Sequence record: ON631220.1
Strand: one strand, 5' to 3'
DNA: 64,000 nucleotides
Shown: positions 1 to 64,000 of the stretch, piece by piece
Position numbering within the stretch: the stretch's first letter is position 1
How the letters are laid out: each line of letters starts with the position of its first letter
Translations under genes and position numbers: made by a program
Notes under the pieces: model-generated
Told to the model about the DNA's origin: nothing
Database searches by the model: none
The model's input: the letters and a program-made list of their open reading frames with translations, nothing else

Positions 1-1
1 T

Positions 2-610
2 CTACTTGATATTCGCAATTATTGGGATGTAAAACCATTTGCTTACCATAATGGTGTTCCTGATGACCTGAAAAAGAAACCAGAATGGTGGTGTAGTTAT
101 GATGATGATCCACGCTGTGATGCATGGATTAGTGGTGAAGCTATTCTAAAAGGTATGAGTGAGCTTAAACCAGTTACTAAAACGGTATATATGAGTCTAT
201 ATGCTTTTATGTCCTGGGATCGTATGTCAGAACCAGATTGCTATTCACGGTATAGCCCACGTCTTGTAACAGATGAATCAAAAATTAATAAAATCTCTCA
301 AAAACAATTACAGTATTATAAGAATCTAACTGAAAGTTTTTATTCTCTAAACCTCAAAGCTAATTATGATTGGAAGGTCATCGACGGTCGGTTACAACGA
401 GTCGGGCCTAAATGTGGTAAGAATCACCTACGTAATCTACGTCGAGTATCGCGTTATCTATCTTTCTGCAATGTTCCTAATGAACCTATCAAAGTAACTT
501 ATACACTCACGGCTGATCAACAGCGAAAAGAATTTAAACCGTTTATTGATCAAGTCCGGAATGCCGTTCTTAAGTACGGTGATATCCGTCTTCTAATGAG
601 GGTTAGGTAA
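2..610 (+). CDS. Hypothetical protein, 5'-truncated by the window edge
   Basis: The frame of ORF 155..610 stays open back to base 2 (LLDIRNYWDVKPF...ILKGMSELKP). Confidence 0.75.
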   Translation, partial: LLDIRNYWDVKPFAYHNGVPDDLKKKPEWWCSYDDDPRCDAWISGEAILKGMSELKPVTKTVYMSLYAFMSWDRMSEPDCYSRYSPRLVTDESKINKISQKQLQYYKNLTESFYSLNLKANYDWKVIDGRLQRVGPKCGKNHLRNLRRVSRYLSFCNVPNEPIKVTYTLTADQQRKEFKPFIDQVRNAVLKYGDIRLLMRVR

Positions 611-1263
611 TGGCAATGACAGCTATTGTCGGTAGTCGCTATGCCCCTACATGGGCCCTAGAATTGATGATACGCTCAGGAAGAACATTTGTTGATCTAG
701 GTATAGGTATTTCATCAGGTGATGCATATGGATCAGATAGAGCTGGTTGGTATGGTGCAATTCAGTCTGATAAATGGGACACTGTAGAAAGTCGTATTTA
801 CATTATCAGAAATGGTTTTTTAGGTAGACGTATCGAAAACCTAGCCTGGTTCCATGATGCCTCTGTATATACTGATACCATTCCCACAGCTATGGCAATG
901 GCCTGTGCAGCTCGGGGAAGTTTCAATGGTTTAGGTAGAACAGGTATTGAACTACATACTCGTAATGTGTTTCAAATTCATGGTCATACTTTACGTGAAC
1001 CTGTTTCAACTATTATTGCTTATGGCGAACAGAAAACACCAACCTCTGTAATTAGTGGCGGCACCAATACAGCATGGCAGTTGGCATTAGATGCAAATGT
1101 GCCAACTATGTATAACCTATACTGGTCCGATGATGTAAAGAGACTAGAAGAATGGTTAAATAAAAATGAATCTGATGAGCCATATATGCCAATTGATTGG
1201 TCTGAAATCTTAGATCCTAGAGATAGCCGTCTACCTGAATTGATGGATGAATATAATAATTAA
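610..1263 (+). CDS. SLOG-superfamily (DprA/Smf-like) nucleotide-binding protein
   Basis: Motifs AIVGSR, SGDAYGSD, RNVFQIHG and SGGTNTAWQLA match the SLOG Rossmannoid pattern. Confidence 0.7.
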   Translation: MAMTAIVGSRYAPTWALELMIRSGRTFVDLGIGISSGDAYGSDRAGWYGAIQSDKWDTVESRIYIIRNGFLGRRIENLAWFHDASVYTDTIPTAMAMACAARGSFNGLGRTGIELHTRNVFQIHGHTLREPVSTIIAYGEQKTPTSVISGGTNTAWQLALDANVPTMYNLYWSDDVKRLEEWLNKNESDEPYMPIDWSEILDPRDSRLPELMDEYNN

Positions 1264-1297
1264 TTTTCTCAAATGAATTAGTTATAATAGCCAAAAT

Positions 1298-1323
1298 AAA
1301 CCCTCCTCTTAGTAGGAGGGTTT
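1298..1323 (+). terminator. Intrinsic terminator
   Basis: aaaccctcct-cttagt-aggagggttt hairpin after the SLOG gene. Confidence 0.75.
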
Positions 1324-1366
1324 ATATCGTCTCAAATTAGATTATCAATTAGAAAAGGAACATCAA

Positions 1367-2467
1367 ATGAATTATCGTAATAGCAAACTTACGTTAGTCC
1401 AGCAGAAGTGGATTGATCGTTTTATCTCCATTGCTATGGAGGTTGATAATGGCCGTGCAATTTCCAATGCATATCGCTATACTCTTAATGAACAGGGAAT
1501 TAGTTCAGATAGTGAAGATCTACGTATTCACTATCCTTTTGGAGTTGATAGAAAAGAATTCATCAAAGAACAAATTTACAAACTATGTGATGAAGTTATA
1601 AGCCCTTTAAATCTGAAAGCATTCAGAATTAGTGGTGGTTTTGCATTACTAGATGATGAAGGAATCATTGGTTTCCTAATGAATGGAATGGAAGGTACCA
1701 CTAGTCAGAACTTTAGATTATACTCCAATGAAGAACTGATCAAAGTATTTAAATTACGTTTTGAAGAAGTATTTGATCAGACTCGTCCACCTAGTATTAA
1801 AAGAATTCGGGTTAACTATCAAAATAATGAACTATATAGCTTTAGTGAAGTTATTTCTGTTCGTAACTACAATCCAAATATGATGGAAATGTATCCATTC
1901 CTAGATCGATCTCCAGCTGAAATCTGGACTGAATTCGCTGCATCTGAATCTAATGTTCTACTATTGATTGGTCCTCCTGGTACTGGTAAGTCTAATTATA
2001 TCAATGAGATTATTCGGGCTCGTGGTTATAATGATCGTAATGTGTATCTAGCTGATCAAGATGATGTACTTGGCCACGCCGGTTTGACTAATTTTATTCG
2101 TGGTGTTGAGGATAATTCACTCATTATTACAGAAGACTCTGATAAAATGGTGGCTAAACGTGTAGATGGTAATAGTAATATGTCAGGGCTATTAAATGCT
2201 ACAGCTGGTCTAGTATCTACTAAGACCAAGATTATCATTTCTACTAATCTTCCGACTCTTCGTGATGTTGATGAAGCTTTAGTTCGACCTGGCCGTGCTT
2301 TCGATATTCTTACCTTCAAAACACTTACTGCTGAACAAGCGATTGCAGCTCGTTTAGCTAATGGTCTAGATCCAGTTGAGTTTGTCGGTAATAATCTTAC
2401 TTTAGCTGAAGCATTGAATACTAGTTCTTGCAGTAGCCCACGCAAAGCAAGTCGTGTAGGTTTCTAA
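1367..2467 (+). CDS. AAA+ ATPase
   Basis: Walker A GPPGTGKS, Walker B IITED, MSGLLNATAG, sensor-1 STN and Arg finger LVRPGR. Confidence 0.9.
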   Translation: MNYRNSKLTLVQQKWIDRFISIAMEVDNGRAISNAYRYTLNEQGISSDSEDLRIHYPFGVDRKEFIKEQIYKLCDEVISPLNLKAFRISGGFALLDDEGIIGFLMNGMEGTTSQNFRLYSNEELIKVFKLRFEEVFDQTRPPSIKRIRVNYQNNELYSFSEVISVRNYNPNMMEMYPFLDRSPAEIWTEFAASESNVLLLIGPPGTGKSNYINEIIRARGYNDRNVYLADQDDVLGHAGLTNFIRGVEDNSLIITEDSDKMVAKRVDGNSNMSGLLNATAGLVSTKTKIIISTNLPTLRDVDEALVRPGRAFDILTFKTLTAEQAIAARLANGLDPVEFVGNNLTLAEALNTSSCSSPRKASRVGF

Positions 2468-2574
2468 GGAAAAGTAAGCTGCTTTTAAACTAGCGAAGAA
2501 ACATGAATTCCAACGTGTTATTTATAATCCTGATGACCTTAAAGTAAAGCATTATTTCACATACGGAGATCAGC

Positions 2575-3177
2575 ATGCAGCGCAATAATGACCCGCAGCA
2601 AGTAATCATGTCGATTGAGATGTACAATAGCCTACTGGCTATGGCTAATGATTCACCTCATTACACGACAAAACTTATCCAACGTCACGTGCGAAAGATG
2701 AATCCTTTTTTACAACCTGCACATCTAAAGAATGTCAGAACTAAGGAAGCTATTCGGTCCCAACGTATTCGTGAAGCTCGGGCTTTCTTCGAAGCCAATC
2801 ATAGAAAAATTCTGTACGCAAAGGTTGATATGGGTAACTGTAAAAAAGGAGATGATCCGGTTTACTTCCCATGCATATCTGAACGTATTGCCAAGAATAG
2901 ACAACTAATCCAAGTTCGTCATGCCAATGAAGTTGGTTATGGACGGTGCATCCGGTTGGTAGAGGCTAAATATCTCACAACCATTATTCCTGATGGATAT
3001 ATCCAAGGAACTGGGCCGTATAAAAAATATCTTGTTAAAGAGAATGGTCCTTACGATATCCGTGAACAAGAAGAAAAACGTAAACAAGCTTTTTCGAGTG
3101 AGATAGCTAAGAAGTTTGAGTTCAAACATGATTCTTACGATATGGATAATCTCAAAAAGAATTATTATACACAATGA
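2575..3177 (+). CDS. Hypothetical protein, N-terminal domain paralogous to 28092..28475
   Basis: ORF with SD GGAG; the N-termini align visibly. Confidence 0.75.
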   Translation: MQRNNDPQQVIMSIEMYNSLLAMANDSPHYTTKLIQRHVRKMNPFLQPAHLKNVRTKEAIRSQRIREARAFFEANHRKILYAKVDMGNCKKGDDPVYFPCISERIAKNRQLIQVRHANEVGYGRCIRLVEAKYLTTIIPDGYIQGTGPYKKYLVKENGPYDIREQEEKRKQAFSSEIAKKFEFKHDSYDMDNLKKNYYTQ

Positions 3178-3304
3178 GATTAGTATAAATGGACATTAGT
3201 TTATCTCCAGTATGAGTATTCCAACTTCTTAAATATTACTAAAGAGCAGACTATGAATATATCAGTGTTTGCTCTTTGGAGGTAATTACTCTGGAGCATC
3301 TAAT

Positions 3305-3637
3305 ATGTGTGCAATTCCTGTAATACCTATATCAAATGACATCACTGTTATTAAGCCAGGTGATACAGTTTGGTCAACAGGTGTTCTCGGTATGAAAGCA
3401 TCCTGTGAGCATCCACCAGCGCTATTCTGTATACGGGGTGATGAACTTGAAGTTCTAGAAATTAGCCCTCCCACGGAATATGAGAAAAAAGAAATGTATA
3501 AGTGCCGCTTAAAAAGAGGCACTGGTCATTTCTGGATTTATCGTAGTGGGTTTACTAAAATAAAGCCATTTAATCACAATATGACTGGTTATGAGTTTTG
3601 GGATGGTGAGAAAATTAGAGAATATGGTGGGCATTAG
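3305..3637 (+). CDS. Small SH3-like beta-barrel hypothetical protein
   Basis: ATG 3305 follows GGAG (the track starts at TTG 3269); IKPGDTVW...RGDELEVLEI pattern. Confidence 0.6.
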   Translation: MCAIPVIPISNDITVIKPGDTVWSTGVLGMKASCEHPPALFCIRGDELEVLEISPPTEYEKKEMYKCRLKRGTGHFWIYRSGFTKIKPFNHNMTGYEFWDGEKIREYGGH

Positions 3638-3648
3638 AGTAAAAGAAA

Positions 3649-3774
3649 ATGGCTAGCGAAAATAATAAATCAGATATGCAACATGAACAAGAAGAACCAC
3701 CCATATTCAAAATGCTTTTTCTAAGTGCAGTTATAGGTGGATCATTATGGGAAATAATTAGACAGTGGTTTTAG
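3649..3774 (+). CDS. 41-aa membrane micro-protein, not in the ORF track
   Basis: MASENNKSDMQHEQEEPPIFKMLFLSAVIGGSLWEIIRQWF; one hydrophobic helix; fills the gap between genes. Confidence 0.55.
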   Translation: MASENNKSDMQHEQEEPPIFKMLFLSAVIGGSLWEIIRQWF

Positions 3775-3899
3775 CCACTGTCTTTATAATGTATTTTGAG
3801 TTATAAAAATGTCCATAGAAAAAGCCTATTCCAATTTAATAGCTTCAATTAAAACAGTTAGAAAACATTTTCCTAAATTAATTCAAGAGAAGAATTTAG

Positions 3900-4157
3900 A
3901 TGAGGAATTACGACGGGAGTTTACGACTCCTATTCAATTCGACCCGACTAAGAAATCGGGAAACTCCTTTTGATAACGAACAGTCAGAAATGGATAAGTT
4001 AAAACCAATCGATGACTTTTGGAAAACTAAAACAATTAAACCATCGGATGCTTATTTAGAAAGAAAGAATGAGCAACTAAAGATGATTAATCCACATAAA
4101 GTTTATAATCCATTTAATGAAAAAGATACGGTATTAAAACCTATTTCTAAATTATAA
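3900..4157 (+). CDS. Hypothetical protein (start uncertain)
   Basis: ORF track; overlaps a 54-aa ORF at 3809..3973 in another frame. Confidence 0.5.
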   Translation: MRNYDGSLRLLFNSTRLRNRETPFDNEQSEMDKLKPIDDFWKTKTIKPSDAYLERKNEQLKMINPHKVYNPFNEKDTVLKPISKL

Positions 4158-4170
4158 AAAAGGATTTACT

Positions 4171-4590
4171 ATGAAACAAGATCATCAATTCTGGCATGAT
4201 AAACCATTTTCAGAAAATGAAGTTAGGAAGAAACTTGACGGATCTTCATTATCCAAACTAAGTACAGATCAGATTTTAGAAGAGTGGCGAACAGAACATA
4301 TTGAACGTAACACTCCTTTAAGTAAAAGGCTATACGACATTCGTAATAAAGCCATCAATGATTACTCACTTACTGATAATCAACAAGTTAATAATTTGTT
4401 GCAATGTGCAGTGGATCAAGCCTTAGCAGATGTGGTCATTATGTTAGATGGTTCAGTGCCACATAAGCAATTTCAAATTTCTGAATATGAAATTGAAATG
4501 GACAGTAAGGAATTATCGATTAAAGAACATACTCGTCCAATAACTGAAAATCTACTGAAAAATTATTTTGAATTGGTGAATGGCAAATGA
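4171..4590 (+). CDS. Hypothetical protein
   Basis: ORF with AAGGA SD, co-oriented. Confidence 0.75.
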   Translation: MKQDHQFWHDKPFSENEVRKKLDGSSLSKLSTDQILEEWRTEHIERNTPLSKRLYDIRNKAINDYSLTDNQQVNNLLQCAVDQALADVVIMLDGSVPHKQFQISEYEIEMDSKELSIKEHTRPITENLLKNYFELVNGK

Positions 4591-4931
4591 CTGAACGTAT
4601 TCATTACTCAGATCGTAAATTACCGCTGTGTTTTAAAGGTGTTTATGACATTCCAGTTGTAACCATCGAAAACTATTGTAAGTGGTATGGTCTTAATATC
4701 GTCTATCCAGATGGGCGTGTTGAATGGGTTGACACTGATTTACTTGCTGAAATAGAACGGGAAAGCAAGTTCGCAGTAATGGGTGATCACAACTATCATC
4801 CAATTCTGTTAGACAAAGTAGCTGAGAAGATTGGCGGCGTGGCATGTGATGTTGCACGTGAGTTGATGACTGGCCGTTGGGTACTAGAGATTATGGACGG
4901 TAAAATCCCTGGTCAAGAAAAATTCTGTTAA
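4587..4931 (+). CDS. Hypothetical protein
   Basis: ATGA overlap with the upstream gene. Confidence 0.75.
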   Translation: MTERIHYSDRKLPLCFKGVYDIPVVTIENYCKWYGLNIVYPDGRVEWVDTDLLAEIERESKFAVMGDHNYHPILLDKVAEKIGGVACDVARELMTGRWVLEIMDGKIPGQEKFC

Positions 4932-4935
4932 CTGG

Positions 4936-5484
4936 ATGATTAAAATGGGTATTGATGTTTTCCCTGTAGTTACCAAACGTTCTACACGTGTCTCAGATGG
5001 TGCACGTGTGCTTAAATTCATTGACATGCATACATGCGAGGCTCTTAACTTTAGCCGTTGCTATTATCTTTGGGATTGGTTAACCGATAATAACGAGTAT
5101 ACCAACCGATTCTGTCGACCGACCCTTAAAGGCTGTGGATTTGGTACACTCGTCAGTGATGACTCGCATCCAGTATGGAACAACTTTGAAGGACGCCTTT
5201 CACAAATTGTCAATTCCAAACAGGACAATCTAACACCATATGCCTATTATAGTGAAGATGGTTGGTACCCACTGACAATGATCTTCAATATGGAAGACCT
5301 CTGGAACTTCGATTATGATCAGAAGCCAACGATGTTCGATCAAGATGTTAATGGTGAAGTCATTTCGGAAAAAACCTATCGCCAGCTATTTTTGAGCAAT
5401 GGTGTGGATGATGGTTATTTCAAGTTCCTGGAAGAAACTAAAAAGATGGAGTGTGTTCACTTCATCGCCCGATTCTGGGGATGA
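4936..5484 (+). CDS. Hypothetical protein
   Basis: ORF track, tight packing. Confidence 0.75.
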   Translation: MIKMGIDVFPVVTKRSTRVSDGARVLKFIDMHTCEALNFSRCYYLWDWLTDNNEYTNRFCRPTLKGCGFGTLVSDDSHPVWNNFEGRLSQIVNSKQDNLTPYAYYSEDGWYPLTMIFNMEDLWNFDYDQKPTMFDQDVNGEVISEKTYRQLFLSNGVDDGYFKFLEETKKMECVHFIARFWG

Positions 5485-5507
5485 TTACTTAACAGGAAAA
5501 GTTAAAA

Positions 5508-6077
5508 ATGGCTATTCTATCTGATAAAACAATCACTGACTTATCTAAAGGTCGTGAACCAATGATTACGGATTTCATTGGTCATCAGGTCCGTGAAAAA
5601 GATGGTAAAAAGATTATTAGTTATGGGCTTAGTTCATATGGGTACGATGTGAGGCTAGCCCGTAATTTTAAGATCTTTTCTAATGTAACAAGTGCAGTTA
5701 TTGACCCATTAGATCCTAGTGATGGATTCTTAGTAGATTGGACTGGTGATTATTGTATTATTCCACCTAACAGTTATATTCTTGGTCATACTGTAGAATC
5801 ATTTAATATTCCAGATGATGTCCTAGCTATTTGCACAGGTAAGTCAACCTATGCACGACTAGGTGCAATTGTTAATGTCACTCCTATTGAACCAGGTTTC
5901 AAAGGACAAGTCGTTATTGAGATTGCAAACTGCACTACACTACCTCTAAAAATTTATGCTGATATGGGTATTGCCCAGTTTATGTTCTTTAGAGGTGATG
6001 CCCCATGTGAAGTTAGTTATGCAAAACGTAATGGTAAATATCAAAATCAAATTGGTATCACAACAGCGAGACTTTAA
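5508..6077 (+). CDS. dcd: dCTP deaminase
   Basis: Motifs SYGLSSYGYDVRL, GKSTYARLG, VTPIEPGFKG and YQNQIGIT. Confidence 0.97.
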   Translation: MAILSDKTITDLSKGREPMITDFIGHQVREKDGKKIISYGLSSYGYDVRLARNFKIFSNVTSAVIDPLDPSDGFLVDWTGDYCIIPPNSYILGHTVESFNIPDDVLAICTGKSTYARLGAIVNVTPIEPGFKGQVVIEIANCTTLPLKIYADMGIAQFMFFRGDAPCEVSYAKRNGKYQNQIGITTARL

Positions 6078-6079
6078 TA

Positions 6080-6316
6080 ATGCTTAGTCCTAACCAAGAA
6101 AAGTTTGTCAGTCGGTTAACTGAAATTACAAAGGCATCTGATTTAGAACTTTGTGCAGTTAATGATACAATCTCATTTGATATTTCAACTGATAACATGC
6201 GTGCTGAATTCTTTAATTTGGTTTCTGAACTGCATTTTAAGATTGTTCATATGTTTCCAATTAACCAATATAACACTCGTTATCGGGTTGTTATTCATGA
6301 ACCATTCTATCTATGA
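6080..6316 (+). CDS. Hypothetical protein
   Basis: ORF track, directly after dcd. Confidence 0.65.
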   Translation: MLSPNQEKFVSRLTEITKASDLELCAVNDTISFDISTDNMRAEFFNLVSELHFKIVHMFPINQYNTRYRVVIHEPFYL

Positions 6317-6339
6317 TTGACCATCATAGTGGTTCATAT

Positions 6340-6370
6340 ATTCGAACCATTTTAAACAGTATATCACAAA
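6340..6370 (+). promoter_or_regulatory. phiKZ-type early promoter variant (TTTAAACAG-TATATCAC)
   Basis: Near-identical to the copies at 22655, 32512 and 51910. Confidence 0.65.
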
Positions 6371-6406
6371 TGTGATATAATCAACATATATAGGAGATTC
6401 TAATAC

Positions 6407-6883
6407 ATGTCACGCAATACTATTTCTTCCTGGAGTGAACTTGGTTCAATGCTGGGTGTACAGCCGAAGCCGGTTCAGAAGAAACAGAAAAATCGAGCTA
6501 AAAAGAATCATGAAGCTGCGGTTCGTAAAAATTCTAGGGAAACCTTTATGGACATTGCTGCAAAACAAACTAAATCAAGTCCTAACTTCCGTAAGAACAA
6601 ACAAAAAGATGTTCGTCATTGCAGTGTATGTGATAATATTAAACTAAAAGAAAATGGTATCGAAGAAGGGCGGGCCAAACCAATTGGTATGACCGAATTA
6701 GCTAAGTTCAAAGTTGAGCTAGCAAAAAATGGTCTTGAGCTATTCGGTTGTGAAGTACGTAAGCAAGAATCTTTTGCAGATGCATTTTATGGTAATAATA
6801 CCATTTGTGAAGAAACTGCAAAGCTGATTAAAGCATACCAGGAAGAGTTTGATTCAGTCTTCCGCCGCGCTATTACTGCCTAA
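6407..6883 (+). CDS. Basic early protein with CxxC motif
   Basis: AGGAG SD, downstream of the early promoter; Lys/Arg-rich N-terminus; HCSVC. Confidence 0.8.
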   Translation: MSRNTISSWSELGSMLGVQPKPVQKKQKNRAKKNHEAAVRKNSRETFMDIAAKQTKSSPNFRKNKQKDVRHCSVCDNIKLKENGIEEGRAKPIGMTELAKFKVELAKNGLELFGCEVRKQESFADAFYGNNTICEETAKLIKAYQEEFDSVFRRAITA

Positions 6884-6889
6884 CGATAT

Positions 6890-6909
6890 AGGGGACCTTC
6901 TGGTCCCCT
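6890..6909 (+). terminator. Intrinsic terminator
   Basis: aggggacc-ttct-ggtcccct hairpin. Confidence 0.7.
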
Positions 6910-6939
6910 TAGTCATTATTATTTTTTTGGATTTTAGCT

Positions 6940-7131
6940 ATGGATGATATTGAAAAGAAAATAGCCAAAATGGAAGCTCTATTTAGGTACCATGGTATTA
7001 CCGTTGATATTAACCATAAGTTGAAACCTAATGCTAAGACAAAATTAACTCGTGCGGAAATTAACCGATTACAAATACAATATGATAAGCTTTTAGCTGA
7101 ACGCGAAGAAGCTTTAAAAGCAATTCCTTAA
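6940..7131 (+). CDS. Hypothetical protein
   Basis: ORF track. Confidence 0.65.
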   Translation: MDDIEKKIAKMEALFRYHGITVDINHKLKPNAKTKLTRAEINRLQIQYDKLLAEREEALKAIP

Positions 7132-7135
7132 ATTA

Positions 7136-7366
7136 TTGAGGATTTATAAAATGTTCAAGCGCGTTATGAGATATATTCGTGTTTTGAAATTAATTGTTAT
7201 TTTCTATGTTAGGCGACAACTGGGTTTACACGATTATTGTACACGAAAAAATACAATTGCATTAGATCGTGAAAATAATAAACGTGTTCAAATAAATGCT
7301 ATTTCTCGTAAAGTCGAAGAAGCATTATTTAAAGTTGAACTAGTTGCGATAATGAGTAAGCGGTAA
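7136..7366 (+). CDS. Hypothetical basic protein
   Basis: ORF track, TTG start. Confidence 0.5.
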   Translation: MRIYKMFKRVMRYIRVLKLIVIFYVRRQLGLHDYCTRKNTIALDRENNKRVQINAISRKVEEALFKVELVAIMSKR

Positions 7367-7378
7367 TGTTGTCATAAA

Positions 7379-7423
7379 GCCCTCCCTTCGGGGAGGGCTA
7401 TTGCACTAAATTTTATTTGAGAT
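7379..7423 (+). repeat. 45-bp terminator+promoter cassette, exact copy of 23049..23093
   Basis: gccctcccttcggggagggctattgcactaaattttatttgagat is identical at both sites. Confidence 0.95.
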
Positions 7424-7476
7424 CTACATTATAGATTAGCATATACTAATGGAAACATCTACATGAGGTAATTATC

Positions 7477-7776
7477 GTGAACGAAGCTATTATTTCACTG
7501 GACCGCAGAGGAGCCCATCATTTAGGATCTCGCGGTTATCCAATTAGATCAATTGGAGATGTTACAGTATTTGATTTGAATCATAATCAACTATATCCCA
7601 AAATCCATTCTCTTAAAGATCAAAATCATGATGGATGGCACTCCATTAGTGTTGATGATGAAAATGGAGTAACAGCGTATACGTTTGTTTTGAATATGGA
7701 TCTTAATCTAGGATGGCTAAGACCTAAGCAGCCTAATGTTGGTGGTGGATATATCAAAATCAAATTTGAACAATAA
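7477..7776 (+). CDS. Hypothetical early protein
   Basis: GAGG SD with GTG start; terminator at 7775-7794. Confidence 0.75.
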   Translation: MNEAIISLDRRGAHHLGSRGYPIRSIGDVTVFDLNHNQLYPKIHSLKDQNHDGWHSISVDDENGVTAYTFVLNMDLNLGWLRPKQPNVGGGYIKIKFEQ

Positions 7777-7825
7777 GCGGTGTGTACACCGCTTTTATTC
7801 CGTGTTTATACTCAAAAGGTAATTT

Positions 7826-8959
7826 ATGATTATGTTTAAGTACTTAAAAAATGTTATTGATAGTTTTAACAAACCAAAAAAGGTAGATACATTAGAACAA
7901 AAGATAGCTGATCTAAATGATAAATACATCAGAGAAAATGTAGATGTTGATAAAATTGATATTTTGTCAGGTTACTTCACAGGAATGCTATCTGGTAAAT
8001 TACATGATCGAAGTTTAGCATGGGGTTATTATACCAAAGAAACTAAGACATGGATGATTTATTTTGTTGAACAAAATTTTGATTCATTCATGTATAAAGT
8101 AACTAATAATTCATTAGATATTATTAATCTAACTGATATAGAAGATCTTAAATTATTCTATTTTTCTAATGAACAATACTTACCTTTAAATACACCAATC
8201 AATAGTGATCTAAATGTGGCTGTAATTTTCACATCAAAATCACTCACTAAGGATTTCATTGATCCATCTTTAATAGATCAAGTTAAATCAGTTAATAGTA
8301 ATTACAAGATTGTGATGGATGGGTTATCTGATAATTCCAAATTTGATAGTAACCCAATAACTCTAATTGTAGAGTCTTATGAAGCAGATGGTGATATCGT
8401 CGTAGTTGAACTAACTAATGGTACAACTGTGGCCATCAATAGAAAACTACTTAATATGTTTATGTATCGGTCAAGAATAGTTGATGCGTGTGATAACTCA
8501 AAAGTGCTTATAGATTTCAATGGACGGCTAAAGTTCACACCTATGGAGAATCATCTAGGTGGCATCAATAGTGCAATGCATTATTGGTCAAGTAATGGAA
8601 TTATCAAAATTAGGTGTGACTATAGCATCACATTAAATCTAGATAAGTTTCCAGAGATTGTTAATCATATTGGAAACTGGATACATATTGAAGCTAAAAC
8701 AATTGCAAAAGTAATTGACTCGGTTGTGGTACCATACTTAACAAATGGGGAGCTTAGTACGCTCATTGTTGATTTAGATAATGTCGATATTCAGTATCGT
8801 GGTTTAACATTATCTGGTAATATCAGCTTGCGTGATCGTTTAGATAAATGCAAAATCAAACTGATAAATCCATCAACTGATCCATATGAGATACCTAGTC
8901 TAAATGGTAAACGTGATGTCCATGGTTTTTATAGAGTAGATGGAAGTTTATTAAAATGA
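7826..8959 (+). CDS. Hypothetical protein
   Basis: 377-aa ORF with AAGG SD. Confidence 0.85.
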   Translation: MIMFKYLKNVIDSFNKPKKVDTLEQKIADLNDKYIRENVDVDKIDILSGYFTGMLSGKLHDRSLAWGYYTKETKTWMIYFVEQNFDSFMYKVTNNSLDIINLTDIEDLKLFYFSNEQYLPLNTPINSDLNVAVIFTSKSLTKDFIDPSLIDQVKSVNSNYKIVMDGLSDNSKFDSNPITLIVESYEADGDIVVVELTNGTTVAINRKLLNMFMYRSRIVDACDNSKVLIDFNGRLKFTPMENHLGGINSAMHYWSSNGIIKIRCDYSITLNLDKFPEIVNHIGNWIHIEAKTIAKVIDSVVVPYLTNGELSTLIVDLDNVDIQYRGLTLSGNISLRDRLDKCKIKLINPSTDPYEIPSLNGKRDVHGFYRVDGSLLK

Positions 8960-9426
8960 TTAAATTAGTGATTAGTCTTTTTTATAAAATAGTTAATGAA
9001 AAGATGTCACCCACATATAAGAAATTAGTTACATTAGATAGAAATGGATACATTTTCAATAATAAACAAGATCTGTATTCGATTAATCTTTCACTCTATC
9101 TTGAACTTATTCATTCAGTGACGAATGACTATATTGTTCAAGAAATTATAATGTGTCTAAGTTCTAAGCCACAAGCAGTGAAAGAACTATTCCTTGAAGA
9201 CCTAAGTACTAATAATCAACTACATTATTCATTGTTAGCTTGTAAAATAATGAATGAGAGGAAAATCATTAATAAGAATATTAATAAAGCGTGTGCTAAA
9301 AATATGGCTACTTTTTTAAAGGGCTATTTCCCAAGAGACTACTTCACTTGGTATAGTTGTCTCTATTTAGCGCTATCGGCTAAAAGTAAAGCTGAGAATA
9401 ACAAAGTATCTGTTATTAATGAGTAA
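8956..9426 (+). CDS. Hypothetical protein
   Basis: ATGA overlap with the upstream gene. Confidence 0.7.
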   Translation: MIKLVISLFYKIVNEKMSPTYKKLVTLDRNGYIFNNKQDLYSINLSLYLELIHSVTNDYIVQEIIMCLSSKPQAVKELFLEDLSTNNQLHYSLLACKIMNERKIINKNINKACAKNMATFLKGYFPRDYFTWYSCLYLALSAKSKAENNKVSVINE

Positions 9427-9528
9427 ATACAATACTATGTAGTAGTATTTCTATTACGTACCCTTCGAGGCATATACTCCATGACTTATGTTGTGGGGTA
9501 TATGTGTTATAATGTTTAAGAGGTTAAA

Positions 9529-9876
9529 ATGCAAAAGCAACTAAATTCTGATGATCTAGATGTTCTTGACTCCTTTAATGCAGCATGGGAAATTGTTAAG
9601 GAAGAACATACTGATCTATTCTCACGTATAGCGATGATGGCTATTAATAAGTTAACTGATGATGATATCTCAGTCAATGATACTAAAGTAAGTATTCAAC
9701 AAGTAGTTAATTTCCATGAGCGAATTCGAGATATCATTCCTAGCTCTGAGATTGTTAATCTTACGATTGTTAAAACTATCTTAGGTGAAATGAATGGTTG
9801 GTTAGAATTTGATGAACTTAATGAAGAACTATTTACAGCTTTAGGCAAAGCTTATAGCACTGTTAACTTTAATTGA
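9529..9876 (+). CDS. Hypothetical protein
   Basis: GAGG SD. Confidence 0.8.
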   Translation: MQKQLNSDDLDVLDSFNAAWEIVKEEHTDLFSRIAMMAINKLTDDDISVNDTKVSIQQVVNFHERIRDIIPSSEIVNLTIVKTILGEMNGWLEFDELNEELFTALGKAYSTVNFN

Positions 9877-9944
9877 TCATTAATATGAAAATTAAAACAA
9901 TATAAGTGAGGCATGTGCCTCACTACATAGTAGAGGACTAACAC

Positions 9945-10277
9945 ATGCAGATTCAATTAGATCCATTAATGGTTTACCATGGTAGTACTAGATCTTTATT
10001 TGATGAAGATTCTAGTTTAAATGTTGTCGATGTAAGAGGCATTCAATTAAATGCTGAAGGGATAGCTGATAACAAAAATTACTATTTTGATTATGGACGT
10101 AAGAAAGATGATGATGGTGAAATACTCACTGTTTACGTACATGATCGAAATGCAGCTAAAGATTTTATTGTACTGTACGTTGAATTCCATTTAGGCACAC
10201 ATAAATTTCATACGTATGTACATCCACAATATCGGCATAAATTTCCAGTATTAGTACTGGAGTTATTATTCGTTTAA
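9945..10277 (+). CDS. Hypothetical protein
   Basis: GAGGA SD; terminator at 10284-10304. Confidence 0.8.
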   Translation: MQIQLDPLMVYHGSTRSLFDEDSSLNVVDVRGIQLNAEGIADNKNYYFDYGRKKDDDGEILTVYVHDRNAAKDFIVLYVEFHLGTHKFHTYVHPQYRHKFPVLVLELLFV

Positions 10278-10465
10278 TATTAAGGGACTCTTAATGAGAG
10301 TCCCTATTTATTTTGCGTAAGTGTATATATGAAAAAGAAAGCATTTATTGAAACTAGTCTAAAATATTCAAACACCAGGCATAACAAAGCGATCGTCTGT
10401 AATGAAATAAAATTCAAACAGTACTAAACATACTAACCCTATGAATTAAAACGCATGGTGGTTGT

Positions 10466-10864
10466 ATGAAAATCTATGGTTCTTCTTTTCATGAAGTCAC
10501 ACTAGAATATGGAAAACCCTTTATACGCAATGGGGTTTTAAAACATTTACCTGATCTAGGTACACCAGACTTAGGATGGACTGATTTTAATATCCTTGAA
10601 ATTATTCCAGGACCAGGTTATATCGATAAGAATACTTTAAACTTTTATAAAGAAAGAGATTGCTTATTTCCAGCAATCGTCAGGTTTACTGTATTTGAAG
10701 AAGAGCGTAATCGTATTATATCAACAATTAATGTTGATCTGGCGAAAAAGGAATTAGAGTGGAATAAGACTGATCGTTTTTGGGAAATCGAAAACTTTGC
10801 AATTAGATTCCAATTAACTCAAAATCCTTATTCAGTTTTATGGGCATCCAATGGATCACTATAG
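10466..10864 (+). CDS. Hypothetical protein
   Basis: ORF track. Confidence 0.75.
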   Translation: MKIYGSSFHEVTLEYGKPFIRNGVLKHLPDLGTPDLGWTDFNILEIIPGPGYIDKNTLNFYKERDCLFPAIVRFTVFEEERNRIISTINVDLAKKELEWNKTDRFWEIENFAIRFQLTQNPYSVLWASNGSL

Positions 10865-11285
10865 GTGTCATATGCTTACAATGGTTCCGTTATACCCTGG
10901 TGTGAGAGGATATCTTGAAGACTCGGTATTTTCAAAGAATGGGATTAATGATATTGGTTATCATAAATGGCTATCCCCTAAACGAGTGGTAGGTCCAGAT
11001 GGGCTAATCATTAGTGAGGTAAAGATAACTCCACGTATAGCCAGAATGGAAGGCGAAGTAATTCTTAAAGTATGGGATAAATGGCGAAGAGCCCAGCCTA
11101 AGCTAGTTGCTACTGTGTATATTGATCCTAAAGATAATTCATACAGGGTAGAAGTAGAGCCTTTTTATACATGTCGTCGGATATTACTTGAGGTGGATTT
11201 ATGGGCTCAAGTAATACCTGGTGATCGTGCACCATTTGTAAATGACTCTGTAGATGGTACATGGGCATCAAGAGATATTATTTAA
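10851..11285 (+). CDS. Hypothetical protein
   Basis: ORF track, overlapping start. Confidence 0.75.
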   Translation: MDHYRCHMLTMVPLYPGVRGYLEDSVFSKNGINDIGYHKWLSPKRVVGPDGLIISEVKITPRIARMEGEVILKVWDKWRRAQPKLVATVYIDPKDNSYRVEVEPFYTCRRILLEVDLWAQVIPGDRAPFVNDSVDGTWASRDII

Positions 11286-11384
11286 TGCTTATACCAATTA
11301 AACTTCGTAAGACATTCTAAAAGAGTGTTGGCTGCCCAGTCATCTTTTCTGCCGTTCGGTGAATTAACGTTGAGGAAGCAAAGA

Positions 11385-11552
11385 ATGCCTAAGAAAAATA
11401 AAGAATATATTCTTGATGTTATTGATACTAATACTAAAGAACTACAGGCGCAGATTAATACGTTAAGTGAACTTGTATGTGAACAACAGAAACAAATTAG
11501 TTTATTAAACAGAACACTAGTTGAGTTACAAGATAATTTGAAAAAAAGATAG
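11385..11552 (+). CDS. Small coiled-coil protein
   Basis: ATG 11385 after GAGGA; heptad pattern LQAQINTLSELVCEQQKQISLL. Confidence 0.65.
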   Translation: MPKKNKEYILDVIDTNTKELQAQINTLSELVCEQQKQISLLNRTLVELQDNLKKR

Positions 11553-11561
11553 GGATTAAAA

Positions 11562-11891
11562 ATGAATGTAGATTATGAGTACCTACTTTTGACCTTATTC
11601 TGGATAGTTGTTTTATTTTCATTTATCCATGTATCTCAACGTTATAAACGAATTAAAGAAAAACAAAGAGCTGATTTTCTAGTTAAAAGAGAATTAGTAT
11701 ATAATTATTTCAAAGTAACAGATCCTTCTGAATTAACTAATGATTCTATAGAAAGTATCATACTTAAATTAATTGGTGATAATTATAGAAAATTAACAGA
11801 TATACAGAAAGTAGTAATTAGGGCAGCAGCAGGTCGTGGTTATATGAATAACCCTAATAAACCAATTGGCAAACATTTGAAATATATGTGA
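11562..11891 (+). CDS. Membrane-anchored hypothetical protein
   Basis: N-terminal TM helix YLLLTLFWIVVLFSFI. Confidence 0.75.
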   Translation: MNVDYEYLLLTLFWIVVLFSFIHVSQRYKRIKEKQRADFLVKRELVYNYFKVTDPSELTNDSIESIILKLIGDNYRKLTDIQKVVIRAAAGRGYMNNPNKPIGKHLKYM

Positions 11892-11900
11892 GTTATAAAA

Positions 11901-12416
11901 ATGTCAGAAAACCGCCCGTTATATATAGCTGCTATTAAAAAAGATCTTTTAAAAACAACAGGTTTGTATAAACCTTATAGTGATTCACCAATAGCTGTGG
12001 TTAGTAATGAAGCCAGTAAGTGGCATGTAATGCTAAATATATTACGACATGGTTGGGAATGGATTGAAATACCTGAAGGTGAGATTAAACAACCGGAAAG
12101 TTACCATGACTATGTTATTCTAGCATTAACCACTGTATTAACTGATACTTTAGATTATAAAAATGATCCAAACTCTGATAAATATATCAAGCAAATAATC
12201 TGTACTGATATAGCACTAAAAGTTGAATATGATAAATTAATCAATGTGCTAGAGACAAGTAACGAGTTAGATTTAGCTGATGAATACACCTTTACTAAAC
12301 AAGGTAATCTCAGAGGATATTTCCATTATGATGAGTATTATGGTTTAGATGTACTGGCATGTGCATCTTATGTGATCTGTTCACATATCGAACTAACACC
12401 TAGAAATGTTAAATAA
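11901..12416 (+). CDS. Hypothetical protein
   Basis: ORF track. Confidence 0.75.
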   Translation: MSENRPLYIAAIKKDLLKTTGLYKPYSDSPIAVVSNEASKWHVMLNILRHGWEWIEIPEGEIKQPESYHDYVILALTTVLTDTLDYKNDPNSDKYIKQIICTDIALKVEYDKLINVLETSNELDLADEYTFTKQGNLRGYFHYDEYYGLDVLACASYVICSHIELTPRNVK

Positions 12417-12428
12417 TAGGAACTACTG

Positions 12429-13028
12429 ATGAAAAAACGTACCGCTTATATCGATCGTGCTAAATTCCGAGATTTTCTAGCCGAGAAAAAAATTAGCGTA
12501 AGTAGCCGACAGTGGATTGAAAAGAGCCACCCAGATCATAAAGAATATTACAAGGCAATCCTAGATTACGTCGTATCTAATGTAAAATTCAAAGAAGAAC
12601 GTTATATTGAAAAGGCAAATGAGGTTATTATTAATGGGTGTATTCGATATCATCTACCCATTCACGCTCAACGTGCACTAACTGTAGTTGAAGAAGAATT
12701 CATTAATAATGCTAGTCTTCAATTTACTTATCTGAATGATAATGATACTAATATTGCCAATATTAACTTTGAAGAAGTTCTTGATGCACAAGTAACTGAG
12801 AATGAAACTGAACTAAGACAAAGTTGGGAATATGTCAATTGTGATATCAACCCATCAGAATACTTTATTGATGTTGTTGATGTACCAGAAGAACTAATTC
12901 TTCGTCTATCTGTATTCCGTTTTGTACACAGTATCAAGAAACTGGAAGTAAAGGATAAGTTAGATCTTGCCGATGTTGTAGGTAAAGATCTAGTTATTGA
13001 AGATGGTAACGTTAAGGTTGTAGAATGA
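12429..13028 (+). CDS. Hypothetical protein
   Basis: AGGA SD. Confidence 0.8.
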   Translation: MKKRTAYIDRAKFRDFLAEKKISVSSRQWIEKSHPDHKEYYKAILDYVVSNVKFKEERYIEKANEVIINGCIRYHLPIHAQRALTVVEEEFINNASLQFTYLNDNDTNIANINFEEVLDAQVTENETELRQSWEYVNCDINPSEYFIDVVDVPEELILRLSVFRFVHSIKKLEVKDKLDLADVVGKDLVIEDGNVKVVE

Positions 13029-13081
13029 TTTAAGGCTATTTTAGTAGCTTTATATTCTGATCTTAGCAACCTAGGTACAAC

Positions 13082-13450
13082 GTGATGCAATGTTTAACAC
13101 ACGTAATGAAGTTAGTGGCCGTATTAAGTACGTTGTTATACGTATCAAACCCACTAGCTGCATCGTTGGTAGTTGACGAGAATTACTGTAATGGTGTTGC
13201 ACTTATAGCACATGCCACAGCAGAAGCACGTCAGCGTAAAACACCCATTTTACAATGGGAAGAAAACCTACGATCCCTAAAAGGGTACGGCGTGAAGAAC
13301 AAAGATAACGTTCTTTACAATGTTCTCCCAGCAGCAATTAAAGAGGTGCACGTTGTGTATTCACGTAGACAAAGCCCACGTGATGCATACGTTACATCAT
13401 TTAAAACCTGTATGGATAACAACTACGGTAAAGCTGTGGTTGTAAAATAA
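13082..13450 (+). CDS. Secreted two-cysteine helical protein (family of 26501..29358)
   Basis: Signal peptide ...SNPLAA, then ENYC...FKTC. Confidence 0.75.
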   Translation: MMQCLTHVMKLVAVLSTLLYVSNPLAASLVVDENYCNGVALIAHATAEARQRKTPILQWEENLRSLKGYGVKNKDNVLYNVLPAAIKEVHVVYSRRQSPRDAYVTSFKTCMDNNYGKAVVVK

Positions 13451-13453
13451 ATA

Positions 13454-13471
13454 CCAGCCCTTCGGGGCTGG
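13454..13471 (+). terminator. Intrinsic terminator (UUCG)
   Basis: ccagccc-ttcg-gggctgg followed by a T-rich tract. Confidence 0.85.
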
Positions 13472-13485
13472 TTTATTTCATCTAG

Positions 13486-13803
13486 ATGAGAATCTGTGGG
13501 TTGCAAATGTATAAAGTATTTGTTATATCAATGATAACACTAACGGCTATATCAACATGTGTAACTTTCATTATTAATATAAAAAATCATTATATTCACT
13601 GGATGGGTGTTTATAAGGTTAGATATGTATTAGATAAAATGCCCAATGGCATAAGTTATTTTTTCTATCAAAATGCTGTCCAAGACATTATAGATAAAGA
13701 ATCATCTAAAATAACAAATCAACATATTTTTACATCTTTTATTTACGATATCAACTCATTGATTATATTAAAATGTAATAATAGGGAAACAGCAAATGAA
13801 TGA
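13486..13803 (+). CDS. Membrane-anchored hypothetical protein
   Basis: N-terminal hydrophobic segment. Confidence 0.65.
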   Translation: MRICGLQMYKVFVISMITLTAISTCVTFIINIKNHYIHWMGVYKVRYVLDKMPNGISYFFYQNAVQDIIDKESSKITNQHIFTSFIYDINSLIILKCNNRETANE

Positions 13804-14086
13804 TATCATGACAGTAATTATAGGTATTTTGTTTCTGATTATAATGATGGCTTTAATTAACTGGGGTTATTATGCCATCAAACACACGATAAAGTGTAAC
13901 AGGCTTTATAAAGAAGCACTATCAATTATTGACAATATGAGTGATGGTTTATCTGAATACCAGTATACAGTAGCTATTGGACGTTTACGTAAAAAGGCAT
14001 ACTCTATCGACCATTTAACTGCTGTTAAAATGTTTGAAGCATTAGACTTAGTTATTAAAGATAAGTCAAGAAAGAAAAATAAATAA
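13796..14086 (+). CDS. Membrane-anchored hypothetical protein
   Basis: N-terminal TM helix; terminator at 14095-14116. Confidence 0.75.
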   Translation: MNDIMTVIIGILFLIIMMALINWGYYAIKHTIKCNRLYKEALSIIDNMSDGLSEYQYTVAIGRLRKKAYSIDHLTAVKMFEALDLVIKDKSRKKNK

Positions 14087-14120
14087 GCATAAATAGGAGA
14101 GCTATTTAGCTCTCCTTTAT

Positions 14121-14152
14121 TGCATTAAATTTTTTTTGAAATCTATATTACA
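14121..14152 (+). promoter_or_regulatory. phiKZ-type early promoter (TTTTTGAAATC-TATATTAC)
   Basis: TATATTAC at 14144-14151; ~30 bp shared with 29812-29842. Confidence 0.85.
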
Positions 14153-14187
14153 TATTTGGTCAAGTCATATCAAAATAGGTAGTTATA

Positions 14188-14361
14188 ATGCTAGCATTAC
14201 ATTCACTACTATTATTAGTTATAGTGATTTGTTATATAATTCATAAGTGGTTGTGGTATACTTTCAATATGTTTAAACTAAAAGACATTATTAAAAATAA
14301 AGACAATTTAACTAATGATGAACTATTAAAATTACTCATTGATAAAATAAAGGCAACCTAA
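14188..14361 (+). CDS. 57-aa membrane micro-protein, not in the ORF track
   Basis: AGGT SD; first ORF after the early promoter; MLALHSLLLLVIVICYII; TAATG coupling to the next gene. Confidence 0.7.
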   Translation: MLALHSLLLLVIVICYIIHKWLWYTFNMFKLKDIIKNKDNLTNDELLKLLIDKIKAT

Positions 14362-14828
14362 TGTATCCATTCTTTACAGGTAATGAGAAAGTTACTGTAG
14401 ATGTTCTTGATGATAAACATAATCTACATAGAAGTTGGACTGATTATAAACATCCCATCACGACGCGTGTGGACGGTAAACTAACCAATGTGTGGTATAA
14501 AGTTGAACCACCGATGAGTGCTAAGGATATTGAAAATAACTTTACAATTGACAAAGATAAAGTTAAATTATCTAATCGTTTGCACCAGGCTTTAGATGCA
14601 TCGTTGATTAAAAATGAATTAGAAGAGTTTAACAAATTAATTGATCTATGCGTAAAACATGTTAATTCAGTTAGTATTCATCTAGGTCTTACTATTTGGA
14701 AATTAGCAGATACTGTAAAATATGAAAAAGCAGATTTAAAGAAACTATTTAATGCACATTATACCAAATCTACTGAACTTGTAAAAGAAAAGAATATAGT
14801 GCCCTCAGTAGAAGATATCTTCCTATAA
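14361..14828 (+). CDS. Hypothetical protein
   Basis: ORF track. Confidence 0.75.
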   Translation: MYPFFTGNEKVTVDVLDDKHNLHRSWTDYKHPITTRVDGKLTNVWYKVEPPMSAKDIENNFTIDKDKVKLSNRLHQALDASLIKNELEEFNKLIDLCVKHVNSVSIHLGLTIWKLADTVKYEKADLKKLFNAHYTKSTELVKEKNIVPSVEDIFL

Positions 14829-14850
14829 TTTATTTAAAGGTAATACAAAT

Positions 14851-15759
14851 ATGCTAAAGGTAAAATCATTACTTACTGGCCATATTCTTCGAGCTACCTA
14901 TGATTGGTTTCTTGAGAATAACTTCAGAGATATTCTAATTGTAGCACATACTCAATTAGTACCTGATTTATCTGAGGTAGCTCTAAAGCATGCGAAAGAA
15001 GATCACACTATCACTTTCAATATCCATCCACGCTGTGCAAAGAATTTTTATATCAGTGACGAATATATCTCTTTCAATGTAACAGTAAATGGAGTTGGGG
15101 TCAGTATTAAACTTCCTCTTTATGCAGTATTGGGTGTAGTTACACCTATTGATGATAATTCTAACGCATTCTTTGAAATGCCGCTAGTAGATAGATATCT
15201 CAATGCAGATACTATTCGTGCAACATTAGAAGGAACTGTTAATAATGTAGTTGACAAAAACCCAGTATTAACTACCGTAGGTAATGTCACTGAGGTTAAT
15301 TTTAAAAATAAAGCCGATACCACTAATGGTAAGTTAGTTGTAAGGAATACATCTGAGAATGAGCATGATCAGATGATTGAAAGCGCCATTAACAGAGTAA
15401 CTGAATTTAGTAATCCAGAATTAGATGCACATATTAGAGTAGCGGTAACTGCAATTAAACAGAATGCACCAGAATTAATTATGGATTGGTGTGAGCGGGT
15501 TATTAATTGTACACGTAATGAAAACTATCAGGATAACATCAATGTACTTATGATGGAACTCCTCAGTTACCCTATTTCAAATGTGGTTAGTGAATCAACT
15601 GTGGACTCGGGTGATAATACATCTAATTCATTTGACAATGATGTAAATAAGATGGTTGAGGATTTCAATAATTCTTCCAATTCGCAGATTATTATTAATA
15701 AACCTTCTCGTCCTACTGGTCCACCAAAACTCACTGTTATTAAAGGTGGTAAGAAATGA
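14851..15759 (+). CDS. sspB: ClpXP adaptor SspB homologue
   Basis: ILRATYDWFLEN...ITFNIHPRC...ISFNV...LPLYAVL core; acidic linker; C-terminal PKLTVIK resembles the ClpX-binding LRVVK. Confidence 0.85.
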   Translation: MLKVKSLLTGHILRATYDWFLENNFRDILIVAHTQLVPDLSEVALKHAKEDHTITFNIHPRCAKNFYISDEYISFNVTVNGVGVSIKLPLYAVLGVVTPIDDNSNAFFEMPLVDRYLNADTIRATLEGTVNNVVDKNPVLTTVGNVTEVNFKNKADTTNGKLVVRNTSENEHDQMIESAINRVTEFSNPELDAHIRVAVTAIKQNAPELIMDWCERVINCTRNENYQDNINVLMMELLSYPISNVVSESTVDSGDNTSNSFDNDVNKMVEDFNNSSNSQIIINKPSRPTGPPKLTVIKGGKK

Positions 15760-16013
15760 ATGCAACTTTAGCAATTCTTTTTAGTAGTATCAGTATCGCT
15801 GGTTATCAAGCCAATGGTGCATCGCAGTCAACCACTGAGTTCTCTGACATGACTACTTGTTTTAGCGCGATTGAGCGTATTCAAAAACTAGCTAAAGCAA
15901 GTGCTATTCGTAATAATGTAGAGACTGTAAAAATCAGCGATGGTGTTCTATTACGTTATTTTTCTTCTAGTACCAGTAAAGTAGAACATACTCTAATCTG
16001 TGTAAATAAATAG
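15756..16013 (+). CDS. Small exported two-cysteine protein
   Basis: Hydrophobic N-terminus; EFSDMTTC...LICVNK. Confidence 0.7.
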   Translation: MNATLAILFSSISIAGYQANGASQSTTEFSDMTTCFSAIERIQKLAKASAIRNNVETVKISDGVLLRYFSSSTSKVEHTLICVNK

Positions 16014-16021
16014 GTACGGAT

Positions 16022-16729
16022 ATGTCTGAGAAAATGTATTTATCTTTTTCTGGAATTGGACACAATGACGTAATCAAACAAGATCTTAATGGATTCATTC
16101 CAATGGATGTATCAACTATTGATACTGAAGTGGCTGATCGATTATTTTATACTCCATTCAATAGTTCTGAACCAGATACGTCATTACCTAATGTTGCTAA
16201 TGTGGTATTCAAGGTATTACCTATCCATATCGAGGATAACACTATCTGTGTTTTAGATAGTTGTTCTAGTACCGAATACTCATTGAATGACCTAGTTGAT
16301 ACCAGTGTCTCATCATTAGAAACATATGGACCATTATTAGATTTACGTAGTAGTGATCCAATTGAGACATATGCTAATCAGGCAGTGTATACTTGGTTAA
16401 ATAAGAATATCTGTAATATCGAATTTGAAGTACATGGCGGGTTGCAAGTGCAACTAACTGCTGACCAAGTGCGTTCCAATGTTAATGCATTTGTAGCAGG
16501 TATTGATCTTGACATCGACGATAAATTGATGGTATATGTGGTGATTAAAATCAATGATCGTTTATACGATGCTTGGTCTAGTCAACATGTGGTGGAACCA
16601 TTAACAATGTATCATGTGCAAGGTGGCCATGAACCTATTGTCTATAGTGAAACCCATATTGAAAATAGCCTATTGCGATATGCCAAAGAGAAAGGTTGGG
16701 CTGAAATTTTGACTCGTATTGGTCTATAA
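16022..16729 (+). CDS. Hypothetical protein
   Basis: ORF track. Confidence 0.8.
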   Translation: MSEKMYLSFSGIGHNDVIKQDLNGFIPMDVSTIDTEVADRLFYTPFNSSEPDTSLPNVANVVFKVLPIHIEDNTICVLDSCSSTEYSLNDLVDTSVSSLETYGPLLDLRSSDPIETYANQAVYTWLNKNICNIEFEVHGGLQVQLTADQVRSNVNAFVAGIDLDIDDKLMVYVVIKINDRLYDAWSSQHVVEPLTMYHVQGGHEPIVYSETHIENSLLRYAKEKGWAEILTRIGL

Positions 16730-16793
16730 TAAAAATACTTCTGATAGACTAATAATATAGGTAAGATACTAGCCGATTGGTTAGTTGCGCTTA

Positions 16794-16813
16794 GGGAGTC
16801 CTTCGGGACTCCC
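16794..16813 (+). terminator. UUCG hairpin, probable terminator
   Basis: gggagtcc-ttcg-ggactccc; no U-tract. Confidence 0.6.
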
Positions 16814-16834
16814 GTATACCGTCTAGGAGGTTTT

Positions 16835-17128
16835 ATGTATACAGTTACACTTGAACAAGTAGGACACCGTATACCGTCTAGTTTAAGTGCTTTTGTAATT
16901 AGACCGTTTGAAAATACCATTACGCATAATGATACGTCTTATTACTTGATCATGGGTAAAGATGATTTCGATAACATGCACATGGAATGGCGAGACGTAG
17001 CTGTAGCTGATAGTCAAGCCGTTATAGTTGCTACATACACTCCATCAAAAAACTCATTTAATCTTGTAAAAAATGAATTAGGTATTCCGGTTGAAATCAA
17101 ATACAAACGAATAGAGGTTGATCTGTGA
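16835..17128 (+). CDS. Hypothetical protein
   Basis: AGGAGG SD. Confidence 0.8.
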   Translation: MYTVTLEQVGHRIPSSLSAFVIRPFENTITHNDTSYYLIMGKDDFDNMHMEWRDVAVADSQAVIVATYTPSKNSFNLVKNELGIPVEIKYKRIEVDL

Positions 17129-17155
17129 TTATCAGTAAGACTAGAGGAATAAAGT

Positions 17156-17356
17156 ATGGATCGTCTTGATGAAAGAATCGCATTCAGTGTAAGGTCGTAC
17201 AAAATTTTCAATGCTCTTGCCAATGGCCGAGTTCGAGCATTGATTATTAACTTTAAAGATGGTAAGGGTACGATCATGTCTATTAGTGATGATCGCCGCC
17301 ATGATAAGCATCTCTGGTTCAACTGTGGACTAGTGGACAATCCAAGGATCAAGTAA
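17156..17356 (+). CDS. Hypothetical protein
   Basis: GAGGA SD; TAATG coupling to thyA. Confidence 0.7.
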   Translation: MDRLDERIAFSVRSYKIFNALANGRVRALIINFKDGKGTIMSISDDRRHDKHLWFNCGLVDNPRIK

Positions 17357-18432
17357 TGGAACAATATCTTAATTCAATTCGTTTAGTTAAAGAACTCGGT
17401 GTACATAAAGGTGATCGTACTGGTACTGGCACCCAAAGCATGTTTGGTCAACAAGAACGTTATAGTTTACGTAACAACGTTCTACCCGTAGTAACCACTA
17501 AGAAAATTCATCTTCCATCCGTTATCCATGAATTATTCTGGATGCTTTCTGGTGATACTCGTGTAGATTATTTAATTGAAAATGGTGTACGCATTTGGAA
17601 TGAATGGGTTAAACCAAATACCGCGTTATATGCGCCGATGACTGATGAGGCCGTTCTCAAAGCAGTAACTACCCTCATTGGTGCCCCATTCGTAATGTAC
17701 GTCCATTGCATGAACGATGACTCTACTCCAATCATCGAGACTGTAGTGGAGTTCGAGTCGGGTATGGCCCCAGAGACTATTCAGGCTTTCTGGGATGAAC
17801 ATCCAGTTAACCGTGAGGAAATCCAATACGTCATTGGAGTTAGTGAAAAGTCGTGGAATAGGCTCGCTACTGAAGGATTCGATGAAGCCAAAAATCCTGA
17901 AGGTATTCATACTGAATATAACAAACGGCTGTATCGTGCTTTGACGCATAAAGAACCAGCACGCCTGGTCGGCGGCGATCTAGGTGCTGTTTACGGTAAG
18001 ACTTGGCGTGATCTTGAAGATACTCGTGTGATCCCAAAACACGAGTGGGTTGATTACGAGGCACGTGGCTTTGACTTCGTAGTTGATATTCCAGGTACTT
18101 GCATGGAGAATGATCGGTGTGTTGTTACTAGACGTATCGATCAGATTCAAGACGTGATTAATCAACTTAAGACTAACCCTGATTCTCGTCGGATCATCGT
18201 TTGTGCATGGGCACCACAACTTGTCGATGAACAGTCACTCCCACCGTGCCATAGCTTTTTCCAGTTCTGGACTCGTGAACTGACGTTAGAAGAACGGTAT
18301 GACTGGGCCCAACTTAATGACACCGAAGCTCAACGTATTTTCCTTGAAGGTGCGCAACCGGAAACTGATCACGCACTGTGGGATAAACTTGGTGTTCCTA
18401 AACGTGCATTGAGTTGCCAACTCTACCAGCGT
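17356..18432 (+). CDS. thyA: Thymidylate synthase, exon 1 (spliced product 459 aa)
   Basis: DRTGTGT, IHELFWML, PDSRR, catalytic LPPCH; ends at SCQLYQR. Confidence 0.97.
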
Positions 18433-19522
18433 TAAATACTAGCGCCTTCTAGGAGCAATCCTAGTCGAATAACCTATCTAAACGGGGAAACTCTCTATGA
18501 GACAATCCCGTGCTAAATTGACTACGGTCATAAATGCCTAACGACTATCGAAACCACTCTGAGAAGAGGAAGGGAGTAGAGTAGGACCAAGTGGTCCGAA
18601 AAGGTAGGGGTCTCTTTTTAAGAGATCGTGATATAGTCTGTCCTGCATGGAGACATGCAGCGGTTTACTTAATGACTCCGCCAGATAAGGAGGGTGTTAT
18701 TAATGACGTAGCTTATGTGTATTGCCTATTCACCAAAGAAGGAAAGGTATATGTCGGAAGTGCGCGAGATTTAGTTAAGCGCGTTCAACGACATTTCAGA
18801 GACCTTAGTAATTCCAAGCACCATAACTACCCATTACAACAAGAATACGATAACGGTGAAAGATTCTCGTTAAAGTACTATCGTTGTGAAAGTCGGGAAT
18901 CAGCATTTACACTCGAACAGATGTGGATAACCAAGCATGAAGAAGAAGGTAACCTTCTTAATATTGGTAGACACTCCAAGGGTGGTGATAACTTAACCAG
19001 GCATAACCTCAAAGAACAAATCATCGAGAAGCGGAGTGATACAATACGTATCAGACTTGATGAGATTGGAGCCGAGGCTCGTCAGGAAAAGTATGGTCGA
19101 CTAGGTGAGCAGAATGGGATGTATGGTCGTACTCACACAGAAGAAGTTAAGGTAGCTCTATCCGAGTTACACACGGGTAACACTTACCGTCTTGGCATTA
19201 AAGCTAGTGATGAGACAAGAGCCAGGATGTCGGAGATAGCTTCTCAGAGAACAGGCGAACGTAATCCATTCTACGGTAAAACACATTCCGAAGAAACCAG
19301 AAAAAAGTTGACGGATAACAAACGCGGTATAAAGCCAACTAACTCAAACAAACTTGAAGTGGACGGTGTTGTTTATTTATCCCAGGCCGATGCAGCTAAG
19401 GCTCTCGGAGTATCACAGGGTACAATAACATACCGAATTAACAGCAAGAATCCAAAGTATTCTGGTTATAAAGTCATTTAAGTAAACGGCTCAGGATTAA
19501 CGACCCTGGGTGAACATAAGAG
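18433..19522 (+). mobile_element. Group I self-splicing intron (1090 nt) in thyA
   Basis: P1 GCGU|UA-AAUAC-UA-GCGC with U.G at the 5' splice site; P/Q/R/S-like elements aaacggggaaac, aatcccgtgc, cctaacgactat, gtgatatagtctg; P9 ctgcatg-gaga-catgcag; terminal G19522; removal restores QR|SVD. Confidence 0.93.
18672..19481 (+). CDS. Intron-encoded GIY-YIG homing endonuclease with NUMOD3-like repeats and C-terminal HTH
   Basis: VYCLFTKEGKVYVGSARDLVKRVQRH; NPFYGKTHSEETRKKL; SQADAAKALGVSQGTI; looped out of a stem formed by 18659-18671 and 19479-19490; start codon uncertain. Confidence 0.9.
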   Translation: MTPPDKEGVINDVAYVYCLFTKEGKVYVGSARDLVKRVQRHFRDLSNSKHHNYPLQQEYDNGERFSLKYYRCESRESAFTLEQMWITKHEEEGNLLNIGRHSKGGDNLTRHNLKEQIIEKRSDTIRIRLDEIGAEARQEKYGRLGEQNGMYGRTHTEEVKVALSELHTGNTYRLGIKASDETRARMSEIASQRTGERNPFYGKTHSEETRKKLTDNKRGIKPTNSNKLEVDGVVYLSQADAAKALGVSQGTITYRINSKNPKYSGYKVI

Positions 19523-19825
19523 AGCGTCGATACTTTCTTAGGAAAACCCTTTAATATCACGTTCTACAGTCTGCTGACCCATATGTTAGCTAACCAAATG
19601 AATATGGTAGCTGAAGAGTTTATCTGGACTGGTGGTGATGTACATATTTACTCTAACCACCAAGAACAAACCGATCTTCAATTAACTCGTGAACCGAAGG
19701 TTCTACCTACCATTCGTTTTAAAGAAGAAGCTATTGGTAAAGATATTCGGGAAATTGGTGTAGATGATTTTGTTATCGAGAACTACGAATATCATCCACA
19801 CATTGCTGGCAAAGTTGCTGTCTAA
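19523..19825 (+). CDS. thyA: Thymidylate synthase, exon 2
   Basis: SVDTFLGKPFNITFYSLLTHMLA...GDVHIYSNH...IAGKVAV, in frame with track ORF 19583. Confidence 0.95.
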   Translation, partial: SVDTFLGKPFNITFYSLLTHMLANQMNMVAEEFIWTGGDVHIYSNHQEQTDLQLTREPKVLPTIRFKEEAIGKDIREIGVDDFVIENYEYHPHIAGKVAV

Positions 19826-19832
19826 CATAAAT

Positions 19833-19850
19833 GCCTCCCTTCGGGGAGGC
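19833..19850 (+). terminator. Intrinsic terminator (UUCG)
   Basis: gcctccc-ttcg-gggaggc-tttattt. Confidence 0.85.
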
Positions 19851-19932
19851 TTTATTTCCCTTGGAGAAATTCGATGTTCATGTATCTGGATATCGGTAAA
19901 GAAGAGAAATTTCGAATGATTAAGGTGACCAC

Positions 19933-20769
19933 ATGATTGATCCACGACATCCAGTTAGCGATGAGATGCGCGCAATCATCGATGCTGAACTTAATCGCAT
20001 CGAAAAGAAATATGGTGTAAAGGTTATCTATGCCTGTGAGTCCGGTAGTCGTGGATGGGGCTTTGCTTCAACCAATAGTGACTATGACGTTCGTTTCATT
20101 TACATTAACCATCCGAGTCATTATGTTCGTGTGGATAATGAAGCACGTGATACTATTGAAGAGATGGTGTCTAAAGAACTAGACCTGGCTGGTTGGAGTA
20201 TCACTAAGACTCTTCAACTTGCTTACAAGTCTAACCCCACTCTCTTGGAATGGCTAAACTCCCCAATCGTTTACCGTAAGGTTGATCGGGACTACAAGTT
20301 AATCCGTGATGCTGCGCTAAAGCACTTCATCCCTGAATCGAGTTACATGCATTATATCTCGATGGCCAAACAAACCAAAATGCGTTGGTTGTCAGATGAG
20401 AAGGTCCGGATGAAGAAATACTTCTATTCTCTTCGTCCTCTGTTGGCTGCAATGTGGGTCCGTGAAAGTCTGGAACATCCACCGATGGTATTCCATGATC
20501 TACTGCCTCTTCTAACAGATCCTATCCTTTATAAACGTATCCAAGAACTGGTTAATGATAAGGTTGGGGCTACTGAACAGGATCTGATAGATCGTTGCCC
20601 TATATTAGATCAGTTCATCGATTTTCAATTGAGTCGTGAGAAACCAGACTTCGGTAAATACGAACGTCCGGACATCTATGCACTTACCGATCTAGCCTGG
20701 CATTTTGTTGACCAGTACAAGATCGACACATTCGCGAAACTACAGGGTACCGAACGAAGAAAATATTAG
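19933..20769 (+). CDS. DNA polymerase beta-superfamily nucleotidyltransferase (YcgL/PF10127-like)
   Basis: YACESGSRGWGFASTNSDYDVRFIY, NPTLLEWL, KKYFYSLRPLLA. Confidence 0.9.
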   Translation: MIDPRHPVSDEMRAIIDAELNRIEKKYGVKVIYACESGSRGWGFASTNSDYDVRFIYINHPSHYVRVDNEARDTIEEMVSKELDLAGWSITKTLQLAYKSNPTLLEWLNSPIVYRKVDRDYKLIRDAALKHFIPESSYMHYISMAKQTKMRWLSDEKVRMKKYFYSLRPLLAAMWVRESLEHPPMVFHDLLPLLTDPILYKRIQELVNDKVGATEQDLIDRCPILDQFIDFQLSREKPDFGKYERPDIYALTDLAWHFVDQYKIDTFAKLQGTERRKY

Positions 20770-20818
20770 TCAATAAAGAAAAAAGTTTAATACCATCTTA
20801 TTAAAAGGAAAATATTTT

Positions 20819-21319
20819 ATGCTATTTAAAGATGAACTATGCATCGAAAATATCTTAGTAAAAGAAAAACTATATCTAGTTAAAAATATTGGTCGGACTC
20901 GTGAGGTATATCCTAATCCAGAAGTAATATATAAGGATATTAAGAAGTTCACTAAAACGTATGGTGTGATTCCAATGCAGTTCTTAGGACCACTACTTCA
21001 TGAAATCGTTGAACGAGAAGATTTCGCCTTAAGAGAAAAAGAAGCACAGAAATTCATTGATAATAATCCTTATACTTTAATTGAATATGGTAGCAGTTTT
21101 CATATTTACTACCTTATTCGTAATTATATTATCCCAACTACTACTGATCCAGATTGTAATAAATTCACTATTAATCTTTATAAGTATAAAGAATTTCTAG
21201 AAGAGGTTACTAATAGGTTAAACATGCCACCTTTTTTGGACGCCGGTGAACCTTATCGTAATTTCTTACTGACGATGCGTGAACGTCTACTTACCATCCA
21301 GGATATTGTGGAAAATTAA
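20819..21319 (+). CDS. Hypothetical protein
   Basis: AAGGA SD. Confidence 0.75.
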   Translation: MLFKDELCIENILVKEKLYLVKNIGRTREVYPNPEVIYKDIKKFTKTYGVIPMQFLGPLLHEIVEREDFALREKEAQKFIDNNPYTLIEYGSSFHIYYLIRNYIIPTTTDPDCNKFTINLYKYKEFLEEVTNRLNMPPFLDAGEPYRNFLLTMRERLLTIQDIVEN

Positions 21320-21343
21320 TGAAGTTTAGAATGTTAAAAGTTA

Positions 21344-21712
21344 ATGTATTCAATTTACTCTACTACATACTTTACCCTACTCCATATTGGGGTAGGGGTA
21401 TTAAGGTGGAGTATAAATATGTCAAGCAACAAACTAACTGTACAACTTAATCGTCATCACAATACTCGTATAGTTAATTATTATGTTTCACTAGCCGCGA
21501 GTCTTTATAATGACACTAATCCTTCAGCAAAGGCTAAAGGTAAATGGCGTAAACATAATCCGTTTAACTGCGGTAGGTCTCGTTGTATGCTATGTGGTAA
21601 TCCGCGTAAACATTGGAATAGGATTACTCTTAATGAATTAAAAATAAATATTTCATTAAAAGAGCAACTCAATGATCTTTATGTAGATTATACTACGCTG
21701 ACTGAGGATTAA
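21344..21712 (+). CDS. Basic protein with H-x4-C-x4-C-x2-C-GNPR putative Zn site (likely start ~21419)
   Basis: KHNPFNCGRSRCMLCGNPRKH. Confidence 0.65.
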   Translation: MYSIYSTTYFTLLHIGVGVLRWSINMSSNKLTVQLNRHHNTRIVNYYVSLAASLYNDTNPSAKAKGKWRKHNPFNCGRSRCMLCGNPRKHWNRITLNELKINISLKEQLNDLYVDYTTLTED

Positions 21713-21783
21713 ATTATGCATGAAGAATATGAAGCAATTTAATAGTTTAGATTAACCATTTGAAATAAATTTGGAATTAGCAA

Positions 21784-21906
21784 ATGAAAGTTAAAAATAA
21801 GCAACAGCCTAAGTTTGTCAATCTAGCTACTATGCAAGCTGCTTGGCGGCTTAATAATGCAGAACTCAAAGCTAAACGTGAAGCTAAAGAAAAGCAAAAA
21901 GAATAA
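21784..21906 (+). CDS. 40-aa basic micro-protein, not in the ORF track
   Basis: MKVKNKQQPKFVNLATMQAAWRLNNAELKAKREAKEKQKE, followed by a terminator at 21925-21949. Confidence 0.55.
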   Translation: MKVKNKQQPKFVNLATMQAAWRLNNAELKAKREAKEKQKE

Positions 21907-22047
21907 AACTATTTAGTTGCATAAAGAGAGAGGAATTTATCCTCTCTCTTTTTATGTTGTTTTATAATTTGTATACTACAGGTATATTTCAATATGGAAT
22001 CTTACTTACACGTACCATTCTAGATAGAAATATCCTAACTGATATGT

Positions 22048-22575
22048 TTGTTCTTTATTCTCGGATCACTGAACCTAAAGAGGATTTTTAAGATGGTTGA
22101 GCATTTAAATAAAGATAACTTCTTTTCATGGGGTGCTGTAGTAGGTGGTGCGCTATTACAGTATTTTGAAAATGGTAAACTTGAAGGTGGGTATGATATA
22201 TTTAAATTCAGTGATGATGTCAACGGCCTAGTTATTACAGGTGGTATAACGCATCGAAAAAATATCGGGATCCTGAGTGGTCAAGGTGATGATGAAGATC
22301 TGTTTTTAGTATTTGTCATAAGTAATACCAATAATCCATATGTCGTATGGTATTATGATATTTATAAAGATAATGAAGGTATTTGTTTTACGAATGCTTC
22401 ACCTACCAGTGGTCGTATTTTTAAATCAGATACTGATGAAAATAATGACCTGTCGATAAGTCAATTACTTAAAGTAGTTAAATACCTAGTAGATGAACGA
22501 GTCCGTTTAAATAAAAATATAGTTAATTTACCAGGTTATGAAATCATTGAAGAAGATAAAGACTTTCAACTATAA
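22048..22575 (+). CDS. Hypothetical protein (start uncertain)
   Basis: ORF track; terminator at 22602-22621. Confidence 0.7.
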   Translation: MFFILGSLNLKRIFKMVEHLNKDNFFSWGAVVGGALLQYFENGKLEGGYDIFKFSDDVNGLVITGGITHRKNIGILSGQGDDEDLFLVFVISNTNNPYVVWYYDIYKDNEGICFTNASPTSGRIFKSDTDENNDLSISQLLKVVKYLVDERVRLNKNIVNLPGYEIIEEDKDFQL

Positions 22576-22639
22576 TAAGTCTTTTACAAAGTTACCATAA
22601 AGGCCTCCCTTCGGGGAGGCCTTTATATTGTGTTTTTTT

Positions 22640-22672
22640 TGTATTCAAACATATTTAAACAGTATATTACTA
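22640..22672 (+). promoter_or_regulatory. Early promoter (TTTAAACAG-TATATTAC)
   Basis: TATATTAC at 22663-22670 right after a terminator. Confidence 0.85.
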
Positions 22673-22706
22673 ATATGAATTCAATCTTGAAAAAAGGAGA
22701 TATATC

Positions 22707-23036
22707 ATGAATGTGTCAACTATTTCCACTGGTGTTCTGGTACTAGGTGGCATCGCATTTGGTTACCATCTCTTTGATGGGGCACGCTCCATTTATAAAG
22801 AATGGTCGATGGAATACATTTACAAAAAGCAAATGGCTAAGGTAAAGGAGCAGCTTACCGAATATGAAAACAAGTATGTTGAGATTCCATCAATAGCTGA
22901 AATAAATATCTATATCGAACCAGTTCTAACTGAAGCTTTAAATAAACTTGATCGGTATAGTTACAACTGCTTCTTACATGATGTCGAGCAGTACATCGAG
23001 TTTATCATTGATAATTATCGTGTAGTTAATCGATAA
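22707..23036 (+). CDS. Monocistronic early membrane-anchored protein
   Basis: AAGGAG SD; N-terminal TM helix; own promoter and terminator. Confidence 0.85.
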   Translation: MNVSTISTGVLVLGGIAFGYHLFDGARSIYKEWSMEYIYKKQMAKVKEQLTEYENKYVEIPSIAEINIYIEPVLTEALNKLDRYSYNCFLHDVEQYIEFIIDNYRVVNR

Positions 23037-23048
23037 TAAGAGCATATG

Positions 23049-23102
23049 GCCCTCCCTTCGGGGAGGGCTATTGCACTAAATTTTATTTGAGATATATATT
23101 AC
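23049..23102 (+). promoter_or_regulatory. Terminator + early promoter cassette (first 45 bp = copy of 7379..7423)
   Basis: UUCG hairpin, then TATATTAC at 23095-23102. Confidence 0.9.
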
Positions 23103-23147
23103 ATGTGTGTATTACAAAATCAAATTAATTTGTCGAGGTTTTAATAG

Positions 23148-23585
23148 ATGGACGTAGTTACTAACATTTGGGAGGACGTTCTTACGAACGTGCATCACAA
23201 ACTAAAGGTAATGGCCACTACTGCTGGCGATGTCATTCATATAGTGGAACCCAAATTAAATGAAATGATTAAATCGAATATTAATCAACTACAGACAGAA
23301 AGGTATAGTCTTAGTTTAAACAAAACTAAAGACAATAAATACTACGCAAAATACCATGATAATCATCATGGCTGGGATGTTTATTTATTTGTTGAACAAA
23401 CTAGGTATGGGGCTATTGTTGGTAGTGGATTACGCCATCGTGCTAAAGAAGCTTGGGGTCTTAATAAATTCAGAGAATATAATCTTATCAAAGTAAGGTG
23501 TACTCGACAAAATAGTGTTGTTGATAGTATTGTCTTCTTCGACGATCCATCTGAATATTTTCTTAGAACTGTAAATAAATTTTAA
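23148..23585 (+). CDS. Hypothetical early protein
   Basis: GAGG SD. Confidence 0.8.
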   Translation: MDVVTNIWEDVLTNVHHKLKVMATTAGDVIHIVEPKLNEMIKSNINQLQTERYSLSLNKTKDNKYYAKYHDNHHGWDVYLFVEQTRYGAIVGSGLRHRAKEAWGLNKFREYNLIKVRCTRQNSVVDSIVFFDDPSEYFLRTVNKF

Positions 23586-23605
23586 ATTAACTAAAAGGTA
23601 AAAAA

Positions 23606-24505
23606 ATGAATAATCTACAAGTTAATACCAATATTAAAGAATTACATAAACTTCTAATCTGTAATATTATTGATGGTAAACTAATTGAATATAATGACAT
23701 TGTGAAAGAACTGAAAATTACTAATGATGAATTAGATAATCTACTAATAGCTATTTCAAAGCTATCTGATACACCAATTAATAATATCTTTAAATCACTT
23801 TCACTAGCAATTGATCTACGTACGATTACATCCGTCATTGAAAAACTTAGTAATTCTACGAAGCTATCTAAAAAAGAAATCCAGCTAGATCTGTTAACTA
23901 GGTTAGGAATAAAAGATAATTATTTTTCGAATAGTTTTACCAATGTGTATCATGAACTAAGTGATATTATCAAAAAGCTTGAATATAGTGATAAACTATA
24001 TCAATCAGATTATCAAAACTTTATTATTGATAAAGTAACTAGTCATTTTAAAGATGTATTATATTCAGCTGGTTATGCAATCAATGATATTTATAAGTAC
24101 ACTGATTCTAAAGTAGTTAATGTAGATAAAAATGGACTATTGGTAGGTATGAGTATTACCAATTATAGCTTCCATAATAAGGATGAACCAATTAGGACTA
24201 TTGGTTTTTCATTAATTGATAAAACCGAGCGTTGTGTTGGAAAATCTGAAACTATTAAAAAGTTTGATGTTGAAGATTTTCTTAATACAATGGATACTAT
24301 CAATATTAATCATAATGATATTATGTTTTTCTCAAAGCAGTATCGAGAAAAAGACTTAGCCATTCATAATGCGATCATGAATGAATTTAAGGTGAACAAG
24401 ATTTCAAATGATACACGTGATAATATAATATCTTATCATATTGCCATGATGGGACATAACTGTATTATCTCATTTAATCACAGTGGGCTCCTATTAAAAA
24501 TTTAA
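23606..24505 (+). CDS. Hypothetical protein
   Basis: 299-aa ORF with AAGG SD. Confidence 0.8.
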
Positions 24506-24563
24506 TAGAATATTAATTAAAAAATTATCTTATGTAGTCAATCTAATTAAGGAAACAAAAAGA

Positions 24564-24920
24564 ATGCCAACTTATATTGAATTAATCAATATTGTCAATG
24601 ACGATACTCCTGAAGATGATGCAGTTATTAGTGATCTGATGAGCCAAATGAATGATAAACAAACTGTTCTTGACAGTTGTCGTATCAATCATAAAGGATA
24701 TGCTTATTTCAAGTTCCATGTTAAGGGATCAATTAGTAAGGATAAACTTAAGGCTCTAAATGAAACTTTAAAAGATTCTAATCTTGTTGTGACTGATGCT
24801 AGTACACAACGTGGTTTCATGCCACCTAATAAGTTTGATGATATCACTTATACTGAAGAGAGTGTTGGTTATAGGGCAATGGTCTGGACAAGCTTCACTA
24901 TTGAAAAGCTACTTGTATAA
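24564..24920 (+). CDS. Probable late/virion protein (position resembles phiKZ minor capsid protein gp244; inference from recalled gene order)
   Basis: TATGTAG late-promoter-like motif at ~24530; AAGGA SD; terminator at 24923-24940. Confidence 0.55.
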   Translation: MPTYIELINIVNDDTPEDDAVISDLMSQMNDKQTVLDSCRINHKGYAYFKFHVKGSISKDKLKALNETLKDSNLVVTDASTQRGFMPPNKFDDITYTEESVGYRAMVWTSFTIEKLLV

Positions 24921-24970
24921 TAAGAGCCCTTCGGGGCTCTTTCTATTTCGCAATTAGGTATCTGTATTAA

Positions 24971-25405
24971 ATGGATAAGTATCCTATTCTACAAGCTATG
25001 TCTAAAGAAGAGGCATTTAGACTTTTAGACATACAAGGTGAGTTTAGAAAAACTCAAATGAAAGAAAGGTATTGGAATGAGGAAACTGGTCTATGGTGGT
25101 GGGAACAACATCCCGATGTGAAATTAAGGATAGTTGCCGCCTGCAATAGATGGAAGGATGTTTATTTCATTGCAGCGAGGCATTCATCAATCATAATGAC
25201 TCAACAACAGCTAATGTATGGTGGTCTTAAGGTATTGCATGAATATGCAGGAGATGATCATGAACAAGGTTTTATTGATCAGTATGAAAACTTCCACTCT
25301 AGGGAAGAAGCAGTAATTATCGCTAAGAATAATAATCAGTTATATCGAGCTGAATTAGAAAATAGATTAGTAACTAAATATTTATTTAGTGAAGACCTAT
25401 ATTAG
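24971..25405 (+). CDS. Conserved-looking phage hypothetical protein (QGFIDQ...REEA...LFSEDLY)
   Basis: RIVAAC, ARH, EQGFIDQ, SREEAVIIA and LFSEDLY motifs. Confidence 0.75.
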   Translation: MDKYPILQAMSKEEAFRLLDIQGEFRKTQMKERYWNEETGLWWWEQHPDVKLRIVAACNRWKDVYFIAARHSSIIMTQQQLMYGGLKVLHEYAGDDHEQGFIDQYENFHSREEAVIIAKNNNQLYRAELENRLVTKYLFSEDLY

Positions 25406-25435
25406 GTTTCCAATAATTTAAATAGGAATATAGCT

Positions 25436-26092
25436 ATGCTAATGAATGAAATTATCGATATTCTAGAAGGAGGGAAAGAGAATATTCTCTTAACTAACCA
25501 TCTAGGTAATGGCAAATATTCCAATGCGGGTAATGCAATGGCTGCATCATATGCCATTGCGGCACATACTGCTGTTGGTCAATTGCGAGATGGTTCAGGA
25601 AAACCTTACTGGCATCATTTATTACAAGTAGCTGAGATGGCGCAATTATTCGACCTATCTCACGCTGCTTATAAAGCAGCATGGTTACATGATGTAATTG
25701 AGGATACTGCTGTAACTGCTTCTGATCTAACTAAACTATTCTCAATCCCTGTTGTTAATTTAGTAACTGAACTAACAAATGTAACTTACGAAGGTAATCG
25801 TAAAACTAGGATTAGTTTACAACATGAAAGACTTTCTCGCATTTCATGGAGTGGTCAATCTCTTAAGTTACTAGATTCCATTTCAAACATGTGGTCGATT
25901 GTTAATGATAAGCCTGATTTTGCTGAACTGTATCTGACTGAGAAAGCTCAACTAATCAGTAAGTTAAATAATTGTCACCCCGCTATTAAAGATCTGGCTA
26001 TATCTGTTCTCTATGGCAGGTGTACTATGGTTGGTGGGGATGCACTAAAAGAATATAATAAACTATTTTCTGATAATGAAATTGTATGTTAA
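25436..26092 (+). CDS. HD-domain (p)ppGpp hydrolase-like protein (Mesh1/small alarmone hydrolase type)
   Basis: AH-x3-Q-x-R, PYWHHLLQVA, AWLHDVIEDT, VTELT and KLLDSISN motifs. Confidence 0.85.
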   Translation: MLMNEIIDILEGGKENILLTNHLGNGKYSNAGNAMAASYAIAAHTAVGQLRDGSGKPYWHHLLQVAEMAQLFDLSHAAYKAAWLHDVIEDTAVTASDLTKLFSIPVVNLVTELTNVTYEGNRKTRISLQHERLSRISWSGQSLKLLDSISNMWSIVNDKPDFAELYLTEKAQLISKLNNCHPAIKDLAISVLYGRCTMVGGDALKEYNKLFSDNEIVC

Positions 26093-26110
26093 AATAATTA
26101 CTTAATATAC

Positions 26111-26178
26111 ACCCTCCCTTCGGGGAGGGTTTTATTTATCTTTTTTTGTATTTAAACTATTTAAAAAGCTATATTACA
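26111..26178 (+). promoter_or_regulatory. Terminator (UUCG) + early promoter cassette
   Basis: accctccc-ttcg-gggagggt at 26111-26130; TATATTAC at 26170-26177. Confidence 0.85.
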
Positions 26179-26210
26179 AATATGAATTTAATAACCAAGA
26201 GGGCAATACA

Positions 26211-26474
26211 ATGACTGAACGTTTGAAATCCGTATGGTGCGCTTGCAGCTTACTGCGTGAACGCTGGAGACACATCCAAGACATTGCTGTCGGGGATGAA
26301 CATCATGTCATAGTAAAAAACGATATGCTGATGGTGTTTCGTGGTCAAGTACCGGTAGGTAGCATGTACCGGGGTGACAGTGACCCACTCATCTACGAGG
26401 GTGGTGCACTGGAAGAATTTACTAAAGTTGTATTGGATTTAGAATTCAATACTCGTGGTGAAACCAATAGTTAA
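26211..26474 (+). CDS. Hypothetical early protein
   Basis: GAGGG SD; first gene after the promoter. Confidence 0.8.
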   Translation: MTERLKSVWCACSLLRERWRHIQDIAVGDEHHVIVKNDMLMVFRGQVPVGSMYRGDSDPLIYEGGALEEFTKVVLDLEFNTRGETNS

Positions 26475-26500
26475 TAAAATTAATTTTGAGGTAATTCATT

Positions 26501-26908
26501 ATGAAATATGTAATTGCATTTATGTTGTCTATTGTAACTATCACTGCTAACTCGGCTGTCATGTACACTAATCGTGATTCATGCATCGAGTTTGTAAAAC
26601 AGGCAGATGAATTGTTTGTAAAAGGTGCATCTGTAACTGAAGTGCAAATGAAGACTTATGAAAGGATTCATTATATCCTTAATAACACTAAAGATCTAAA
26701 GATCAACCAGTCTAAAGTTGAAGAACTCACTGGTCTATTTTACCTATGGTCTAAGGTAGATAAAATGGCAATTGAGGCAAGTTTGCCACGTGCAACAAAT
26801 GCTGCTAAAGTCTATAAGACCACTCCTGAGAAATTCATCATTAATGGTTATTTCCAGCGTTGTGTAGCGGCAGGTGCGTTTGAAGCAAAACCACTTACTC
26901 TAAAATAA
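26501..26908 (+). CDS. Secreted two-cysteine helical protein
   Basis: Signal peptide ...ITANSA; RDSC...FQRCVAAG. Confidence 0.85.
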   Translation: MKYVIAFMLSIVTITANSAVMYTNRDSCIEFVKQADELFVKGASVTEVQMKTYERIHYILNNTKDLKINQSKVEELTGLFYLWSKVDKMAIEASLPRATNAAKVYKTTPEKFIINGYFQRCVAAGAFEAKPLTLK

Positions 26909-26920
26909 TGGAGGTACAAC

Positions 26921-27280
26921 ATGCTTAAGAATTGGCTATTATTCCTTTTCCTGCCAATCCTGTCCATTGCATGTCAGCCTGCCCACGCTGTAGAAGTGGG
27001 TATTACTAAGAAATCATGTAATGTGGCAGTAAATCTTTCACAAAAAGCAACTGAGCTTTATGATAAGAACCTATCCCAATTTGAGATAATGATGCAGTTA
27101 GACATGATCTCTCGTAAGGATATGGATGACTTGGAGTTCTATGCAGGTGCGGTATATGCCAAGTTAAACTTAGTTGATATTCGAGTAAATAAACGAAAAG
27201 GATTTACCAATGGAGCTATCCTAGATAGGTTAGCTGAAAATTGTGTTGAAGCAATTGGTACTAAATTTAACTTGGAGTAG
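26921..27280 (+). CDS. Secreted two-cysteine helical protein
   Basis: Signal peptide ...QPAHA; KKSC...AENCVEAIG. Confidence 0.85.
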   Translation: MLKNWLLFLFLPILSIACQPAHAVEVGITKKSCNVAVNLSQKATELYDKNLSQFEIMMQLDMISRKDMDDLEFYAGAVYAKLNLVDIRVNKRKGFTNGAILDRLAENCVEAIGTKFNLE

Positions 27281-27283
27281 ACT

Positions 27284-28078
27284 ATGATTAGTATCTATAT
27301 TGTCATTATGCTCATGGCTATGCTAGCTGCATTGACATGTGGTAATTTGGTAGATAGTTGGGTAAGGCCAGCTATTCTAAAATGGTTGAATGATGATGTT
27401 GCTATTCATTTCACCAAGGCCACCTGGATGGTTGGGGGAATCCCTAATGATGTTCCAGTGCAACTAGGTAAAGCTGTTTGGTTACCCAAATACGTGGGTG
27501 ATGGAATACGTCTTTACATTACGGCTGATGAAATAAAATTTGGATGGAATGGTAAAGAAAAAGATGCTTTAGCACGAGCCATTGTTGAAGTTATCTTTAT
27601 CGGTAAGAATCCAAATAGTAAACTTCTTGAAGTAAGTATTAAACCTATTTGGTTACACCCTTCTATCCAAAAAGAAAGTTTCTATTTAATGTTTGATTGG
27701 GAAAAGCTTTATACAAAAAATGAAGAGATGCGTATTTGTTGGAAGACAATACGTCACACTTTTTTCTATGGATTCCTAGGTTTGATATTTGGCGGTAGTG
27801 CCAATGCAGATAACCTTGTATTAACTGAACGTGGATGTGACCAATATGAAGCAATGGTGAGAACTATTGCATCTAAAGCTTATATTGGATTAGATCCAGT
27901 TATGGGTAGGGAATTCATTATTAATGATCCTGATATGTTAAATGCCCGTGAGAAAGCACAACGTAATACCCGTATCATTATCGATATGGTGGAAACTGGA
28001 CAAGAACCCAAAGACATTGCATTATGGATGAATACTCAATGTAAACAAGAAGCAGTGTCAAATTTAATCAAACAGTAA
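27284..28078 (+). CDS. Membrane protein fused in frame to a secreted two-cysteine module (possible internal start at 27728)
   Basis: N-terminal TM; internal signal peptide ...GGSANA; ERGC...NTQC. Confidence 0.7.
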   Translation: MISIYIVIMLMAMLAALTCGNLVDSWVRPAILKWLNDDVAIHFTKATWMVGGIPNDVPVQLGKAVWLPKYVGDGIRLYITADEIKFGWNGKEKDALARAIVEVIFIGKNPNSKLLEVSIKPIWLHPSIQKESFYLMFDWEKLYTKNEEMRICWKTIRHTFFYGFLGLIFGGSANADNLVLTERGCDQYEAMVRTIASKAYIGLDPVMGREFIINDPDMLNAREKAQRNTRIIIDMVETGQEPKDIALWMNTQCKQEAVSNLIKQ

Positions 28079-28091
28079 AAAAGGCATAGAT

Positions 28092-28475
28092 ATGAAAAGA
28101 AATTTTGAAGATGATCACGTGGTAATGGCAGTGGAAGTATATGAGAAACTGAAAGAAGCTGCTGCTTATTCATTACACTCTTCTGAAATTAGTAAGATCG
28201 AACGACATATGCGTAAGTTTAATCGTGTTCAACGCGATAAACATATTGAAAATATGCATATGGAAATGCTTGAGAAACGCGAGGCTATTAGAAAAGCAAA
28301 ATCTTTCTTTTCTCAAAATGCCGGTAAAATTGGTTGCGTAGTAGATAGGCTTGTCAAAGTATGTGAAGTGTATAAAATGGATAAGTCTATGGTGGTTGTT
28401 GAGTTTCTCCAACATAAATCTAAAATTAAAGTTCCAGTAAATCCTGAAAAAATTACTATTCTTACCATTAAATAA
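28092..28475 (+). CDS. Hypothetical protein, paralogue of 2575..3177
   Basis: VVMAVEVYEKL...IERHMRKFN...IRKAKSFF aligns with VIMSIEMYNSL...IQRHVRKMN...IREARAFF. Confidence 0.8.
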   Translation: MKRNFEDDHVVMAVEVYEKLKEAAAYSLHSSEISKIERHMRKFNRVQRDKHIENMHMEMLEKREAIRKAKSFFSQNAGKIGCVVDRLVKVCEVYKMDKSMVVVEFLQHKSKIKVPVNPEKITILTIK

Positions 28476-28492
28476 ATGAAGAAGGATTTAAA

Positions 28493-28948
28493 ATGAAAAA
28501 TGTAATTGCAGCAGCTTTCGCTGGTCTCATTGCCATTACCGGTATCATGTTCAATACCGCAATGGCTGAAATCAAGATTGGTAAAAAAGATGCTCAACTC
28601 ACTGTGCAGTCGTGTGCAATGGTTGAAACCATTACTAAACAAGCTGTATTTCGAATGAGTGAAGGTCATAGCGCAGATGAAGTTGGTGTGCTTATGCTCA
28701 ACAACTCTGCTAAACTCAAAGATGAGTTGGATACCAATAATTGGATTGCGTTAACATTCGTATTCAATAGTCTTAATAAAATCAATAATGACCTTAACAG
28801 TAAAGAGATCCATGATTATATCCGTAGTCAAGGTTACAATGTGACTACTCCTAATCTGGCAGCTTTTATCAGCGGGTATTATGGCAATTACTGCATGAAG
28901 CATATTGGTGAGAAATTCACTCACATGGTAATTGTTGAACTCATTTAA
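28493..28948 (+). CDS. Secreted two-cysteine helical protein
   Basis: Signal peptide ...NTAMA; VQSC...GNYCMKHIG. Confidence 0.85.
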   Translation: MKNVIAAAFAGLIAITGIMFNTAMAEIKIGKKDAQLTVQSCAMVETITKQAVFRMSEGHSADEVGVLMLNNSAKLKDELDTNNWIALTFVFNSLNKINNDLNSKEIHDYIRSQGYNVTTPNLAAFISGYYGNYCMKHIGEKFTHMVIVELI

Positions 28949-28980
28949 TTCATATCGAATACTTTCAAAAGGAAAATAGG

Positions 28981-29358
28981 ATGAAATACGTCTTCTCGCT
29001 CATTATCACTATGGTAGCAATGTCGGTTAATGCACAACCCGTAACCGTGTCATCTTGCTACGTGCTGCACAGCTTGGCAAAGAATATGGTTCAATTCTAC
29101 ACTAATGGCGGTGAGCCATTGGAGATGTATGCAATACTGCAAGATGAACTATCCATTGCCATAGATAAAAACCAGAGTGATAAGGCACTCGCTATTAATA
29201 TCGCATTGGATAATGTCGATGTAATATACCAAAATCTCACTGATCCCGCACTTAAGCTTTTGGCAAAGAGCGAGGGAAGTGATCTTGGTGAGATGCTGAC
29301 TGAAAAACTCAGTAATGGGTGTTTCAATATAGTCGGCGAGGAGTTGTATGATAACTAG
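28981..29358 (+). CDS. Secreted two-cysteine helical protein
   Basis: Signal peptide ...MSVNA; VSSC...SNGCFNIVG. Confidence 0.85.
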   Translation: MKYVFSLIITMVAMSVNAQPVTVSSCYVLHSLAKNMVQFYTNGGEPLEMYAILQDELSIAIDKNQSDKALAINIALDNVDVIYQNLTDPALKLLAKSEGSDLGEMLTEKLSNGCFNIVGEELYDN

Positions 29359-29587
29359 AATCATCCTAATTGTTGCATGGGTATGGGTAATCTCTCTTAT
29401 GGGAATGATTACGTATGTTCTTTATGATACGTATCAATTTCGTAAGAAATTAGAAATGCCTGTTGTAGAATGGGAAGATAAGGCGAAGGACACTCCTGTT
29501 AAGAAGTGTCCAGATGAAGTATTATTCGCTGAAGACCCAAAGGATGGCAAACTCAAAATGGGATGCCCTGAGAGTTATAAGAAATAA
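29348..29587 (+). CDS. Small membrane protein with two C-terminal cysteines
   Basis: GAGGAG SD; TM helix; KKCP...MGCP; terminator at 29590-29609. Confidence 0.75.
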   Translation: MITRIILIVAWVWVISLMGMITYVLYDTYQFRKKLEMPVVEWEDKAKDTPVKKCPDEVLFAEDPKDGKLKMGCPESYKK

Positions 29588-29669
29588 TTAGAGGACCTTC
29601 GGGTCCTCTTTTTAACCGACTGGACGGTTAAAACTAGGTGGGATAAATTAAACTATTTGAGGAAATCTA

Positions 29670-29777
29670 ATGCAACTTAGTAATGAACTTTTCTATGTGG
29701 GTATGGTAGCTGTATCAATGTCAATCGGTATGCTATTTAGCTATATTTATCACACTCATAAGAAAAAATATAAATAA
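29670..29777 (+). CDS. 35-aa membrane micro-protein, not in the ORF track
   Basis: GAGGA SD; [35 protein letters not shown]; terminator at 29787-29806. Confidence 0.7.
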
Positions 29778-29811
29778 AGTCATAAACCCTCTCCCAAAGG
29801 AGAGGGCTTTT

Positions 29812-29842
29812 ACATTAAATTTTTTTTGAAATCTATATTACA
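29812..29842 (+). promoter_or_regulatory. Early promoter (TTTTTGAAATC-TATATTAC)
   Basis: TATATTAC at 29834-29841. Confidence 0.85.
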
Positions 29843-29880
29843 CTAATACAACATTAAACTATTAAATAGGTAATTAAAAA

Positions 29881-30255
29881 ATGAATGAAAATATTAAACG
29901 CTCATTTATTGGTATGCCACTGTCTATCAATATTGGTAAAGATATTGATTTATCAATGTATGAACGAATTGTATTTGTATCACAAGTAGATAAAAATGAT
30001 ATAAAATACTTTGTTTATAAATTAAATAAATCCAAATTTAAACATGAACCAAATGTAGTTAATTACGCCGAAACAGATAAGGATATTATTATTTATCCCC
30101 CGCTTGATTTCATTCAGACAATTAATGAATATTATCGAGTATCATTGGAAAATGAATTTATGTGTCATCCTGTTATTCTAAAAGCAGATGATAGTAATAA
30201 TCAAGAAGTATTTTTGAAAACTATTAAAATGGTACATGAGTATGTCGATGAATAA
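29881..30255 (+). CDS. Hypothetical early protein
   Basis: AGGT SD. Confidence 0.75.
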   Translation: MNENIKRSFIGMPLSINIGKDIDLSMYERIVFVSQVDKNDIKYFVYKLNKSKFKHEPNVVNYAETDKDIIIYPPLDFIQTINEYYRVSLENEFMCHPVILKADDSNNQEVFLKTIKMVHEYVDE

Positions 30256-30703
30256 CTGCGCATTTATTAATTTAAGGCAACGTTTAGTTAATGATAAACT
30301 AACCTATGTGATTCATCCCATAGTGAAGGTTTATGATTTCACTAGAAAGGCTATTAGACAATTAACTGATTTTGCTATTTTAGATAGTTATAACTTCCCA
30401 GAGGAAACTTCCAATATTAGTGTTCAGCCAACTATCACAGATGATACTAATAATAGAAATTCTTTGATACATCTTGGGGTTATAGAAGAGCCTGATTTTG
30501 GACCAACTAGATTATACGCCATCTTAGATAGAGAAATCAAAGATGATTCTAATCTAATTGAAACAACTGATGATGGCTGGTATACATTGGATGAGTTAAT
30601 TCTAGTTGAAGACGATATGGATGAATTCGCGCGACTTATTGTTCAGTACTTGCGAACTATTCCGAGGAAGCCACAATGGTTAACTTCGACAAAAGATGTT
30701 TAG
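30236..30703 (+). CDS. Hypothetical protein
   Basis: ORF track. Confidence 0.75.
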   Translation: MSMSMNNCAFINLRQRLVNDKLTYVIHPIVKVYDFTRKAIRQLTDFAILDSYNFPEETSNISVQPTITDDTNNRNSLIHLGVIEEPDFGPTRLYAILDREIKDDSNLIETTDDGWYTLDELILVEDDMDEFARLIVQYLRTIPRKPQWLTSTKDV

Positions 30704-30906
30704 AAATAGAGCCTAATCAGTTAGGTTATGTATTTACAAAGATCGGTTGGGAAATATGTGTTACTATTGGCATACGACATATATGTGCTAAAAACTATTA
30801 TACAGTGTATTCACTTAATGATAAATGCATTTATTACATTGAGCATTCAGCGCAATTTACTAAACGCATAAAACCAAACTATATACAAAGGTTTCATGTT
30901 CTATGA
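30676..30906 (+). CDS. Hypothetical protein
   Basis: GAGGA SD, overlapping start. Confidence 0.6.
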   Translation: MVNFDKRCLEIEPNQLGYVFTKIGWEICVTIGIRHICAKNYYTVYSLNDKCIYYIEHSAQFTKRIKPNYIQRFHVL

Positions 30907-31589
30907 TCAATACAACCGATAAAACTATAGTTGGTATAGGATTTGAAACAAAGGTTTCAGATTCACCGATTGAACAACCTGTAAAGAAAACTAAGACTCC
31001 TAAGATAAATAAACAAAAAGAATGGGAGAAAGTAGATGATCCGAGAGAATATACAAAAGAGGAACAAACTTCTCTCTTTGTAAATTGGCTTCAAAGCACA
31101 CGTAATTACTGGCATAAACAGTATACCGATACTCAAAATACAGATAAGGCACTATCTATCAGAGATATGCTTGATGGATTTATATATAGCATCGCAGCTG
31201 GCCTAGATGGCAATGATCCAAATATACCCGGATTCAAACTTATACCTAATGTTACTCAAGAGGATATTGACTACCTAATAAGTATTGGTGAGAATTATTG
31301 GCCAGTAAACCCAGTTGAAAATTTAAAAGATAATATCCGTGCAAAGTGTGATGCAGTTGATATTTCTGGTAATCTACGTTATCAAGTTTCTAAGACATTT
31401 ACGGAACCTTTCAAAGGACCACATGCACTATTGAACCATTTCCTTAGTTTAGCAGGTGAGAAACCTGTTAAGTATTACTCGGGTAATTTTACGCAAGAGC
31501 AACTTGCTATGTTAGTAGAAAAAGCTAAAGAAAAAGCGGAAAAGATACAATCACAAATAGCTGATGATATCAGTCGAATAATGCGTTAA
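30903..31589 (+). CDS. Hypothetical protein, paralogue of 31634..32008
   Basis: Shared LDG...P-x-F-x-LIP-x-V...G-x2-Y...D-x2-G-x-LR motif. Confidence 0.8.
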   Translation: MINTTDKTIVGIGFETKVSDSPIEQPVKKTKTPKINKQKEWEKVDDPREYTKEEQTSLFVNWLQSTRNYWHKQYTDTQNTDKALSIRDMLDGFIYSIAAGLDGNDPNIPGFKLIPNVTQEDIDYLISIGENYWPVNPVENLKDNIRAKCDAVDISGNLRYQVSKTFTEPFKGPHALLNHFLSLAGEKPVKYYSGNFTQEQLAMLVEKAKEKAEKIQSQIADDISRIMR

Positions 31590-31633
31590 TGAACTAATAA
31601 ATTTATAAGCTACTGATAACAAGGTATGTAATT

Positions 31634-32008
31634 ATGATCTATTTTGAAGGCGATGGTAATGTTAAACCTGTAACACAGGAACAAGTTAAAGAACTATTTA
31701 TTAGTAGTGTTGTCAATATGCGTGATAATGCTATCAATAACTCTAAACTTGATCAATTTACAGAGCCAGCTGATCGGGACAGGGCTGTAGCAGATAGTGT
31801 CATTACAGGCATGCTAGATATACTAGATGGCAATAATGACGATTGCCCAGCGTTTCATTTAATTCCAGCAGTTGGTGAGGAAGAATATTTAGCGGCTGTA
31901 GAAGCAGGTGCTGATTATATCCCTTATGATGATGGTAGTGATAATTATCAACCATTAGATTTAGCTGGTGAACTACGAGATTATTTTATCTTTGTTAATA
32001 GGGGTTAA
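31634..32008 (+). CDS. Hypothetical protein, paralogue of 30903..31589
   Basis: LDGNNDDCPAFHLIPAV...DLAGELR. Confidence 0.8.
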   Translation: MIYFEGDGNVKPVTQEQVKELFISSVVNMRDNAINNSKLDQFTEPADRDRAVADSVITGMLDILDGNNDDCPAFHLIPAVGEEEYLAAVEAGADYIPYDDGSDNYQPLDLAGELRDYFIFVNRG

Positions 32009-32010
32009 TA

Positions 32011-32445
32011 ATGGCTGATATAGTAATTGCACTAATCCTGTCAGCAATTATTGTTTATCTAATTAATATTTTTAAACACCCAAAAATAATTTATGCCAAT
32101 AGTGTAAATGATAATGTCTTCATTGTTACTGGTTGCTCTTATATATCTGAAAATAATGAAGATGGTACATTAACAACTTTTTCACCTAAATTAAATAATA
32201 GGTTAATAATTGATTTAACTAAAGGTCAACCCAATAAAGACTTTTATATTTCAGTATTAGATAACACACTTAAATTCCATCACACTGTTGATGAAATCAT
32301 CACAGCTAATAAATGGGAAGCTTTATTTAAAATTAGCATAACCAAAGAGGATGTGTGTATCTCAGGAATGTCTCTTAAAAATAAACACATTAAATGTAAT
32401 TTACACTGGGTTATAGTACCAGGTAAAATGGCGAATAAATTGTAA
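32011..32445 (+). CDS. Membrane-anchored hypothetical protein
   Basis: N-terminal TM helix; terminator at 32459-32479. Confidence 0.75.
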   Translation: MADIVIALILSAIIVYLINIFKHPKIIYANSVNDNVFIVTGCSYISENNEDGTLTTFSPKLNNRLIIDLTKGQPNKDFYISVLDNTLKFHHTVDEIITANKWEALFKISITKEDVCISGMSLKNKHIKCNLHWVIVPGKMANKL

Positions 32446-32494
32446 TAGTTATTATATTGCCCTCCCATTGCGGGAGGGCTTATATTTTATTTTT

Positions 32495-32527
32495 TTGTAT
32501 TTAAAGCATTTTAAACAGTATATTACA
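32495..32527 (+). promoter_or_regulatory. Early promoter (TTTAAACAG-TATATTAC)
   Basis: TATATTAC at 32519-32526. Confidence 0.85.
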
Positions 32528-32569
32528 AATGTGATAAAACTATCTAAATTTCAAATAGGTAAATCAATT

Positions 32570-32929
32570 ATGTTGGATTATGCTTTGGAAAAGTGTCGCG
32601 AGATCCCTTATGTAAAACATCGTCAACGTGTTTATTCAGTCATTACTGATAAGCGTGGCAGGATTATTAGTGAAAGCCAAAATATGTATGGTAAAACACA
32701 TCCTGTTCAGAAACGTTATTCTCTAAAAGCAGGATTGTCTGATCTACGTTGTGAGATGCATAGTGAGTTGCGTTCTATCATCCTCTCCAAAGGAAAAGGA
32801 TATAGGATCTATGTTGCGCGGGTCGGTGCTGATGGCAGGCCATTGGATGCGTATCCGTGCCCCACTTGTCAGATGGCAATTAATGACCATGGTAAATTAA
32901 AAGAGGTAATTGTATCTATTGGTAAATAA
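32570..32929 (+). CDS. Zn-dependent cytidine/dCMP deaminase-fold protein
   Basis: H-S-E and PCPTC motifs; the start must lie downstream of the promoter, so ATG 32570 rather than 32468. Confidence 0.8.
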   Translation: MLDYALEKCREIPYVKHRQRVYSVITDKRGRIISESQNMYGKTHPVQKRYSLKAGLSDLRCEMHSELRSIILSKGKGYRIYVARVGADGRPLDAYPCPTCQMAINDHGKLKEVIVSIGK

Positions 32930-32982
32930 TAAACCATCAAAACGCGTATTAAAATTTATTTAACTCACGGGGAACTGATACG

Positions 32983-33327
32983 ATGACTCTTGGTATTTCA
33001 AAATCTCTTTTGGAAAATGCAATCAAAACTCTTCAAATAGAAACTGGCAATTGCTCTATTCCGACCAAAAATGAAATTCATGCAATGTTGGTTGAACGGC
33101 AAGCCAATGAAGTCTGTGCGGGTATTCGGAGAAAGATGCTTGAAGACCTACCTGGTTTCAACAACTTCCATTTTATTCGCAGTTATGAAATTGTTGTCGA
33201 ACATAAGGATGAAATTGCTCCATCTGTAATGAAGGTTGTTAAAGCACGATTGCGTGAAGCGGGCTGGAGAAAAGTCGAGTTCGGTGAGCACGATTGCGGT
33301 ATTACAAAGATTAGGATTAAGCTATGA
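32983..33327 (+). CDS. Hypothetical protein
   Basis: ORF track. Confidence 0.75.
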   Translation: MTLGISKSLLENAIKTLQIETGNCSIPTKNEIHAMLVERQANEVCAGIRRKMLEDLPGFNNFHFIRSYEIVVEHKDEIAPSVMKVVKARLREAGWRKVEFGEHDCGITKIRIKL

Positions 33328-33746
33328 AAAATACACGCTTAGTTGAAGTTGCTGAACATGCATATTGTCTGATTGGTGGACTTCCTAAACCAGAAGAAAT
33401 GGATGAAGCAGAAAAAGAGTATTGGGCATCTGTACCAAGTGAGGATATTAAATTAGCTTCATATTGGAAAATGGTTCAACCACCACTATATGCCCTAGTG
33501 ATGAAATATAGTGGAATTGATTACGAAAGATTTTATCCTTATCCTGGTGGTCCTTCTCTTAACACTGACGAGCTAAAGACTTTCAGGCTCAATGATATCG
33601 ATGAAGGTGCGCTTATTTGGCGTGATGTCTGCATTACTTGGTATAAACGACCAGGACGGTGTATGTGTGTTTCACGCGACATCGCAGATGATGAACTCGT
33701 GCAACTTGAACAGGAACTCATTAAAGCTATCGCAAAACCGAAATAA
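33324..33746 (+). CDS. Hypothetical protein (I-x-WYK-x2-GR motif)
   Basis: CITWYKRPGRCM. Confidence 0.75.
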   Translation: MKNTRLVEVAEHAYCLIGGLPKPEEMDEAEKEYWASVPSEDIKLASYWKMVQPPLYALVMKYSGIDYERFYPYPGGPSLNTDELKTFRLNDIDEGALIWRDVCITWYKRPGRCMCVSRDIADDELVQLEQELIKAIAKPK

Positions 33747-33797
33747 CTTATAAAAGAAGTTTAACAGATTTTTAATCCAACTAAAAGGAAATTGTAA

Positions 33798-34031
33798 ATG
33801 CAACATGTAACTGTAAAAACTATGAACTCTGGACTGAAAGTCATTGATCTGGATGGTATCCGACTCAAAGACAAAAATATTATCCAGCTACGTTCTATTA
33901 TGAATCACGATGCAGCAAAGCAATCGTCAGCTTTTATGCATCACGATAGCCAGTTCAATAATGTACGTATTGAATTTTGGCGCGAACCATCAGCGCGAAT
34001 TATCTCGCTGATTAAAGATGCGGTCGCATGA
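33798..34031 (+). CDS. Hypothetical protein
   Basis: AAGGA SD. Confidence 0.75.
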   Translation: MQHVTVKTMNSGLKVIDLDGIRLKDKNIIQLRSIMNHDAAKQSSAFMHHDSQFNNVRIEFWREPSARIISLIKDAVA

Positions 34032-34058
34032 CCGCTTTCTTTTAAGAAGGTAACTAAT

Positions 34059-34337
34059 ATGTCTATCTCTGATGTAGTATATGAAGCCGCTGTCAAAAGT
34101 GGTGTTAGTCTTGAACACCTTGGTAAAGAAGAGCCTATTCTAAAAATTCGCTCTGTTAAAGAAAGTGATGGATGGGATATCATCCTCTATTATCCTGGTA
34201 AGATTACCAAGACTGTGAAACTACTATCAAGCGATGTAGCTGGGTCAGATGCATCAAAGTTTATTGAACATGTATTTGGAGATGTTCAATTTGCTAAAGA
34301 AGCAGTACGCAATGCTGAAGGCATTGTAATAAAATAA
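34059..34337 (+). CDS. Hypothetical protein
   Basis: AAGGT SD. Confidence 0.75.
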   Translation: MSISDVVYEAAVKSGVSLEHLGKEEPILKIRSVKESDGWDIILYYPGKITKTVKLLSSDVAGSDASKFIEHVFGDVQFAKEAVRNAEGIVIK

Positions 34338-34363
34338 TCAATCTGGAAAAAAAGGAAATATAA

Positions 34364-34783
34364 ATGTATATTGATGAAAAGTACTGGGCTCATTCTGTAA
34401 AAGCTATGGATAACAAACATCCAGTTTTGATGAATGTGCATGGTCTTCATTGGTGTTCACCGTCTTTGGTTAATTGGAGCCTAACTGCCGTCAAACGCGA
34501 TGGATCACTTTCATCAAAAGAAGTGTTTGATATCACTAGCAAATATGCCAGCCATCTCATTGATCATGAAGTTAAAATCGTTAATGATCAATTGGTCTAC
34601 CTGATCAAAAATAATCTGATTAGTGGCATTACTGAGCTTGATGATGGTTTCTTTGTATTTGCAAATATTGATGGCGAGTCATGGTCCATGCATGTTGTAA
34701 TTGAATGCTTGATGGAACATGAAGAAAATTGGGAAAAACTCGCTGCCGTTAAGTGCAATGAGTTGACCATTTCTGCATTCTAA
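34364..34783 (+). CDS. Hypothetical protein
   Basis: AAGGA SD; terminator at 34798-34815. Confidence 0.8.
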   Translation: MYIDEKYWAHSVKAMDNKHPVLMNVHGLHWCSPSLVNWSLTAVKRDGSLSSKEVFDITSKYASHLIDHEVKIVNDQLVYLIKNNLISGITELDDGFFVFANIDGESWSMHVVIECLMEHEENWEKLAAVKCNELTISAF

Positions 34784-34861
34784 TTAATTATGAAAATGGG
34801 GGTCTTTGGACCCCCTATCTATTTAATAGAATGAAACTAATCTTAATAATGGTGAATACTA

Positions 34862-35158
34862 ATGAATAAATATTACCATTTGAAGAAGCAGAAGGATGCT
34901 ACATGGACAATTGAATTTTTAGGAAAGATGCGTAATTTTAAATTCAACCATGTAACTAAACATAATAATAGTTGGATTAGCATGGGTATTGAAGGTTATC
35001 CAGCACTTAAATTTAACTGTGATGGATTTGGTAGATTAGAAAGTATTCAACCTATTGATGATGATTTAACCATCGATGAAATATTTATTCCATGTAAGCA
35101 TTCTGTTTCGCAGTGTATCGATATAACAACACTTTATATGGGTGGTCAATGTGACTGA
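34862..35158 (+). CDS. Hypothetical protein
   Basis: ORF track. Confidence 0.7.
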   Translation: MNKYYHLKKQKDATWTIEFLGKMRNFKFNHVTKHNNSWISMGIEGYPALKFNCDGFGRLESIQPIDDDLTIDEIFIPCKHSVSQCIDITTLYMGGQCD

Positions 35159-35588
35159 GATAATATTAGTTATTTTATCATTGTTTGTTCTTTCAGTCAT
35201 AACCGGCTATTGTATAACCCGGTTAGAGAAAACCGAGGATATAACTTACTATGTTAAATCAATTACGTATTACTTAGGTAAACATGATACTACGGTTTTC
35301 GATAGTGACCCTAAGGTAGTTCAGTTAGATAATCCAATAAAGTTAATCTTCACAAATGAACCAGTTCAAATAAAAACTCTTTTCTTTGATCTAGATAAAG
35401 AAGAACTGTATCTTGATCATCCTGGGTATGCATGTATTGTAATGCGTGTTATTTTCTTTTTAAATTATCACAATCAACAAAAACTTATTGGCTATTCAGA
35501 TGAGTATTACCATGATAATGAATATGTTGATAGTGAGTCTGATATGGTTATAAAAAAGATTGGTGTGGAATGCTATATGGGTCTATAG
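35142..35588 (+). CDS. Membrane-anchored hypothetical protein
   Basis: N-terminal TM helix. Confidence 0.75.
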   Translation: MVNVTEIILVILSLFVLSVITGYCITRLEKTEDITYYVKSITYYLGKHDTTVFDSDPKVVQLDNPIKLIFTNEPVQIKTLFFDLDKEELYLDHPGYACIVMRVIFFLNYHNQQKLIGYSDEYYHDNEYVDSESDMVIKKIGVECYMGL

Positions 35589-35624
35589 TGGTCAATTTTA
35601 TAGACCTTCAATCAGGAGTTAATA

Positions 35625-36056
35625 ATGAGTGTTCTACAACCGCTAGGAAGTTTCCCAGTATATAAGAAAACTAATGGTGAAACTCGATTTCTATTAGACC
35701 ATGATGTTGCTATCAGTATGGTTACAACTGAGCAAGGTAGTTTTATGACAGCTCCATTGAAAGCAGATGGGGTAGAGTTTAATCTATCTGAAGTCTTTGG
35801 TGATTATAAAAAATTTGATAATGTGATTGTAGATAAACTCTACTATCGTGATTTATCTGGTAAAATGCAGTCAAAGGTAGTGCCAACTATCCCTCAGCTT
35901 TATAAAGACATGGCTGTATTCAAAAGTGGTTATACCACTAAAATAAATAATCTCCGTTGGGGTTATTGTTTAACTATTAAAAATGATGGTACTGCAAAAA
36001 TTTGGACAGATGACAATAGTCCTATTTGTGGTGTGTCAATTCGTTTCACAATGTAA
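35625..36056 (+). CDS. Hypothetical protein
   Basis: AGGAG SD; terminator at 36067-36084. Confidence 0.8.
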   Translation: MSVLQPLGSFPVYKKTNGETRFLLDHDVAISMVTTEQGSFMTAPLKADGVEFNLSEVFGDYKKFDNVIVDKLYYRDLSGKMQSKVVPTIPQLYKDMAVFKSGYTTKINNLRWGYCLTIKNDGTAKIWTDDNSPICGVSIRFTM

Positions 36057-36118
36057 CGTCATAATGGCCTCCCTTCGGGGAGGCTTTTATATCCTTTTAT
36101 ATAAACAGGTATATTCAA

Positions 36119-36421
36119 ATGAAAATGAATGATAAGGTAATCAAATCGACTCAGTATATGTTGGATAATACTGATAAATTCATAAGTGCTGTTTTCTCTG
36201 GTGAGGATCGATACATTGATGCATGCGCTGGTCTGGTTGCTGCACATGGGGATAAAACTGAACAGTATCGTTATATCTGGGAAGAAGCTGGATTGGACTT
36301 TAACAAAGCCCAAGTAATATATTTTCTAACGTACACCAAATTACTAGGTGATACTCCTAAACATATGTCATGCCAATGGGTTATCGATAACTATAATAAA
36401 TATAATAAACTATTACCTTAA
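36119..36421 (+). CDS. Hypothetical protein
   Basis: ORF track; promoter-like ACAGGTATATTC upstream. Confidence 0.7.
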   Translation: MKMNDKVIKSTQYMLDNTDKFISAVFSGEDRYIDACAGLVAAHGDKTEQYRYIWEEAGLDFNKAQVIYFLTYTKLLGDTPKHMSCQWVIDNYNKYNKLLP

Positions 36422-36506
36422 TACGGGGTAATAGTTTATTATAATAAAATTTAAAGTTATATAACAACCATGCCAAATAAAATAAATATTATCTGAGGTA
36501 TCACAA

Positions 36507-36659
36507 ATGGAAGGAATGAAATATGTAGCATTGTTTTTAGTTATAGCGGTTTTAGGTAGTACGCTAATTGGTATTAATAAAATTATCAATATAGGTGATA
36601 TCGATGGATACCGATCAGAAAAAGAAAGAATCACCGAAATTCAATCCTATCATAAATAG
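36507..36659 (+). CDS. 50-aa membrane micro-protein, not in the ORF track
   Basis: GAGGT SD; MEGMKYVALFLVIAVLGSTLIGI... Confidence 0.7.
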   Translation: MEGMKYVALFLVIAVLGSTLIGINKIINIGDIDGYRSEKERITEIQSYHK

Positions 36660-36715
36660 CATCTTTAACAAGTCATGGCTGACTGAAGAGAAGAGTTGTA
36701 AAGAGGTAAAAAGAA

Positions 36716-37018
36716 ATGAGTTCAACAGTGAGCTGTCTAGCAAGCGCGCTAGCTAATGGTATTAGTCTTATCGCTAAGAATAAAGTTCAAGTTGGTATGA
36801 TTCTACAAGCAACACAGGATATTTGGATCATGCGTACTTGTAAAAAGAATGGTTATCTAGAATGGAAGTTTGCCGATGAAGGAGATGACCTAACTGTATT
36901 AGGCGTTGATGAAGGTAATCCCGAAGGCGGCTTTAGAGTTTTAAATGCCGACAATTATAATCAAATTGAAACTGTACAATGTACAGATATGGATGATATT
37001 CTTCACGCCTATAATTGA
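36716..37018 (+). CDS. Small SH3-like hypothetical protein
   Basis: GAGGT SD; VQVGMILQATQDI...EGDDLTVLGV. Confidence 0.7.
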   Translation: MSSTVSCLASALANGISLIAKNKVQVGMILQATQDIWIMRTCKKNGYLEWKFADEGDDLTVLGVDEGNPEGGFRVLNADNYNQIETVQCTDMDDILHAYN

Positions 37019-37026
37019 GGTGATAT

Positions 37027-37239
37027 ATGTCAAATTCATTTAAAGTCGGTGACAAAGTTGTAGTCAATACAGATATTATTAATAGCACCGGTGAATGCGG
37101 CTATGATCTTACACTATGCAAAGCTGGCACTGTAGTTATAATCGAGTCTGTTAATGGAGACCATCTGTTAGTATATCCATCTAATAGCGGTCCTAGTAAT
37201 GGATTTTATGTTCATCTACATCAGGTTAATGCACAATGA
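37027..37239 (+). CDS. Small SH3-like hypothetical protein
   Basis: GAGGT SD; FKVGDKVVVNTDI...KAGTVVIIESV. Confidence 0.75.
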   Translation: MSNSFKVGDKVVVNTDIINSTGECGYDLTLCKAGTVVIIESVNGDHLLVYPSNSGPSNGFYVHLHQVNAQ

Positions 37240-37613
37240 AACTTGAATGCGTAAGAGATACTGCACAGATCCTCTACAGTAAAAGAGCTTTTATAAAAGG
37301 TAATTATATTGGTAGCGAATATCATATTTACCAATTACTAACCCATCTTCATCATCGTATCGTTAATGCGCTTATTGAAATATATGATGATGATTCACTA
37401 GCTGATGTGCTAAATAAAAGTCCTGATGATATTATTATCTTATTCTCTAAACATGCGACTAATGCGTATCAGCATTACAAAGTTCTTCGCCAAAATATAA
37501 ATGCTAAGATTGAAGAAGTAAATGCATCACGAAATAGGTATACTCTATGGTCTAACTTAGTAGAGGATATTCTTAAGTTTAGACTATATTGCAGTAAACT
37601 AAAGGTGGGTTGA
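37236..37613 (+). CDS. Hypothetical protein
   Basis: ATGA overlap with the upstream gene. Confidence 0.75.
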   Translation: MKLECVRDTAQILYSKRAFIKGNYIGSEYHIYQLLTHLHHRIVNALIEIYDDDSLADVLNKSPDDIIILFSKHATNAYQHYKVLRQNINAKIEEVNASRNRYTLWSNLVEDILKFRLYCSKLKVG

Positions 37614-37614
37614 G

Positions 37615-37980
37615 ATGATCGAAATTAATTCTGCTGAAGTAGAAATGCTTGTTGAAACGATTACTGGTGATTTGTTCTGCTCTATCCATGACGGCACATA
37701 TCCAGCTGAAACTTATTGGATGTTTAAAGCAGATGTTGCAATGTTGGATGCATGGTTTGCTAAAATTTATAAGTTTGGTATGTTAAAGCAAATCCCATAT
37801 GCCAGTATTCCATTTGCCAATCTGGTGGATGTATCAACTGAGCGGCTATTCCAATATATGGCCAATCTGGCAGCTGATCTAGGTGATTTTGAAGATGTCC
37901 AAGAACCTATTTTCAATATCATCAATAAGATCCATTCAATGTGGTTAGTTTATGATAAGTATTCATGGACTGGTAGCTAA
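37615..37980 (+). CDS. Hypothetical protein
   Basis: ORF track. Confidence 0.75.
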   Translation: MIEINSAEVEMLVETITGDLFCSIHDGTYPAETYWMFKADVAMLDAWFAKIYKFGMLKQIPYASIPFANLVDVSTERLFQYMANLAADLGDFEDVQEPIFNIINKIHSMWLVYDKYSWTGS

Positions 37981-38023
37981 TACTTGACCGTCCAATTAGA
38001 TAGTTATAGGACGGGAATTAACC

Positions 38024-38359
38024 ATGTTTATAGTTGATGATAAGTGTTATAGTTGGTCAAGTACTTCGCACGGTCGTGGGAAAAGAAGCGAAATAGTTGG
38101 AGCAGGTGTTTATGTTATTGAACACATTGCAACTGGGAAGTATTTAGTAGGGCTTTCAAAGACTGTTAGTAATGAAGTTGATAAACATATCGCTGCATTA
38201 CGTAATAATAGTCATCAAAATAAGGCAATGTTGGGTTTAGTACATCGGGACATGGATTTACGTTTATTAGAATACCCCATTAGTAAGGTTAGTGATCAGA
38301 AAGCACTTATTGCTAAGATCCGAGCCACCACTGAACCTAAATATCTAATGCTTAATTAG
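38024..38359 (+). CDS. Stand-alone degenerate GIY-YIG domain protein
   Basis: GVYVIEHIATGKYLVG...H-x3-LRNNSHQN; the usual catalytic Arg is not evident. Confidence 0.65.
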   Translation: MFIVDDKCYSWSSTSHGRGKRSEIVGAGVYVIEHIATGKYLVGLSKTVSNEVDKHIAALRNNSHQNKAMLGLVHRDMDLRLLEYPISKVSDQKALIAKIRATTEPKYLMLN

Positions 38360-38405
38360 GGAGGGTAATACCTCCCTTTTCTTATATGAGAAAAGGAAAT
38401 ATACA

Positions 38406-39092
38406 ATGAGTAACCCATTAGTTATCAAATCGGCAAGTGATCTAGTAGAACCAAAAGAGATAGATTACAAAGCGCCTATTTTTAAGGCCAGTCACGAATA
38501 TGCATCTATTCGTGAGAATAGCAGACAGTTAATTGAAAAGCAAATGAAACTATCCAAAAAGCCTTTTGCCGTGCTTGAACGAGAAGGTGATATTGGTCCC
38601 AATGTTGTTTATTACACGTGTGGGTGTAATAAAGAAGATCCACTCTTTCCTGAACTGGTGATCACTGCATGCATCACTAAGGAATCGGCAGTAAATACCT
38701 TTTACGCCATTTTTGAAAAATTAAAAGAAGTGAAACAGATCACGGGTAGCGTAGAGATTGCAGATTTACTGAGCGCATTTGAAGAAGATCAAAGGATGGG
38801 ACGACAACCTAAATTTGGTATTCGTCTAATTGATACTCATCAGTTTGTATATGGGTTCGGTGGTAAACTCCACGCATACTACAATATGGATGACTATTAT
38901 AACCAATTGCCCATCTGGCAAATTCTCATCAGTGATATTGAAGGATTCCTACCCACTGATAGTGGTTATCTACAAACAGTTTGTCCGCAGTTTCTTCTAG
39001 CCGATAAACCTTTCGGACAAGCTGGTAATATCTATCCTACTGACATTTTTAAAACTATGAAATGTCGTCCTTCTGCAACAGTTATTCATTAA
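38406..39092 (+). CDS. DUF4262-like protein
   Basis: YYTCG...PELVI and WQILISD-x2-G-x-LP-x3-GY...PQFL pattern. Confidence 0.6.
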   Translation: MSNPLVIKSASDLVEPKEIDYKAPIFKASHEYASIRENSRQLIEKQMKLSKKPFAVLEREGDIGPNVVYYTCGCNKEDPLFPELVITACITKESAVNTFYAIFEKLKEVKQITGSVEIADLLSAFEEDQRMGRQPKFGIRLIDTHQFVYGFGGKLHAYYNMDDYYNQLPIWQILISDIEGFLPTDSGYLQTVCPQFLLADKPFGQAGNIYPTDIFKTMKCRPSATVIH

Positions 39093-39104
39093 GAGGTTAA
39101 TATA

Positions 39105-39344
39105 ATGCGTGAGTTTCGTACTGGTCAATATTGTATTACTAAAATTGATATTCCTCATCCAAAACCCAATGCATTAACTGGCCCAACTTATTTAACAGCT
39201 GGACAGCAGTGCCAAATTATCGTTTATGATCCATCGAAAACACCTTCTACTGGTATTCGTAAAGAAGGTGAAAACTTCGCAATGGTTTATGTAGAAGAAT
39301 CTGCACTAATTGCTGATCCATCAAAACCGGTTCCAACTCTATGA
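39105..39344 (+). CDS. Small SH3-like hypothetical protein
   Basis: FRTGQYCITKIDI...TAGQQCQII. Confidence 0.7.
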   Translation: MREFRTGQYCITKIDIPHPKPNALTGPTYLTAGQQCQIIVYDPSKTPSTGIRKEGENFAMVYVEESALIADPSKPVPTL

Positions 39345-39700
39345 TATTTAAATTCTTTGATGTTAATGGAGAGTATGATCCACGTAACTTGTGGTTACCC
39401 GCTGAACGTCAGCTATATATCTCTATTATTAATCCAGAGGGTCATGAGGTGCTCTGGTATGCTAGAAAACCAGGCACTAATGTAGCTATGTTGACACCTA
39501 AGCGAGATGATTATGAACTTGTAAATTGTTCAAATATTCTGAAGGCTAGGAATGTTCTATTGGTTAATCATGAGGCTGGTTCAGTAGAAAAAGCATTACG
39601 TTATTTTGACTTACCTGTTAAAGGTAAATATAAATTAGCAAGTCGTACATGGGAATGTAGTGAACTATTCACTCTTCAATTTATTGAATATAATTTTTAA
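39341..39700 (+). CDS. Hypothetical protein
   Basis: ATGA overlap with the upstream gene. Confidence 0.75.
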   Translation: MIFKFFDVNGEYDPRNLWLPAERQLYISIINPEGHEVLWYARKPGTNVAMLTPKRDDYELVNCSNILKARNVLLVNHEAGSVEKALRYFDLPVKGKYKLASRTWECSELFTLQFIEYNF

Positions 39701-39714
39701 ACAGGTAATTATAA

Positions 39715-40236
39715 ATGGCTCTTATTTGTGGATACGGTGAAAATGCCGTGCTATTTGGCGGCGATGTTGATGTAGTCGACTATGCGATGTCTCAAAGAAA
39801 ATATACCTTAGATAATAAATTCATTATCCGTGGTATCGCTGTTATGAGTGCTGATAAAAAAGCGCGACATAGTTTCTGCCGAGCTAATAGTGAGCTGTTT
39901 CTTAGCCATCGCACAAAAGACTATAATGTAATCACACAACAATTCCAAGAATCGGTTAATAATTATAAAGTGATGGTTTACATTGTATTCGATGACGAAC
40001 TAGCCGTCTTTGTACCGAATACACCAATCACTGTACTGAATTATAAAAATAATCCAGATGGAGTTACTGTGATTAATAAAGGTTTCCGATATAAACAAAG
40101 GGAGAGGCTTAAAGTTCTCATTAAAACATATCACGATGATCTATTGTTATTGGCTAAGAATATTGCAGATAATTCATTGAAAGATGTTAATCAACTAACT
40201 GTCTTTAAAGACGGAACTACCCAACGGTTTATTTAA
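39715..40236 (+). CDS. Hypothetical protein
   Basis: AGGT SD. Confidence 0.75.
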   Translation: MALICGYGENAVLFGGDVDVVDYAMSQRKYTLDNKFIIRGIAVMSADKKARHSFCRANSELFLSHRTKDYNVITQQFQESVNNYKVMVYIVFDDELAVFVPNTPITVLNYKNNPDGVTVINKGFRYKQRERLKVLIKTYHDDLLLLAKNIADNSLKDVNQLTVFKDGTTQRFI

Positions 40237-40247
40237 GGTATCTTTAC

Positions 40248-40547
40248 ATGACCACTAAACAACAGCGCATTACCTATCACTATCATTGTAAAGGTCTTAA
40301 ACAGACATATCACCCAGTCATTGGTAAAGATGGGGAATTGAAACTGTCTGTACTTACACCTGATAATATTTATAGTCAATATCCATTATACGAGGATGTA
40401 GAAGATGGAGCTATTGATAAATTATGCGATCAGGTAGAACAGCTACTGAGAAAAGAACTTGTGGGTGTAATTGCTATTAAATATAATGTAGATTATCTAG
40501 CTACCCCTGGTGAAAAATTAAAAGAAGTATATAGACTCGTAATTTAA
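40248..40547 (+). CDS. Hypothetical protein
   Basis: AAGGT SD; terminator at 40561-40578. Confidence 0.75.
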   Translation: MTTKQQRITYHYHCKGLKQTYHPVIGKDGELKLSVLTPDNIYSQYPLYEDVEDGAIDKLCDQVEQLLRKELVGVIAIKYNVDYLATPGEKLKEVYRLVI

Positions 40548-40605
40548 TAATGGTATAATTGCCCTCCTTCGGGAGGGCTTCTATTTCGTAAAAAGGAAAA
40601 TACAA

Positions 40606-41046
40606 ATGAAAGCATTCATTCCAAAATGGCGCCAAGATCCAAATAACGTTGACCATAAGTATGGTTATGAACTGAATGCGTACACCTCTGTTTCTGGTAC
40701 TCGCGTCTTCATCGAACGTCGTGTTGAATACTACAATAAGAAAAAGAAACAATGGTGCGATGAAACAATTCAAGTAATTCATCTTGGTAAACTGAATTGT
40801 TATATTTGGAAACACTATCCAGTTATCAGTTTCAGAGATGTTGGTGTAATCTACGGTCGGTTAGAATTTGATGAACTAAAGAAAGTAAATAAACTTATTC
40901 AGAGTTCAAATTCCGTATCTATTGAACTGATGGAATCTATTTCAAAAGAATATCAGGTTTATATCACAGCTGTAATTAATAACATCAAATATGTGTTCAG
41001 CCCTGAACGCACTTATGTATCTGATGAGGGTTACGTAGATGACTAA
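40606..41046 (+). CDS. Hypothetical protein
   Basis: AAGGA SD. Confidence 0.8.
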   Translation: MKAFIPKWRQDPNNVDHKYGYELNAYTSVSGTRVFIERRVEYYNKKKKQWCDETIQVIHLGKLNCYIWKHYPVISFRDVGVIYGRLEFDELKKVNKLIQSSNSVSIELMESISKEYQVYITAVINNIKYVFSPERTYVSDEGYVDD

Positions 41047-41551
41047 AACACTCCGTGTAGTACGTGTCCGTGATGGGATCGTTGATAGTCTTAATAACGA
41101 TGGTCTATGGGTTAACAAACATACCTTTTGTATGGAGGAGGTATGGGAAGCCCACAAACAAACAACCCAATTCCAGTCTTACAACTGGGGGACTATGTAC
41201 TTCGTTAGTGAAAATGATGTAGCATGTAATCCATATCCCCATCATCAATACCGTGAGGTATGGATCTGTCAACGAGGTGTGCAACAAAAACTGGAACTAT
41301 GTGAGGATTTAGAATCCGGTATAGTTGGGGATGATCATATTGTAGTTATTATGACTACTACGGATGGATTAGATTATAGTTTTGTGAGTGGTGTGTATGG
41401 CGACCGTATTAACTACAGTCCTTACTATGGTGATGCCATTTCTATACCTTGTACCAATAATCAAGAAGCAGACGATGTCTATCATAGCCTAGCTAAAATG
41501 GCCAATGGCATAAGTCTATCTGTTCCTCTAGTAATGAAGCTGATTAAATGA
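41039..41551 (+). CDS. Hypothetical protein
   Basis: GAGGG SD, overlapping start. Confidence 0.75.
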   Translation: MTKTLRVVRVRDGIVDSLNNDGLWVNKHTFCMEEVWEAHKQTTQFQSYNWGTMYFVSENDVACNPYPHHQYREVWICQRGVQQKLELCEDLESGIVGDDHIVVIMTTTDGLDYSFVSGVYGDRINYSPYYGDAISIPCTNNQEADDVYHSLAKMANGISLSVPLVMKLIK

Positions 41552-41558
41552 AGGAGTA

Positions 41559-41924
41559 ATGATTATGGATTATAAATGGCATGATAAGTTCATTATAGAA
41601 ATTATTAGTAAAAGTTGTAAAAAAGATGGAATCTGTAAAAGTTACTTAGTACGTAAAGGTTGGAGAGATGTTAATCAGCGTGATTACGCCATTTTATCAC
41701 GTATTGGTTTCCATGACACTCTTTTGCTTGATGAACATGAAGTCGAATACTATTTGAACAATGTGGTATTTGATATCGTAAAGGCCGTATGGGAGTCTGA
41801 AGGTAAACCAAAAGATACTCATATGCATATTCGGGCATTGCGTGTAGATATGGATAGTCTATCTGATAGATTCAAGATATATGCTGATGTAAAACTAGAT
41901 ATGGATAAGCACCGGAAATCGTAA
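41559..41924 (+). CDS. Hypothetical protein
   Basis: AAGGAG SD. Confidence 0.75.
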   Translation: MIMDYKWHDKFIIEIISKSCKKDGICKSYLVRKGWRDVNQRDYAILSRIGFHDTLLLDEHEVEYYLNNVVFDIVKAVWESEGKPKDTHMHIRALRVDMDSLSDRFKIYADVKLDMDKHRKS

Positions 41925-41964
41925 AAGATATCCATCGTATACATTTATTAATAGGAACCTACAA

Positions 41965-42321
41965 ATGCAACTAGATAAAGACAAATTGAAAGAATTGGTA
42001 AATATCATTGAAGAGAATACACGCCTTAAAGGTAAAGTATTCCACCAGGAAGTCTACTCCAGTGTTCACGGTGAAATAGAGGTTCGCAGTTACGCTGGTA
42101 CTTTCACTTTTTACAAAGATCATACCACTGAACATTATGCAATGTTTAATGTAGAGTTTGACACACATGGTAAGGTAGTTAGATTCATAGCACCTGCACT
42201 ATTACGTGCGACTGTCATTTGGGAATTGAACGAAGAACCGGAATACTACAAAATCAACATCGAGCATATGCTGATCGAAACAGTAACCAATCACTTCAAT
42301 ACGGCCACACTGCTACCTTGA
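41965..42321 (+). CDS. Hypothetical protein
   Basis: AGGA SD. Confidence 0.8.
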   Translation: MQLDKDKLKELVNIIEENTRLKGKVFHQEVYSSVHGEIEVRSYAGTFTFYKDHTTEHYAMFNVEFDTHGKVVRFIAPALLRATVIWELNEEPEYYKINIEHMLIETVTNHFNTATLLP

Positions 42322-42355
42322 AGTTAATTGATAACCATAACTCTTATAAAGCATA

Positions 42356-42883
42356 GTGGATTTTATTATGAATAAACCAGAATTACTTTACCATGGTTCT
42401 CTTTATAAACAAGATGAATTAATGCCAGGATTTAAAAGATCTGGTGAACTTGTTATGTGGGATGGTATTGAGTCTAACCAATACCTATATGCAACGTCAT
42501 CTGAAAAAGATGCATCTTATTTAGGTATTGGTAGCGCTATCGAAAAGTTATTTGATAGTGATAGATATGCTACTGTTGATAGGGATATTACAATCTATTG
42601 TCAAAATAATATCGATAAAAATGATATTTTAAAAATGGTTGTGTATGTTTATACCATTCCATTTAGGGACTCTGACAAATGGATTAAGAATAATAATCCT
42701 CACAATAGCATTGATACTGAGTGGATTACGAAAAACACTATCCATGATGTTACTGTAAGGAAATTAGATATTGGTGAATTTTTAAAAGGTGCTCGCTTAA
42801 CTGTCACTAAAGCACCAGTGGATGTTGATCCATTAAACATCATGTCACAATATCGTTCAGTAACAGAGCGTTATCTGTTTTAA
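42356..42883 (+). CDS. Putative ADP-ribosyltransferase-fold protein
   Basis: LYHGS...L-x-PG...YLYATS...VYVY...EW spacing of the ART core strands. Confidence 0.55.
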   Translation: MDFIMNKPELLYHGSLYKQDELMPGFKRSGELVMWDGIESNQYLYATSSEKDASYLGIGSAIEKLFDSDRYATVDRDITIYCQNNIDKNDILKMVVYVYTIPFRDSDKWIKNNNPHNSIDTEWITKNTIHDVTVRKLDIGEFLKGARLTVTKAPVDVDPLNIMSQYRSVTERYLF

Positions 42884-42898
42884 TTAAATAGGTTAATT

Positions 42899-43363
42899 AT
42901 GTATCACATATCGACAGTATACCTTGGGGATTATGTTTTATTAAGGCCATATATTCCAAGTAATAGAGCTGATGGCGAAGACAGTGTAACCAACCGTATA
43001 TGTGTGGCCCCATCAGTTATTGAATGTATTGCAGCTAAAAGCGGGAGTTATGATATCGATCTTAATTTACTTGGTTCTAAATCAACTATTTACGCATACC
43101 GAAGTAATTCTACTGACTACATTGTAGGAAATGTACCTGACCAAAAACAATATAGGGAACACTGGTATTTAAAACCAACTTTATTTGCGTATATTGGCTC
43201 TCTACAATTATTAGAGACTGGGGTGATTAAGGTAAGTAGTGAAGTCGATATGCATTCTAAATTAATGGTATCGCATCGATTAAACTACTTCAATAATATT
43301 ATTAGTAAAGAAGAACTAATACACCATTGGCATATAGAGTCTTTATCTATTTTAAATGGTTAG
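42899..43363 (+). CDS. Putative ADP-ribosyltransferase-fold protein
   Basis: MYHIS...L-x-P-x-IP...ED...RICVAPS...YAY...VPD...EHW. Confidence 0.55.
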   Translation: MYHISTVYLGDYVLLRPYIPSNRADGEDSVTNRICVAPSVIECIAAKSGSYDIDLNLLGSKSTIYAYRSNSTDYIVGNVPDQKQYREHWYLKPTLFAYIGSLQLLETGVIKVSSEVDMHSKLMVSHRLNYFNNIISKEELIHHWHIESLSILNG

Positions 43364-43374
43364 ATCATAATTTA

Positions 43375-43392
43375 TTTAAGATCTATATTACA
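43375..43392 (+). promoter_or_regulatory. Early promoter (AGATC-TATATTAC)
   Basis: TATATTAC at 43384-43391. Confidence 0.8.
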
Positions 43393-43427
43393 AGTGTACT
43401 ATCAATAAACTAATAGGATAGATACAA

Positions 43428-43781
43428 GTGGATTTTATAATTGAAATTATCGATAATCCCAATAGTGATACTGCGCTGTATGTTTATGATTATTGGGGTA
43501 CCCTAACTACTGTTGTGGGTAATGCAAAAACCCTGGCAGAAGCATATAGTTTTAAATATTCATCCATTGACAGCATTGAAAAATTAAAAGCTGTCATTGG
43601 TAAAAATATCGAATGCATTTTTAAAGAAATGCATGATCAATCGAATAAGGTAATTCATGTTAATATCGTAAAAGTAGATCTAGAGAATAAGATTATTAGT
43701 AAGCGCATCGAAATTGTAAAAAGCTATTGTGTTATCAATAGTGATGGTGAACTTATTCTAATCACAGATGTAGTACGGTAA
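43428..43781 (+). CDS. Hypothetical early protein
   Basis: AGGA SD, GTG start. Confidence 0.7.
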   Translation: MDFIIEIIDNPNSDTALYVYDYWGTLTTVVGNAKTLAEAYSFKYSSIDSIEKLKAVIGKNIECIFKEMHDQSNKVIHVNIVKVDLENKIISKRIEIVKSYCVINSDGELILITDVVR

Positions 43782-43822
43782 TTGAATAAATAATTCATTA
43801 ATTTAACATAGGAAATATAACC

Positions 43823-44671
43823 ATGGCACGTCGTTCTAATACAATTCGCATTGGCTTCAACATTGTTGGTGGTGCTGGATTACCGATTCATCATAACGAT
43901 GTATTCAAATTACGTGAAAATATCATGACCTGTTTTGGTCCTGGTGCTGGTCATTATGTATATATTAACGCTGACATTGATAAGCAGAACAGCCCAATGG
44001 CGCTAGACTATATTGATGCCGTGGTGTACGTGGATCTCAATACCGCTAGACAAGCCGAACGTTTTAAAAAGATCGATGACCTAGTGAATCATCTAAAGGT
44101 TAATCTAAATGCTACTAACATTGTAGTAGATGCCAGCGAATATATCCAACCCAGCCATATGTCTTATATTGAAGATGGTTATCTCAATATGTTCGCACGG
44201 CGAGAAGGTAAAGAAGTTATTAAAACTCTCTTCACCGATGAATATGGGGCTAAACCACTATCCAATATGGCGTTTACTTTAGACATGGTATCGGATACTG
44301 ATATTTCAGGTATCTACCTTATTGGCGAGGAAAATCGAGCTAATAAACTAACGAATATTATCTCTACTTCTATCCGAACTGGTAATTTTAATTTTAGGAC
44401 AATGTGTGCTATCCGTGATTTTTACAATAAGCAATATAGCTGGCAATCTGCACTAATTGCCAAAGCATGGGCATACAATGGTTTCTATGTAGATGTATTA
44501 GTCAAGTTCACTAATGGTAAAGTCATTAGCTTTGCTAAAAATGATTTTGTTGGTGGACCAACTGAACTAGAATTTCACTATTTTGGTGTAGATGGTCGTG
44601 AGAATTGGGATAATGCGTCAGATCGTTTTGTTCACCAAGTGTTCGAGAAAACCTATTCTGTAAAACTTTAA
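43823..44671 (+). CDS. Hypothetical protein
   Basis: 282-aa ORF with AGGA SD; terminator at 44677-44698. Confidence 0.85.
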   Translation: MARRSNTIRIGFNIVGGAGLPIHHNDVFKLRENIMTCFGPGAGHYVYINADIDKQNSPMALDYIDAVVYVDLNTARQAERFKKIDDLVNHLKVNLNATNIVVDASEYIQPSHMSYIEDGYLNMFARREGKEVIKTLFTDEYGAKPLSNMAFTLDMVSDTDISGIYLIGEENRANKLTNIISTSIRTGNFNFRTMCAIRDFYNKQYSWQSALIAKAWAYNGFYVDVLVKFTNGKVISFAKNDFVGGPTELEFHYFGVDGRENWDNASDRFVHQVFEKTYSVKL

Positions 44672-44728
44672 CTAGTAAAGGGCTCTTCGGAGCCCTTTAT
44701 TTTTTTCTTTATTCAATAGGAATTTACA

Positions 44729-46252
44729 ATGATTGATACATTCATTAGCTATTATGCCATGTTTATTGATATCTCTCAAAAGAATATGGTGATGGGTGGT
44801 GCGATTGGTATGGCGATTGGTGGTGTATTATGGACCACTATCCGAGGTCTACCAAGTAAGATAGTTAGATTCACATTAAATCAATTTACAGTTAGTTTAC
44901 ATATCACTAATACTGGTAATGGTTTAAATGAGAAAAACTTTGACTCATTTATGGAGTGGTATATTAAACAACCATTAGCTGGATTTAATCGCCGTTTTTC
45001 AACCAACGTTGATGAGCAAAGTTATAGTGCAACTAAACAGAAAATTGGTGTTGGTTTTGGCTTACATTTCTTTCTGTTTAAAGGTAGGTTATTCTGGTTT
45101 GTAAAAGCACGCCGGGATAGCCAAAATGCCAGTCGAGACCAGATGGACATTACTATCCGTGGATTATCTAGAAGTAGTAAACTTATTATTGATTTAGTTG
45201 ATGCGTACCACTGGCGTCCAAATGAAATGGGTCTTACTATCTCACATTGGGATGGTAATCGCTGGGGTAATGAAATCGAAGTTACTAAACGCGATATCAA
45301 CACGGTGATTTTGCGTAAAGAGATCAAAGAAGAATTCCTTAATAAGATTGAAGAATTCTATTCTGATCGGAAATGGTACGATGATCGTGGACTACCCTAT
45401 AAATTCACTTGTGTTTTAACAGGTCCTCCTGGTACTGGTAAAACCTCGATCAGTAAAGCAATTGCCTCACATTTTAATAAAAATGTTAGTGCGCTATCAC
45501 TAGCCTCTATGACTAGTGATAGTCTTAGGCGGGCATTTACTACACTACCTAAAGGTAATATTCTTTTAATTGAGGACTTCGATGATACCCCGGCAGTTAA
45601 AGATCGCGTTTTAAATGATCCTGTAAAACTAGATAAAGAGATAAAGGAATTAGAGAGGAAATATTCTTTTATTGATTTAATTGAAAAATATCCATCTTCA
45701 TGGGTTGATCTTAAAGATGACTATGAAGGATACTCTGTAGTTGGATTTAATGACACCATCTATATCTTTGATGAAAATAGTGATGATCAAGGTTTTGGGA
45801 TAAGTGCTTATGCTATGGCTGAATTGGGTGTTTCAAAATGGGCCGATGAGAAAGATCCATTATTTGCCACAATTCGCCGATGGCGGAAATTAAAGAAGTG
45901 TATGAAGAATGGAATCACGTATGAGCAACCAGCTAGCGGATTAACTTTGTCAGCTCTATTAAATGGTCTAGATGGCATTGTTCCACTAGATGAAACTATG
46001 ACCATTCTAACTACAAACCATCCTGAGAATATTGATAAAGCACTTCTAAGGAAAGGTCGCGTTGATTACATGGTGGAGATTCCATATCTACGAGATCAAG
46101 AGGTTAGGGAGTATATTAAACTAATGTTCCCTGACTTCGATATTCCTGAAGATATCAGATTTAAAGATCAACCAGGGTGTGATGTAATGGCGGCTTTTTC
46201 AAATAACCGTTATGACCCTAATGCTTTTATCAATAGTCTATTGAAATATTAA
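44729..46252 (+). CDS. Membrane-anchored BCS1-like AAA+ ATPase
   Basis: N-terminal TM, BCS1-N-like region, WYDDRGLPYK, GPPGTGKT, LIEDFD, TLSALLNGLDG, TTNH, LLRKGRVD. Confidence 0.88.
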   Translation: MIDTFISYYAMFIDISQKNMVMGGAIGMAIGGVLWTTIRGLPSKIVRFTLNQFTVSLHITNTGNGLNEKNFDSFMEWYIKQPLAGFNRRFSTNVDEQSYSATKQKIGVGFGLHFFLFKGRLFWFVKARRDSQNASRDQMDITIRGLSRSSKLIIDLVDAYHWRPNEMGLTISHWDGNRWGNEIEVTKRDINTVILRKEIKEEFLNKIEEFYSDRKWYDDRGLPYKFTCVLTGPPGTGKTSISKAIASHFNKNVSALSLASMTSDSLRRAFTTLPKGNILLIEDFDDTPAVKDRVLNDPVKLDKEIKELERKYSFIDLIEKYPSSWVDLKDDYEGYSVVGFNDTIYIFDENSDDQGFGISAYAMAELGVSKWADEKDPLFATIRRWRKLKKCMKNGITYEQPASGLTLSALLNGLDGIVPLDETMTILTTNHPENIDKALLRKGRVDYMVEIPYLRDQEVREYIKLMFPDFDIPEDIRFKDQPGCDVMAAFSNNRYDPNAFINSLLKY

Positions 46253-46275
46253 TATACTAAAAAGGAATCTGTAAA

Positions 46276-46464
46276 ATGAGTCTACTCAACATTCTAAATA
46301 CCGTTGCGGCTGCTAATGGTAGGGAAGTAGATGATTTTAATATCACCTATTTAAACGATACGGATGTGTCATCTAGTTATACCTCATTTCGATATCGGTA
46401 TGTTGATGAGGATCGTATTGCACATATTTTCATTGTTTCTGAAAAAATCGAACAGGTTCGCTAA
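46276..46464 (+). CDS. Hypothetical protein
   Basis: AAGGA SD. Confidence 0.7.
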   Translation: MSLLNILNTVAAANGREVDDFNITYLNDTDVSSSYTSFRYRYVDEDRIAHIFIVSEKIEQVR

Positions 46465-46612
46465 TTTGTATTGTTGGCAAAACTAACTGGTTACAATGTA
46501 ACTGTAAATACATGTATTTAATTTTGAAAACATACTGGAGTTATTGATGTATTGAGTTGAAACTCAATAATAACTCCTACTTTAATTTAAAAAATACAAA
46601 AGGAATATTTCC

Positions 46613-47266
46613 ATGGCGTCAATCATTAGTCTACCTTTTATCAAACTAGTAATCAGCCGTAATAATAATTACACTGTTAACCATCAGTCAGGTGCTGATA
46701 ATGTACCTCATCTATGTGTTAAAGTAAAACATTCTAACGGTTATGCCTGGTTCGGTATTATCATTGTTGATTATGAAAAACGTACCAGTGGTTGGACTGA
46801 AGAAGAATTCAATGCAGTTGTAACTCGTTTCCATGAAGCAATGAATTCTCAATGTGATATCCAACGATTAGAAACAGACATTAACCGACTAATGGATTCC
46901 ATCCAAGATGTTGTTACTGGTCGGAAACGACCAACCCTATTCGGCGGTGATAGTAATGACTTCATTCAAATGCATCTTCAAAATAATATCCAACTTGATA
47001 TTTATCGGAATGAAATTAACGAAGATACTCTAACCTATGGTGGGTATCGTGGTAAAGTAAGTCTTCGCCATGGTTATGATGAATACAGCTTCTTCCTGTA
47101 TCATCGTGGTATTATTCTAAACCATTACATCGATGCAGAGATTGCTAAAGAGCTAATTGAAGATGCTCTTAATAAGACTTTCCCGGAGATTACTTATCTA
47201 CCGCGAGCCACTGTCGAACCTACAGCAGTGGAACGCACTCGTAATAGACATCTGGATAAAAGTTAA
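46613..47266 (+). CDS. Hypothetical protein
   Basis: AAGGA SD. Confidence 0.8.
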   Translation: MASIISLPFIKLVISRNNNYTVNHQSGADNVPHLCVKVKHSNGYAWFGIIIVDYEKRTSGWTEEEFNAVVTRFHEAMNSQCDIQRLETDINRLMDSIQDVVTGRKRPTLFGGDSNDFIQMHLQNNIQLDIYRNEINEDTLTYGGYRGKVSLRHGYDEYSFFLYHRGIILNHYIDAEIAKELIEDALNKTFPEITYLPRATVEPTAVERTRNRHLDKS

Positions 47267-47267
47267 A

Positions 47268-47681
47268 ATGACTAGTCAACTTATCGTAGTTGATTTACAA
47301 AACCCTAGAAATAAACATATATACAGTGAATTAACTCATGAACATCCTAGAACAATAACATCACATCTAGTTGAAGAATTAGATGATTTTGATGTTCATC
47401 AATATTCATACCAAGCGGAGTATAAATCTGGGATTGATCTTAGATTAATATTCTTTTGGGATGGACCATACACTGAACCAAGAGAAGAAGGTTACGAACC
47501 AACTGATCTAGAGAAAAGGTGTGTGAAGTTGTGTAAGCAATATGAGGTTGCGATTAACGGGCAATTATCTGTAGTTGATCACTCTCGGTTCCGGACGGTG
47601 TGTACCTTCAGATCAGATAATAGTTTACCAACAACTTTAGACTGGATTCATAAAGAACCCCCATCTAAAGAGGTTGTGTAA
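47268..47681 (+). CDS. Hypothetical protein
   Basis: ATG 47268 directly follows the upstream stop (track start 47157 overlaps that gene). Confidence 0.7.
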   Translation: MTSQLIVVDLQNPRNKHIYSELTHEHPRTITSHLVEELDDFDVHQYSYQAEYKSGIDLRLIFFWDGPYTEPREEGYEPTDLEKRCVKLCKQYEVAINGQLSVVDHSRFRTVCTFRSDNSLPTTLDWIHKEPPSKEVV

Positions 47682-47823
47682 AAAAATAGTAAAATAAATA
47701 CACTATTCTATGTAGTTCCTTTACGATTGCTCTTTTATCTTAGTTTCAGTTTTGCTGAAGAAGTACCAATGAGATACCCTCCCCTGATCGGGGAGGGTTT
47801 TTGACATCTAAGAGGAAAATATA

Positions 47824-48204
47824 ATGTGCAAACAACACCGCGTCGTATCTATGAAAGTTACATGCACGCAAGCTCGTTATCCGATCGGTCTGTGCGATCT
47901 CGGATTTGATAATGCTGCTGATGCTCGGCAATATCTACTAGATGTCGTCGAGTACAATATGGATCGTCTCCACCCACAACATGCTAATACATTCCAGCTA
48001 CAAAATCTACAAGACGGGTTCGTAGTATCCTACGATATCGAAAAAGATGGATCCGTTTATCTTCGGTTAACACTGGCGGCTGTAGCTTATCAATCAATCG
48101 ATCTTGAGTTGGGGGTTACCGTTAAAGAAAATGAAGGGATCAGTGTTGTAATCAAAAATTGGATCAATGGTGATTATACTGCGGGGAACAAATACTTGCA
48201 GTAA
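47824..48204 (+). CDS. Hypothetical protein
   Basis: GAGGA SD. Confidence 0.8.
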   Translation: MCKQHRVVSMKVTCTQARYPIGLCDLGFDNAADARQYLLDVVEYNMDRLHPQHANTFQLQNLQDGFVVSYDIEKDGSVYLRLTLAAVAYQSIDLELGVTVKENEGISVVIKNWINGDYTAGNKYLQ

Positions 48205-48209
48205 TACCA

Positions 48210-48330
48210 TATGTAAAGAATACCCAAATCGGGATCTCCCGGACTATCTCCCTTCAGCGTTCCCGTCCGCAAATGAAGGTGCCGCCGAGATCCCACCTAT
48301 TGATAATGCCCTCCCTTCGGGGAGGGCTTT
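48210..48330 (+). ncRNA. Candidate structured small RNA
   Basis: TATG at 48210; nested GC-rich stems 48231-38/48287-94 and 48251-56/48274-79; terminator 48308-48327. Confidence 0.5.
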
Positions 48331-48370
48331 ATTTCGCTTAAGCCTATTTATTTTATTATAAGGAGTGAAA

Positions 48371-49102
48371 ATGACATATATCGTAAATGATGGTAAAGTC
48401 ATGATTGCAGACTGCCTATTAATTGAGCGGAATAATGCAACTGATAGCATTGGGCGACTTCCAGTATTAGATAACGGTTATATTGATCTAACTGCTAAAG
48501 CTGAAGGTGTAGATGTATATTACAATGATTGCCACAAGATAATTTTTCATCCGACAGTTACTTGGCAAGGTAAACGTGTTAAAACTATGGCTTTTGCTGG
48601 AACTATAGATAATGTTTATGATCTATTGAATGCCCTTACCGCAGGTGTTGATTTAGCTGATTGGTTTAAAGTTGAAGTAAATATCTTGCCAGTCATAGAA
48701 CGCAGGTTGTTTAATGGTAATACTTCTATGATGTTCACTATGGAGAATGGTGACATATATACAGTTATTCTTAAAGACATGGGTATCAACATCACCAAGA
48801 AAGATTGGGCTCATTTGGGTAGTGGTGTAGATGCAGTTAATAGTGTACTTGAGTTTATCCCTAATTGTAATGATAATGGATCAACCAAACTAACTGCACT
48901 TGAAGCATTTGCTATTGCATGTGCACATACTACTACTGTAAGTCGTAAATTTGATTATTACATCCATGCTACAGGTGAGTACAAGCAAAATCAAGAACTA
49001 TCAACTAAACAACTAAAATGGATACTAGCGCGCATTCAAAAGCGGATGGATCTTACCCGCATTTTCAATGACCGCGAATATGCCAATAACATATGGGGTT
49101 GA
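48371..49102 (+). CDS. Ntn-hydrolase (HslV/proteasome-beta-like) protein
   Basis: AGGAG SD gives M-T-Y-I (N-terminal Thr); IAD, AFAG, LGSG-x-DA and AIACA motifs. Confidence 0.65.
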   Translation: MTYIVNDGKVMIADCLLIERNNATDSIGRLPVLDNGYIDLTAKAEGVDVYYNDCHKIIFHPTVTWQGKRVKTMAFAGTIDNVYDLLNALTAGVDLADWFKVEVNILPVIERRLFNGNTSMMFTMENGDIYTVILKDMGINITKKDWAHLGSGVDAVNSVLEFIPNCNDNGSTKLTALEAFAIACAHTTTVSRKFDYYIHATGEYKQNQELSTKQLKWILARIQKRMDLTRIFNDREYANNIWG

Positions 49103-49623
49103 TTTGTATGAGTAATTCTAATATGGATATGCTATATTACACTAATGTAAATTGGGAGCAATATTTTCATCATGTGAAACAACGTGCAGATGATACTGTT
49201 AAAGTAATGTATAAACCTGAATATGAAGATCTTATTGATGAAGCATGTAGGCCATTAATTAAATGGTTTAATCAATTTATCAATGTTGCAACTATTTATT
49301 GCTGTTCAGGCCATGTTGATGAAGAAACTGGTGGTAGCCCTGGATACATTAGTCTTTTATTTAAAGATACCAATGCAGAGAATTCTGCAATGCGTTTATT
49401 GCGTGAAGCAATGTGTAAGGGGCGTGAGTGTAAGATCCCATTCGAAATTGAACTGGGGGCTTATTTCGGGCATCTACATGAGACCATTGATCAGAATCAC
49501 TGGGTCGCCAATCTAGTCATCCGCACCAATAGCTACAAACGTAAAAATACGTATGATCGCTATTGGCATCGTCTTTACAATATCATAACAACATGTAATA
49601 CTGAGGGTTTATACACCGTCTAA
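49093..49623 (+). CDS. TYW3-like domain protein
   Basis: LIDEACRPLIKWFN...ATIYCCSGH matches the ID-x6-L-x3-N...T-x2-SC-x-GH pattern. Confidence 0.5.
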   Translation: MGLICMSNSNMDMLYYTNVNWEQYFHHVKQRADDTVKVMYKPEYEDLIDEACRPLIKWFNQFINVATIYCCSGHVDEETGGSPGYISLLFKDTNAENSAMRLLREAMCKGRECKIPFEIELGAYFGHLHETIDQNHWVANLVIRTNSYKRKNTYDRYWHRLYNIITTCNTEGLYTV

Positions 49624-49641
49624 AAAATCTGAGATAATTTA

Positions 49642-49791
49642 ATGAATGATATTAAAAATACATTATTAGTTAGATTAAAGAGGAAACAAAAAGCTAAGCG
49701 TATAGATAAATTACAAAGACTAGGTTTATGGTTTATTCTATTGCTATGTGTATCTAATCTATTTGTCCAATTAATAAAAGGTATATTCTAA
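49642..49791 (+). CDS. 49-aa membrane micro-protein, not in the ORF track
   Basis: Basic N-terminus, then LGLWFILLLCVSNLFVQLI; abuts the next ATG. Confidence 0.6.
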   Translation: MNDIKNTLLVRLKRKQKAKRIDKLQRLGLWFILLLCVSNLFVQLIKGIF

Positions 49792-50472
49792 ATGGCAGAA
49801 AAGCTCAGTTTTGCTGATATATTTAAGATGGCTAAAGAGGAAAATGTTAAGCTTGAATTGCATTGTCTAATTGGTACTCGGCCAGTTAGGGGTCTTATTA
49901 AAAGTTTAAACTTTAATCCAATCAGACCTGATGTATACGAATCTGTTAATTTATATGTAGATGTATTTTCTAAAGTAGTGGAGACTAAAATAGATCCATC
50001 AAGTACTACTGCTGATTATGGTTGCTGGAGAATGACACCAGAAACTAAGAATTATGTAGATAGTAAATATAACTTACCAGAAAAAATGGATATCACTAAT
50101 CCAGATATCGTTAGGAGTAATATTAATTATTACCTCAGTTTACCTACTCAGGAACGTATTGAGTTATTTAATAAAATAAATAATCCTAATGTCATTGAGG
50201 CGATAAACAAAGAATGGTCTAAAATGGTTGTAGAGTATTATCAATCTGAGATCGATTCGTTTATTGGATTAATTGATTTCGATCATGTCCTTATCAATAA
50301 GTTCATGGTATTTAACTGGATGGATGATCTGTTTGAATATGCTTTAAATATCCCATTAAAACAAACCAATACAGTAAATGAAGGTACCTGTTGCTTACTG
50401 GTTCACAAAGATAAAAAGGCAACATATACCCATTTTACTGATATTAAAAATCTTATCAAAGTAAGTGTATAA
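49792..50472 (+). CDS. Hypothetical protein
   Basis: AAGGT SD; last gene of the plus-strand block. Confidence 0.8.
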   Translation: MAEKLSFADIFKMAKEENVKLELHCLIGTRPVRGLIKSLNFNPIRPDVYESVNLYVDVFSKVVETKIDPSSTTADYGCWRMTPETKNYVDSKYNLPEKMDITNPDIVRSNINYYLSLPTQERIELFNKINNPNVIEAINKEWSKMVVEYYQSEIDSFIGLIDFDHVLINKFMVFNWMDDLFEYALNIPLKQTNTVNEGTCCLLVHKDKKATYTHFTDIKNLIKVSV

Positions 50473-50484
50473 TTACGGCATAAA

Positions 50485-50506
50485 CCCCTCTCCATGTGGA
50501 GAGGGG
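50485..50506. terminator. Bidirectional terminator between convergent blocks
   Basis: cccctctcca-tg-tggagagggg. Confidence 0.8.
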
Positions 50507-50532
50507 CTATGTCTTTATTTTTTTATTTAAAC

Positions 50533-50967
50533 TCACTTAGAATAATCTTCTACTGGGATATCATCCAGCCAATCATTAAGTAGTTTAAATTGCTGAGGGT
50601 GTTGCATCTTAGTGACTTTACCATACTTAACACTAACTGCTTTACCACTCGATACAGCGAGATCAACTAGTTTCTTTTCATATGCATTAAACTCATCATA
50701 CCACCGAGTATGAATAAGTTTTGCTAGGCGATCGTAAGCTGTCTTTCGATAATGATCTTCTTGTTCGCGGCGTTGTTCGTCAAGTAGTTCTTTTTGACGT
50801 TGTTCTTGCTGACGCTTTTCTTCTTCCTTTTTCTCTTTCTCTAGTCGTTTCTTCTCAGCAAAATATGATAGAACCGGTAGTTTGAAAAGTAGGCTTAGAA
50901 GTAGTTGAAAGAATTGTTTCATTAGTATTTCCTCAGTTTGATTAAATAGATAATTTACAAATGGCAA
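50533..50967 (-). CDS. Hypothetical protein with charged coiled coil (likely start 50922)
   Basis: GAGGA SD before MKQFFQ; EKKRLEKEKKEEEKRQQEQ run. Confidence 0.75.
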   Translation of the reverse strand: MPFVNYLFNQTEEILMKQFFQLLLSLLFKLPVLSYFAEKKRLEKEKKEEEKRQQEQRQKELLDEQRREQEDHYRKTAYDRLAKLIHTRWYDEFNAYEKKLVDLAVSSGKAVSVKYGKVTKMQHPQQFKLLNDWLDDIPVEDYSK

Positions 50968-51002
50968 TCCGCCTAGTTACATACTAGATAGCTGTAAGTA
51001 TT

Positions 51003-51413
51003 TTAATCCGTTACAATGTCTGGATAACGTTCATCAATTAATGATTTTCTATATGCAAACTCACGCACCTCTACCTCTAACTTTTCTTTAGTTTCATCTG
51101 TGGTGCCGATTACAATAATTGAATCATCATTAATTGATAACTCTACATCATTGTCTTTCCCAAATACTAATTTAAAAACAGTATTTAATTCATCTAATTG
51201 ATCTTGAATGGGCACTGTATCATCATGGATTGCCCTAGACGGTTCCTCTAATAGACCCTCTAGTGCTTTATAAGACTTTATAAAAAGAGTATCATTAAAA
51301 TCTTCTTTTAGCCATGCTAATTCAAGTGTATATAAATCAACTACTCTATTAAGATTTGAAGTAGTTATATCTGTTTTCCATTCATAACCTAGATAGTTAG
51401 TTTCATTACTCAT
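51003..51413 (-). CDS. Hypothetical protein
   Basis: AAGGAG SD. Confidence 0.8.
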   Translation of the reverse strand: MSNETNYLGYEWKTDITTSNLNRVVDLYTLELAWLKEDFNDTLFIKSYKALEGLLEEPSRAIHDDTVPIQDQLDELNTVFKLVFGKDNDVELSINDDSIIVIGTTDETKEKLEVEVREFAYRKSLIDERYPDIVTD

Positions 51414-51455
51414 TATAAACTCCTTTGATTAATACATATTAAATAATCTGGAGTA

Positions 51456-51632
51456 TTATTTCTTTGTAATACGATAACCAACTGACCATAAATCTACACG
51501 GACGAAACCTTTTCCCTCATGTTGACCGTATAAACATACGCGTAACATTCTATTGCATGGCTTCATATCAATTCGTGTTATCTCAAATTTATTAGTAATA
51601 TATTCTTGGATGATAAATAATAGATGACTCAT
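51456..51632 (-). CDS. 58-aa hypothetical protein, not in the ORF track
   Basis: AGGA SD; MSHLLFIIQEYITNKFEITRIDMKPC... Confidence 0.6.
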   Translation of the reverse strand: MSHLLFIIQEYITNKFEITRIDMKPCNRMLRVCLYGQHEGKGFVRVDLWSVGYRITKK

Positions 51633-51761
51633 TTTATACTTTCCTGATTAATGACAAACATAAGCCCCTCCATATGGAGGGGCAATATGATTTACTGAGT
51701 CTTTCGCGTTCAATCCCATCCTAACTAATATATTTAAGAATAGTTTAAACCTCAGTAAATT

Positions 51762-51838
51762 TGGTGCCGCCACTCCGAATCGAACGGAGGACCTACGCAT
51801 TACAAGTGCGTTGCTCTACCTAGCTGAGCTATAGCGGC
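51762..51838 (-). tRNA. tRNA-Thr(UGU)
   Basis: Cloverleaf GCCGCTA...TAGCGGC-like acceptor, anticodon TGT, TTCGATT loop, encoded CCA. Confidence 0.97.
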
Positions 51839-51894
51839 GTAATCTTCTACATATAGTGTATATGAAAGTATTATTTTATTATAATAGATAAAGT

Positions 51895-51926
51895 TATATT
51901 CAAACCATTTTAAACAGTATATTACT
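51895..51926 (+). promoter_or_regulatory. Early promoter (TTTAAACAG-TATATTAC), divergent from tRNA-Thr
   Basis: TATATTAC at 51918-51925. Confidence 0.85.
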
Positions 51927-51981
51927 AATGTGATATTACTAAAAGTAATATTTTCTATTAATTGTAAATAGGGTACTAGAT

Positions 51982-52119
51982 ATGAATATTGATCCAAAAA
52001 CTCTTGGTATTATTGTTAGCGCCACTATTGGCACCATAGGTGCTCTTATTCTTACGTATGGTATCGTGAGAGCAGTACGCGGAAATAATAAACCCGATGT
52101 AAAAGATGTAGCAGAGTAA
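51982..52119 (+). CDS. 45-aa early single-pass membrane protein, not in the ORF track
   Basis: MNIDPKTLGIIVSATIGTIGALILTYGIVRAVRG...; own promoter and terminator (52128-52154). Confidence 0.75.
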   Translation: MNIDPKTLGIIVSATIGTIGALILTYGIVRAVRGNNKPDVKDVAE

Positions 52120-52176
52120 GATAACATAGAGCTAGCCCATTATGGGCTAGCTCTTATATTTATTTTTTTATTTGTT

Positions 52177-52812
52177 TTAACTTGGGGTACTATAATAAAT
52201 AAATTTAGTTAATTCGGCTTCTTGCTCTTTGGCTATATCATTTTTCGTTTGCTTAACATTAGTGTAAGATTCAATAAATAACCAACGCTGATCATATTCG
52301 GCTAAGTCATTGAATTCAATTTTCTCGAATCGCCATGACTGAACAGTAGTTCTGATTAGATTACCTGACTTATTAACAATATAACCTTGCATAGTATCAA
52401 ATAACTTGTCCGATTCACCGAGAATAAATATTAGATACACATCATCTGTATTTTTGGTATGCATTGATTTTAATTTATAAATACATGGCCTAAAAGAATC
52501 GTAATTTTTATAATATTCTTTGATTTCTAGAGCAGCATCAATCATCATCTTGGCGCTATTCTGAATGCCATTATTAAGTAGATAATTATTAAGCTCTTTT
52601 AATGAATCATCTGTCAGTGATGCTTCGATATGTTCTTCACTTATAGGGTCGCTATAAACTAGTTTATTAATAGCTGAATTAACAATATTTAGTTTATCAA
52701 CATCATAAGCTACTAATGTTTGCTTGCCAACATTTATTTTTAATACTTTATTTGAATTATTAATAAAGTCGTCTAGATCTAGTGTATTAAAATGAAAAGC
52801 CATTTGAGTCAC
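52177..52812 (-). CDS. Hypothetical protein
   Basis: AAGGTG SD. Confidence 0.75.
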   Translation of the reverse strand: MTQMAFHFNTLDLDDFINNSNKVLKINVGKQTLVAYDVDKLNIVNSAINKLVYSDPISEEHIEASLTDDSLKELNNYLLNNGIQNSAKMMIDAALEIKEYYKNYDSFRPCIYKLKSMHTKNTDDVYLIFILGESDKLFDTMQGYIVNKSGNLIRTTVQSWRFEKIEFNDLAEYDQRWLFIESYTNVKQTKNDIAKEQEAELTKFIYYSTPS

Positions 52813-52961
52813 CTTTATGTTTTCCGTAGTGTTAAATTTTATTAACGCCCGGTTTCTAGTTGAGTTATATGTAGGGTTAACCTACAAATAATAATGACTT
52901 TATGTATATTTTTACTTATAAATAGACCCCTCTATATAGAGGGGTCTTATGCCGTATAAAG

Positions 52962-53822
52962 TTATTTTAGTATAGGTCTAAATACAAAAATCACATCAAC
53001 TTCATTAGCTATGTCAACATCATATTCAATACCATCGTTATCGATAGCAACTAACATGGTATTATTTCTTGGAGATGGTGTTGATGTGAGGAACTTTACA
53101 TTATCTGGCAGTGATAAATTAGTTACCGGGGACTGGTCTGTTTGGATGCCTGTCTGAAAAGCTGTACCCATATAACGCTTGAATTCGTTTAATGTTGGAA
53201 CATATACCTCCCACTTAACGTCCTGCATATCTATTATACGTCCTTGTTGAGTTGGACCACCTATATGTTCTATCAATTCACTCGGCCATACATCGGACAT
53301 ATCTCCAGACCGTCCCATGTACCCCGCATGGTAAACAGCCACAGCGACAGCTTTCTCAATACTAGATGTATCATGAAAAGCTACATACTCATTATCAATA
53401 AAATAAGGGGTTGGAGCCTCATCAAGATTCATTCCTGGGATGCTATATGGCGAAGAACCAATTGGTCTAAGGGTTGGTCTATTTTCACCTTTGTATGACT
53501 TTGTCAACCTGGCATATTGTCCATCACCGGCTTCAAGCTTTGTATATCCCAATACACTTTGCCATTTACTACTTACACTAAGAGTACGCATTGGTCCTGT
53601 ATAAGCTAATTGACCAAATATATCCTTATATTTTAAGTTCAACCAAACGCATGTATCTTCAGGGTATCTGGATGGCCAGAATCCTGCTATTAAATCCCAA
53701 TCATAGTAATAGTGGGGTGGTAGGTTATTGTAATCCCAAGGTATCGCATTGGTATACGACCAAAATGTAACGATCGGTGTAGAACCAGGCCAACCTCTAA
53801 CATTTTTAAGAGTGATGTACAT
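52962..53822 (-). CDS. Putative virion structural protein (FN3-like/YTGP paralogue family)
   Basis: Start at 53822 by TAATG coupling; YTGP...LEAGDGQY; terminator at 52924-52947. Confidence 0.7.
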   Translation of the reverse strand: MYITLKNVRGWPGSTPIVTFWSYTNAIPWDYNNLPPHYYYDWDLIAGFWPSRYPEDTCVWLNLKYKDIFGQLAYTGPMRTLSVSSKWQSVLGYTKLEAGDGQYARLTKSYKGENRPTLRPIGSSPYSIPGMNLDEAPTPYFIDNEYVAFHDTSSIEKAVAVAVYHAGYMGRSGDMSDVWPSELIEHIGGPTQQGRIIDMQDVKWEVYVPTLNEFKRYMGTAFQTGIQTDQSPVTNLSLPDNVKFLTSTPSPRNNTMLVAIDNDGIEYDVDIANEVDVIFVFRPILK

Positions 53823-54676
53823 TAATTTACTCCTGATTCTTGGATAAAATTTAATATGGGTTTCCAATACCAACTAACATTAGCATCAATAGTTGGGTTA
53901 AAAGTGGTAATGGTTGATGACCCATACTTACTCAGATCCTTAAATGCTCTAGTTGAATTCGCACCTACTACAGTCATAATTACCCTGACATCATCTGCAT
54001 TTTTATTAACCTGATCACTAATTGACCGGATCATTGATTTTCTAGGGTAATCAGCTGGTAGTGTATATGGTCCAACAAACCGACCATCCATAACTTGCAT
54101 ATAGAACGAAGTTGGCAATGATGGGACATAAAAAGAATATTTACAATTACCTTTAACTATAGTTCTATTATTATCTACATTATTAATTAGCTCAGATAAT
54201 TTGTCTATCGGTATCTCGATATAACCCATATATGGGAGAAAGTAAATATCTGATTTATGTTTAATTTTTGTCCATTGATCAGTCCAATTTATGGCATTTT
54301 CCGATTGCCCATTAAACATCATTAATAGATCTTGAAGACTAGGAAGCTCCGGACTAGTTACCCTATCTAACAATGCAGCTCCATCTGCTTGCATCATAGG
54401 TTCTAAGAAACCACCTGGTCCATATTGCGAAACAGCTTTAAATGTAAATACTGGACTAATGGCTGTGTCGCCGCCTTCTCTTACAGTCCTAATGCGATAA
54501 TCGTAAACATTACCAATTACCACATCACGATCAATAATAGCTGTCGTGAATCCGTCTAGTTTCTGGATTGGTTGGTTTATAGGAGTATCCGGAATAGGTG
54601 TACCTGATAACTCGCGGTATACTTCAATACTTGTAATTGATCTAGAATTAGGATTCCTAATTTTAAAGGTAATCAT
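53822..54676 (-). CDS. Putative virion structural protein (FN3-like/YGPG paralogue family)
   Basis: IEVYR...DRDV...YDYRIRTV...SQYGPG. Confidence 0.75.
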   Translation of the reverse strand: MITFKIRNPNSRSITSIEVYRELSGTPIPDTPINQPIQKLDGFTTAIIDRDVVIGNVYDYRIRTVREGGDTAISPVFTFKAVSQYGPGGFLEPMMQADGAALLDRVTSPELPSLQDLLMMFNGQSENAINWTDQWTKIKHKSDIYFLPYMGYIEIPIDKLSELINNVDNNRTIVKGNCKYSFYVPSLPTSFYMQVMDGRFVGPYTLPADYPRKSMIRSISDQVNKNADDVRVIMTVVGANSTRAFKDLSKYGSSTITTFNPTIDANVSWYWKPILNFIQESGVN

Positions 54677-56619
54677 ATCGAAACCTCAGCATAAGTTGTA
54701 AATATCCGACTTGTGCCAACTTGTACATCTGTGACTGGGATGATTGGTGCATCGATTGGATCGATTAATCGAATAACATAGAAACTTGATGTAAACGATT
54801 CATTAAGCCAAGGTTGATTATGCATAAGCACGAGCTTATCTTCGTAAAACGCTCCATTTAAAGATGCTCTACTGCTATTACTTAATCCTGGTATCGCTAC
54901 GGTTATTTTCAACCAGCGGTTTTCATTAGGTACAAATTGATATAAGTATAACTCACCTTGTTTCTCATCAAGAGATGCCGAGCCATACATGAAGATAGTA
55001 TCTCGCCAAATATGAATTTTACCACCTTTGGTGGTTGGTAATTCTGTACCTTGTTGAGTTATCTTGGTTCTATATGTATACGAGTCAGTGTCTTCAGGTA
55101 TAGTTAATTTATATGTCGCATTTGTAAAACCATTAGTACTTCTTTCTGGAGCAACCCATAAGAAATAATCTTCATGTGGTGCTATTGGACCGCCGCCACC
55201 GTCGTAGAAATTAGACCGATTATAGACTGTAAATGTACCGTCAAATGTATCCAGATCCGCTGTTGCAAAATTATACTGTCCGGAAGGAATTACATTACCA
55301 TACCCGCCAATATATAAAAGTCTTTGACGATCAGTGATTTTATCATAATACTTCGTAACACTAGCACCATAATAAAATTGTAAACTATTCGTTATAGTTG
55401 ACCAAGAACCTTCTGGCGTACCATCATCCTCCCATACCTGAATGTCATTGTATAATTCAGCATACGTATATTCGCTACTGCCTATCTTTTTGGCGCCGCC
55501 CATACAGTAGATTTTATTCCCGTTAACCCAAGTACATGCGTTATATACCCCAACTGGCATATCCGCATGTACTTGCCTATCAGATCCATCCAAATTAATA
55601 CTGATATGTTTAGTAGTGGCCGATGCATATGAATTAAAATGGCTATAAACACCACCAAAGAAATGGGCACGTCCGTTAATAATTTCAGATTGACAGAACA
55701 TCATGCGATCAGTTGGATCAGCAGGAATGATATTTACATCAGGGCTTGGCCATGCCATATCACCTCTATTCATTAACTCGACCACCATATAAAGTGGTCC
55801 CTTAGTAGTCCACTCTGTGTCTGAAGACACTCCATCTAATCCAACTGTTCTGAATTTATTACCCTGTGATCCGATATCTACGACTGGTGATTTATATGAA
55901 TGCGTGTTACAATTACCTATAACTCGATCACATGTAAGACCCATAGGGGAATCTGGATATAACTTAACATATAGTTCAGCATACTCGCTTGTTGTCATCA
56001 GTCTGAACTTAAATGAATAATTGTTATACGTTACAGGTTTCCCTTGCTCAACTTTAGTTGTTAAAGAATCGTAAAATGTGCGGCTGAATACACCTAATCC
56101 GTCTCCGTATGATAGTAGAGCACCATCATTATAAAGATCTTCAGGACTACCATAGAAAATAGGTGTATTAGAAATAAATAACACATTCCCATGATAACTA
56201 CACTTCTCGACCTCTATTGTTTCATGATCGATTCCTTCAAGTACAGTACATGATGGTACTAATTTTTTAGCTTCATCTATTGACAATATGACGTTCAAAG
56301 GTAATGTACCATATCGACCAATATAACTATCACCACGTAAGATTTTATCTGGGGTATTCTTATCAATCTGTGGTCCAGTATAATAACGTTTCATTGTTGT
56401 GTATAAAGGACCAACTACTTCATTGCCATTATGTACAACTGATACCCTATAATAAACCATGGTGTTGAGTATGAGGGTCTCATCGGTGTAGCTACTTGTA
56501 TTACCAGGTAATACAAGTAGTACGGGCGGCAAATCTTCTGCATCAAATGGGAAATAATGCCGATATATCTTTATAGTAGTGGATGGATCTGAATTATAGT
56601 CAGTTAATTCAATTCTCAT
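54673..56619 (-). CDS. Putative virion protein: FN3-like + YTGP domain + C-terminal Kelch propeller
   Basis: IYR...YTDE...YYRV...YTGP...GD-x3-GRYG; Kelch motifs HFFGG, YCMGG, LYIGG, FMYGS. Confidence 0.8.
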   Translation of the reverse strand: MRIELTDYNSDPSTTIKIYRHYFPFDAEDLPPVLLVLPGNTSSYTDETLILNTMVYYRVSVVHNGNEVVGPLYTTMKRYYTGPQIDKNTPDKILRGDSYIGRYGTLPLNVILSIDEAKKLVPSCTVLEGIDHETIEVEKCSYHGNVLFISNTPIFYGSPEDLYNDGALLSYGDGLGVFSRTFYDSLTTKVEQGKPVTYNNYSFKFRLMTTSEYAELYVKLYPDSPMGLTCDRVIGNCNTHSYKSPVVDIGSQGNKFRTVGLDGVSSDTEWTTKGPLYMVVELMNRGDMAWPSPDVNIIPADPTDRMMFCQSEIINGRAHFFGGVYSHFNSYASATTKHISINLDGSDRQVHADMPVGVYNACTWVNGNKIYCMGGAKKIGSSEYTYAELYNDIQVWEDDGTPEGSWSTITNSLQFYYGASVTKYYDKITDRQRLLYIGGYGNVIPSGQYNFATADLDTFDGTFTVYNRSNFYDGGGGPIAPHEDYFLWVAPERSTNGFTNATYKLTIPEDTDSYTYRTKITQQGTELPTTKGGKIHIWRDTIFMYGSASLDEKQGELYLYQFVPNENRWLKITVAIPGLSNSSRASLNGAFYEDKLVLMHNQPWLNESFTSSFYVIRLIDPIDAPIIPVTDVQVGTSRIFTTYAEVSI

Positions 56620-56621
56620 GG

Positions 56622-57591
56622 CTACACCTCCTTCGGTTTAGTTAGACCTGTATAAACTAGAATTGGCCAAATAAGCATTTTATTCCATACGTCATCTGTG
56701 GCTACATTAACTACTTCGGTATGTAGTTCTTTTGCTCTTAATGGATATACTGCATCTCTACTTGTCCAATTAATAGCTGTACATTCATTATCAGTCCAAT
56801 CTGAACTAATTATATATTTTATTTCGGTATCTGGAAATCTGGCACTCAATGGGTCATAGAACATATTTAAACCACTGTTTAATGTAAGTCTACCACCTGT
56901 TTTGTTACCTGTCTCAGCATCTTCAACACGAGCATACATCTCTGTAATAACTGCCATCATTGACCGCAGTTCACCTGGGAAATGCTGCACATTATGGTTT
57001 GGATTATTATGATGTTCGGCTGAGGGTATTATTATTTTCCAATCATGTAAACCTATTGTTAATGGAATTGCACCACCATTAATTAATGTTTGCATGATTT
57101 CACTATCTCTTGGTAGTTCCGACCCAATTGCCAATGGATATGGGAAGGTACCTCTAACAGTACCACCTATTGCGAATTTATGAAGTTCTGCTACTTCTAG
57201 ATAGTTACCTGTAATTGGCCCTAAACTAAATGCTTCACGAACCATATTAAACGATGGTAATGACGGTAAGTCCATTGGGAACTTTCCAAAATAACCAAAA
57301 CGTTCATCTCCAAATTGGAAAATAGCTGGACCAGGTCCAGTGTATGGGATAGCTGTAAATGTGAACATATCCGATGCTTCAAATTTTTGTGATCCATAGA
57401 TCAATCTAAAGCGATAATAATATGTTTTTTTTATGTTCCACGGTTGTATCTTGATAAGATGTTATCCCTGGTCCAACTGTAGCAATTAATTCAGCATCTT
57501 CAATATTATCGAATTCGTAATCGGCTCGATAAATTTCAGTGGAGTGATATTTTGTTTTATTAGGATCAAGCCATTTAAGTTCAATTATCAT
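56622..57591 (-). pseudogene. Putative virion protein gene split by a +1 frameshift in an A8 tract (track ORFs 57406..57591 and 56622..57404)
   Basis: Removing one A at 57425-57432 gives ...EHKKTYYYRFRLIYGSQK...YTGPGP, matching the paralogues. Confidence 0.85.
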
Positions 57592-57739
57592 CCGGTATAA
57601 CCTCTGGTTCAGTCACGGTATTATCTAAATCGATAACCTGGAAACTTGCTGAAGGTGGTAAACTACCTTCGTATATGTCTATAGCATCCACAACAGGTTT
57701 TAAATTAACAAGTGGTGTAAATAATAACGCCTCAAACAT
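57581..57739 (-). CDS. 52-aa protein beginning MFEALLF, not in the ORF track
   Basis: GAGGT SD; overlaps the next start; N-terminus resembles MFELLLS of 58722..59729. Confidence 0.7.
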   Translation of the reverse strand: MFEALLFTPLVNLKPVVDAIDIYEGSLPPSASFQVIDLDNTVTEPEVIPDDN

Positions 57740-57906
57740 TTAAATACCTCTTCTAAAAATTACTATAATTTATAGTTAATGACATATGCAAAGCCATTAA
57801 AAATGACTTCGCATATGCGTACTATATTTTATTTAGACAACAATGTCATATCATAACAACATAAAGCCCTCCATGACGGAGGGCTTTTATTTTACCTATT
57901 TATATT

Positions 57907-58431
57907 TTAACTAAAACGAACTACAATCACACTAGTGCCAAAAGTATCAGCTACCCACTGATTAAATTCTTTATCAGTAATACCTCGTAAATTTAGATTA
58001 TAAGATGCATTATCTACAAGTATATAGCGGATATCTGAAAGTAAATTTTCATTAAAGTCTTTCTGGATCGTTGATAGTCCAGATTTATGGATATAGCTAC
58101 GTAGTTTAAATGTAGTTAAATATGGAATAATGTTATCTGGTGTTTTGGATAGTTTATCTTGAGCACCACGTCGAATTCTTTCGTCGGTGAATACTGCCAA
58201 ACATTCACCAGGGTAGCGTTTTGAAAATTCCATTAATGCTGTAGTACTACCAGATTGACGACCAATAAAAAACCCTACTGTTCTATGATCACGTATAGTG
58301 ATATGACTGACATCATTAAGATGATAATGCATCCCATACTTATTCCAATTCTCATTAGTTTTATATATCAATGCATCCAGGATAGCCTGGTAATCAACAA
58401 TAGTTTTTACAAACTGATTTGTGTTATTCAT
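57907..58431 (-). CDS. Degenerate P-loop NTPase-like protein
   Basis: IGRQSGST (Walker A-like, Lys replaced) and YILVDNAS (Walker B-like). Confidence 0.55.
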   Translation of the reverse strand: MNNTNQFVKTIVDYQAILDALIYKTNENWNKYGMHYHLNDVSHITIRDHRTVGFFIGRQSGSTTALMEFSKRYPGECLAVFTDERIRRGAQDKLSKTPDNIIPYLTTFKLRSYIHKSGLSTIQKDFNENLLSDIRYILVDNASYNLNLRGITDKEFNQWVADTFGTSVIVVRFS

Positions 58432-58721
58432 TATAGAAGTTCCTTTATTACAATGTAGTATATAACCTTTATTAAATTAGGTTATATACCGGCTATGGAA
58501 AGGCCTCGTCACCTTCCCTTCACCTATATTAAATATCAATAGTGGTTATAAAGAACGAGATACACTCATTGACATAATATAGCCAGGGGTGGCAAACCCC
58601 TGGCACTCAGACACACTCTATAATTAAATCTACCACCGAGTGTATTTAGTGGATAGCTTTAGGATTATCTAGATACAGTAATCCTACATAATATCATCGC
58701 ACTAGTATTTTTATCTTTAGT

Positions 58722-59729
58722 TTAATCGAGAACTAATGGGGCTACTTTAACTTGATATATACCAGTTAATAATTGGCTTTTCAACATATATGCTCCACCA
58801 CCAACTGCCGTTTTAGATCCACCAACAATAATCATACTGCCATCTGGACCTTTAGCTATTGACGATATATTAAGGAACCCTATGCCAAGTTCTAATGGTT
58901 CAGCCCATTTACGACGCCTAATGTTAAAACGTTGTGCAAACATTTTAGTTACGCCATTGACATCAACTGCATTAATATAATTAAAATATTCTCCATCTAC
59001 ATAACCGTTACCTTGCCAGATTGTTCCTTTATCAGCAGGTATAATCATCCAAGGTGTTTGCTCCCATACTAAGGTAGTTGCATTATATCGATAAACTTCA
59101 AGATTAGGTATGTTCTTTGTATTATCCCAGCCGCCAAAATGATAAAAGTAACCATTATAGAAGAATAACTGTTGACCTGAACGAGCACCACCTGAATAAT
59201 CTTGTCCACTAAGCCATGTCTTACCCGATGGTTTTAACCGCATTGCATTTACCCCAACTGGGTTTACACACAAAATAAGATCATTACCATCTGATGCGGA
59301 TGCTGTACCCCAAAATGGTACAGGCCCACTATATCGTTTAACCCTGCTACCTGTACTTATATCAAAATGTTGTATAAAGTTAGATGTCCCCGTACCACCA
59401 TTACCCGCCGCGTTCCATCCAGTAATACCGCCATAAACAATAAAGTTATTCTTATGTAATGTTCCAAATCCTAAGGATACACCTGGTAGGAATGTTCCAG
59501 AAGCTGTTGCACCTGCATCTGCGAATGGTGATATGGTAAAACGTCTGAATACAGTTGCGGCTGTTTGTCCTTCAGTATGATGTCCAGATCCAACATATAG
59601 TGTATTTCCATCCACATATGACATAGTACCAGCTAGTGCCACAGGTAGATCACCTAATTTAATAATTTCATTAAATCCAACCAAGGGTAACTCTTCGCCT
59701 ATATCTGGCGATAATAGTAATTCAAACAT
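58722..59729 (-). CDS. Kelch-repeat beta-propeller, putative virion protein
   Basis: IVYGG, YHFGGW and IIVGG repeats; MFELLL N-terminus. Confidence 0.8.
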   Translation of the reverse strand: MFELLLSPDIGEELPLVGFNEIIKLGDLPVALAGTMSYVDGNTLYVGSGHHTEGQTAATVFRRFTISPFADAGATASGTFLPGVSLGFGTLHKNNFIVYGGITGWNAAGNGGTGTSNFIQHFDISTGSRVKRYSGPVPFWGTASASDGNDLILCVNPVGVNAMRLKPSGKTWLSGQDYSGGARSGQQLFFYNGYFYHFGGWDNTKNIPNLEVYRYNATTLVWEQTPWMIIPADKGTIWQGNGYVDGEYFNYINAVDVNGVTKMFAQRFNIRRRKWAEPLELGIGFLNISSIAKGPDGSMIIVGGSKTAVGGGAYMLKSQLLTGIYQVKVAPLVLD

Positions 59730-59783
59730 GAGTGTGCTCTCAAGTAAATCATTTTAATTCATAAGATAACCCATGGCAACATA

Positions 59784-59807
59784 AAAGAGTAGCCGAAGCT
59801 ACTCTTT
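59784..59807 (-). terminator. Terminator of the tRNA cluster (UUCG on the minus strand)
   Basis: aaagagtagc-cgaa-gctactcttt. Confidence 0.85.
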
Positions 59808-59813
59808 AGAATT

Positions 59814-59900
59814 TGGCTGGTAAGGTAGGATTCGAACCTACGGTGGGCTTTCGCCAACGGATTAACAGTCCGCTCCCTGCTACCACTCGGGTACTTACCA
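59814..59900 (-). tRNA. tRNA-Asn(GUU), 87 nt, with long variable arm
   Basis: TGGTAAG/CTTACCA acceptor stem, G73, CCA; anticodon GTT; variable arm TGGCGAAAGCCCA. Confidence 0.9.
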
Positions 59901-59909
59901 ATGAAATCG

Positions 59910-59946
59910 TAAAAGTCACTTGCTCTACCGACTGAGCTATCACGGA
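59910..59946 (-). pseudogene. tRNA 5'-half remnant, truncated in the anticodon loop
   Basis: TCCGTGA-TA-GCTC-AGTCGGTA-GAGC-A-AGTGA-CTTTTA; no 3' half follows. Confidence 0.85.
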
Positions 59947-59952
59947 ATTAAA

Positions 59953-60029
59953 TGGCGCGCCCAAGGGGACTCGAACCCCTAACCACCCGCGTGACAGGCG
60001 GGTATTCTAACCAACTGAACTATGAGCGC
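59953..60029 (-). tRNA. tRNA-Asp(GUC)
   Basis: Cloverleaf, anticodon GTC, G73, CCA. Confidence 0.97.
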
Positions 60030-60082
60030 GAACGTATGGACATGACTTCTTACATAGTATTATACAATCAGTAATATTTTTA

Positions 60083-60430
60083 TTATGGTCGGTCAGTCCA
60101 GTGCTTAAAATAATTGTCATCTTTAGGGCTACCATGTTCAGCAAGGATGTTCTTAAGTTCCTCACTAGACAGCTTGACCCTAACCCCTACGGGAATATCC
60201 AGTTCAGGGCACGGTTCAGTTTTACGACTGATAATCAGATTATCAGTCCCATCTTTAAAAATAAAGATGAACTGAGTTTCGCTATCACTGATCTTTTTCT
60301 TAATACATTGCTTTACTTCTGGATGTTGTTTATGAATTTCAATAAACGCATCTGTAAGAGACATGCACATTAATTTTGGACTACAAAATGTGGAATATAC
60401 ACTATACTGAGATTCAGTTAAATTATTCAT
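60083..60430 (-). CDS. Hypothetical protein
   Basis: GGAG SD, between tRNA genes. Confidence 0.75.
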   Translation of the reverse strand: MNNLTESQYSVYSTFCSPKLMCMSLTDAFIEIHKQHPEVKQCIKKKISDSETQFIFIFKDGTDNLIISRKTEPCPELDIPVGVRVKLSSEELKNILAEHGSPKDDNYFKHWTDRP

Positions 60431-60517
60431 ATTTACTCCGTATGCTTGAAATAAAATTCAATGGTATTTAGCACCACCCCTAAGAATCGGATTAATGGTT
60501 GTTTCAATATATTTTTC

Positions 60518-60739
60518 CTAGGGACATTTAAAAATATAAATCGAATGGTTATCTCTGTCGGCTATCTTCAGAGTATTCTCATTTCGAATAGTTTCAAGAG
60601 ACTTGTATTTATGCTCCAGCATATCCAGGTGAGAAATACATTGTCCCCTATTTTCAAATAGGATCTTACTCTCATTAGTCGAAGTGAAACCAAATAATCC
60701 AACTTTGATAGATAATACTAACATTATTACTGTATTCAT
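60518..60739 (-). CDS. Small exported two-cysteine protein, similar pattern to 15756..16013
   Basis: GAGGA SD before MNTVIM; LFENRGQC...IFKCP. Confidence 0.7.
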   Translation of the reverse strand: MNTVIMLVLSIKVGLFGFTSTNESKILFENRGQCISHLDMLEHKYKSLETIRNENTLKIADRDNHSIYIFKCP

Positions 60740-60791
60740 GTTTTCCTCAATGAGACAGTATAAAACCTCCCCCAAGTGGGAGGCTAGTGTA

Positions 60792-60868
60792 TGGTGGGCC
60801 CAGCAGGACTTGAACCTGCGACCAAGCGATTATGAGTCGCCTGCTCTAACCAACTGAGCTATAGGCCC
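60792..60868 (-). tRNA. tRNA with CAU anticodon, most likely tRNA-Ile2 (reads AUA after lysidine modification)
   Basis: GGCGACTCATAATCGCTTGGTCGC arm matches the recalled gammaproteobacterial ileX arm; A73; paired G1-C72, so not an initiator. Confidence 0.9.
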
Positions 60869-60874
60869 TTTTAT

Positions 60875-61168
60875 TTATTCTGGTAGGAATGTTCCGTCTT
60901 TTTGACGGACTAATACACCTGACCATTTGAATGTATTTGTATCACTAACAGGGCACTCTCTAATTACATTGGTTCTAAATGTGCCATGTGGATAGGTTAC
61001 AGTGAATGTAATATGATTATTACAAACATGCAATACAGAAGACTTTGCTTCTGTTAGATAGTGTAAGCCTTGAGCTAATTGAATATTAGTTAATTCAGGG
61101 TCACTAAGAATAGCGTAAAGAGCTGTTCCTATAATTTGATGTTCCCATGATATCCATTTATTATCCAT
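60875..61168 (-). CDS. Hypothetical protein
   Basis: AGGA SD, between tRNA genes. Confidence 0.75.
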   Translation of the reverse strand: MDNKWISWEHQIIGTALYAILSDPELTNIQLAQGLHYLTEAKSSVLHVCNNHITFTVTYPHGTFRTNVIRECPVSDTNTFKWSGVLVRQKDGTFLPE

Positions 61169-61189
61169 CCTATTTACCTATTATTAAAA

Positions 61190-61265
61190 TGGTCGGAGTG
61201 GGGAGACTCGAACTCCCGACATCCTGCTCCCAAAGCAGGTGCGCTACCAACTGCGCTACACTCCG
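61190..61265 (-). tRNA. tRNA-Pro(UGG)
   Basis: C1-G72 cloverleaf, anticodon TGG, CCA. Confidence 0.97.
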
Positions 61266-61274
61266 TATTTAAAT

Positions 61275-61359
61275 TGGTGCCCGAAGTCGGATTCGAACCG
61301 ACAAGACCGTAGCCGGAAGATTTTAAGTCTTCTGTGTTTACCAATTTCACCATTCGGGC
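61275..61359 (-). tRNA. tRNA-Leu(UAA)
   Basis: Class II cloverleaf, anticodon TAA, A73, CCA. Confidence 0.97.
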
Positions 61360-61417
61360 ATTGTGCTTCAATACATAACATGTAATACTAGGTATTTTAT
61401 TACAACTTATTTTAAAT

Positions 61418-61870
61418 TCAACGTGGCCATTGTAAAGAAGTTATCTTATTACCATTAATGTAGACATCGGTCACTTCGCACCAATCATTAATTCTGTGCT
61501 CAATAATTGGCACATCATTTCGGCCAGCCACTCCAATCATATTCCATTTAACATAAATATTCATTAGATCAATTGTTAATTTCTCTTTTATGAGTTTAGG
61601 AGAAATTAATTTAATATTATTAATGTTAAAGAAGTAATTATTAACTTCTTCTAAATATTCATTAGTATTAGTAGTACTAACTTTACCTTCATGTTCAAGT
61701 GAAGATGGTTTATTTTGATTTACAATATTATTCACTAGACTTCTTAAAACGGCGCTTGCCCTACCAGCTTCACGTCTTTTATATTTATCATAGTCTTTTA
61801 CATTAGCTGCAATTTTATCAAATTCTTTTTGGGCATAGATTAACCCTGGTAAAAGTTCATTCTTAATCAT
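61418..61870 (-). CDS. Hypothetical protein
   Basis: AGAG SD; ORF track. Confidence 0.75.
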   Translation of the reverse strand: MIKNELLPGLIYAQKEFDKIAANVKDYDKYKRREAGRASAVLRSLVNNIVNQNKPSSLEHEGKVSTTNTNEYLEEVNNYFFNINNIKLISPKLIKEKLTIDLMNIYVKWNMIGVAGRNDVPIIEHRINDWCEVTDVYINGNKITSLQWPR

Positions 61871-61929
61871 TTTATAATTACTCTATGTTATTTGTACATA
61901 TTTTAACATACTCACGTAAAAACAAAATA

Positions 61930-62081
61930 TAAAGCCTCCCCGAAGGGAGGCGATATATCGTCATTAATGCCCAGCAAAGAGTTTTACTCTCTGGGAGCCA
62001 GTTGGAAGGGGGACTGGCTCCGATTTATTATGACTAATGTAGAAACGAGGGGGAGGGATCATTTCTACATATCATTACATA
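61930..62081 (-). ncRNA. Candidate small RNA with C-rich, anti-SD-like loops
   Basis: TATG motifs upstream; hairpins 62037-62070, 61994-62021 and 61970-61995; UUCG terminator 61934-61951. Confidence 0.6.
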
Positions 62082-62090
62082 CTCAGTAAG

Positions 62091-63974
62091 TTATTCTTCA
62101 ATACCAATGACCGTATTGCGTTCATTGGTGTTCTCTACGGTTGAACCACTTGGGAAGCTACTGACAGATGCTTGCATTAGTTTCAACATGTCGATAGCAA
62201 ATACTCGATATGTAGATTCAACCTTAGCGTCGTCGTACGATGCATGAATGTTAAGAATGGCATTATCGGCCCTTTTAGCCAGCAGATATACATCCTCAAG
62301 AGCATCTTTATCTTTAATAGTGGATAGCTTATGTTTGTAGATATCCCCATTGACAGATAGGTCAGGATACTGGGCTACCCAAGTGTCCGCAATAGTCTTA
62401 GTGTTGTTAGACAGAACGTCAATGATAACGTTAGCTGCTTCCACAATACCGGTAGCATCAAGCAACTTAATCTTAGCACCAGCATTATCTGGCCATTTGG
62501 GTTCTTGGAAGTTTGTCTTTACATTGGGTTTCCATTCAGCCAGAAGAGTAGCGACTTTCTTAGGGTCTTGCCAATCATTCCCTTTGAACAGATTAACCAC
62601 GGGGGCTAGTATCTTACTGTTCTCATCCAGAACTTTCTGGTTGTGACGATCAGCTTTAGCTACAGCATTAGTGATATTGGCTTTTGCGGTCTTAGGATCA
62701 TTAGACGCGAACGTCTCGTAACTCGATACTTTTACTTCGCCGGTTTTAAGCTTTGCTTCTGCCACCCATTTGGCATCACCATAGGTACTTTTCAGTGTAG
62801 CAATAGCTTTCTTCTTTTTATCAAGATTGATCTCAGGGCCAGAGTCGAAGATACTCTTAATGGTGTCGATAAGACCTTCATTTGAGACTTGTATAAAACC
62901 GGGAGTATTAATGATGGACTTCTCTACATACCCGCCACGAATAACTCGATTTATAAAACCATTAAGACCACTACCAGTTTCGGCCATATCTTTCATGATT
63001 TCTATATTTGTTTCACCAGCACTCTGGGCATTGTATAAATAATAAGAACCATCTTTAAATTTTAGTATAATCCAGTCATCTCCAGTTAGATATGAATCAA
63101 TATTACTATCATTCATACTTTGGTATTTAATGAATTCTGGATTAGTACTTAGTACTTCTTCAATAAACTCTTCTAATGCCGCAGAATTATTAATAGCATC
63201 AACAGGTGGAATTTCACCATCAATGGGTTCAGTAGTTGGACCAGTAACAATGGCAGGTAACGGATCCTCCTCTACAATAACAGTTTCTTCCACTGGTAGA
63301 GCACCACATGAAGCATCAATTAGTTTATTAAAACTACTAATGATCTCACCAAGTGCTACAAGAACTGCTGGCTGTTCAACTTGTTCAACTTTAGCAATAC
63401 CAGTTTCTGTAAATTCTTCAGTGATTCGGTTATAAACTTCTACTAGTTGGTTAGTAAGTTCTGCTACTTTTGGCAGAGTCTGCTTAGACAGAGGTTCAAC
63501 TACAGTTGTATCTGCTTCAACAAAAATAGAATCATCTTCTTCTAAACGGCTAGTATTAGCTGAGCCAGCTGTGAAGTTATAAGGCATATCTTGAATTACT
63601 TCATTAATTTCAGATGCCTCCATATCTTCATTTAGACGACCACTATAAGTACGCATCATACCTTCTGCTTCTTTAATAGTGGAATGCGCTAAGCGTCCCC
63701 AATCACCACGCATAATACCGCGCTCGGTAAGACCGCGTGCAGCTGAACCAAGATCAATAGGTTCTTCAATAAATGATTGTTCTTCAACCCACTCTTCATT
63801 ACTGTAACATTCTTTTAGAATGGTTTTAAATTTAGTACTAAAGGGTTGTAGAATCTTTTTATCTACTTGTTCAACATTTGTTTTAAAGTGTTCTAGACTT
63901 GGTGTAGCTTTTGAAGATACTTTTTCAGTACCGCTATATAGCGTACGGTTTAGGAAGTTTAGCATTTTATTCAT
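62091..63974 (-). CDS. Putative internal head protein with KTSC-like module and S-x-E/G maturation site
   Basis: 627 aa; acidic N-terminal half; DSNIDSY...LKFKDGSYYLY...GSGLNGFINR; VSNE|GLIDTIKSIF. Confidence 0.75.
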   Translation of the reverse strand: MNKMLNFLNRTLYSGTEKVSSKATPSLEHFKTNVEQVDKKILQPFSTKFKTILKECYSNEEWVEEQSFIEEPIDLGSAARGLTERGIMRGDWGRLAHSTIKEAEGMMRTYSGRLNEDMEASEINEVIQDMPYNFTAGSANTSRLEEDDSIFVEADTTVVEPLSKQTLPKVAELTNQLVEVYNRITEEFTETGIAKVEQVEQPAVLVALGEIISSFNKLIDASCGALPVEETVIVEEDPLPAIVTGPTTEPIDGEIPPVDAINNSAALEEFIEEVLSTNPEFIKYQSMNDSNIDSYLTGDDWIILKFKDGSYYLYNAQSAGETNIEIMKDMAETGSGLNGFINRVIRGGYVEKSIINTPGFIQVSNEGLIDTIKSIFDSGPEINLDKKKKAIATLKSTYGDAKWVAEAKLKTGEVKVSSYETFASNDPKTAKANITNAVAKADRHNQKVLDENSKILAPVVNLFKGNDWQDPKKVATLLAEWKPNVKTNFQEPKWPDNAGAKIKLLDATGIVEAANVIIDVLSNNTKTIADTWVAQYPDLSVNGDIYKHKLSTIKDKDALEDVYLLAKRADNAILNIHASYDDAKVESTYRVFAIDMLKLMQASVSSFPSGSTVENTNERNTVIGIEE

Positions 63975-64000
63975 GTCTACTCTCTCGTTGATGACTGTTA

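Follow-up and report, generated by a model that had tools for sequence, protein, structure and literature searches.

A group I intron with a gene for a putative GIY-YIG homing endonuclease interrupts thyA in the Pseudomonas jumbo phage OMKO1

The thymidylate synthase gene (thyA) of the Pseudomonas jumbo phage OMKO1 (Phikzvirus, ON631220.1) is interrupted at 18433-19522 by a 1090-nt insertion; positions are those of the window, the whole 64,000-nt stretch that was analyzed, and all features described here lie on its plus strand. Exon 1 (17356..18432, 359 codons, C-terminal ...LSCQLYQR) matches Pfam PF00303 over profile positions 1-156 (E 3e-51) and carries the PPCH motif of the catalytic Cys along with two lineage-specific insertions; it ends ...TAC CAG CGT at 18432, and an in-frame TAA (18433-35) follows directly. 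Exon 2 (19523..19825, 100 codons reading SVDTFLGKPFNI... to the stop) takes up the same profile at positions 169-266 (E 1.4e-32), opens AGC GTC GAT at 19523 and keeps the frame to its stop at 19825, which is adjoined by an intrinsic-terminator-like hairpin and T-run (19833..19850). Within the insertion lies an ORF for a putative homing endonuclease (18672..19481). The GenBank annotation here consists of thyA_1 (17356-18435), a hypothetical protein (18591-19481) and thyA_2 (19583-19825); the intron is not annotated.

Joining 18432 to 19523 gives an in-frame ThyA, ...LYQR↓SVDTFLGKPFNI (the arrow marks the insertion point), that restores the QR↓SxD...PFN motif and is colinear with the intronless phiKZ ThyA (PHIKZ235). 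The first residue of exon 2 corresponds to S167 of the 264-aa E. coli-type thymidylate synthase structures, the alignment reaching their C-terminus (residues 167-264), and the insertion point lies between R166, which is catalytic, and S167 (E. coli numbering). The original prediction had given the insertion as 18433-19522 and had QRSVD restored across the junction. The coordinates proved exact, with the in-frame TAA at the 5′ end and AGC GTC GAT after the 3′ end, and the motif is indeed restored, the two Pfam thyA pieces being complementary (1-156 and 169-266).

Relatives of the ORF product, 46-67% identical to it, were found on metagenomic contigs up to 310 kb. All six that were looked up sit in a split, insertion-bearing thyA, and in five of these (L016, L019, L118, L120 and L121) both junctions fall at ...YQR↓S; the 3′ splice site of the sixth, L119, was not placeable in frame, and L119 does not enter the comparison of junctions. 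A Bacillus phage and metagenomic jumbo phages likewise use the R↓S site.

Rfam model RF00028 (Intron_gpI) matches 18423-18660 over its full length (1-253) with 69.4 bits (E 1.6e-15). The gathering score is 50 bits, and this covariance-model match upholds the earlier proposal of a group I intron; the homologous introns of SL2, Wadjak 1, L016, L118, L119 and L120 pass the same score. The intron (18433..19522) has the in-frame UAA first and omega-G last. P1 (18429..18445) pairs exon GCGU and intron UA (18429-34) with the internal guide UAGCGC (18440-45), and the 5′ splice site is marked by its U18432.G18442 pair (Rfam alignment, pair list). Both this U.G pair and the terminal G (G19522, omega-G) had been foreseen, and both are kept in the relatives, where L119 was left out at the 3′ end.

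The ribozyme core (18449..18660), counted on alignment A2, runs from P2 to P9. It comprises P2 (18449-64, with a GNRA loop), the core helices P3 (18473-79/18602-08), P4 (18482-87/18506-11), P5 (18492-95/18499-502) and P8 (18609-27), P6/P6a (18512-37, with a UACG loop), P7 (18543-47/18634-38, five invariant pairs), P7.1 (18557-68, a 4-bp GNRA hairpin), the P7.2 hairpin (18584-97) and P9 (18643-60, with a GNRA loop). A 52-nt insertion in the Rfam alignment between P7 and P3′ is accounted for by P7.1 and P7.2, both of which show compensatory changes; judged by these extra hairpins, the intron is of the T4 type, subgroup IA. A first model of P7.1 (18556-60/18573-77) was dropped; the hairpin at 18557-68 covaries in L016 and L119.

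Alignment A2 contains eight cores, those of OMKO1, SL2, four metagenomic relatives, one more distant relative and T4 nrdD. Its core helices are paired in 93.8% of cells, against 37-45% in slid controls in which pairing partners were shifted by 1-3 columns, and compensatory changes on both sides occur in 24 of 63 pairs, against 3-8 in those controls; none of 500 shuffles matched the observed structure support. Covariation support is present for the core helices P3-P8, including the P3/P7 pseudoknot. The nine ribozyme differences between SL2 and OMKO1 are in loops (with GNRA kept), preserve pairing or fall at unpaired positions, the last being 18662 (a G.G mismatch beside P9.1) and 19519 (in the 3′ tail).

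The 5′ strand of P9.1, GUUUAC (18663..18668), has its partner GUAAAC at 19482-87, so that the endonuclease ORF is enclosed. The 3′ terminal domain (19482..19522) consists of this P9.1 3′ strand, the P9.2 hairpin (19490-95/19505-10, loop AUUAACGAC) and the tail UGAACAUAAGAG to omega-G 19522. P9.1 covaries, being GUUUAU with AUAAAC in L019 and T4 nrdD and GUUUCCCC with GGGGAAAC in L120; P9.2 is retained through compensatory double changes in L016, L019 and L118. P10 is only 2 bp in OMKO1 (A19523-U18440 and G19524-C18439), against 4-5 bp in L016 and L118. The ORF is placed in P9.1 in five of the relatives, whereas that of L121 lies inside the core, as in the Bacillus phage vB_BceH_LY2 and T4 td; in these placements the long-known independent assortment of gene, intron and intron ORF is seen again. 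We conclude that the element is a real and well supported group I intron, a new, unannotated example of a thoroughly known type.

The ORF product contains a GIY-YIG domain, two NUMOD3 repeats and an I-TevI-type helix-turn-helix DNA-binding domain (Pfam PF01541, PF07460 twice and PF20987). The PF01541 match (E 4.6e-9, residues 14-91) and the I-TevI-type DNA-binding domains confirm the GIY-YIG endonuclease that had been proposed. The PDB matches are to I-TevI domains (1i3j, 1mk0 and 1ln0), with 1i3j matching residues 182-259 (E 3.4e-13), and identity to I-TevI is 33% over 241 residues. R37, H41, H50 and N97 align with I-TevI R27, H31, H40 and N90, and the conserved GIY-YIG residues Y15, Y27, R37, H50 and N97 all align. 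BLAST puts a gap at the catalytic Glu; by the E-x-x-W-I motif, E82 corresponds to I-TevI E75. The I-TevI zinc finger is absent, its aligned linker having no Cys, and its C-x-C...C-x-x-C stretch aligns to a NUMOD3 repeat; the finger is an I-TevI-specific feature and does not define the GIY-YIG family. OMKO1 and SL2 differ at 16 nt of the ORF, 6 nonsynonymous and 10 synonymous, and this synonymous excess suggests purifying selection.

Read from AUG 18672 the ORF encodes 269 aa, and from the in-frame AUU 18699 it encodes 260 aa. The AUG has no Shine-Dalgarno sequence, while a strong GGAGG (18689-93) lies 5 nt before the AUU; the upstream AUG does not share the reading frame in L016 and L118, where the segment IND(I/V)(G/A)Y, with the GIY tyrosine, is nevertheless conserved. 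This Shine-Dalgarno placement and conservation make translation from AUU 18699 plausible. A stem-loop (18669..18703) would bury the GGAGG together with both AUG 18672 and AUU 18699. OMKO1, L016, L019 and L118 all share this predicted hairpin (z-scores -1.6 to -3.3), and it recalls the translational control of T4 intron endonucleases. Two other starts were considered. The GenBank start, GTG 18591 (296 aa), was rejected, lying inside P7.2-P9 in a frame that is closed upstream in the relatives; GTG 18717, the choice of gene callers for P0002-P0007, is unlikely, removing Y15 and the IND(I/V)(G/A)Y segment.

GIY-YIG group I introns that interrupt phage thymidylate synthase genes have been textbook material ever since T4 td, which shares with OMKO1 the host gene, the T4-type ribozyme family and an in-frame UAA directly following the 5′ splice site. 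The 3′ tail and L9.2 loop of td are nearly identical to those of OMKO1 (AUUAACGAC...UGAACAUAA.G), and I-TevI has the same domain order as the OMKO1 endonuclease. The td intron follows FLG, at a G↓L site, whereas the R↓S site of OMKO1 is 21 nt (7 codons) upstream, in line with the "few codons" of the original prediction; I-TevI cuts its own target, at a CAACG motif, exactly at the OMKO1 insertion position. The systems also differ in that the td ORF is in P6 and that of OMKO1 in P9.1, and in that an extra NUMOD3 repeat takes the place of the I-TevI zinc finger in the OMKO1 enzyme.

Outside the relatives with thyA introns, the closest ribozyme in the phage collection is that of T4 nrdD (sunY), about 70% identical over 190 nt. 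Its layout is like that of OMKO1, with a compact P1-P9, the ORF looped from P9.1, a P9.2 and omega-G, and in both the ribosome-binding site is in a hairpin just after P9; the OMKO1 3′ tail is homologous to the 3′ ends of both the nrdD and the td intron. The host gene of nrdD differs from thyA, and comparison of I-TevII with the OMKO1 endonuclease gave no similarity detectable at E 1e-5.

The thyA intron of vB_BceH_LY2 (Bastillevirinae), a Herelleviridae phage of Bacillus, has an insertion site identical to that of OMKO1 (...MR↓SND...). Its ribozyme halves are about 76-81% identical to those of OMKO1, and its endonuclease shares the NUMOD3 architecture and has 39% identity to the OMKO1 enzyme; its ORF is inside the core, between P6 and P7, whereas that of OMKO1 is in P9.1. 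The thy intron of Bacillus phage beta22 and the thyA intron of Bacillus mojavensis are said, in work by Bechhofer in 1994 and by Edgell and Shub in 2001, to lie 21 bp from the td site. The GIY-YIG enzyme of the B. mojavensis thyA intron, I-BmoI, contacts exon 2 and makes its nicks at -2 and about -5, with G required at -2; its intronless site is GCCCGT at -6..-1, in which CGT is an Arg codon, and its intron ends TAAGTG (PMC3161791). From these published bases and the 21-bp offset we infer that the B. mojavensis/I-BmoI and beta22 introns occupy R↓S as well. The OMKO1 intron ends TAAGAG, which is without G at -2, and OMKO1 is a Pseudomonas phage, while the hosts of the I-BmoI and beta22 introns are Gram-positive bacteria or their phages. 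The sunY-like type of the OMKO1 ribozyme, the existing use of R↓S by other thyA introns and the doubt about the annotated ORF start were absent from the original prediction.

Among 54 Phikzvirus records with a thyA match the intron is present in 12, representing 11 phages: OMKO1, fMGyn-Pae01, SL2, Wadjak 1, NK1, T2P, U1B, U5, phi9_PA9, KEN51 and PA02. In phiKZ, KTN4, PA7, Wadjak 2 and the remaining records thyA is uninterrupted, with 488 codons, and these four named phages are without the insertion exactly between 18433 and 19522. The original prediction had left to be checked whether the phiKZ gene lacks the intron; it does, PHIKZ235 being an uninterrupted 488-aa thyA, as in most Phikzvirus. 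No description of a thyA intron in Phikzvirus was found in full-text literature searches.

The intron copies are 99.7-100% identical to that of OMKO1, with differences at 2-3 of 1090 positions, except for SL2 (25 differences, 97.7%). The thyA exons around these near-identical introns differ by 6-50%; in the same phages exon 2 shows 10-19 differences over 303 positions, and divergence within segments of exon 1 is 9-52%. The gene is strongly mosaic in the genus, with two hypervariable segments in which alleles are only 45-50% identical. Wadjak 1, the decisive case, combines an exon 1 equal to that of the intronless phiKZ and PA7 over the first 1120 alignment columns with an OMKO1-type intron and a short patch of exon sequence next to it.

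That patch is seen in an alignment of 11 thyA alleles, in which every intron-bearing allele reads TA(C/T)CAGCGT↓AG(C/T)GTC and every intronless one TATCAAAGA↓TCTTGT. Its upstream half (18426..18432) is C..GC.T here and T..AA.A in intronless alleles, and its downstream half (19523..19528) is AGCGTC here and TCTTGT in intronless alleles, with a changed Ser codon and Cys replaced by Val. Altogether there are 10 differences in 13 nt, with Tyr-Gln-Arg-Ser kept and Cys changed to Val, while positions +7 to +40 are essentially identical between intron-bearing and intronless alleles. Across the intron-bearing relatives examined the CAGCGU of the 5′ exon is invariant, and the 3′ exon is variable except for AG. 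This exon tract matters because phiKZ-type CAAAGA↓TCTTGT cannot form P1, having neither U at -1 nor GCGU, or the 2-bp P10, whereas CAGCGT↓AG gives both the P1 partner and P10 (AG at +1/+2 with C18439-U18440). Intron and patch are always together since an intron copied without the patch would not splice, and on the comparison of alleles the patch is a clean natural case of co-conversion obligatory for splicing. Near-identical introns in diverged exons, with a traveling 13-nt patch, point to recent homing; such a distribution and patch are the marks that would be expected of endonuclease-initiated homing with co-conversion.

Our main reading, a self-splicing intron in thyA with an endonuclease that homes with co-conversion, is one to which we give a probability of about 0.9. 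The thyA transcript would fold into P1-P9, with P9.1, P9.2 and omega-G returning to the core across the ORF of about 810 nt, as in T4 nrdD; guanosine would start transesterification at U18432↓U18433, and ligation of the exons at G19522↓A19523 would then yield a full-length ThyA mRNA. The intron ORF would supply a GIY-YIG homing endonuclease of the I-TevI/I-BmoI family, its translation probably kept low by the hairpin that buries the Shine-Dalgarno sequence and possibly started at AUU. By analogy with I-TevI and I-BmoI, its C-terminal NUMOD3 and helix-turn-helix domains would bind the conserved exon 2 DNA that codes for SxDTFLGKPFNI, and the nuclease domain would cut a few nt upstream, at CAAAG (CNNNG), which lies in the Gln-Arg codons where the allele is intronless, as in phiKZ. 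CNNNG is the cleavage-motif rule of I-TevI (PMC3161791), and phiKZ-type alleles, with CAAAGA at -6..-1, fit it and have G at -2; we predict cleavage within the Gln-Arg codons of intronless thyA, with CAAAG at -6..-2. Repair from an intron-bearing genome would transfer the intron and, with it, a short stretch of flanking exon.

Counting against this reading are the short P10 of OMKO1, the uncertain start codon and the BLAST gap at the catalytic Glu, together with the joined exons (CAGCG T↓AGCGTC...), which keep CNNNG and a near-unchanged downstream binding region. Interruption by the intron may be the only apparent protection of intron-bearing genomes from self-cleavage.

Of the two readings that compete with it, the one in which the insertion does not splice, thyA is broken in two and the phages rely on the host thymidylate synthase is highly improbable. 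It accords with the GenBank record, where two separate thyA CDSs are given and no intron is annotated. Yet the Rfam match is to the full model and all core helices are kept by compensatory changes, the exons remain in frame with their catalytic motifs conserved across 11 independent isolates as well as distant metagenomic relatives, and the flanking exon nucleotides are exactly those that P1 needs. A reading closer to our own accepts splicing and holds that the endonuclease is inactive in homing, the patchy distribution then reflecting homologous recombination in co-infections together with vertical descent. General recombination among co-infecting Phikzvirus could carry the intron without any endonuclease, and thyA is mosaic independently of the intron, as its hypervariable alleles attest. 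The annotated AUG is moreover without a Shine-Dalgarno sequence, which leaves the start codon uncertain, and the zinc finger is missing, unlike in I-TevI. Against this, the catalytic residues and DNA-binding modules are all intact, synonymous changes outnumber nonsynonymous ones in a way suggestive of purifying selection, and divergence of the flanking exon 2 exceeds that of the intron about 30-fold. The imported tract of Wadjak 1 is in addition centered on the insertion site (-7..+6), a co-conversion signature of break-initiated repair. We therefore regard an inactive endonuclease as unlikely, and favor splicing together with homing; the intron and its endonuclease are probably active as a mobile element.

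An extension of this main reading concerns interference: the endonuclease would enter the phage nucleus of a co-infecting intronless Phikzvirus and break its genome, and this would be the chief selective value of the element. That an intron endonuclease of a nucleus-forming phage must enter the nucleus and can act against intronless co-infecting relatives was already proposed in the original prediction. The nearest parallel is PhiPA3 gp210, an intron-encoded HNH nickase in an RNA polymerase gene (Birkholz et al., 2024, PMC11620839). Like the OMKO1 enzyme it is a homing endonuclease of a nucleus-forming Pseudomonas jumbo phage and is polymorphic relative to PhiKZ, and it has been found experimentally to enter the PhiKZ nucleus and inhibit PhiKZ (PMC11620839). 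Where Birkholz et al. mention thymidylate synthase, it is solely as a target known from other phages. Intron-bearing and intronless phages share hosts (P. aeruginosa PAO1), and their target regions downstream of the insertion site are nearly identical. On the other side, the OMKO1 sequence gives no sign of nuclear import; gp210 belongs to another nuclease family (HNH, not GIY-YIG) and resides in another gene, while the OMKO1 system is known here from sequence alone. If thyA is dispensable, as it may be, it is the DNA break as such that would have to produce the effect. By this analogy, entry into the nucleus and competitive effects of the OMKO1 endonuclease are plausible, but we hold interference as the chief selective value to be a tentative proposal. 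Equally speculative is a joint scheme in which nuclear import would give a homing and interference edge over phiKZ-type phages, break repair would make thyA a hotspot, and the endonuclease would be translated from AUU under the hairpin; on this scheme, breaks repaired over and over at thyA would have turned it into a recombination hotspot with hypervariable segments.

Elements of this kind are well known and hence unsurprising; this copy is unannotated, and its presence forms a natural polymorphism in very similar, culturable nucleus-forming phages (present in OMKO1, SL2 and PA02, absent from phiKZ, KTN4 and PA7). Such strain pairs are suited to asking whether nucleases of a second family get past the barrier of the phage nucleus, whether homing works between genomes in separate nuclei, and whether intron endonucleases sway the outcomes of mixed jumbo-phage infections, for example in cocktails; OMKO1 is itself a therapeutic candidate.

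Further searching gave a few minor results. A scan of IMG/VR with the 14-mer AACGACTATCGAAA returned other group I introns and chance matches, none closer than the relatives from the protein search. Within the window there is no second copy of the intron or endonuclease; the OMKO1 record has a second matching place outside the window. Acinetobacter phage Kimel has a free-standing endonuclease beside td that is 41% identical to the OMKO1 ORF product.

The ThyA proteins of Phikzvirus are longer than canonical ThyA by about 190 residues, and Pfam positions 1–156 are spread over 307 residues in them. Exon 1 carries two inserts (window 17626–17975 and 18296–18388), the second immediately upstream of QR at the exon junction, and hypervariability is seen in both. 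The first falls into two allele classes, that of OMKO1 and phiKZ and that of NK1, T2P, KEN51 and PA02, with DNA identity of about 48–50%; alleles of the second are 45% identical and differ by an 87-nt indel. thyA is a mosaic, with at least three exon haplotypes.

In the stretch of thyA from −43 to −8, counted from the insertion site (window 18390–18425), the intronless phages KTN4 and Wadjak 2 have the same sequence as the intron-bearing alleles, while the intronless phiKZ and PA7 differ from those alleles at seven positions. The identity in KTN4 and Wadjak 2 could reflect partial conversion without intron gain, or it could mark the background that served as recipient in the Wadjak 1 event, in which an OMKO1-type intron and exon patch came to lie in a phiKZ/PA7-like exon 1.

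Among cultured phages the closest endonuclease is that of Acinetobacter phage Kimel (L015 1471–2265), at 41% identity. Its gene stands alone, directly beside a td gene that has no interruption and is encoded on the other strand. The Kimel enzyme may be an intronless homing endonuclease whose target is the same gene. For L119, a metagenomic relative with split thyA, no 3′ splice site was found at 3279–3300 that would both keep the reading frame from QR into SAD and leave a G at the intron end; an extra codon, a shifted site or a sequence error could account for this misfit. The thyA/intron query also matches the OMKO1 record at one further place, which lies beyond the 64-kb window; a search of the window itself found no second copy of the intron or the endonuclease.

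The L9.2 loop of the intron, AUUAACGAC (19496–19504), repeats the J6/7-P7 segment UAACGAC(U) (18539–18547). This duplication is also present in the T4 td intron, as well as in three of the metagenomic relatives (L016, L019 and L118). The P9 hairpin followed by CGGUUUACUU (window 18643–18670) is terminator-like by a simple scan, a signal that is probably irrelevant to phage RNA polymerases.

In GenBank the endonuclease is a "hypothetical protein" of 296 aa (window 18591–19481) whose GTG start lies within ribozyme helices P7.2-P9, and thyA_2 is started at an internal ATG (19583), 60 nt 3′ of the true start of exon 2. A conserved out-of-frame mini-ORF, AUG-ACN-UAG (window 18703–18711), is found 9–10 nt 3′ of the Shine-Dalgarno sequence and directly 5′ of AUGUG (18715–18719), and occupies the same place in L016, L019 and L118. 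It might be a decoy or a coupling device for endonuclease translation.

Downstream of thyA, phiKZ has a 408-nt ORF, PHIKZ236, before the next gene (phiKZ locus L002 3024–3563 vs window 19826–19932). This ORF is present in KEN51 and PA02 and absent from OMKO1, SL2, NK1, T2P and Wadjak 1, and is an indel polymorphism adjoining the intron-bearing gene. The next gene (19933–20769), homologous to PHIKZ237, encodes a nucleotidyltransferase of the RlaP family, which matches PF10127 ("RNA repair pathway DNA polymerase beta family") with E 9e-91. Further along the window are six minus-strand tRNA genes above the Rfam threshold (51765–61359), five of them grouped at 59.8–61.4 kb.

Follow-up and report, generated by a model that had tools for sequence, protein, structure and literature searches.

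Predicted early operon of envelope-directed two-cysteine helical proteins in Pseudomonas phage OMKO1

The stretch of record ON631220.1 analyzed here (64,000 nucleotides; the window) is from Pseudomonas phage OMKO1, of the phiKZ species, and contains a run of small genes for which a first-pass annotation proposed early expression of a diversified set of exported two-cysteine paralogues. This raised the questions of whether the proteins form one family, whether they are expressed early and exported, and what they might do in the envelope of the infected cell. The ORFs at issue, at 26501 (gp247), 26921 (gp248), 27284 (gp249), 28493 (gp251), 28981 (gp252), and 13082 (gp229), were all present as described, and the operon ORFs correspond to phiKZ gp246.1 to gp253.1 (Table 1). 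Judged heuristically from signal and anchor segments, 7 of the 9 operon ORFs specify envelope-targeted products. Besides the family candidates, the operon includes gp246.1 and gp250, which have no signal, and gp253 and gp253.1, which have membrane anchors. In the diverged relative L002, gp246.1 was missing; the most conserved operon gene was gp253 (96% identity to L002) and the fastest evolving was gp250 (60%). The N-terminal 80 residues of gp250 were paralogous to the ORF at 2575-3177 (E 2e-9).

Table 1. Features of the operon and of the separately located gp229 gene
Feature	Position	Strand	Length	Description
Terminator hairpin, left boundary	26111..26130	+		8-bp GC-rich stem, dG -16.3, z -3.7, U-rich tail
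Early-type (virion RNA polymerase) promoter	26141..26177	+		T-rich tract, then TATATTAC at 26170-26177
gp246.1	26211..26474	+	87 aa	No signal peptide (cytoplasmic); phrog_23594
gp247	26501..26908	+	135 aa	Heuristic signal peptide, Cys28 and Cys121; candidate member
gp248	26921..27280	+	119 aa	Probable lipoprotein, family prototype, Cys33-Cys108 pair
gp249	27284..28078	+	264 aa	Anchor, middle domain, internal signal-like segment, two-Cys C-terminal module
gp249 N-terminal anchor	residues 1-23	+		From hydropathy
gp249 middle domain		+	about 130 aa	Between anchor and internal segment
gp249 internal signal-like segment	residues 158-176 (27755-27811)	+		From hydropathy and charge
gp249 C-terminal two-Cys module	residues 177-264 (27812-28075)	+		
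gp250	28092..28475	+	127 aa	No signal peptide (cytoplasmic); outside family
gp251	28493..28948	+	151 aa	Signal peptide (heuristic), Cys41 and Cys134; family member
gp252	28981..29358	+	125 aa	Signal peptide (heuristic), Cys26 and Cys114; family member
gp253	29348..29587	+	79 aa	One N-terminal membrane anchor by hydropathy; charged C-terminal tail, two Cys
Terminator hairpin	29590..29609	+		dG -15.8, z -4.25, then U5
gp253.1	29670..29777	+	35 aa	Single-pass membrane peptide; annotated in phiKZ
Second, more canonical terminator, right boundary	29787..29806	+		After gp253.1, before early promoter 29834
gp229	13082..13450	+	122 aa	Signal peptide (heuristic), Cys36 and Cys110; gp248-like predicted fold

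The 8-mer TATATTAC of the proposed early promoter lies 33 nt upstream of the first operon ORF. Its extended context was found at seven further plus-strand sites in the window (14144, 22663, 23095, 29834, 32519, 43384, and 51918), and at six of the eight sites, 26170 included, an ORF starts 33 to 56 nt past the 8-mer; at 43384, there was no ORF start within 200 nt of it. The bare 8-mer was weakly enriched, with 15 matches against 8.3 expected. Early promoters of phiKZ are AT rich, with an extended -10 and a T-rich element upstream (PMC8244752), a description with which the context at 26170 agrees, in support of the original promoter call. On the left, the operon is bounded by a hairpin that ends the upstream unit, 3' of gp246 (HD-domain hydrolase), and agrees with the published phiKZ terminator motif (PMC10914365). 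The terminator called at 29590 was also recovered, and was followed by a second one beyond gp253.1. By its sequence, the operon thus has the layout of a phiKZ early transcription unit, with an AT-rich early promoter upstream and an intrinsic terminator downstream. The Churi homologue of gp248 was seen at 15 min post-infection in two published proteomic experiments.

Signal peptides were called by a heuristic combining hydrophobicity and small residues, and by this heuristic, a hydrophobic segment with small residues at -1/-3 was present in all members and kept in their orthologues. The first-pass description needs correcting in two cases: the segment of gp248 looks like a lipoprotein signal, and that of gp249 is internal. 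In the six members, the first Cys was located 8 to 16 residues into the presumed mature chain, as first noted, and the second 10 to 17 residues from the C terminus. The letter motif proposed around the second Cys was exact in gp248, gp251, and gp252 but not in the other three. All 40 distinct sequences, drawn from every subgroup, kept the pair and lacked an intervening Cys. Spacing between the two cysteines was 74 to 75 in gp229-like and 72 to 75 in gp248-like proteins, with 12 to 13 and 11 to 13 residues, respectively, after the second Cys, apart from one gp248-like outlier at 5. Together with the structural models below, these features suggest that the family probably consists of exported, disulfide-stapled helical bundles.

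For gp248, an invariant Cys preceded by small residues occurred where the hydrophobic segment ends in 10 of 12 orthologues. Because most orthologues share this lipobox-like arrangement, gp248 can be regarded as a probable lipoprotein. A small-residue site 5 residues downstream was conserved too, which leaves its route of processing ambiguous. The orthologues P0012 and P0013 had only a signal-peptidase-I type site.

Homology among the members was examined with decoy-controlled profiles from which signal peptides had been removed. A profile of mature gp248 orthologues detected gp251 (E 9.6e-5) and gp252 (E 5e-3), the best decoy scoring 0.45. Pairwise comparison with hhalign gave P values of 1.9e-6 for gp251-gp252, 7e-4 for gp248-gp251, and 5e-4 for gp248-gp252, against a decoy floor of ~2e-3; the gp248-gp251 alignment spanned the full length with both cysteines paired. 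The closest paralogue of gp252 was gp251, and phmmer matched gp252 to the L002 orthologue of gp251 with an E value of 1e-6. On these sequence comparisons, gp248, gp251, and gp252 are homologous.

The remaining candidates were compared by structure. The AlphaFold model of gp248 was a five-helix bundle (pLDDT 92.3, pTM 0.82). It was matched by the BFVD model of the PS119XW gp229 orthologue, the identity of which was verified (TMq 0.80, rmsd 2.3, prob 1.00), by a 151-aa BFVD entry taken as gp251 from its length and accession series (TMq 0.76), and by a 264-aa entry taken as gp249 on the same grounds (85 columns, rmsd 1.6 Å, TMq 0.72); gp252 had no separate entry among these BFVD matches. Profile and hhalign comparisons of gp229 and the gp249 C-terminal module with gp248 gave no sequence similarity beyond the cysteines, and a register test of gp229 against gp248 without the Cys columns was not significant (z = 1.4). 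By predicted fold, gp229 is linked to gp248, and the gp249 C-terminal module and gp251 very probably are. In gp249, 5 of the 17 residues ahead of the internal segment are K or R. For gp247, five helices were predicted at a pLDDT of 54.5, this low-confidence model returned only itself in Foldseek, and phmmer and hhalign could not connect it by sequence with gp248, gp251, or gp252; a likely orthologue was found in PS119XW-type phages (hhalign P 1.4e-4). It may be a family member. The shared-fold check suggested by the first-pass annotation came out positive for the gp229 orthologue and the 151- and 264-aa entries; the gp247 model was too poor for such a comparison. Its single paralogue family is accordingly narrowed to three members joined by sequence, with gp229 and very probably the gp249 module joined by predicted fold and gp247 as a possible member; the placement of gp229 as a sixth member stands on fold and cysteine geometry but not on sequence similarity. 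Its description of a fixed scaffold under high divergence fits the invariant Cys pair and the shared predicted fold.

A family search returned 7 matches among 1.84 billion proteins, and the family had no match in Pfam, NCBIfam, PADLOC, or the PDB sequence families. Among the records searched, the carriers were exclusively Pseudomonas phiKZ-like phages. Orthologues of gp248 occurred in 16 records of Pseudomonas jumbo phages other than phiKZ. Outside the phiKZ species, gp251, gp252, and gp249 could be detected in just one relative (80-85%). The gp248/gp229 orthologues (phiPA3 gp303, 201phi2-1 gp367 and gp343, and those of Phabio, PS119XW, Psa21, D6, and RVTF4) had 25 to 53% identity and TM values up to 0.93, and usually adjoined further two-Cys ORFs with signal peptides. 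Over 160 kb scanned, all ORFs of this type fell in the window. In published TnSeq data, all operon genes and gp229 tolerated insertions (insertion sites: 4 and 8 for gp246.1, 6 and 10 for gp253.1), and a viable, sequenced insertion exists for gp252. This dispensability is unspecific, because about 70% of phiKZ genes are likewise dispensable. The operon genes were under purifying selection similar to that on neighboring genes. In the literature searched, the genes are named only where the gp248 homologue was detected by proteomics and in the TnSeq tables, in keeping with the earlier remark that the family has no assigned function.

Our tentative reading, to which we give somewhat less than an even chance, is that of an early envelope operon, the paralogues of which each bind or inhibit a component of the envelope or of an incoming phage and thereby block later infection or attack. 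The domain shared by gp248, gp251, gp252, the gp249 C-terminal module, gp229, and possibly gp247 would be a five-helix bundle of about 90 to 125 residues, with one invariant Cys where helix 1 begins and another where the last helix ends, placed for a stapling disulfide. Shortly after infection, Sec would export the proteins, which would then be oxidized in the periplasm. Lipidated gp248 would be sent to the outer membrane, the gp249 module would be displayed on the periplasmic side of the inner membrane while the ~130-residue domain of gp249 stayed in the cytoplasm, and the other paralogues would be soluble in the periplasm. Each would bind a different component stoichiometrically, and the altered surface or periplasm of the infected cell would block later infection or envelope-directed attack, as with T4 Spackle and T5 Llp. 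The binder role is suggested by size, fold, and analogy, and the span of paralogue pI from 4.2 to 9.4 fits different partners. Superinfection exclusion by phiKZ-like phages was not documented in the literature searched, and phiKZ and phiPA3 have been seen together in a single infected cell, which speaks against a strong and immediate block between this pair. A part in forming the early infection vesicle, described as surrounding the injected genome, seems least likely, because the vesicle would then precede synthesis of the operon proteins.

Other readings were weighed against this one. The proteins may not be one functional family at all but unrelated or anciently related exported proteins with unrelated roles, made alike by general constraints. 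The lack of a sequence link from gp247, gp229, and the gp249 module to the three core members is what this would predict, as are the register test and the unreliable gp247 model. We consider it unlikely given the agreement of the other models with the confident gp248 model (TMq 0.72 to 0.80, rmsd 1.6 to 2.3 Å), the match of the gp248-like and gp229-like sets in Cys spacing and tail length, and the confinement of such ORFs, over the 160 kb scanned, to the window. Saposin-like lipid binding, in which the bundle would open, bind or extract lipids, LPS, or lipoprotein acyl chains instead of proteins, and remodel host membranes (through vesiculation, permeability, or membrane supply), draws on the Foldseek result that the best well-aligned PDB fold matches of the gp248 model were four, from human saposins A and C (TMq 0.52 to 0.56, TMt 0.59 to 0.64, rmsd 3.0 to 3.6 Å, prob 0.44 to 0.84). 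Saposins, like these proteins, have cysteines on both the first and the last helix. However, the E values of 0.7 to 1.5 were not significant, small helical bundles match easily, the operon proteins have two cysteines rather than the defining six and no Pfam saposin domain match, and the literature searched contained no saposin-like phage periplasmic protein. This reading appears quite unlikely, and very unlikely in the form of a phage-borne, minimal, single-disulfide saposin-like fold for periplasmic handling of lipid, LPS, or lipoprotein acyl chains. If true, it would mean that nucleus-forming jumbo phages have a program for remodeling membranes, in which gp249 is the membrane-tethered form joined to a domain in the cytoplasm. 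A real saposin likeness would also be a surprise for a periplasmic fold.

Two further possibilities concern the integrity of the cell. As immunity-like protectors, the paralogues would neutralize host enzymes or the periplasm-acting weapons of other bacteria (type VI effectors, pyocins, or cell wall hydrolases) and keep the cell intact until lysis. Early, small, predicted to be exported, multi-paralogue, varied in charge, restricted to Pseudomonas phages, and dispensable in pure culture, they have a suitable profile, but no known immunity protein or lysozyme inhibitor was matched in PDB, Pfam, NCBIfam, or PADLOC, and we know of no precedent in phages; we judge the idea improbable. The chance is slighter still that gp249 and the soluble paralogues are lysis-timing or envelope sensors that relay periplasmic events inward, in the manner of the T4 antiholin system. 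The predicted topology of gp249, with the family module outside and the ~130-residue domain inside, would suit such a relay, as would cotranscription of the membrane peptides gp253 and gp253.1. That topology is, however, deduced from charge bias, there was no holin or antiholin similarity, and the lysis-cassette paper places the phiKZ cassette (spanin genes 141 and 141.1) elsewhere in the genome and does not mention the operon genes.

Work on nucleus-forming jumbo phages has focused on the cytoplasm (nucleus shell, protein import, spindle, and anti-defense), and the words periplasm and secreted are absent from a 2025 Annual Review on these phages. The operon predicts that phiKZ-like phages, beyond their cytoplasmic program, also direct an early protein set to the cell envelope, built on a small, predicted disulfide-stapled helical scaffold seen nowhere else among the 1.84 billion proteins. 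With OMKO1 and phiKZ relatives in therapeutic use, early envelope proteins could matter for interference between the phages of a cocktail and for the surface properties of infected cells. Being small, confidently modeled, and individually dispensable, the family is well suited to structural and localization studies.

Among known systems, the homologues in phiPA3, 201phi2-1, Phabio, PS119XW, Psa21, D6, and RVTF4 are all uncharacterized, and other phiKZ-like phages carry arrays of one to three adjacent genes, whereas the phiKZ/OMKO1 operon is larger. Saposins, closed bundles of similar size, gave the best though non-significant solved-structure matches to the gp248 model; they have three disulfides and belong to another kingdom and compartment. 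The receptor-blocking outer-membrane lipoproteins of the T5 Llp/Cor type are small, early, and equipped with a Cys pair, as is gp248, which probably shares their location; they returned no sequence or fold match to gp248, and a lipobox occurs in gp248 but not in the other paralogues. T4 Spackle (gp61.3) is an early gene product with a cleaved export signal that acts in superinfection exclusion in the periplasm, a helical bundle of 75 mature residues in which one disulfide ties the C-terminal end to helix 1, and binds its target, the gp5 tail lysozyme, stoichiometrically (PMC7677548). Membership in the Spackle family was rejected: Spackle did not appear among the 50 best PDB hits of the gp248 model in Foldseek, and a PDB profile search gave one unrelated match (E 0.16), so that neither a sequence nor a fold relationship was found; the likeness would lie in a possible mode of action. 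Spackle is encoded by a single gene, whereas phiKZ has a multi-paralogue set of 88 to 126 residues that includes a putative lipoprotein and a membrane-tethered form. As early, small, putatively exported, predicted helical bundles with a single Cys pair, the gp248-like proteins nevertheless find their closest analogue, in architecture only, in Spackle.

The ORFs and signals picked out in the first-pass annotation are real. By comparison with the phiKZ RefSeq record, the proposed family of exported, helical two-Cys paralogues corresponds to phiKZ gp247, gp248, gp249, gp251 and gp252, with gp229 as the ORF at 13082. The window, which covers the opening 64 kb of Pseudomonas phage OMKO1, was matched at 95 to 100% by 47 phiKZ-species genomes. 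All operon ORFs and gp229 are annotated solely as hypothetical; a PHROGs search assigned each gene to a separate group of unknown function, no informative family was found for the operon genes or gp229 in Pfam, NCBIfam or PADLOC, and a sequence profile search of the PDB returned nothing.

Genes and transcription signals of the early operon, with gp229
Feature	Position	Strand	Basis or remark
Terminator hairpin, strong	26111-26130	+	U-tail; ends upstream unit
Early-type promoter	26170	+	T-rich tract and TATATTAC; 33 nt before gp246.1
gp246.1	26211	+	ORF, phiKZ RefSeq comparison
gp247	26501	+	ORF, phiKZ RefSeq comparison
gp248	26921	+	ORF, phiKZ RefSeq comparison
gp249	27284	+	ORF, phiKZ RefSeq comparison
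gp250	28092-28475	+	ORF, phiKZ RefSeq comparison
gp251	28493	+	ORF, phiKZ RefSeq comparison
gp252	28981	+	ORF, phiKZ RefSeq comparison
gp253	29348-29587	+	ORF, phiKZ RefSeq comparison
Hairpin, credible terminator	29590-29609	+	dG -15.8, z -4.25, then U5
gp253.1 (35 aa)	29670	+	ORF, phiKZ RefSeq comparison
Second, canonical terminator	29787-29806	+	After gp253.1 ORF, before next early promoter (29834)
gp229	13082	+	ORF, outside operon

The mature region of gp248, modeled with AlphaFold from an eight-sequence alignment (pLDDT 92.3, pTM 0.82), was predicted to form five helices, with a short strand at either end of the chain. When this model was compared with predicted viral structures using Foldseek, its own orthologues were recovered at a query-normalized TM (TMq) of 0.80 to 0.93, and the gp229 orthologue of jumbo phage PS119XW, whose identity was verified, at TMq 0.80 with an rmsd of 2.3 Å. 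Also matched were two BFVD entries of one accession series, A0A494W8Q1 and A0A494WC04, namely, a 151-aa protein (TMq 0.76) and a 264-aa protein (TMq 0.72, rmsd 1.6 Å over 85 columns), presumably gp251 and gp249, respectively, with which they agree in length. Further matches of 150 to 161 aa came from 201phi2-1, Phabio and Psa21. For gp247, modeling gave five helices at low confidence (pLDDT 54.5), and the only structure recovered with this model was gp247 itself, at an rmsd of 15 Å; gp247 was therefore left as a candidate member.

By raw pairwise alignment, gp251 and gp252 were the sole linked pair. An early iterative HMM search with full-length sequences was set aside because it was possibly driven by the signal peptides, and it was redone with mature regions. 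A profile built from the mature regions of nine gp248 orthologues, signal peptides removed, detected gp251 (E 9.6e-5) and gp252 (E 5e-3), with the best reversed-sequence decoy at 0.45. Since reversed-self comparisons of these helical proteins equaled weak true matches in hhalign, acceptance was limited to P below about 1e-3, the best non-self decoy lying at about 2e-3. The links obtained were gp251 with gp252 (P 1.9e-6), gp247 with its likely orthologue PS119XW 4803 (P 1.4e-4), and the gp248 family with gp252 (P 5e-4) and with gp251 (P 7e-4), the last over the full length with both Cys aligned. Neither the profile nor the hhalign comparisons connected gp247, gp229 or the C-terminal two-Cys module of gp249 to the gp248 group. 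In a Cys-anchored register test of gp248-like versus gp229-like sequences, z was 3.1 when the Cys columns were kept and 1.4 when they were left out, and as significance was lost without these columns, no sequence homology is claimed between the two. The sequence comparisons and predicted models support a structural family of gp248, gp251, gp252 and gp229, which, judging from the models, very probably includes the gp249 module. The shared scaffold proposed earlier is supported for these members, with gp247 kept as a candidate.

If cleavage falls where presumed, mature chains carry their first family Cys at 8 to 16 residues and their second 10 to 17 residues before the end. The Cys pair, for which a fixed scaffold had been claimed from the sequence alone, was present in 40/40 distinct sequences, always with no Cys between the two. 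The Cys spacing is 72 to 75 in gp248-like versus 74 to 75 in gp229-like proteins, and the tail after the second Cys is 11 to 13 (one outlier, 5) versus 12 to 13. The exact C-terminal letter motif originally described was present in gp248, gp251 and gp252 only, and not in the remaining members. In a scan of 160 kb, made up of the window together with 1-50 kb and 170-216 kb of phiKZ, all small ORFs that combine a signal peptide and a terminal Cys pair fell in the window. Two other, smaller proteins with signal peptides (15756-16013, + strand; 60518-60739, - strand; mature length 53 to 62 aa) each have a Cys at about residue 12 to 14 and another at the very C terminus; the two are alike (alignment z = 4.8) and unlike the gp248 group.

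Export signals were judged by hydropathy and a small-residue heuristic, which flagged gp247, gp248, gp249, gp251, gp252, gp253 and gp229 among approximately 16 such ORFs in the window. All members for which a Sec signal had been proposed were included, although the signal of gp249 is internal and that of gp248 lipoprotein-like. In 9/9 genomic gp248 orthologues, a Cys closes the hydrophobic core, with small residues before it and a conserved short linker after it, and this invariance indicates gp248 as a predicted lipoprotein; two database orthologues are without that Cys and retain a signal-peptidase-I type site alone. In gp249, the signal-like segment spans residues 158 to 176 with five K/R in the preceding 17 residues, and the 4-residue tail of the N-terminal anchor is uncharged, a charge pattern that favors a cytoplasmic middle domain and an outward-facing two-Cys module. 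Together with gp253 and gp253.1, predicted single-pass membrane proteins, the signal-bearing ORFs bring the predicted envelope-targeted products to seven of the nine encoded by the operon. The charged C-terminal tail of gp253 carries two Cys-Pro motifs, and gp253 is the best-conserved operon gene, with 96% identity to the diverged relative L002 versus 60 to 86% for the others. The first 80 residues of gp250 (cytoplasmic), which matches phrog_18482, are common to a 200-aa ORF at 2575-3177 (E 2e-9) and, by this sequence match, are an N-terminal module that two early genes share.

The early promoter and terminator thought to delimit the operon held up, the former by a context shared with seven other sites and the latter by its hairpin stability. 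The bare 8-mer TATATTAC is mildly enriched in the window (15 versus 8.3 expected). Its long context, a T-run and AAA-rich spacer before the 8-mer, is common to eight + strand sites (14144, 22663, 23095, 26170, 29834, 32519, 43384 and 51918), usually directly after a GC-rich terminator hairpin, and at 6/8 of them an ORF starts 33 to 56 nt past the 8-mer. This extended context fits the published phiKZ early promoters, described as AT-rich sequences that combine an extended -10 with a T-rich element farther upstream (PMC8244752), and the early units of the window can be mapped directly from the eight promoter-like sites. Independent timing evidence for early expression comes from Churi, whose gp248 homologue was detected 15 min postinfection in two proteomic experiments. 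Upstream of the operon, gp246 (25436-26092) encodes a phosphohydrolase with an HD_4 domain (Pfam E 7e-12); in the phiPA3 record its homologue, gene 301, is labeled similar to GTP pyrophosphokinase. The neighborhood is conserved, as the HD gene lies just upstream of a gp248-like gene in phiKZ, phiPA3 and PS119XW/HPP-Temi. The small first operon gene, gp246.1, is variable, being missing from L002, where approximately 130 nt separate the HD gene from gp247 (L002 1861-1994 versus window 26092-26501).

Orthologues of gp248 and gp229 were each found in 16 other Pseudomonas jumbo-phage records, including phiPA3 (gp303, gp269), 201phi2-1 (gp367, gp343), Phabio, PS119XW, HPP-Temi, D6 and RVTF4. Detection of gp251, gp252 and gp249 was confined to phiKZ-species genomes and L002 (80 to 85% identity), which keeps the operon, apart from gp246.1, and every cysteine. 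A combined gp248, gp251 and gp252 profile gave seven matches among 1.84 billion representatives, all from this phage group, and word-indexed protein searches found nothing beyond close relatives. Among entries for partial Klebsiella pneumoniae proteins (210- to 414-bp contigs) are many fragments with 85 to 91% identity to gp247, gp248, gp249, gp251 and gp252; their probable source is a diverged phiKZ-like phage whose reads entered those assemblies, and not Klebsiella itself. Unusually fast diversification found no support: dN versus L002 was similar to that of neighboring genes and dN/dS was ≤0.23 where computable, with dS saturated, giving no sign of exceptional diversification. In the published phiKZ TnSeq tables, each operon gene has insertion sites, 4 to 15 in one table and 8 to 33 in the other, and gp229 has 11 and 21; a viable, sequenced Tn insertion exists in orf252, and the orf184-304 region is described as largely nonessential. 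Directly upstream of gp229, the unannotated gp228 (12429-13028) had 0 transposon sites in one table and only 13 reads in the second, which sets it apart from every neighboring gene, and it appears to confer fitness.

For phiKZ-like phages, a literature search found no study on exported proteins or on superinfection exclusion; where a core-genome paper names gp248 and gp249, these are gene numbers of phage RAY and not the phiKZ genes. Tentatively, and at somewhat less than an even chance, the family may consist of envelope-acting binders or inhibitors that alter the periplasm or surface of the infected cell, in exclusion or protection. Immunity-like protection, lysis or signal sensing, and the absence of any common function among the members are competing explanations. 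A saposin-like lipid role, a further rival, would accord with the best solved-structure matches to the gp248 model, human saposins A and C (TM 0.52 to 0.64, rmsd 3.0 to 3.6 Å, probability up to 0.84), but the E value was about 0.7, and the six-Cys signature and Pfam saposin domains are missing from the gp248 family.

For envelope-acting binders or inhibitors, the closest known thing in kind is T4 Spackle, an early, periplasmic, 75-residue helical bundle with one disulfide joining the first helix to the C-terminal end, which acts via stoichiometric binding of the tail lysozyme (PMC7677548). Judged by the PDB sequence profile search and the top 50 Foldseek matches in the PDB, Spackle is neither a sequence nor a fold relative of the gp248 family. 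For gp248 alone, a second analogue is the group of small, early-made lipoproteins of the outer membrane to which T5 Llp belongs.

Follow-up and report, generated by a model that had tools for sequence, protein, structure and literature searches.

The window analysed here, a 64,000-nucleotide stretch of record ON631220.1, comes from the Pseudomonas jumbo phage OMKO1, a relative of phiKZ, and matches it at 100% identity in the same coordinates. ARAGORN places a cluster of tRNA genes on its minus strand, in the order Leu, Pro, Met, Asp and Asn, with Thr further along, and a scan of the whole record gave six tRNAs, of which the gene at 59814-59900 is the sole tRNA-Asn. This gene (minus strand; ARAGORN tRNA-Asn (gtt), 87 nt, with an encoded CCA) carries an additional hairpin in its variable region. 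It scores 55.8 bits against the Rfam tRNA model RF00005, well above the gathering score of 29 and inside the range of 48.8-57.7 bits recorded for the long-arm tRNAs of a Pseudomonas genome itself. Its upstream neighbour in the cluster is tRNA-Asp(GUC) (59953-60029, minus strand; ARAGORN and Rfam). Between the two lies a pseudogene fragment on the same strand (59910-59946), which retains positions 1-37, the 5' half, of a class I tRNA-Asn of host type and has the anticodon mutated to UUU; its first 26 nt match Pseudomonas tRNA-Asn exactly. A 9-nt linker (CGAUUUCAU; 59901-59909, minus strand) joins this fragment to the extra-arm gene, so that the order in OMKO1 is class I 5' half, linker, extra-arm tRNA. 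Downstream of the tRNA, on the same strand, we read from the sequence a 10-bp hairpin with a UUCG loop followed by a U-rich stretch (59784-59807). This is a likely terminator, left unflagged in OMKO1 by a simple terminator scan, and in phiKZ the same type of hairpin also follows an intact class I gene.

All the features that RF00005 tRNAs share are present in the extra-arm gene. The acceptor stem has seven pairs, starting with U1 (59900) and A72 (59818), and is followed by the discriminator G73 (59817) and CCA. The T arm is standard (5-bp stem, UUCGAAU loop), the D loop contains GG, and the 7-nt anticodon loop CUGUUAA includes U33 and the anticodon GUU (59864-59866). The D arm, CCCG/AGUGGUAGCA/GGG, has an enlarged, class II-type loop of 10 nt with extra 20a/20b-type residues, compared with 8 nt in the tRNA-Asn of the Pseudomonas host. 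The variable region is 15 nt long (59842-59856, minus strand) and folds into the hairpin GGC-GAAA-GCC (59846-59855), which places the tRNA in class II as defined by a variable region of more than 10 nt forming a stem-loop. A preliminary description of this DNA had proposed a long arm UGGC-GAAA-GCC; the arm is real and class II-like, but the first U is unpaired, so the stem is 3 bp. It had also pointed out that bacterial tRNA-Asn is normally class I, as holds for Pseudomonas, where the gene is 76 nt long, and did not mention the broken class I gene that lies immediately upstream or the association with a homing endonuclease described below. The predictions, the Rfam score and the pair counts confirm that 59814-59900 is a genuine tRNA gene.

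To place this gene among known sequences, we compared it with 50,697 phage records by BLAST. Near-identical copies occur in about two dozen phiKZ-like phages; over the full length, the BRkr/phiHQ group matches at 97% and Psa21 at 90%. More distant relatives, tRNA-Asn(GUU) genes of 83-85 nt, were found in a T5-like Salmonella phage, a T4-like Serratia phage and a Providencia phage. These have an extra arm of 3-4 bp with a GAAA cap, and share the anticodon arm (save position 32 in the T5 type) and T arm with the OMKO1 tRNA, while their acceptor and D arms differ from it. Full-length copies of the 83-nt T5-type gene are present in 280 phage records, T5_ev212 among them. Two pattern scans of IMG/VR, one requiring the GAAA loop and one not, yielded at least about 58 different extra-arm tRNA-Asn(GUU) sequences, 79-94 nt long, with further members beyond those listed; the extra-arm loops are mostly stable tetraloops (GAAA, UUCG, GCAA, GUAA). 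The family was thus seen in phiKZ-like, T5-like and T4-like phages and in many uncultured viral contigs. The same patterns had no match in 401 sampled gammaproteobacterial genomes, and gave one match, which is not a tRNA, in 151 further proteobacterial genomes. Extra-hairpin tRNAs for Lys, Ile, Pro and Trp were also seen in viral contigs. A search of the published literature found no discussion of an extra arm in phage tRNA-Asn or in the tRNA-Asn of phiKZ. The extra-arm tRNA-Asn appears to be a widespread and apparently undescribed phage type, not found in the sampled bacteria.

We next asked how far the fold is conserved in this family. In an alignment of 13 related sequences (OMKO1, phiKZ, BRkr and ten IMG/VR contigs), cloverleaf pairing holds in 99% of cells, with compensatory changes in 13 of the 23 pairs, among them all three pairs of the extra arm. 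None of 500 shuffles matched these pairing and covariation values, nor did slid registers come close. U1-A72 is unchanged in all 13 relatives, in contrast to the free variation at acceptor pairs 2-6; conservation likewise extends to G73, the anticodon loop, the T loop and CCA. Folding the OMKO1 sequence by itself returns the same cloverleaf with an unremarkable energy (z = -1.75), and the support for the predicted fold is accordingly comparative rather than energetic. For the wider family we used 37 diverse members. MAFFT and RNAalifold recovered their acceptor, anticodon and T stems, and missed the D and extra arms because of misalignment; we relied for these arms on direct counts and on the 13-sequence subgroup. 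Counted from the bases flanking the loop, in sequences from scans that had made no demand on arm pairing, the extra-arm stem averages 3.3 bp in the 37 members, against 0.77 in shuffles (maximum 1.57 in 2000 trials). The presence of the arm, its pairing and its stable cap are conserved across the family and its sequence is not, a pattern that fits a steric or structural role.

The Tyr-like character of the D arm noted in the preliminary description was borne out: the C10-C12/G23-G25 stem, CCC(G)/(A)GGG, together with G13 and A26, equals that of Pseudomonas tRNA-Tyr, and like tRNA-Tyr the OMKO1 tRNA combines this stem with a short 3-bp arm. From this resemblance that description had gone on to propose a recent recruitment of a tRNA-Tyr gene by a GUA to GUU shift and a change of discriminator. 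The layout of the variable region (one unpaired base, a 3-bp stem, a small loop and a linker of 3-4 nt) is also that of tRNA-Tyr, and the top canonical BLAST match outside the family is an Acinetobacter phage tRNA-Tyr that is 80% identical from position 9 to 77 and shares the anticodon and T stems. Against such a recent shift, a switch from Tyr to Asn would entail no fewer than four identity changes (A36U, A73G and the two bases of pair 1-72), since the OMKO1 tRNA has GUU, G73 and U1-A72 in place of the GUA, A73 and G1-C72 of tRNA-Tyr, and every close relative is already an extra-arm tRNA-Asn(GUU). The family is large, old and diversified, most of its members have non-Tyr D arms (our ranking of D-arm similarity was scored crudely and is used qualitatively), and T5-like phages carry both an extra-arm tRNA-Asn and a tRNA-Tyr that are unlike each other. 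BLAST against three Pseudomonas genomes returned T-loop matches only, with no host tRNA resembling the body, and a host tRNA-Tyr was rejected as a recent source. Bacterial tRNA-Tyr further differs from the OMKO1 tRNA in the 3' half of the D loop and in the anticodon stem. Only the D stem matches tRNA-Tyr in sequence, and the 1-72 pair and G73 are of the Asn type. We consider the recent anticodon shift quite unlikely and the claim unsupported, although a deep origin of the whole extra-arm family from tRNA-Tyr is conceivable.

The identity of a tRNA-Asn is set by its GUU anticodon (G34-U35-U36) and G73, elements that can be transplanted between tRNAs (PMC9976931). Both are present in the OMKO1 gene, as the preliminary description had observed, and on this basis its identity as tRNA-Asn is well supported. 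With respect to charging, no asnS gene above the cut-off was found in 26 Pseudomonas genomes, all 26 of which have gatB, so Asn-tRNA in these hosts must come from a non-discriminating AspRS and GatCAB. The determinant for GatCAB is the U1-A72 pair (PMC9976931), the very pair that stays constant throughout the phiKZ-type group, and its invariance fits indirect charging in a host with GatCAB and without AsnRS. The Salmonella, Serratia and Providencia phage members carry G1-C72 instead. The OMKO1 tRNA is therefore likely, judging from its identity elements, to be charged via AspRS and GatCAB: a non-discriminating AspRS would read GUU and G73 and load Asp, GatCAB, which needs U1-A72, would then turn Asp into Asn, and the charged tRNA would decode AAU and AAC. 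One feature that could hinder GatCAB is the 10-nt D loop with its extra 20a/20b-type residues, because U20a of tRNA-Asp is a published antideterminant for this enzyme (PMC9976931).

The long arm raises the question of whether another synthetase acts on this tRNA, with SerRS, or TyrRS by way of the Tyr-like body, placing Ser or Tyr at Asn codons. G73 and a long arm are features of Ser identity, and Ser-type tRNAs with foreign anticodons are known, for example the allo-tRNAs (PMC5389517). Here the discriminator fits tRNA-Ser and the arm does not, having a stem of just 3 bp where host tRNA-Ser variable arms are much longer, and G73 is an antideterminant for TyrRS as well as for LeuRS (PMC9976931). 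In addition, AAT is among the most used codons of the phage (55 per 1000) and this is its sole tRNA-Asn, so that systematic misreading would damage every phage protein, while the relative of this tRNA in T5 rescues translation after host tRNA-Asn has been cut. A mischarging or recoding role is extremely unlikely.

The codon usage of the phage is consistent with a working tRNA-Asn. AAT and AAC together make up 68.5 per 1000 codons in the long ORFs of the window, compared with 32.3 in Pseudomonas loci, and the other OMKO1 tRNAs also match phage-enriched codons. In RNA from phiKZ infections, contigs from three Illumina libraries span the tRNA and the upstream fragment and run into phiKZ's own flank, the depth over the tRNA exceeds that of neighbouring genes in four of four runs (assembled contigs), and one Nanopore contig has a run of T (poly-A on the RNA strand) beginning at most 2 nt from the CCA end. 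Assembled contigs cannot show level, ends or charging, so we count these data as support only. Published Grad-seq data show phiKZ tRNAs co-sedimenting with ribosomal subunits, in 30S fractions (PMC8545117). The adjoining pseudogene fragment and the loss of the linked endonuclease gene from OMKO1 might suggest that the gene is a decaying, non-functional tRNA-like relic of a mobile element. This is very unlikely given the perfect cloverleaf, with its near-complete pairing and compensatory changes across diverged lineages, and the conservation of U1-A72, G73, the anticodon and T loops and CCA; it is the flanking class I halves that decay.

The origin of the broken gene was revealed by comparison with other phiKZ-like phages, which have two paralogous sites for tRNA-Asn. 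Site A lies by tRNA-Asp and in phiKZ holds an intact class I gene at the same position as the OMKO1 remnant; site B, about 2 kb downstream, holds in phiKZ the 5' half, the linker and the extra-arm tRNA. PA7 has intact class I genes at both sites, while ANB1 has one at site A and no tRNA at site B. The phiKZ genome combines its intact site A with a split gene, a cassette and an HNH gene at site B. In fMGyn-Pae01, site A is composite without HNH and site B has an intact class I gene, and in OMKO1, site A is again composite without HNH and site B has no tRNA. The extra-arm allele is thus found at either of the two sites in different phages, and the linker, which forms the left end of the inserted cassette, makes the same junction in OMKO1, at phiKZ site B and at fMGyn-Pae01 site A.

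An alignment of phiKZ with PA7 (99.6% identical) is collinear except for 772 bp that are extra in phiKZ, a presence/absence polymorphism within near-identical flanks. The insert sits within the class I anticodon loop, between positions 36/37 or 37/38 (a shared A leaves an ambiguity of 1 nt), and contains the linker, the extra-arm tRNA, the hairpin, an ORF of ~186 aa and ~45 nt more, directly after which the class I 3' half resumes. The ORF, PHIKZ296 in the phiKZ annotation, encodes an endonuclease of the HNH_3 family (Pfam). Among the phage records searched, this endonuclease was found in 16 Pseudomonas phage records only, and in all ten groups or records with compared coordinates its ORF lies ~80-90 nt downstream of the extra-arm tRNA. 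The phages that carry the linked ORF include phiKZ, the BRkr group, Psa21 and an IMG/VR contig. The whole OMKO1 genome lacks the endonuclease, so no homing ORF lies beside its tRNA.

An intron might also interrupt an anticodon loop in this way. A permissive Rfam scan of the phiKZ insert found no intron family, and its ends have neither the terminal G nor the GUGYG start of group I and group II introns, so we rejected an intron. The possibility that the two class I halves are spliced into a working tRNA was rejected for the BRkr group, which keeps both halves with its own acceptor allele and has 8 nt of the gene missing, and is unlikely for phiKZ, where the stem of the 3' half is mismatched with the 5' half and the T loop carries a G57U change. 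Psa21 retains only a diverged class I 5' half, and one IMG/VR contig neither half.

The simplest reading of these arrangements is that a free-standing homing endonuclease cassette inserts into tRNA-Asn genes and brings a substitute tRNA of its own. The comparison of phiKZ with PA7 indicates that the extra-arm gene arrived on a cassette that broke the class I gene. This cassette, of ~0.77 kb, comprises the 9-nt linker, the extra-arm tRNA, the hairpin and the gene for the putative HNH homing endonuclease, and it entered the anticodon loop of a host-like class I tRNA-Asn, destroying that gene and supplying a replacement. OMKO1 later lost the endonuclease gene and the class I 3' half, probably via recombination between the similar hairpin-terminators that follow the extra-arm tRNA and the class I gene; such an event would leave exactly the OMKO1 state of 5' half, linker and replacement tRNA. 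The differing sequence of the replacement gene probably shields its DNA from the cassette's own endonuclease. As phiKZ retains its intact copy at site A, the enzyme does not simply eliminate every class I gene in its own genome. A cassette of this kind, with an HNH gene and splitting a host-like tRNA-Asn gene in phiKZ-like phages, appears to be undescribed in the literature searched.

This raises the possibility that the extra arm and the altered sequence act at the level of DNA only, conferring immunity to the linked HNH enzyme with no role in the RNA. Disruption or replacement of the target site is typical of homing cassettes, and in four jumbo-phage lineages the tRNA, seated within the broken target gene, is closely linked to the HNH gene. 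The same architecture is found, however, in hundreds of phages where no such endonuclease adjoins it (the T5-like and T4-like groups and many IMG/VR contigs), and a purely DNA-level role cannot account for these many family members. The covarying arm stem and its stable tetraloop caps point instead to selection on the RNA fold, and we regard a DNA-only role as unlikely.

A possible function in the RNA is suggested by work on the PARIS (AriA/AriB) defence system. The T5 tRNA-Asn(GUU), together with T5 tRNA-Lys and tRNA-Thr, helps to neutralize PARIS and is needed for full rescue; the E. coli nuclease AriB cleaves between positions 40 and 41 of tRNA-Lys and tRNA-Thr and, less strongly, of tRNA-Asn (bioRxiv 10.1101/2025.02.04.636281). 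The best site for AriB is UAAUC/A (the slash marks the cut), and a change of A41 to C 'substantially inhibits' cutting of E. coli tRNA-Lys; recognition also needs contacts beyond the anticodon loop (bioRxiv 10.1101/2025.02.04.636281). At this published cut site the tRNA-Asn of Pseudomonas and the phage class I tRNA-Asn read UAAUC/A41, and the extra-arm tRNA differs from them in reading UAAUC/C41. The IMG/VR patterns demanded the anticodon-stem sequence, so C41 in the members they retrieved adds no independent evidence. The phage tRNA-Thr(UGU) reads UAAUG/C where that of the host reads UAAUC/A. The anticodon loop of the OMKO1 extra-arm tRNA is identical to that of host tRNA-Asn, and nucleases that read the loop alone would still cut it. 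AriB-type DUF4435 proteins were found in just five of 81 sampled Pseudomonas genomes, and the specificity of PARIS is known from one E. coli system only. The anticodon arm of the extra-arm tRNA is presumably the same as that of E. coli tRNA-Asn, for which C40 and C41 are given in the AriB study.

The extra hairpin and the C41 anticodon stem may make this tRNA a poorer substrate for host tRNA-cutting defences, which is the least certain step of the mechanism proposed here. By analogy with AriB, the added arm could interfere with contacts that the nuclease makes away from the anticodon loop, and nuclease escape is a plausible reason for the arm. The idea, already put forward in the preliminary description, gains indirect support because the T5 tRNA-Asn counters PARIS and the T5-type gene has an extra arm, a feature that goes unmentioned in the study of PARIS, in which the word 'variable' is absent (bioRxiv 10.1101/2025.02.04.636281).

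The T5 tRNA-Asn(GUU) is also the closest parallel to the OMKO1 gene among characterized systems. It shares the isotype, anticodon and G73, a GAAA-capped extra arm of 3-4 bp and a location in a phage tRNA cluster, with a near-identical anticodon arm and an identical T arm. It differs in having G1-C72, another D arm and U32, and a host that has AsnRS, and the stretch examined around it showed neither an endonuclease cassette nor a broken class I gene. Among homing endonucleases, SegB of T4 and T6, a GIY-YIG enzyme, is likewise free-standing among phage tRNA genes and co-inherited with them, and in T6 it has been linked to escape from a tRNA-cutting defence (PMC2330249, PMC13096335). The phiKZ enzyme is by contrast a predicted HNH_3 protein, and its cassette lies inside a tRNA gene and brings a structurally different replacement. 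Bacterial tRNA group I introns with homing endonucleases resemble the phiKZ insert in their position by the anticodon, within the anticodon loop, and in their endonuclease ORF, but this insert matches no intron family, lacks canonical ends and is flanked by decaying halves; this decay, and the 8 nt missing in the BRkr group, indicate that function is restored by the second gene and not by splicing. Long variable arms with the anticodon of a class I isotype are also found in bacterial allo-tRNAs (PMC5389517) and, as that paper describes them, in the nematode nev-tRNAs (Hamashima 2016, cited in PMC5389517). Those tRNAs, according to the same account, are built on Leu- or Ser-type bodies, and their charging is believed to follow the arm, whereas the OMKO1 tRNA has a short arm and acceptor identity elements that agree with its Asn anticodon.

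Taken together, the observations are probably best explained by a working phage tRNA-Asn(GUU) of a phage-borne extra-hairpin lineage, which would be charged by AspRS and GatCAB, arrived on a cassette that broke the resident class I gene, and may owe its arm to escape from host tRNA-cutting defences. More tentatively, the extra-arm tRNA-Asn and the HNH gene might form a self-sufficient homing cassette that targets the ordinary tRNA-Asn genes of competing phages and replaces them with a structurally shielded, defence-resistant version, and variable-region hairpins on class I tRNAs (Asn, Lys, Ile, Pro and Trp) might be a general, undescribed phage strategy against tRNA-targeting immunity; we see this broader proposal as possible, if rather doubtful.

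Phage tRNAs are now viewed as counter-measures to tRNA-cutting bacterial defences, and to our knowledge the escape changes described so far are point substitutions near the cut site. The phage-type hairpin added to tRNA-Asn, and apparently to some tRNAs for Lys, Ile, Pro and Trp, points to a structural route of escape, hidden in annotation because pipelines label such genes simply 'tRNA-Asn'. The phiKZ-group locus suggests how this type may spread, with an endonuclease cassette breaking the ordinary gene and bringing its own substitute. Both points accord with established themes: phage tRNAs that evade defences, and homing endonucleases, SegB among them, that reside in tRNA clusters. A further question is to what extent a class II body on a tRNA for Asn is tolerated by AspRS, GatCAB, EF-Tu and the ribosome. 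OMKO1 has been investigated for therapeutic use, so it is of practical value to know which of its genes may counter host defences.

Outside tRNA-Asn, the nearest kin of the extra-arm tRNA-Asn of OMKO1 are tRNA-Lys(CUU) genes from three phages: Caulobacter phage CcrColossus (positions 300–389 of the compared locus L006), Ruegeria phage V10 (L008, 290–377) and Xanthomonas phage BUDD (L009, 283–372). These genes, 88–90 nt in length, also carry a GAAA-capped extra arm. Extra-arm versions of Ile(GAU) (86 nt), Pro(UGG) (87 nt), Lys(UUU) (88 nt) and Trp(CCA) (87 nt) were found in IMG/VR viral contigs (loci L201, L217, L189 and L214, respectively), which suggests that extra arms on class I isotypes extend beyond Asn. 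An 89-nt tRNA annotated as tRNA-Lys(CUU) is present on the 5.8-kb E. coli plasmid NZ_CP032883.1 (L338, 1454–1542) and on about 13 similar plasmids. Its body is Ser-like: the acceptor strand reads GGAGAGG, the discriminator is G73, the variable arm is long and position 37 is G. It is possibly a mistranslating or decoy tRNA.

The fragment at 59910–59946 of the window (minus strand) is the 5′ half of a class I tRNA-Asn gene resembling that of the host, in which mutation has turned the anticodon into UUU. In the distant phage Psa21, the D-arm part of this 5′ half is still intact (L004, about 1463–1490), in contrast to the neutral decay that would be expected. Its preservation could reflect independent insertion on several occasions, gene conversion or a functional role for the fragment. 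In the same Psa21 locus, ARAGORN predicts a tRNA-Gly at 1132–1209 that is missing from the annotation and whose anticodon, ACC, is unusual; it is flanked by tRNA-Pro on one side and the extra-arm tRNA-Asn on the other. Salmonella phage Shivani has a 144-aa gene annotated ‘tRNA amidotransferase’ (gp159; L180, 14915–15349) in its T5-like tRNA region, close to the extra-arm tRNA-Asn; the tRNA strand annotation in this record is opposite to the ARAGORN calls.

For phiKZ, a Grad-seq study reported an abundant non-coding RNA of roughly 100 nt derived from the 3′ UTR of PHIKZ298 (PMC8545117). In OMKO1, the corresponding stretch separates the homologues of PHIKZ298 and PHIKZ297 (about 58432–58721 of the window) and is just downstream of the tRNA cluster that includes the extra-arm tRNA-Asn. 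At 18423–18660, the window matches a group I intron in Rfam with 69.4 bits.

The phage tRNA-Thr(UGU), encoded on the minus strand at 51762–51838 of the window, has G40-C41 where the Pseudomonas tRNA-Thr(UGU) has C40-A41. Positions 40/41 are the published cut site of AriB, the nuclease of the PARIS defence system, so G40-C41 may be a further escape substitution.

Follow-up and report, generated by a model that had tools for sequence, protein, structure and literature searches.

The 64-kb stretch of DNA analysed here (the window) is identical to sequence record ON631220.1, with the same coordinates, and comes from Pseudomonas phage OMKO1, a member of the genus Phikzvirus. Between the OMKO1 homologues of PHIKZ303 and PHIKZ302 lies a gap of 220 nt and within it, on the minus strand, the gene of a short RNA (Table 1). 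The original prediction made from this DNA had listed three hairpins, the first two with C-rich loops, preceded by a pair of TATG motifs and followed by a UUCG terminator, and all of these elements are present on the minus strand between positions 61926 and 62081. Beyond the terminator, the spacer leading to gp302 holds a AAAATATGTA stretch that is kept across Phikzviruses, together with a further pair of TATG motifs, possibly a separate candidate promoter of gp302.

Table 1. Features at the locus of the OMKO1 RNA, in window coordinates and in the order in which the minus strand is read.
Feature	Position	Strand	Basis or context
PHIKZ303 homologue, virion/head protein, 627 aa	62091..63974	-	Upstream gene
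AACTTAC box overlapping the gp303 stop codon (candidate promoter element)	62086..62092	-	Sequence; like the phiKZ middle-promoter motif AAanTTACc
Two TATG motifs (62081-62078 and 62071-62068)	62068..62081	-	Sequence and nvRNAP consensus
Putative noncoding RNA, about 141-143 nt, predicted TSS to terminator T tract	61926..62068	-	Orthologue of phiKZ TU237
Hairpin H1 at the 5' end, 10-bp stem within the RNA, 10-nt loop UCCCUCCCCC at 62058-62049	62039..62068	-	MFE and unpaired probabilities
Closing helix around H2 and H3, 5 bp (62034-62030 with 61964-61960), three-way junction	61960..62034	-	Independent MFE folds
Hairpin H2, 9-bp stem GGAGCCAGU/ACUGGCUCC (62021-62013/62002-61994), loop CCCCCUUCCA at 62012-62003	61994..62021	-	Fold and alignment
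Hairpin H3, 8-bp stem, small A-rich loop	61975..61993	-	MFE and alignment
Intrinsic terminator, core GCCUCCC-UUCG-GGGAGGC (61951-61934), AU-rich lower stem, T tract	61918..61959	-	Terminator scan and fold
Two more TATG motifs between the terminator and the gp302 start codon	61897..61910	-	Sequence
PHIKZ302 homologue, 150 aa, without Pfam domain	61418..61870	-	Downstream gene, before the tRNA cluster
Phage tRNA cluster: Leu-UAA, Pro-UGG, Met, Asp, Asn, with small genes in between	59814..61359	-	

A transcript from the corresponding site has been mapped in phiKZ. There, ONT-cappable-seq identified TU237, a 141-nt intergenic RNA that has its own TSS and ends at terminator T131 upstream of PHIKZ302, and a northern blot confirmed its length and its high abundance (Putzeys 2024, Microlife, PMC10914365). 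The text of that paper counts TU237 among 17 '5'UTR-derived ncRNA candidates', describes the phiKZ 5'UTR species as 'tightly controlled by conditional termination' and reports a longer, full-length read-through transcript into PHIKZ302; it discusses no function, fold, motif, cross-genus family, covariation or C-rich loops of TU237. The OMKO1 RNA is 97.2% identical to the phiKZ RNA over 143 nt and agrees with it in locus, strand, neighbours and a TATG-to-terminator spacing that matches 141 nt, although expression is known from phiKZ alone and the OMKO1 RNA from its sequence. Judged by these likenesses, the OMKO1 RNA is the orthologue of the phiKZ TU237/5'UTR-PHIKZ302 ncRNA candidate. The prediction of a discrete noncoding RNA, with a TATG promoter of its own and an intrinsic terminator, is thus borne out by the TSS and northern blot in phiKZ and by the presence of both elements in OMKO1. 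The accompanying statement that no description of such an RNA existed has to be withdrawn, since the phiKZ orthologue had been mapped and blotted already. Our literature search returned no later paper characterising the phiKZ TU237 RNA. The transcript itself was therefore already known, and what is newly added here is its fold, the three-genus family, the covariation and the invariance of a loop.

TATG, with transcription starting at its G, is the late-promoter consensus of the phiKZ non-virion RNA polymerase (nvRNAP), whereas phiKZ middle promoters carry AAanTTACc near -24 (Yakunina 2015, PMC4666361). The second of the two TATG motifs is kept in all relatives; phiKZ is without the first yet makes the 141-nt RNA, and for this reason the second was taken as the start, giving a predicted TSS in OMKO1 at the G at 62068. 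From this G to the start of the T tract the distance is 141-143 nt in OMKO1 and phiKZ alike, and because it fits the published phiKZ length, we place the putative ends of the OMKO1 RNA at 62068 and about 61926-61928. The AACTTAC box is a further candidate promoter element: its TTAC occupies the positions 18-21 nt before the predicted start, and the box is kept in Pawinskivirus and PhiPA3; phiKZ has a related box, AAAACTACC, some 4 nt farther upstream. Given such an AAnnTTAC-type middle-promoter box upstream of the TATG, the earlier designation of the RNA as late is not established. An origin from the 3' UTR of the head-protein gene, also suggested earlier, does not hold as the sole origin in view of the TSS reported for phiKZ, but read-through from gp303 may end at the same terminator. 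The 3' tail of the OMKO1 RNA is an interrupted UUUAUAUUUU (UUUAUA...), which makes it a poor Hfq-type U tail.

The locus folds far more stably than its composition would predict. A 196-nt stretch reached -67 kcal/mol, compared with -38.6 ± 4.3 kcal/mol for dinucleotide shuffles (z = -6.65), and none of 200 shuffles was as good. In a window with a C content of 16.5%, a hairpin scan found H1 and H2 to be the sole hairpins that combine a stem of at least 8 bp with a C-rich, G-poor loop, and the two are adjacent; both loops have an unpaired probability of ∼0.9. H2 was found exactly as predicted, with its 9-bp stem and C-rich loop. H1 is likewise present, but its stem is three pairs longer than had been proposed (U.G, G-C and A-U), the arms in the DNA spanning 62070-62059 and 62048-62037, so that the loop has 10 nt rather than 16 nt. 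This extension is supported because its G-C pair is replaced by A-U, a double change, in phiKZ, U5 and 124.01. The sequence of the terminator stem recurs at seven other sites in the window, from which we conclude that the RNA ends in a stock terminator that the phage also uses elsewhere. The terminator scan also proposed H2 as a plus-strand terminator, a candidate that we rejected as no plus-strand gene converges there.

Relatives of the RNA occur in three genera, Phikzvirus, Pawinskivirus and Miltoncavirus (PhiPA3), all of them jumbo phages of P. aeruginosa. The intergenic region is present in all Phikzviruses of the phage collection searched. In the Pawinskivirus-type phages PS119XW, phiLBG22, PA1C and BRkr the 5' half is recognisable at ∼72% identity, and the PhiPA3 homologue was located by synteny. 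In the three genera the RNA begins right after the stop codon of a gp303-like gene, the proteins being 27-36% identical and 233-647 aa long. The 3' neighbours differ: gp302 and tRNAs follow in Phikzvirus, two small genes in PhiPA3, and tRNA-Leu directly in Pawinskivirus, where the terminator lies ∼38 nt upstream of it with no intervening gene. Among Phikzviruses the RNAs are 97-100% identical to one another, compared with values down to 55-95% for the flanking genes and 87-93% for the spacer after the terminator. The Pawinskivirus RNAs are longer (∼179 nt) and carry two extra single-stranded CU-rich tracts, and the predicted length in PhiPA3 is ∼158 nt. In Phabio, Viktualia and 201phi2-1, whose hosts are other Pseudomonas species, unrelated sequence follows the gp303 homologue and a covariance model of H2-H3 (R1) found no match. 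In 201phi2-1 and Viktualia, the equivalent position is taken by another short unit running from TATG to terminator.

When the nine distinct sequences were folded singly, each gave H1, then H2 and H3 enclosed by a closing helix, then the terminator, with the loops unpaired. The stems bear compensatory changes. H1 pairs were taken from the separate folds, MAFFT misaligning H1 structurally between genera, and beside the G-C to A-U change that separates OMKO1 from phiKZ, U5 and 124.01 they include C-G to U-A between PS119XW and PA1C. The closing helix, which measures 9-10 bp in Pawinskivirus, has its own C-G to U-A change between the same two phages. In H2 all cells of the alignment are paired (100%), pair 8 being G-C except in PhiPA3, where it is C-G, and pair 9 being U-A, U.G or C-G; in H3, with 90.6% of cells paired, one pair is A-U, G-C or U-A across the three genera. 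Over the gap-free H2-H3 alignment 95.6% of cells are paired, compared with 33-53% when partners are slid, and three pairs have changed on both sides. The covariation score of this region was 0.304 against 0.163 in shuffles and was reached by 3 of 500 of them (four distinct rows, three clades). With four to nine distinct sequences in three clades, we regard these statistics as supportive of the predicted stems, not conclusive.

The loops follow a different course. The 8-nt core of the H2 loop, CCCUUCCA, is invariant in all sequences of the three genera. The H1 loop reads UCCCUCCCCC in OMKO1, UCCUUCCCCC in phiKZ, UCACUCCU in Pawinskivirus and CCUACUCCU in PhiPA3, and retains CUCC, or CUUCC in phiKZ. 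Stem covariation around conserved loops in relatives was the check that the original prediction had itself put forward, and this is the pattern observed: H1, H2 and H3 have all undergone compensatory changes, with loops that stay C/U-rich.

A coding role was rejected. A sense ORF of 32 aa (61964-62062) and an antisense ORF of 40 aa (61967-62089) are absent in phiKZ, other genera have other frames, and no ORF on either strand is common to all homologues. The RNA has no second copy in the window by hairpin scan or covariance model, the latter scoring 70-74 bits at the orthologous sites alone. A pattern scan of IMG/VR for further relatives gave PA7 and PhiPA3 only, and a single match in a JGI metagenome was set aside as chance, since it falls within a GC-rich coding region that has no tRNAs around it. 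Across the GTDB species genomes, the H2 pattern turned up in nothing but two unrelated MAGs, so no host copy was found there. Taken as a whole, the OMKO1 RNA is very probably a functional structured noncoding RNA.

We compared the RNA with known families. An Rfam search assigned it to no family, with nothing near threshold and no cis-regulatory match above threshold. The likeness to cuckoo-type sRNAs that had been suggested holds in so far as the closest Rfam architecture is that of ar14 'cuckoo' (RF02344), but its score of 19.9 bits (E = 0.056 on 201 nt) is far under the gathering threshold of 58.8. Like the OMKO1 RNA, the ar14/ar15/ar35 'cuckoo' sRNAs of alphaproteobacteria have at least two hairpins with C/U-rich, anti-SD-like loops followed by a terminator, and cmscan aligned both OMKO1 loops to the two CCUCCUCCC loops of the ar14 model. 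The OMKO1 loops are however UCCCUCCCCC and CCCCCUUCCA (motifs CCCUCCCCC and CCCUUCCA) instead of CCUCCUCCC, and the OMKO1 RNA is phage-borne and has a three-way junction; it is an analogue of the 'cuckoo' sRNAs, not a member. The RsaE/RoxS and RNAIII-type sRNAs of Firmicutes also pair with SD regions through exposed C-rich motifs. With these the likeness lies in the exposed C-rich motifs and is a functional analogy only, since architecture, taxon and motif all differ, and searches with 1.2 kb and 201 nt gave no Rfam match to either type up to an E-value of 10. Closer to home, the phiKZ sRNA upstream of gp182, its counterpart sRNA005 of 201phi2-1 and phiKZ 3'UTR_PHIKZ298 are likewise short, abundant, structured and syntenic RNAs with a terminator close behind the promoter, but their sequences are unrelated and no C-rich loops have been reported for them. 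The homologue of the PHIKZ298/297 RNA in the OMKO1 window likewise follows a TATGTAG motif.

We then asked how the loops would pair with ribosome binding sites, using 104 annotated OMKO1 start regions and the 16S tail string as quoted in the original prediction. The best duplexes of the loops were centred on the SD in 77-86% of these regions, with means of -4.2 to -4.8 kcal/mol (-30..+10). Over the shorter span -22..+3, mean energies of -4.0 to -4.4 kcal/mol were obtained, compared with -2.3 to -2.7 kcal/mol for random windows, and -8 kcal/mol was reached by 5-10% of phage regions as opposed to ∼4% of controls. The prediction that the exposed loops can pair with SD-like sequences is thus upheld. 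Random C/U-rich decamers nevertheless did the same, picking the site of the 16S tail at a rate of 0.63 where the real loops scored 0.59-0.65, and correlating with the tail at 0.52 ± 0.14 where the real loops gave 0.32-0.63. Pairing with SD sites is generic to C/U-rich decamers and does not single out a seed mechanism. OMKO1 SDs are mostly GGA, AGGA, AAGG or GGAA, GGAG occurring in 12 of the 104 and GGAGG in 2. Perfect loop complements of at least 7 nt fall in the window on terminator 3' arms and scattered genic and intergenic sites, none of them directly preceding a credible start codon. The 5' UTR of the gp297 homologue contains a G-rich stretch (∼58522-58495), but its match of 6-7 nt is at chance level and it was dropped as a target.

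The specific resemblance of loop 1 to the 3' end of 16S rRNA, put forward in the original prediction, did not hold up. The G and A of its GAUC are paired in the H1 stem, where the G-C pair is A-U in phiKZ, and the phiKZ loop reads CCUUCC, without CCUCC. The register of the match differs between genera, Pawinskivirus and PhiPA3 matching another part of the tail than OMKO1, and the strictly conserved H2 loop core is not tail-like. Since random C/U-rich decamers choose the same SD sites equally often, we regard the 16S likeness as compositional and not as a specific copy.

Our tentative preference is for an RNA acting in trans, with its C-rich loops as the seeds for pairing, a reading that is possible but falls short of being probable; trans action, the loops as seeds and the kind of target are all three what we infer. 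The features expected of a trans-acting base-pairing sRNA are there: an independent transcript (in phiKZ), no conserved ORF and an invariant, unpaired CCCUUCCA. On this model, nvRNAP would start at the G of the conserved TATG (62068), and transcription would run for ∼141 nt and mostly halt at the stock intrinsic terminator, a minority of transcripts reading through into gp302 and the tRNA cluster. The RNA would take the shape of a 5' H1, a three-way junction with H2 and H3, and the terminator, with H1 and H2 each showing a 10-nt C/U-rich loop. Once free, it would act in trans, CCCUUCCA of H2 and CUCC/CUUCC of H1 serving as seeds for G-rich, SD-like sites (GGA/GGAG/GGAAGG) in mRNAs or other RNAs. 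Such pairing might block access to ribosome binding sites or soak up a G-rich partner, in the manner of RsaE or the 'cuckoo' sRNAs. The sequence of loop 1 differs among the genera, which counts against a seed function, as do the poor Hfq-type U tail and the finding that no perfect complement of at least 7 nt in the window directly precedes a credible start codon. Conserved loops are equally compatible with recognition by a protein.

The same mechanism could be directed at the host. Here the loops of an RNA carried in the accessory (anti-defence) arm of these phages would preferentially mask strong-SD, G-rich sites in the GC-rich host transcriptome, or soak up a G-rich RNA or a defence component of the host, and the AT-rich phage mRNAs with their mostly AGGA/GGAA SDs would largely escape. 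We consider this host-directed form rather unlikely; were it true, the RNA would have a part in the change that Grad-seq revealed, in which translation moves from host mRNAs to those of the phage.

An alternative is that the RNA acts in cis as a leader, conditional premature termination setting the level of transcription into gp302 and the tRNA cluster and the short RNA being a by-product. Both the description of the phiKZ species as controlled by conditional termination and the full-length read-through transcript (PMC10914365) speak for it, and so does the Pawinskivirus terminator, placed as it is directly before tRNA-Leu. Furthermore, the C-rich loops are near-copies of the terminator 5' arm and could compete for its G-rich 3' arm, and RNAalifold proposes four pairs between loop 1 and the terminator in all nine sequences. 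These four pairs, however, arise at the misaligned H1 and show one-sided changes at most, none of them compensatory, and we rejected them as an artefact of the misalignment. The G-poor RNA offers no antiterminator pairing to the terminator 5' arm, and the terminator forms throughout, in the ensemble as well as in each MFE fold. Phikzviruses have the extra TATG motifs between the terminator and gp302, the PhiPA3 RNA precedes other genes and the PhiPA3 tRNA-Leu has a TATG leader of its own. A plain attenuator, moreover, does not require strict loop conservation. A leader function is thus unlikely.

Just as unlikely, in our estimate, is a protein-binding decoy or scaffold whose repeated C/U-rich motifs titrate or recruit an RNA-binding protein of host or phage. 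RsmY/Z and CrcZ are RNAs that titrate their proteins in this way. Each OMKO1-type molecule exposes several like motifs (two loops in Phikzvirus, joined by the two CU-rich tracts in Pawinskivirus), loop sequence is conserved as stems covary, and the family is confined to phages of one host species, all of which would suit a decoy. So would the high abundance of the phiKZ RNA (PMC10914365). Against this reading, the loops carry neither GGA nor A-rich motifs such as mark the Pseudomonas sponges already known. To our knowledge, there is also no bacterial or phage protein with CCUCC/CUUCC specificity.

Improbable, by comparison with the seed RNA that we favour, is a passive module at the 3' end of the gp303 mRNA, in which hairpins and terminator stabilise the message and insulate the next unit with no function in trans. 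Its position directly after a gp303-like gene never varies, the terminator is generic and 201phi2-1 and Viktualia have another such unit in the same place, as a passive module would allow. Fixed loop sequences are however unneeded in stabiliser hairpins, and the 8-nt loop core and the junction architecture persist where the neighbouring intergenic sequence cannot be aligned. A TSS of its own and an abundant discrete 141-nt species in phiKZ (PMC10914365) argue likewise against a passive role. Finally, that loop 1 is a true mimic of the 16S 3' tail, titrating a nuclease, modification enzyme or initiation factor that recognises the tail, is highly improbable on the evidence on loop 1 above, even though loop 1 with its closing bases in OMKO1 (GAUCCCUCC) and the loop in Pawinskivirus (UCACUCCU) are each one indel from the quoted tail and the locus lies in an accessory region with gp302 as a candidate defence inhibitor.

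That accessory region has been delimited in phiKZ, where a transposon study (bioRxiv, PMC12676376) found orf184-304 to be dispensable and gp303 non-essential. An orf302::Tn mutant made no plaques on strain Env201, with the proviso, given in the same study, that insertions may have polar effects (PMC12676376). Because orf184-304 is dispensable and the orf302::Tn mutant has this phenotype, the OMKO1 RNA may head an accessory unit with a role against host defence.

Nucleus-forming phages of the phiKZ type are candidates for therapy and models of host take-over, and none of the ∼17 candidate ncRNAs of phiKZ has a known function. Conservation in three genera, covariation and a fixed C-rich loop single out this RNA among them as probably functional, with CCCUUCCA as a concrete seed for target searches. 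If the RNA is only a leader, it is the RNA element that defines the dosing of the gp302/tRNA accessory operon. If instead its target is a translation start or a host factor, it would count among the rare examples of a strictly lytic phage exerting control through RNA.

The stem-loop CCTCCC-TTCG-GGGAGG recurs as eight copies of an identical terminator in the 64-kb window, one of them on the minus strand, and is a stereotyped terminator of the phage. Among perfect complements of loop 1, the 10-nt C-rich loop of the 5′ hairpin of the RNA (the structured noncoding RNA at 61926-62068, minus strand), the most frequent in the window is the G-rich 3′ arm of this terminator. A weak 7-bp hairpin with the loop CTTTCCCTCCTTCT was also seen at 25458-25485 (minus strand), antisense to an annotated CDS (25436-26092, plus strand); it is probably due to chance.

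Coordinates of annotated and sequence-derived features (window positions unless a locus is named)
Feature	Coordinates	Strand	Source or context
thyA_1 (thymidylate synthase piece)	17356-18435	+	record annotation
thyA_2 (thymidylate synthase piece)	19583-19825	+	record annotation
CCTCCC-TTCG-GGGAGG terminator	7381-7396	+	window sequence
CCTCCC-TTCG-GGGAGG terminator	19833-19855	+	window sequence
CCTCCC-TTCG-GGGAGG terminator	22603-22637	+	window sequence
CCTCCC-TTCG-GGGAGG terminator	23051-23066	+	window sequence
CCTCCC-TTCG-GGGAGG terminator	26113-26128	+	window sequence
CCTCCC-TTCG-GGGAGG terminator	36067-36087	+	window sequence
CCTCCC-TTCG-GGGAGG terminator	48310-48325	+	window sequence
CCTCCC-TTCG-GGGAGG terminator	61951-61934	-	window sequence
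Short TATG-to-terminator unit	L016:4790-4870 (201phi2-1)		directly after gp303 homologue
Short TATG-to-terminator unit	L015:3945-4035 (Viktualia)		directly after gp303 homologue

The annotated thyA_1 and thyA_2 flank an 890-nt ORF (18591-19481, plus strand), an arrangement suggesting that the thymidylate synthase gene contains an intervening element.

The window also holds, at ~58590-58700 (minus strand), a homologue of the already published phiKZ ncRNA located between PHIKZ298 and PHIKZ297 (Grad-seq paper). Like the RNA, it is preceded by a TATGTAG motif; its 3′ end is a GC-rich hairpin. In PhiPA3 (L013:5810-5975), tRNA-Leu has its own TATGTAGAG start motif upstream, and its leader of ~150 nt bears no relation to the RNA. 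The 201phi2-1 and Viktualia units, near-identical to each other, run from TATG through an AU-rich hairpin to a ACCCACAGC...GTTGTGGGT terminator; they are analogues of the OMKO1 RNA by position but are different units, lacking C-rich loops.

Downstream of the RNA, the gp302 homologue (61418-61870, minus strand) was searched for a Pfam domain, with none found, and has a single PHROG match, of a function-unknown class. Transposon insertion in phiKZ gp302 abolished plaques on one environmental P. aeruginosa strain (PMC12676376).

From the promoter of the RNA downstream, OMKO1 is matched by phiKZ-lineage phages (phiKZ, fnug, PaZh_1 and others); at the 3′ end of their gp303, the upstream virion/head protein gene, divergence from OMKO1 is beyond blastn detection. 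Sequence comparison places a mosaic breakpoint at ~62082-62091 and upstream, with the RNA positioned on the recombination boundary.
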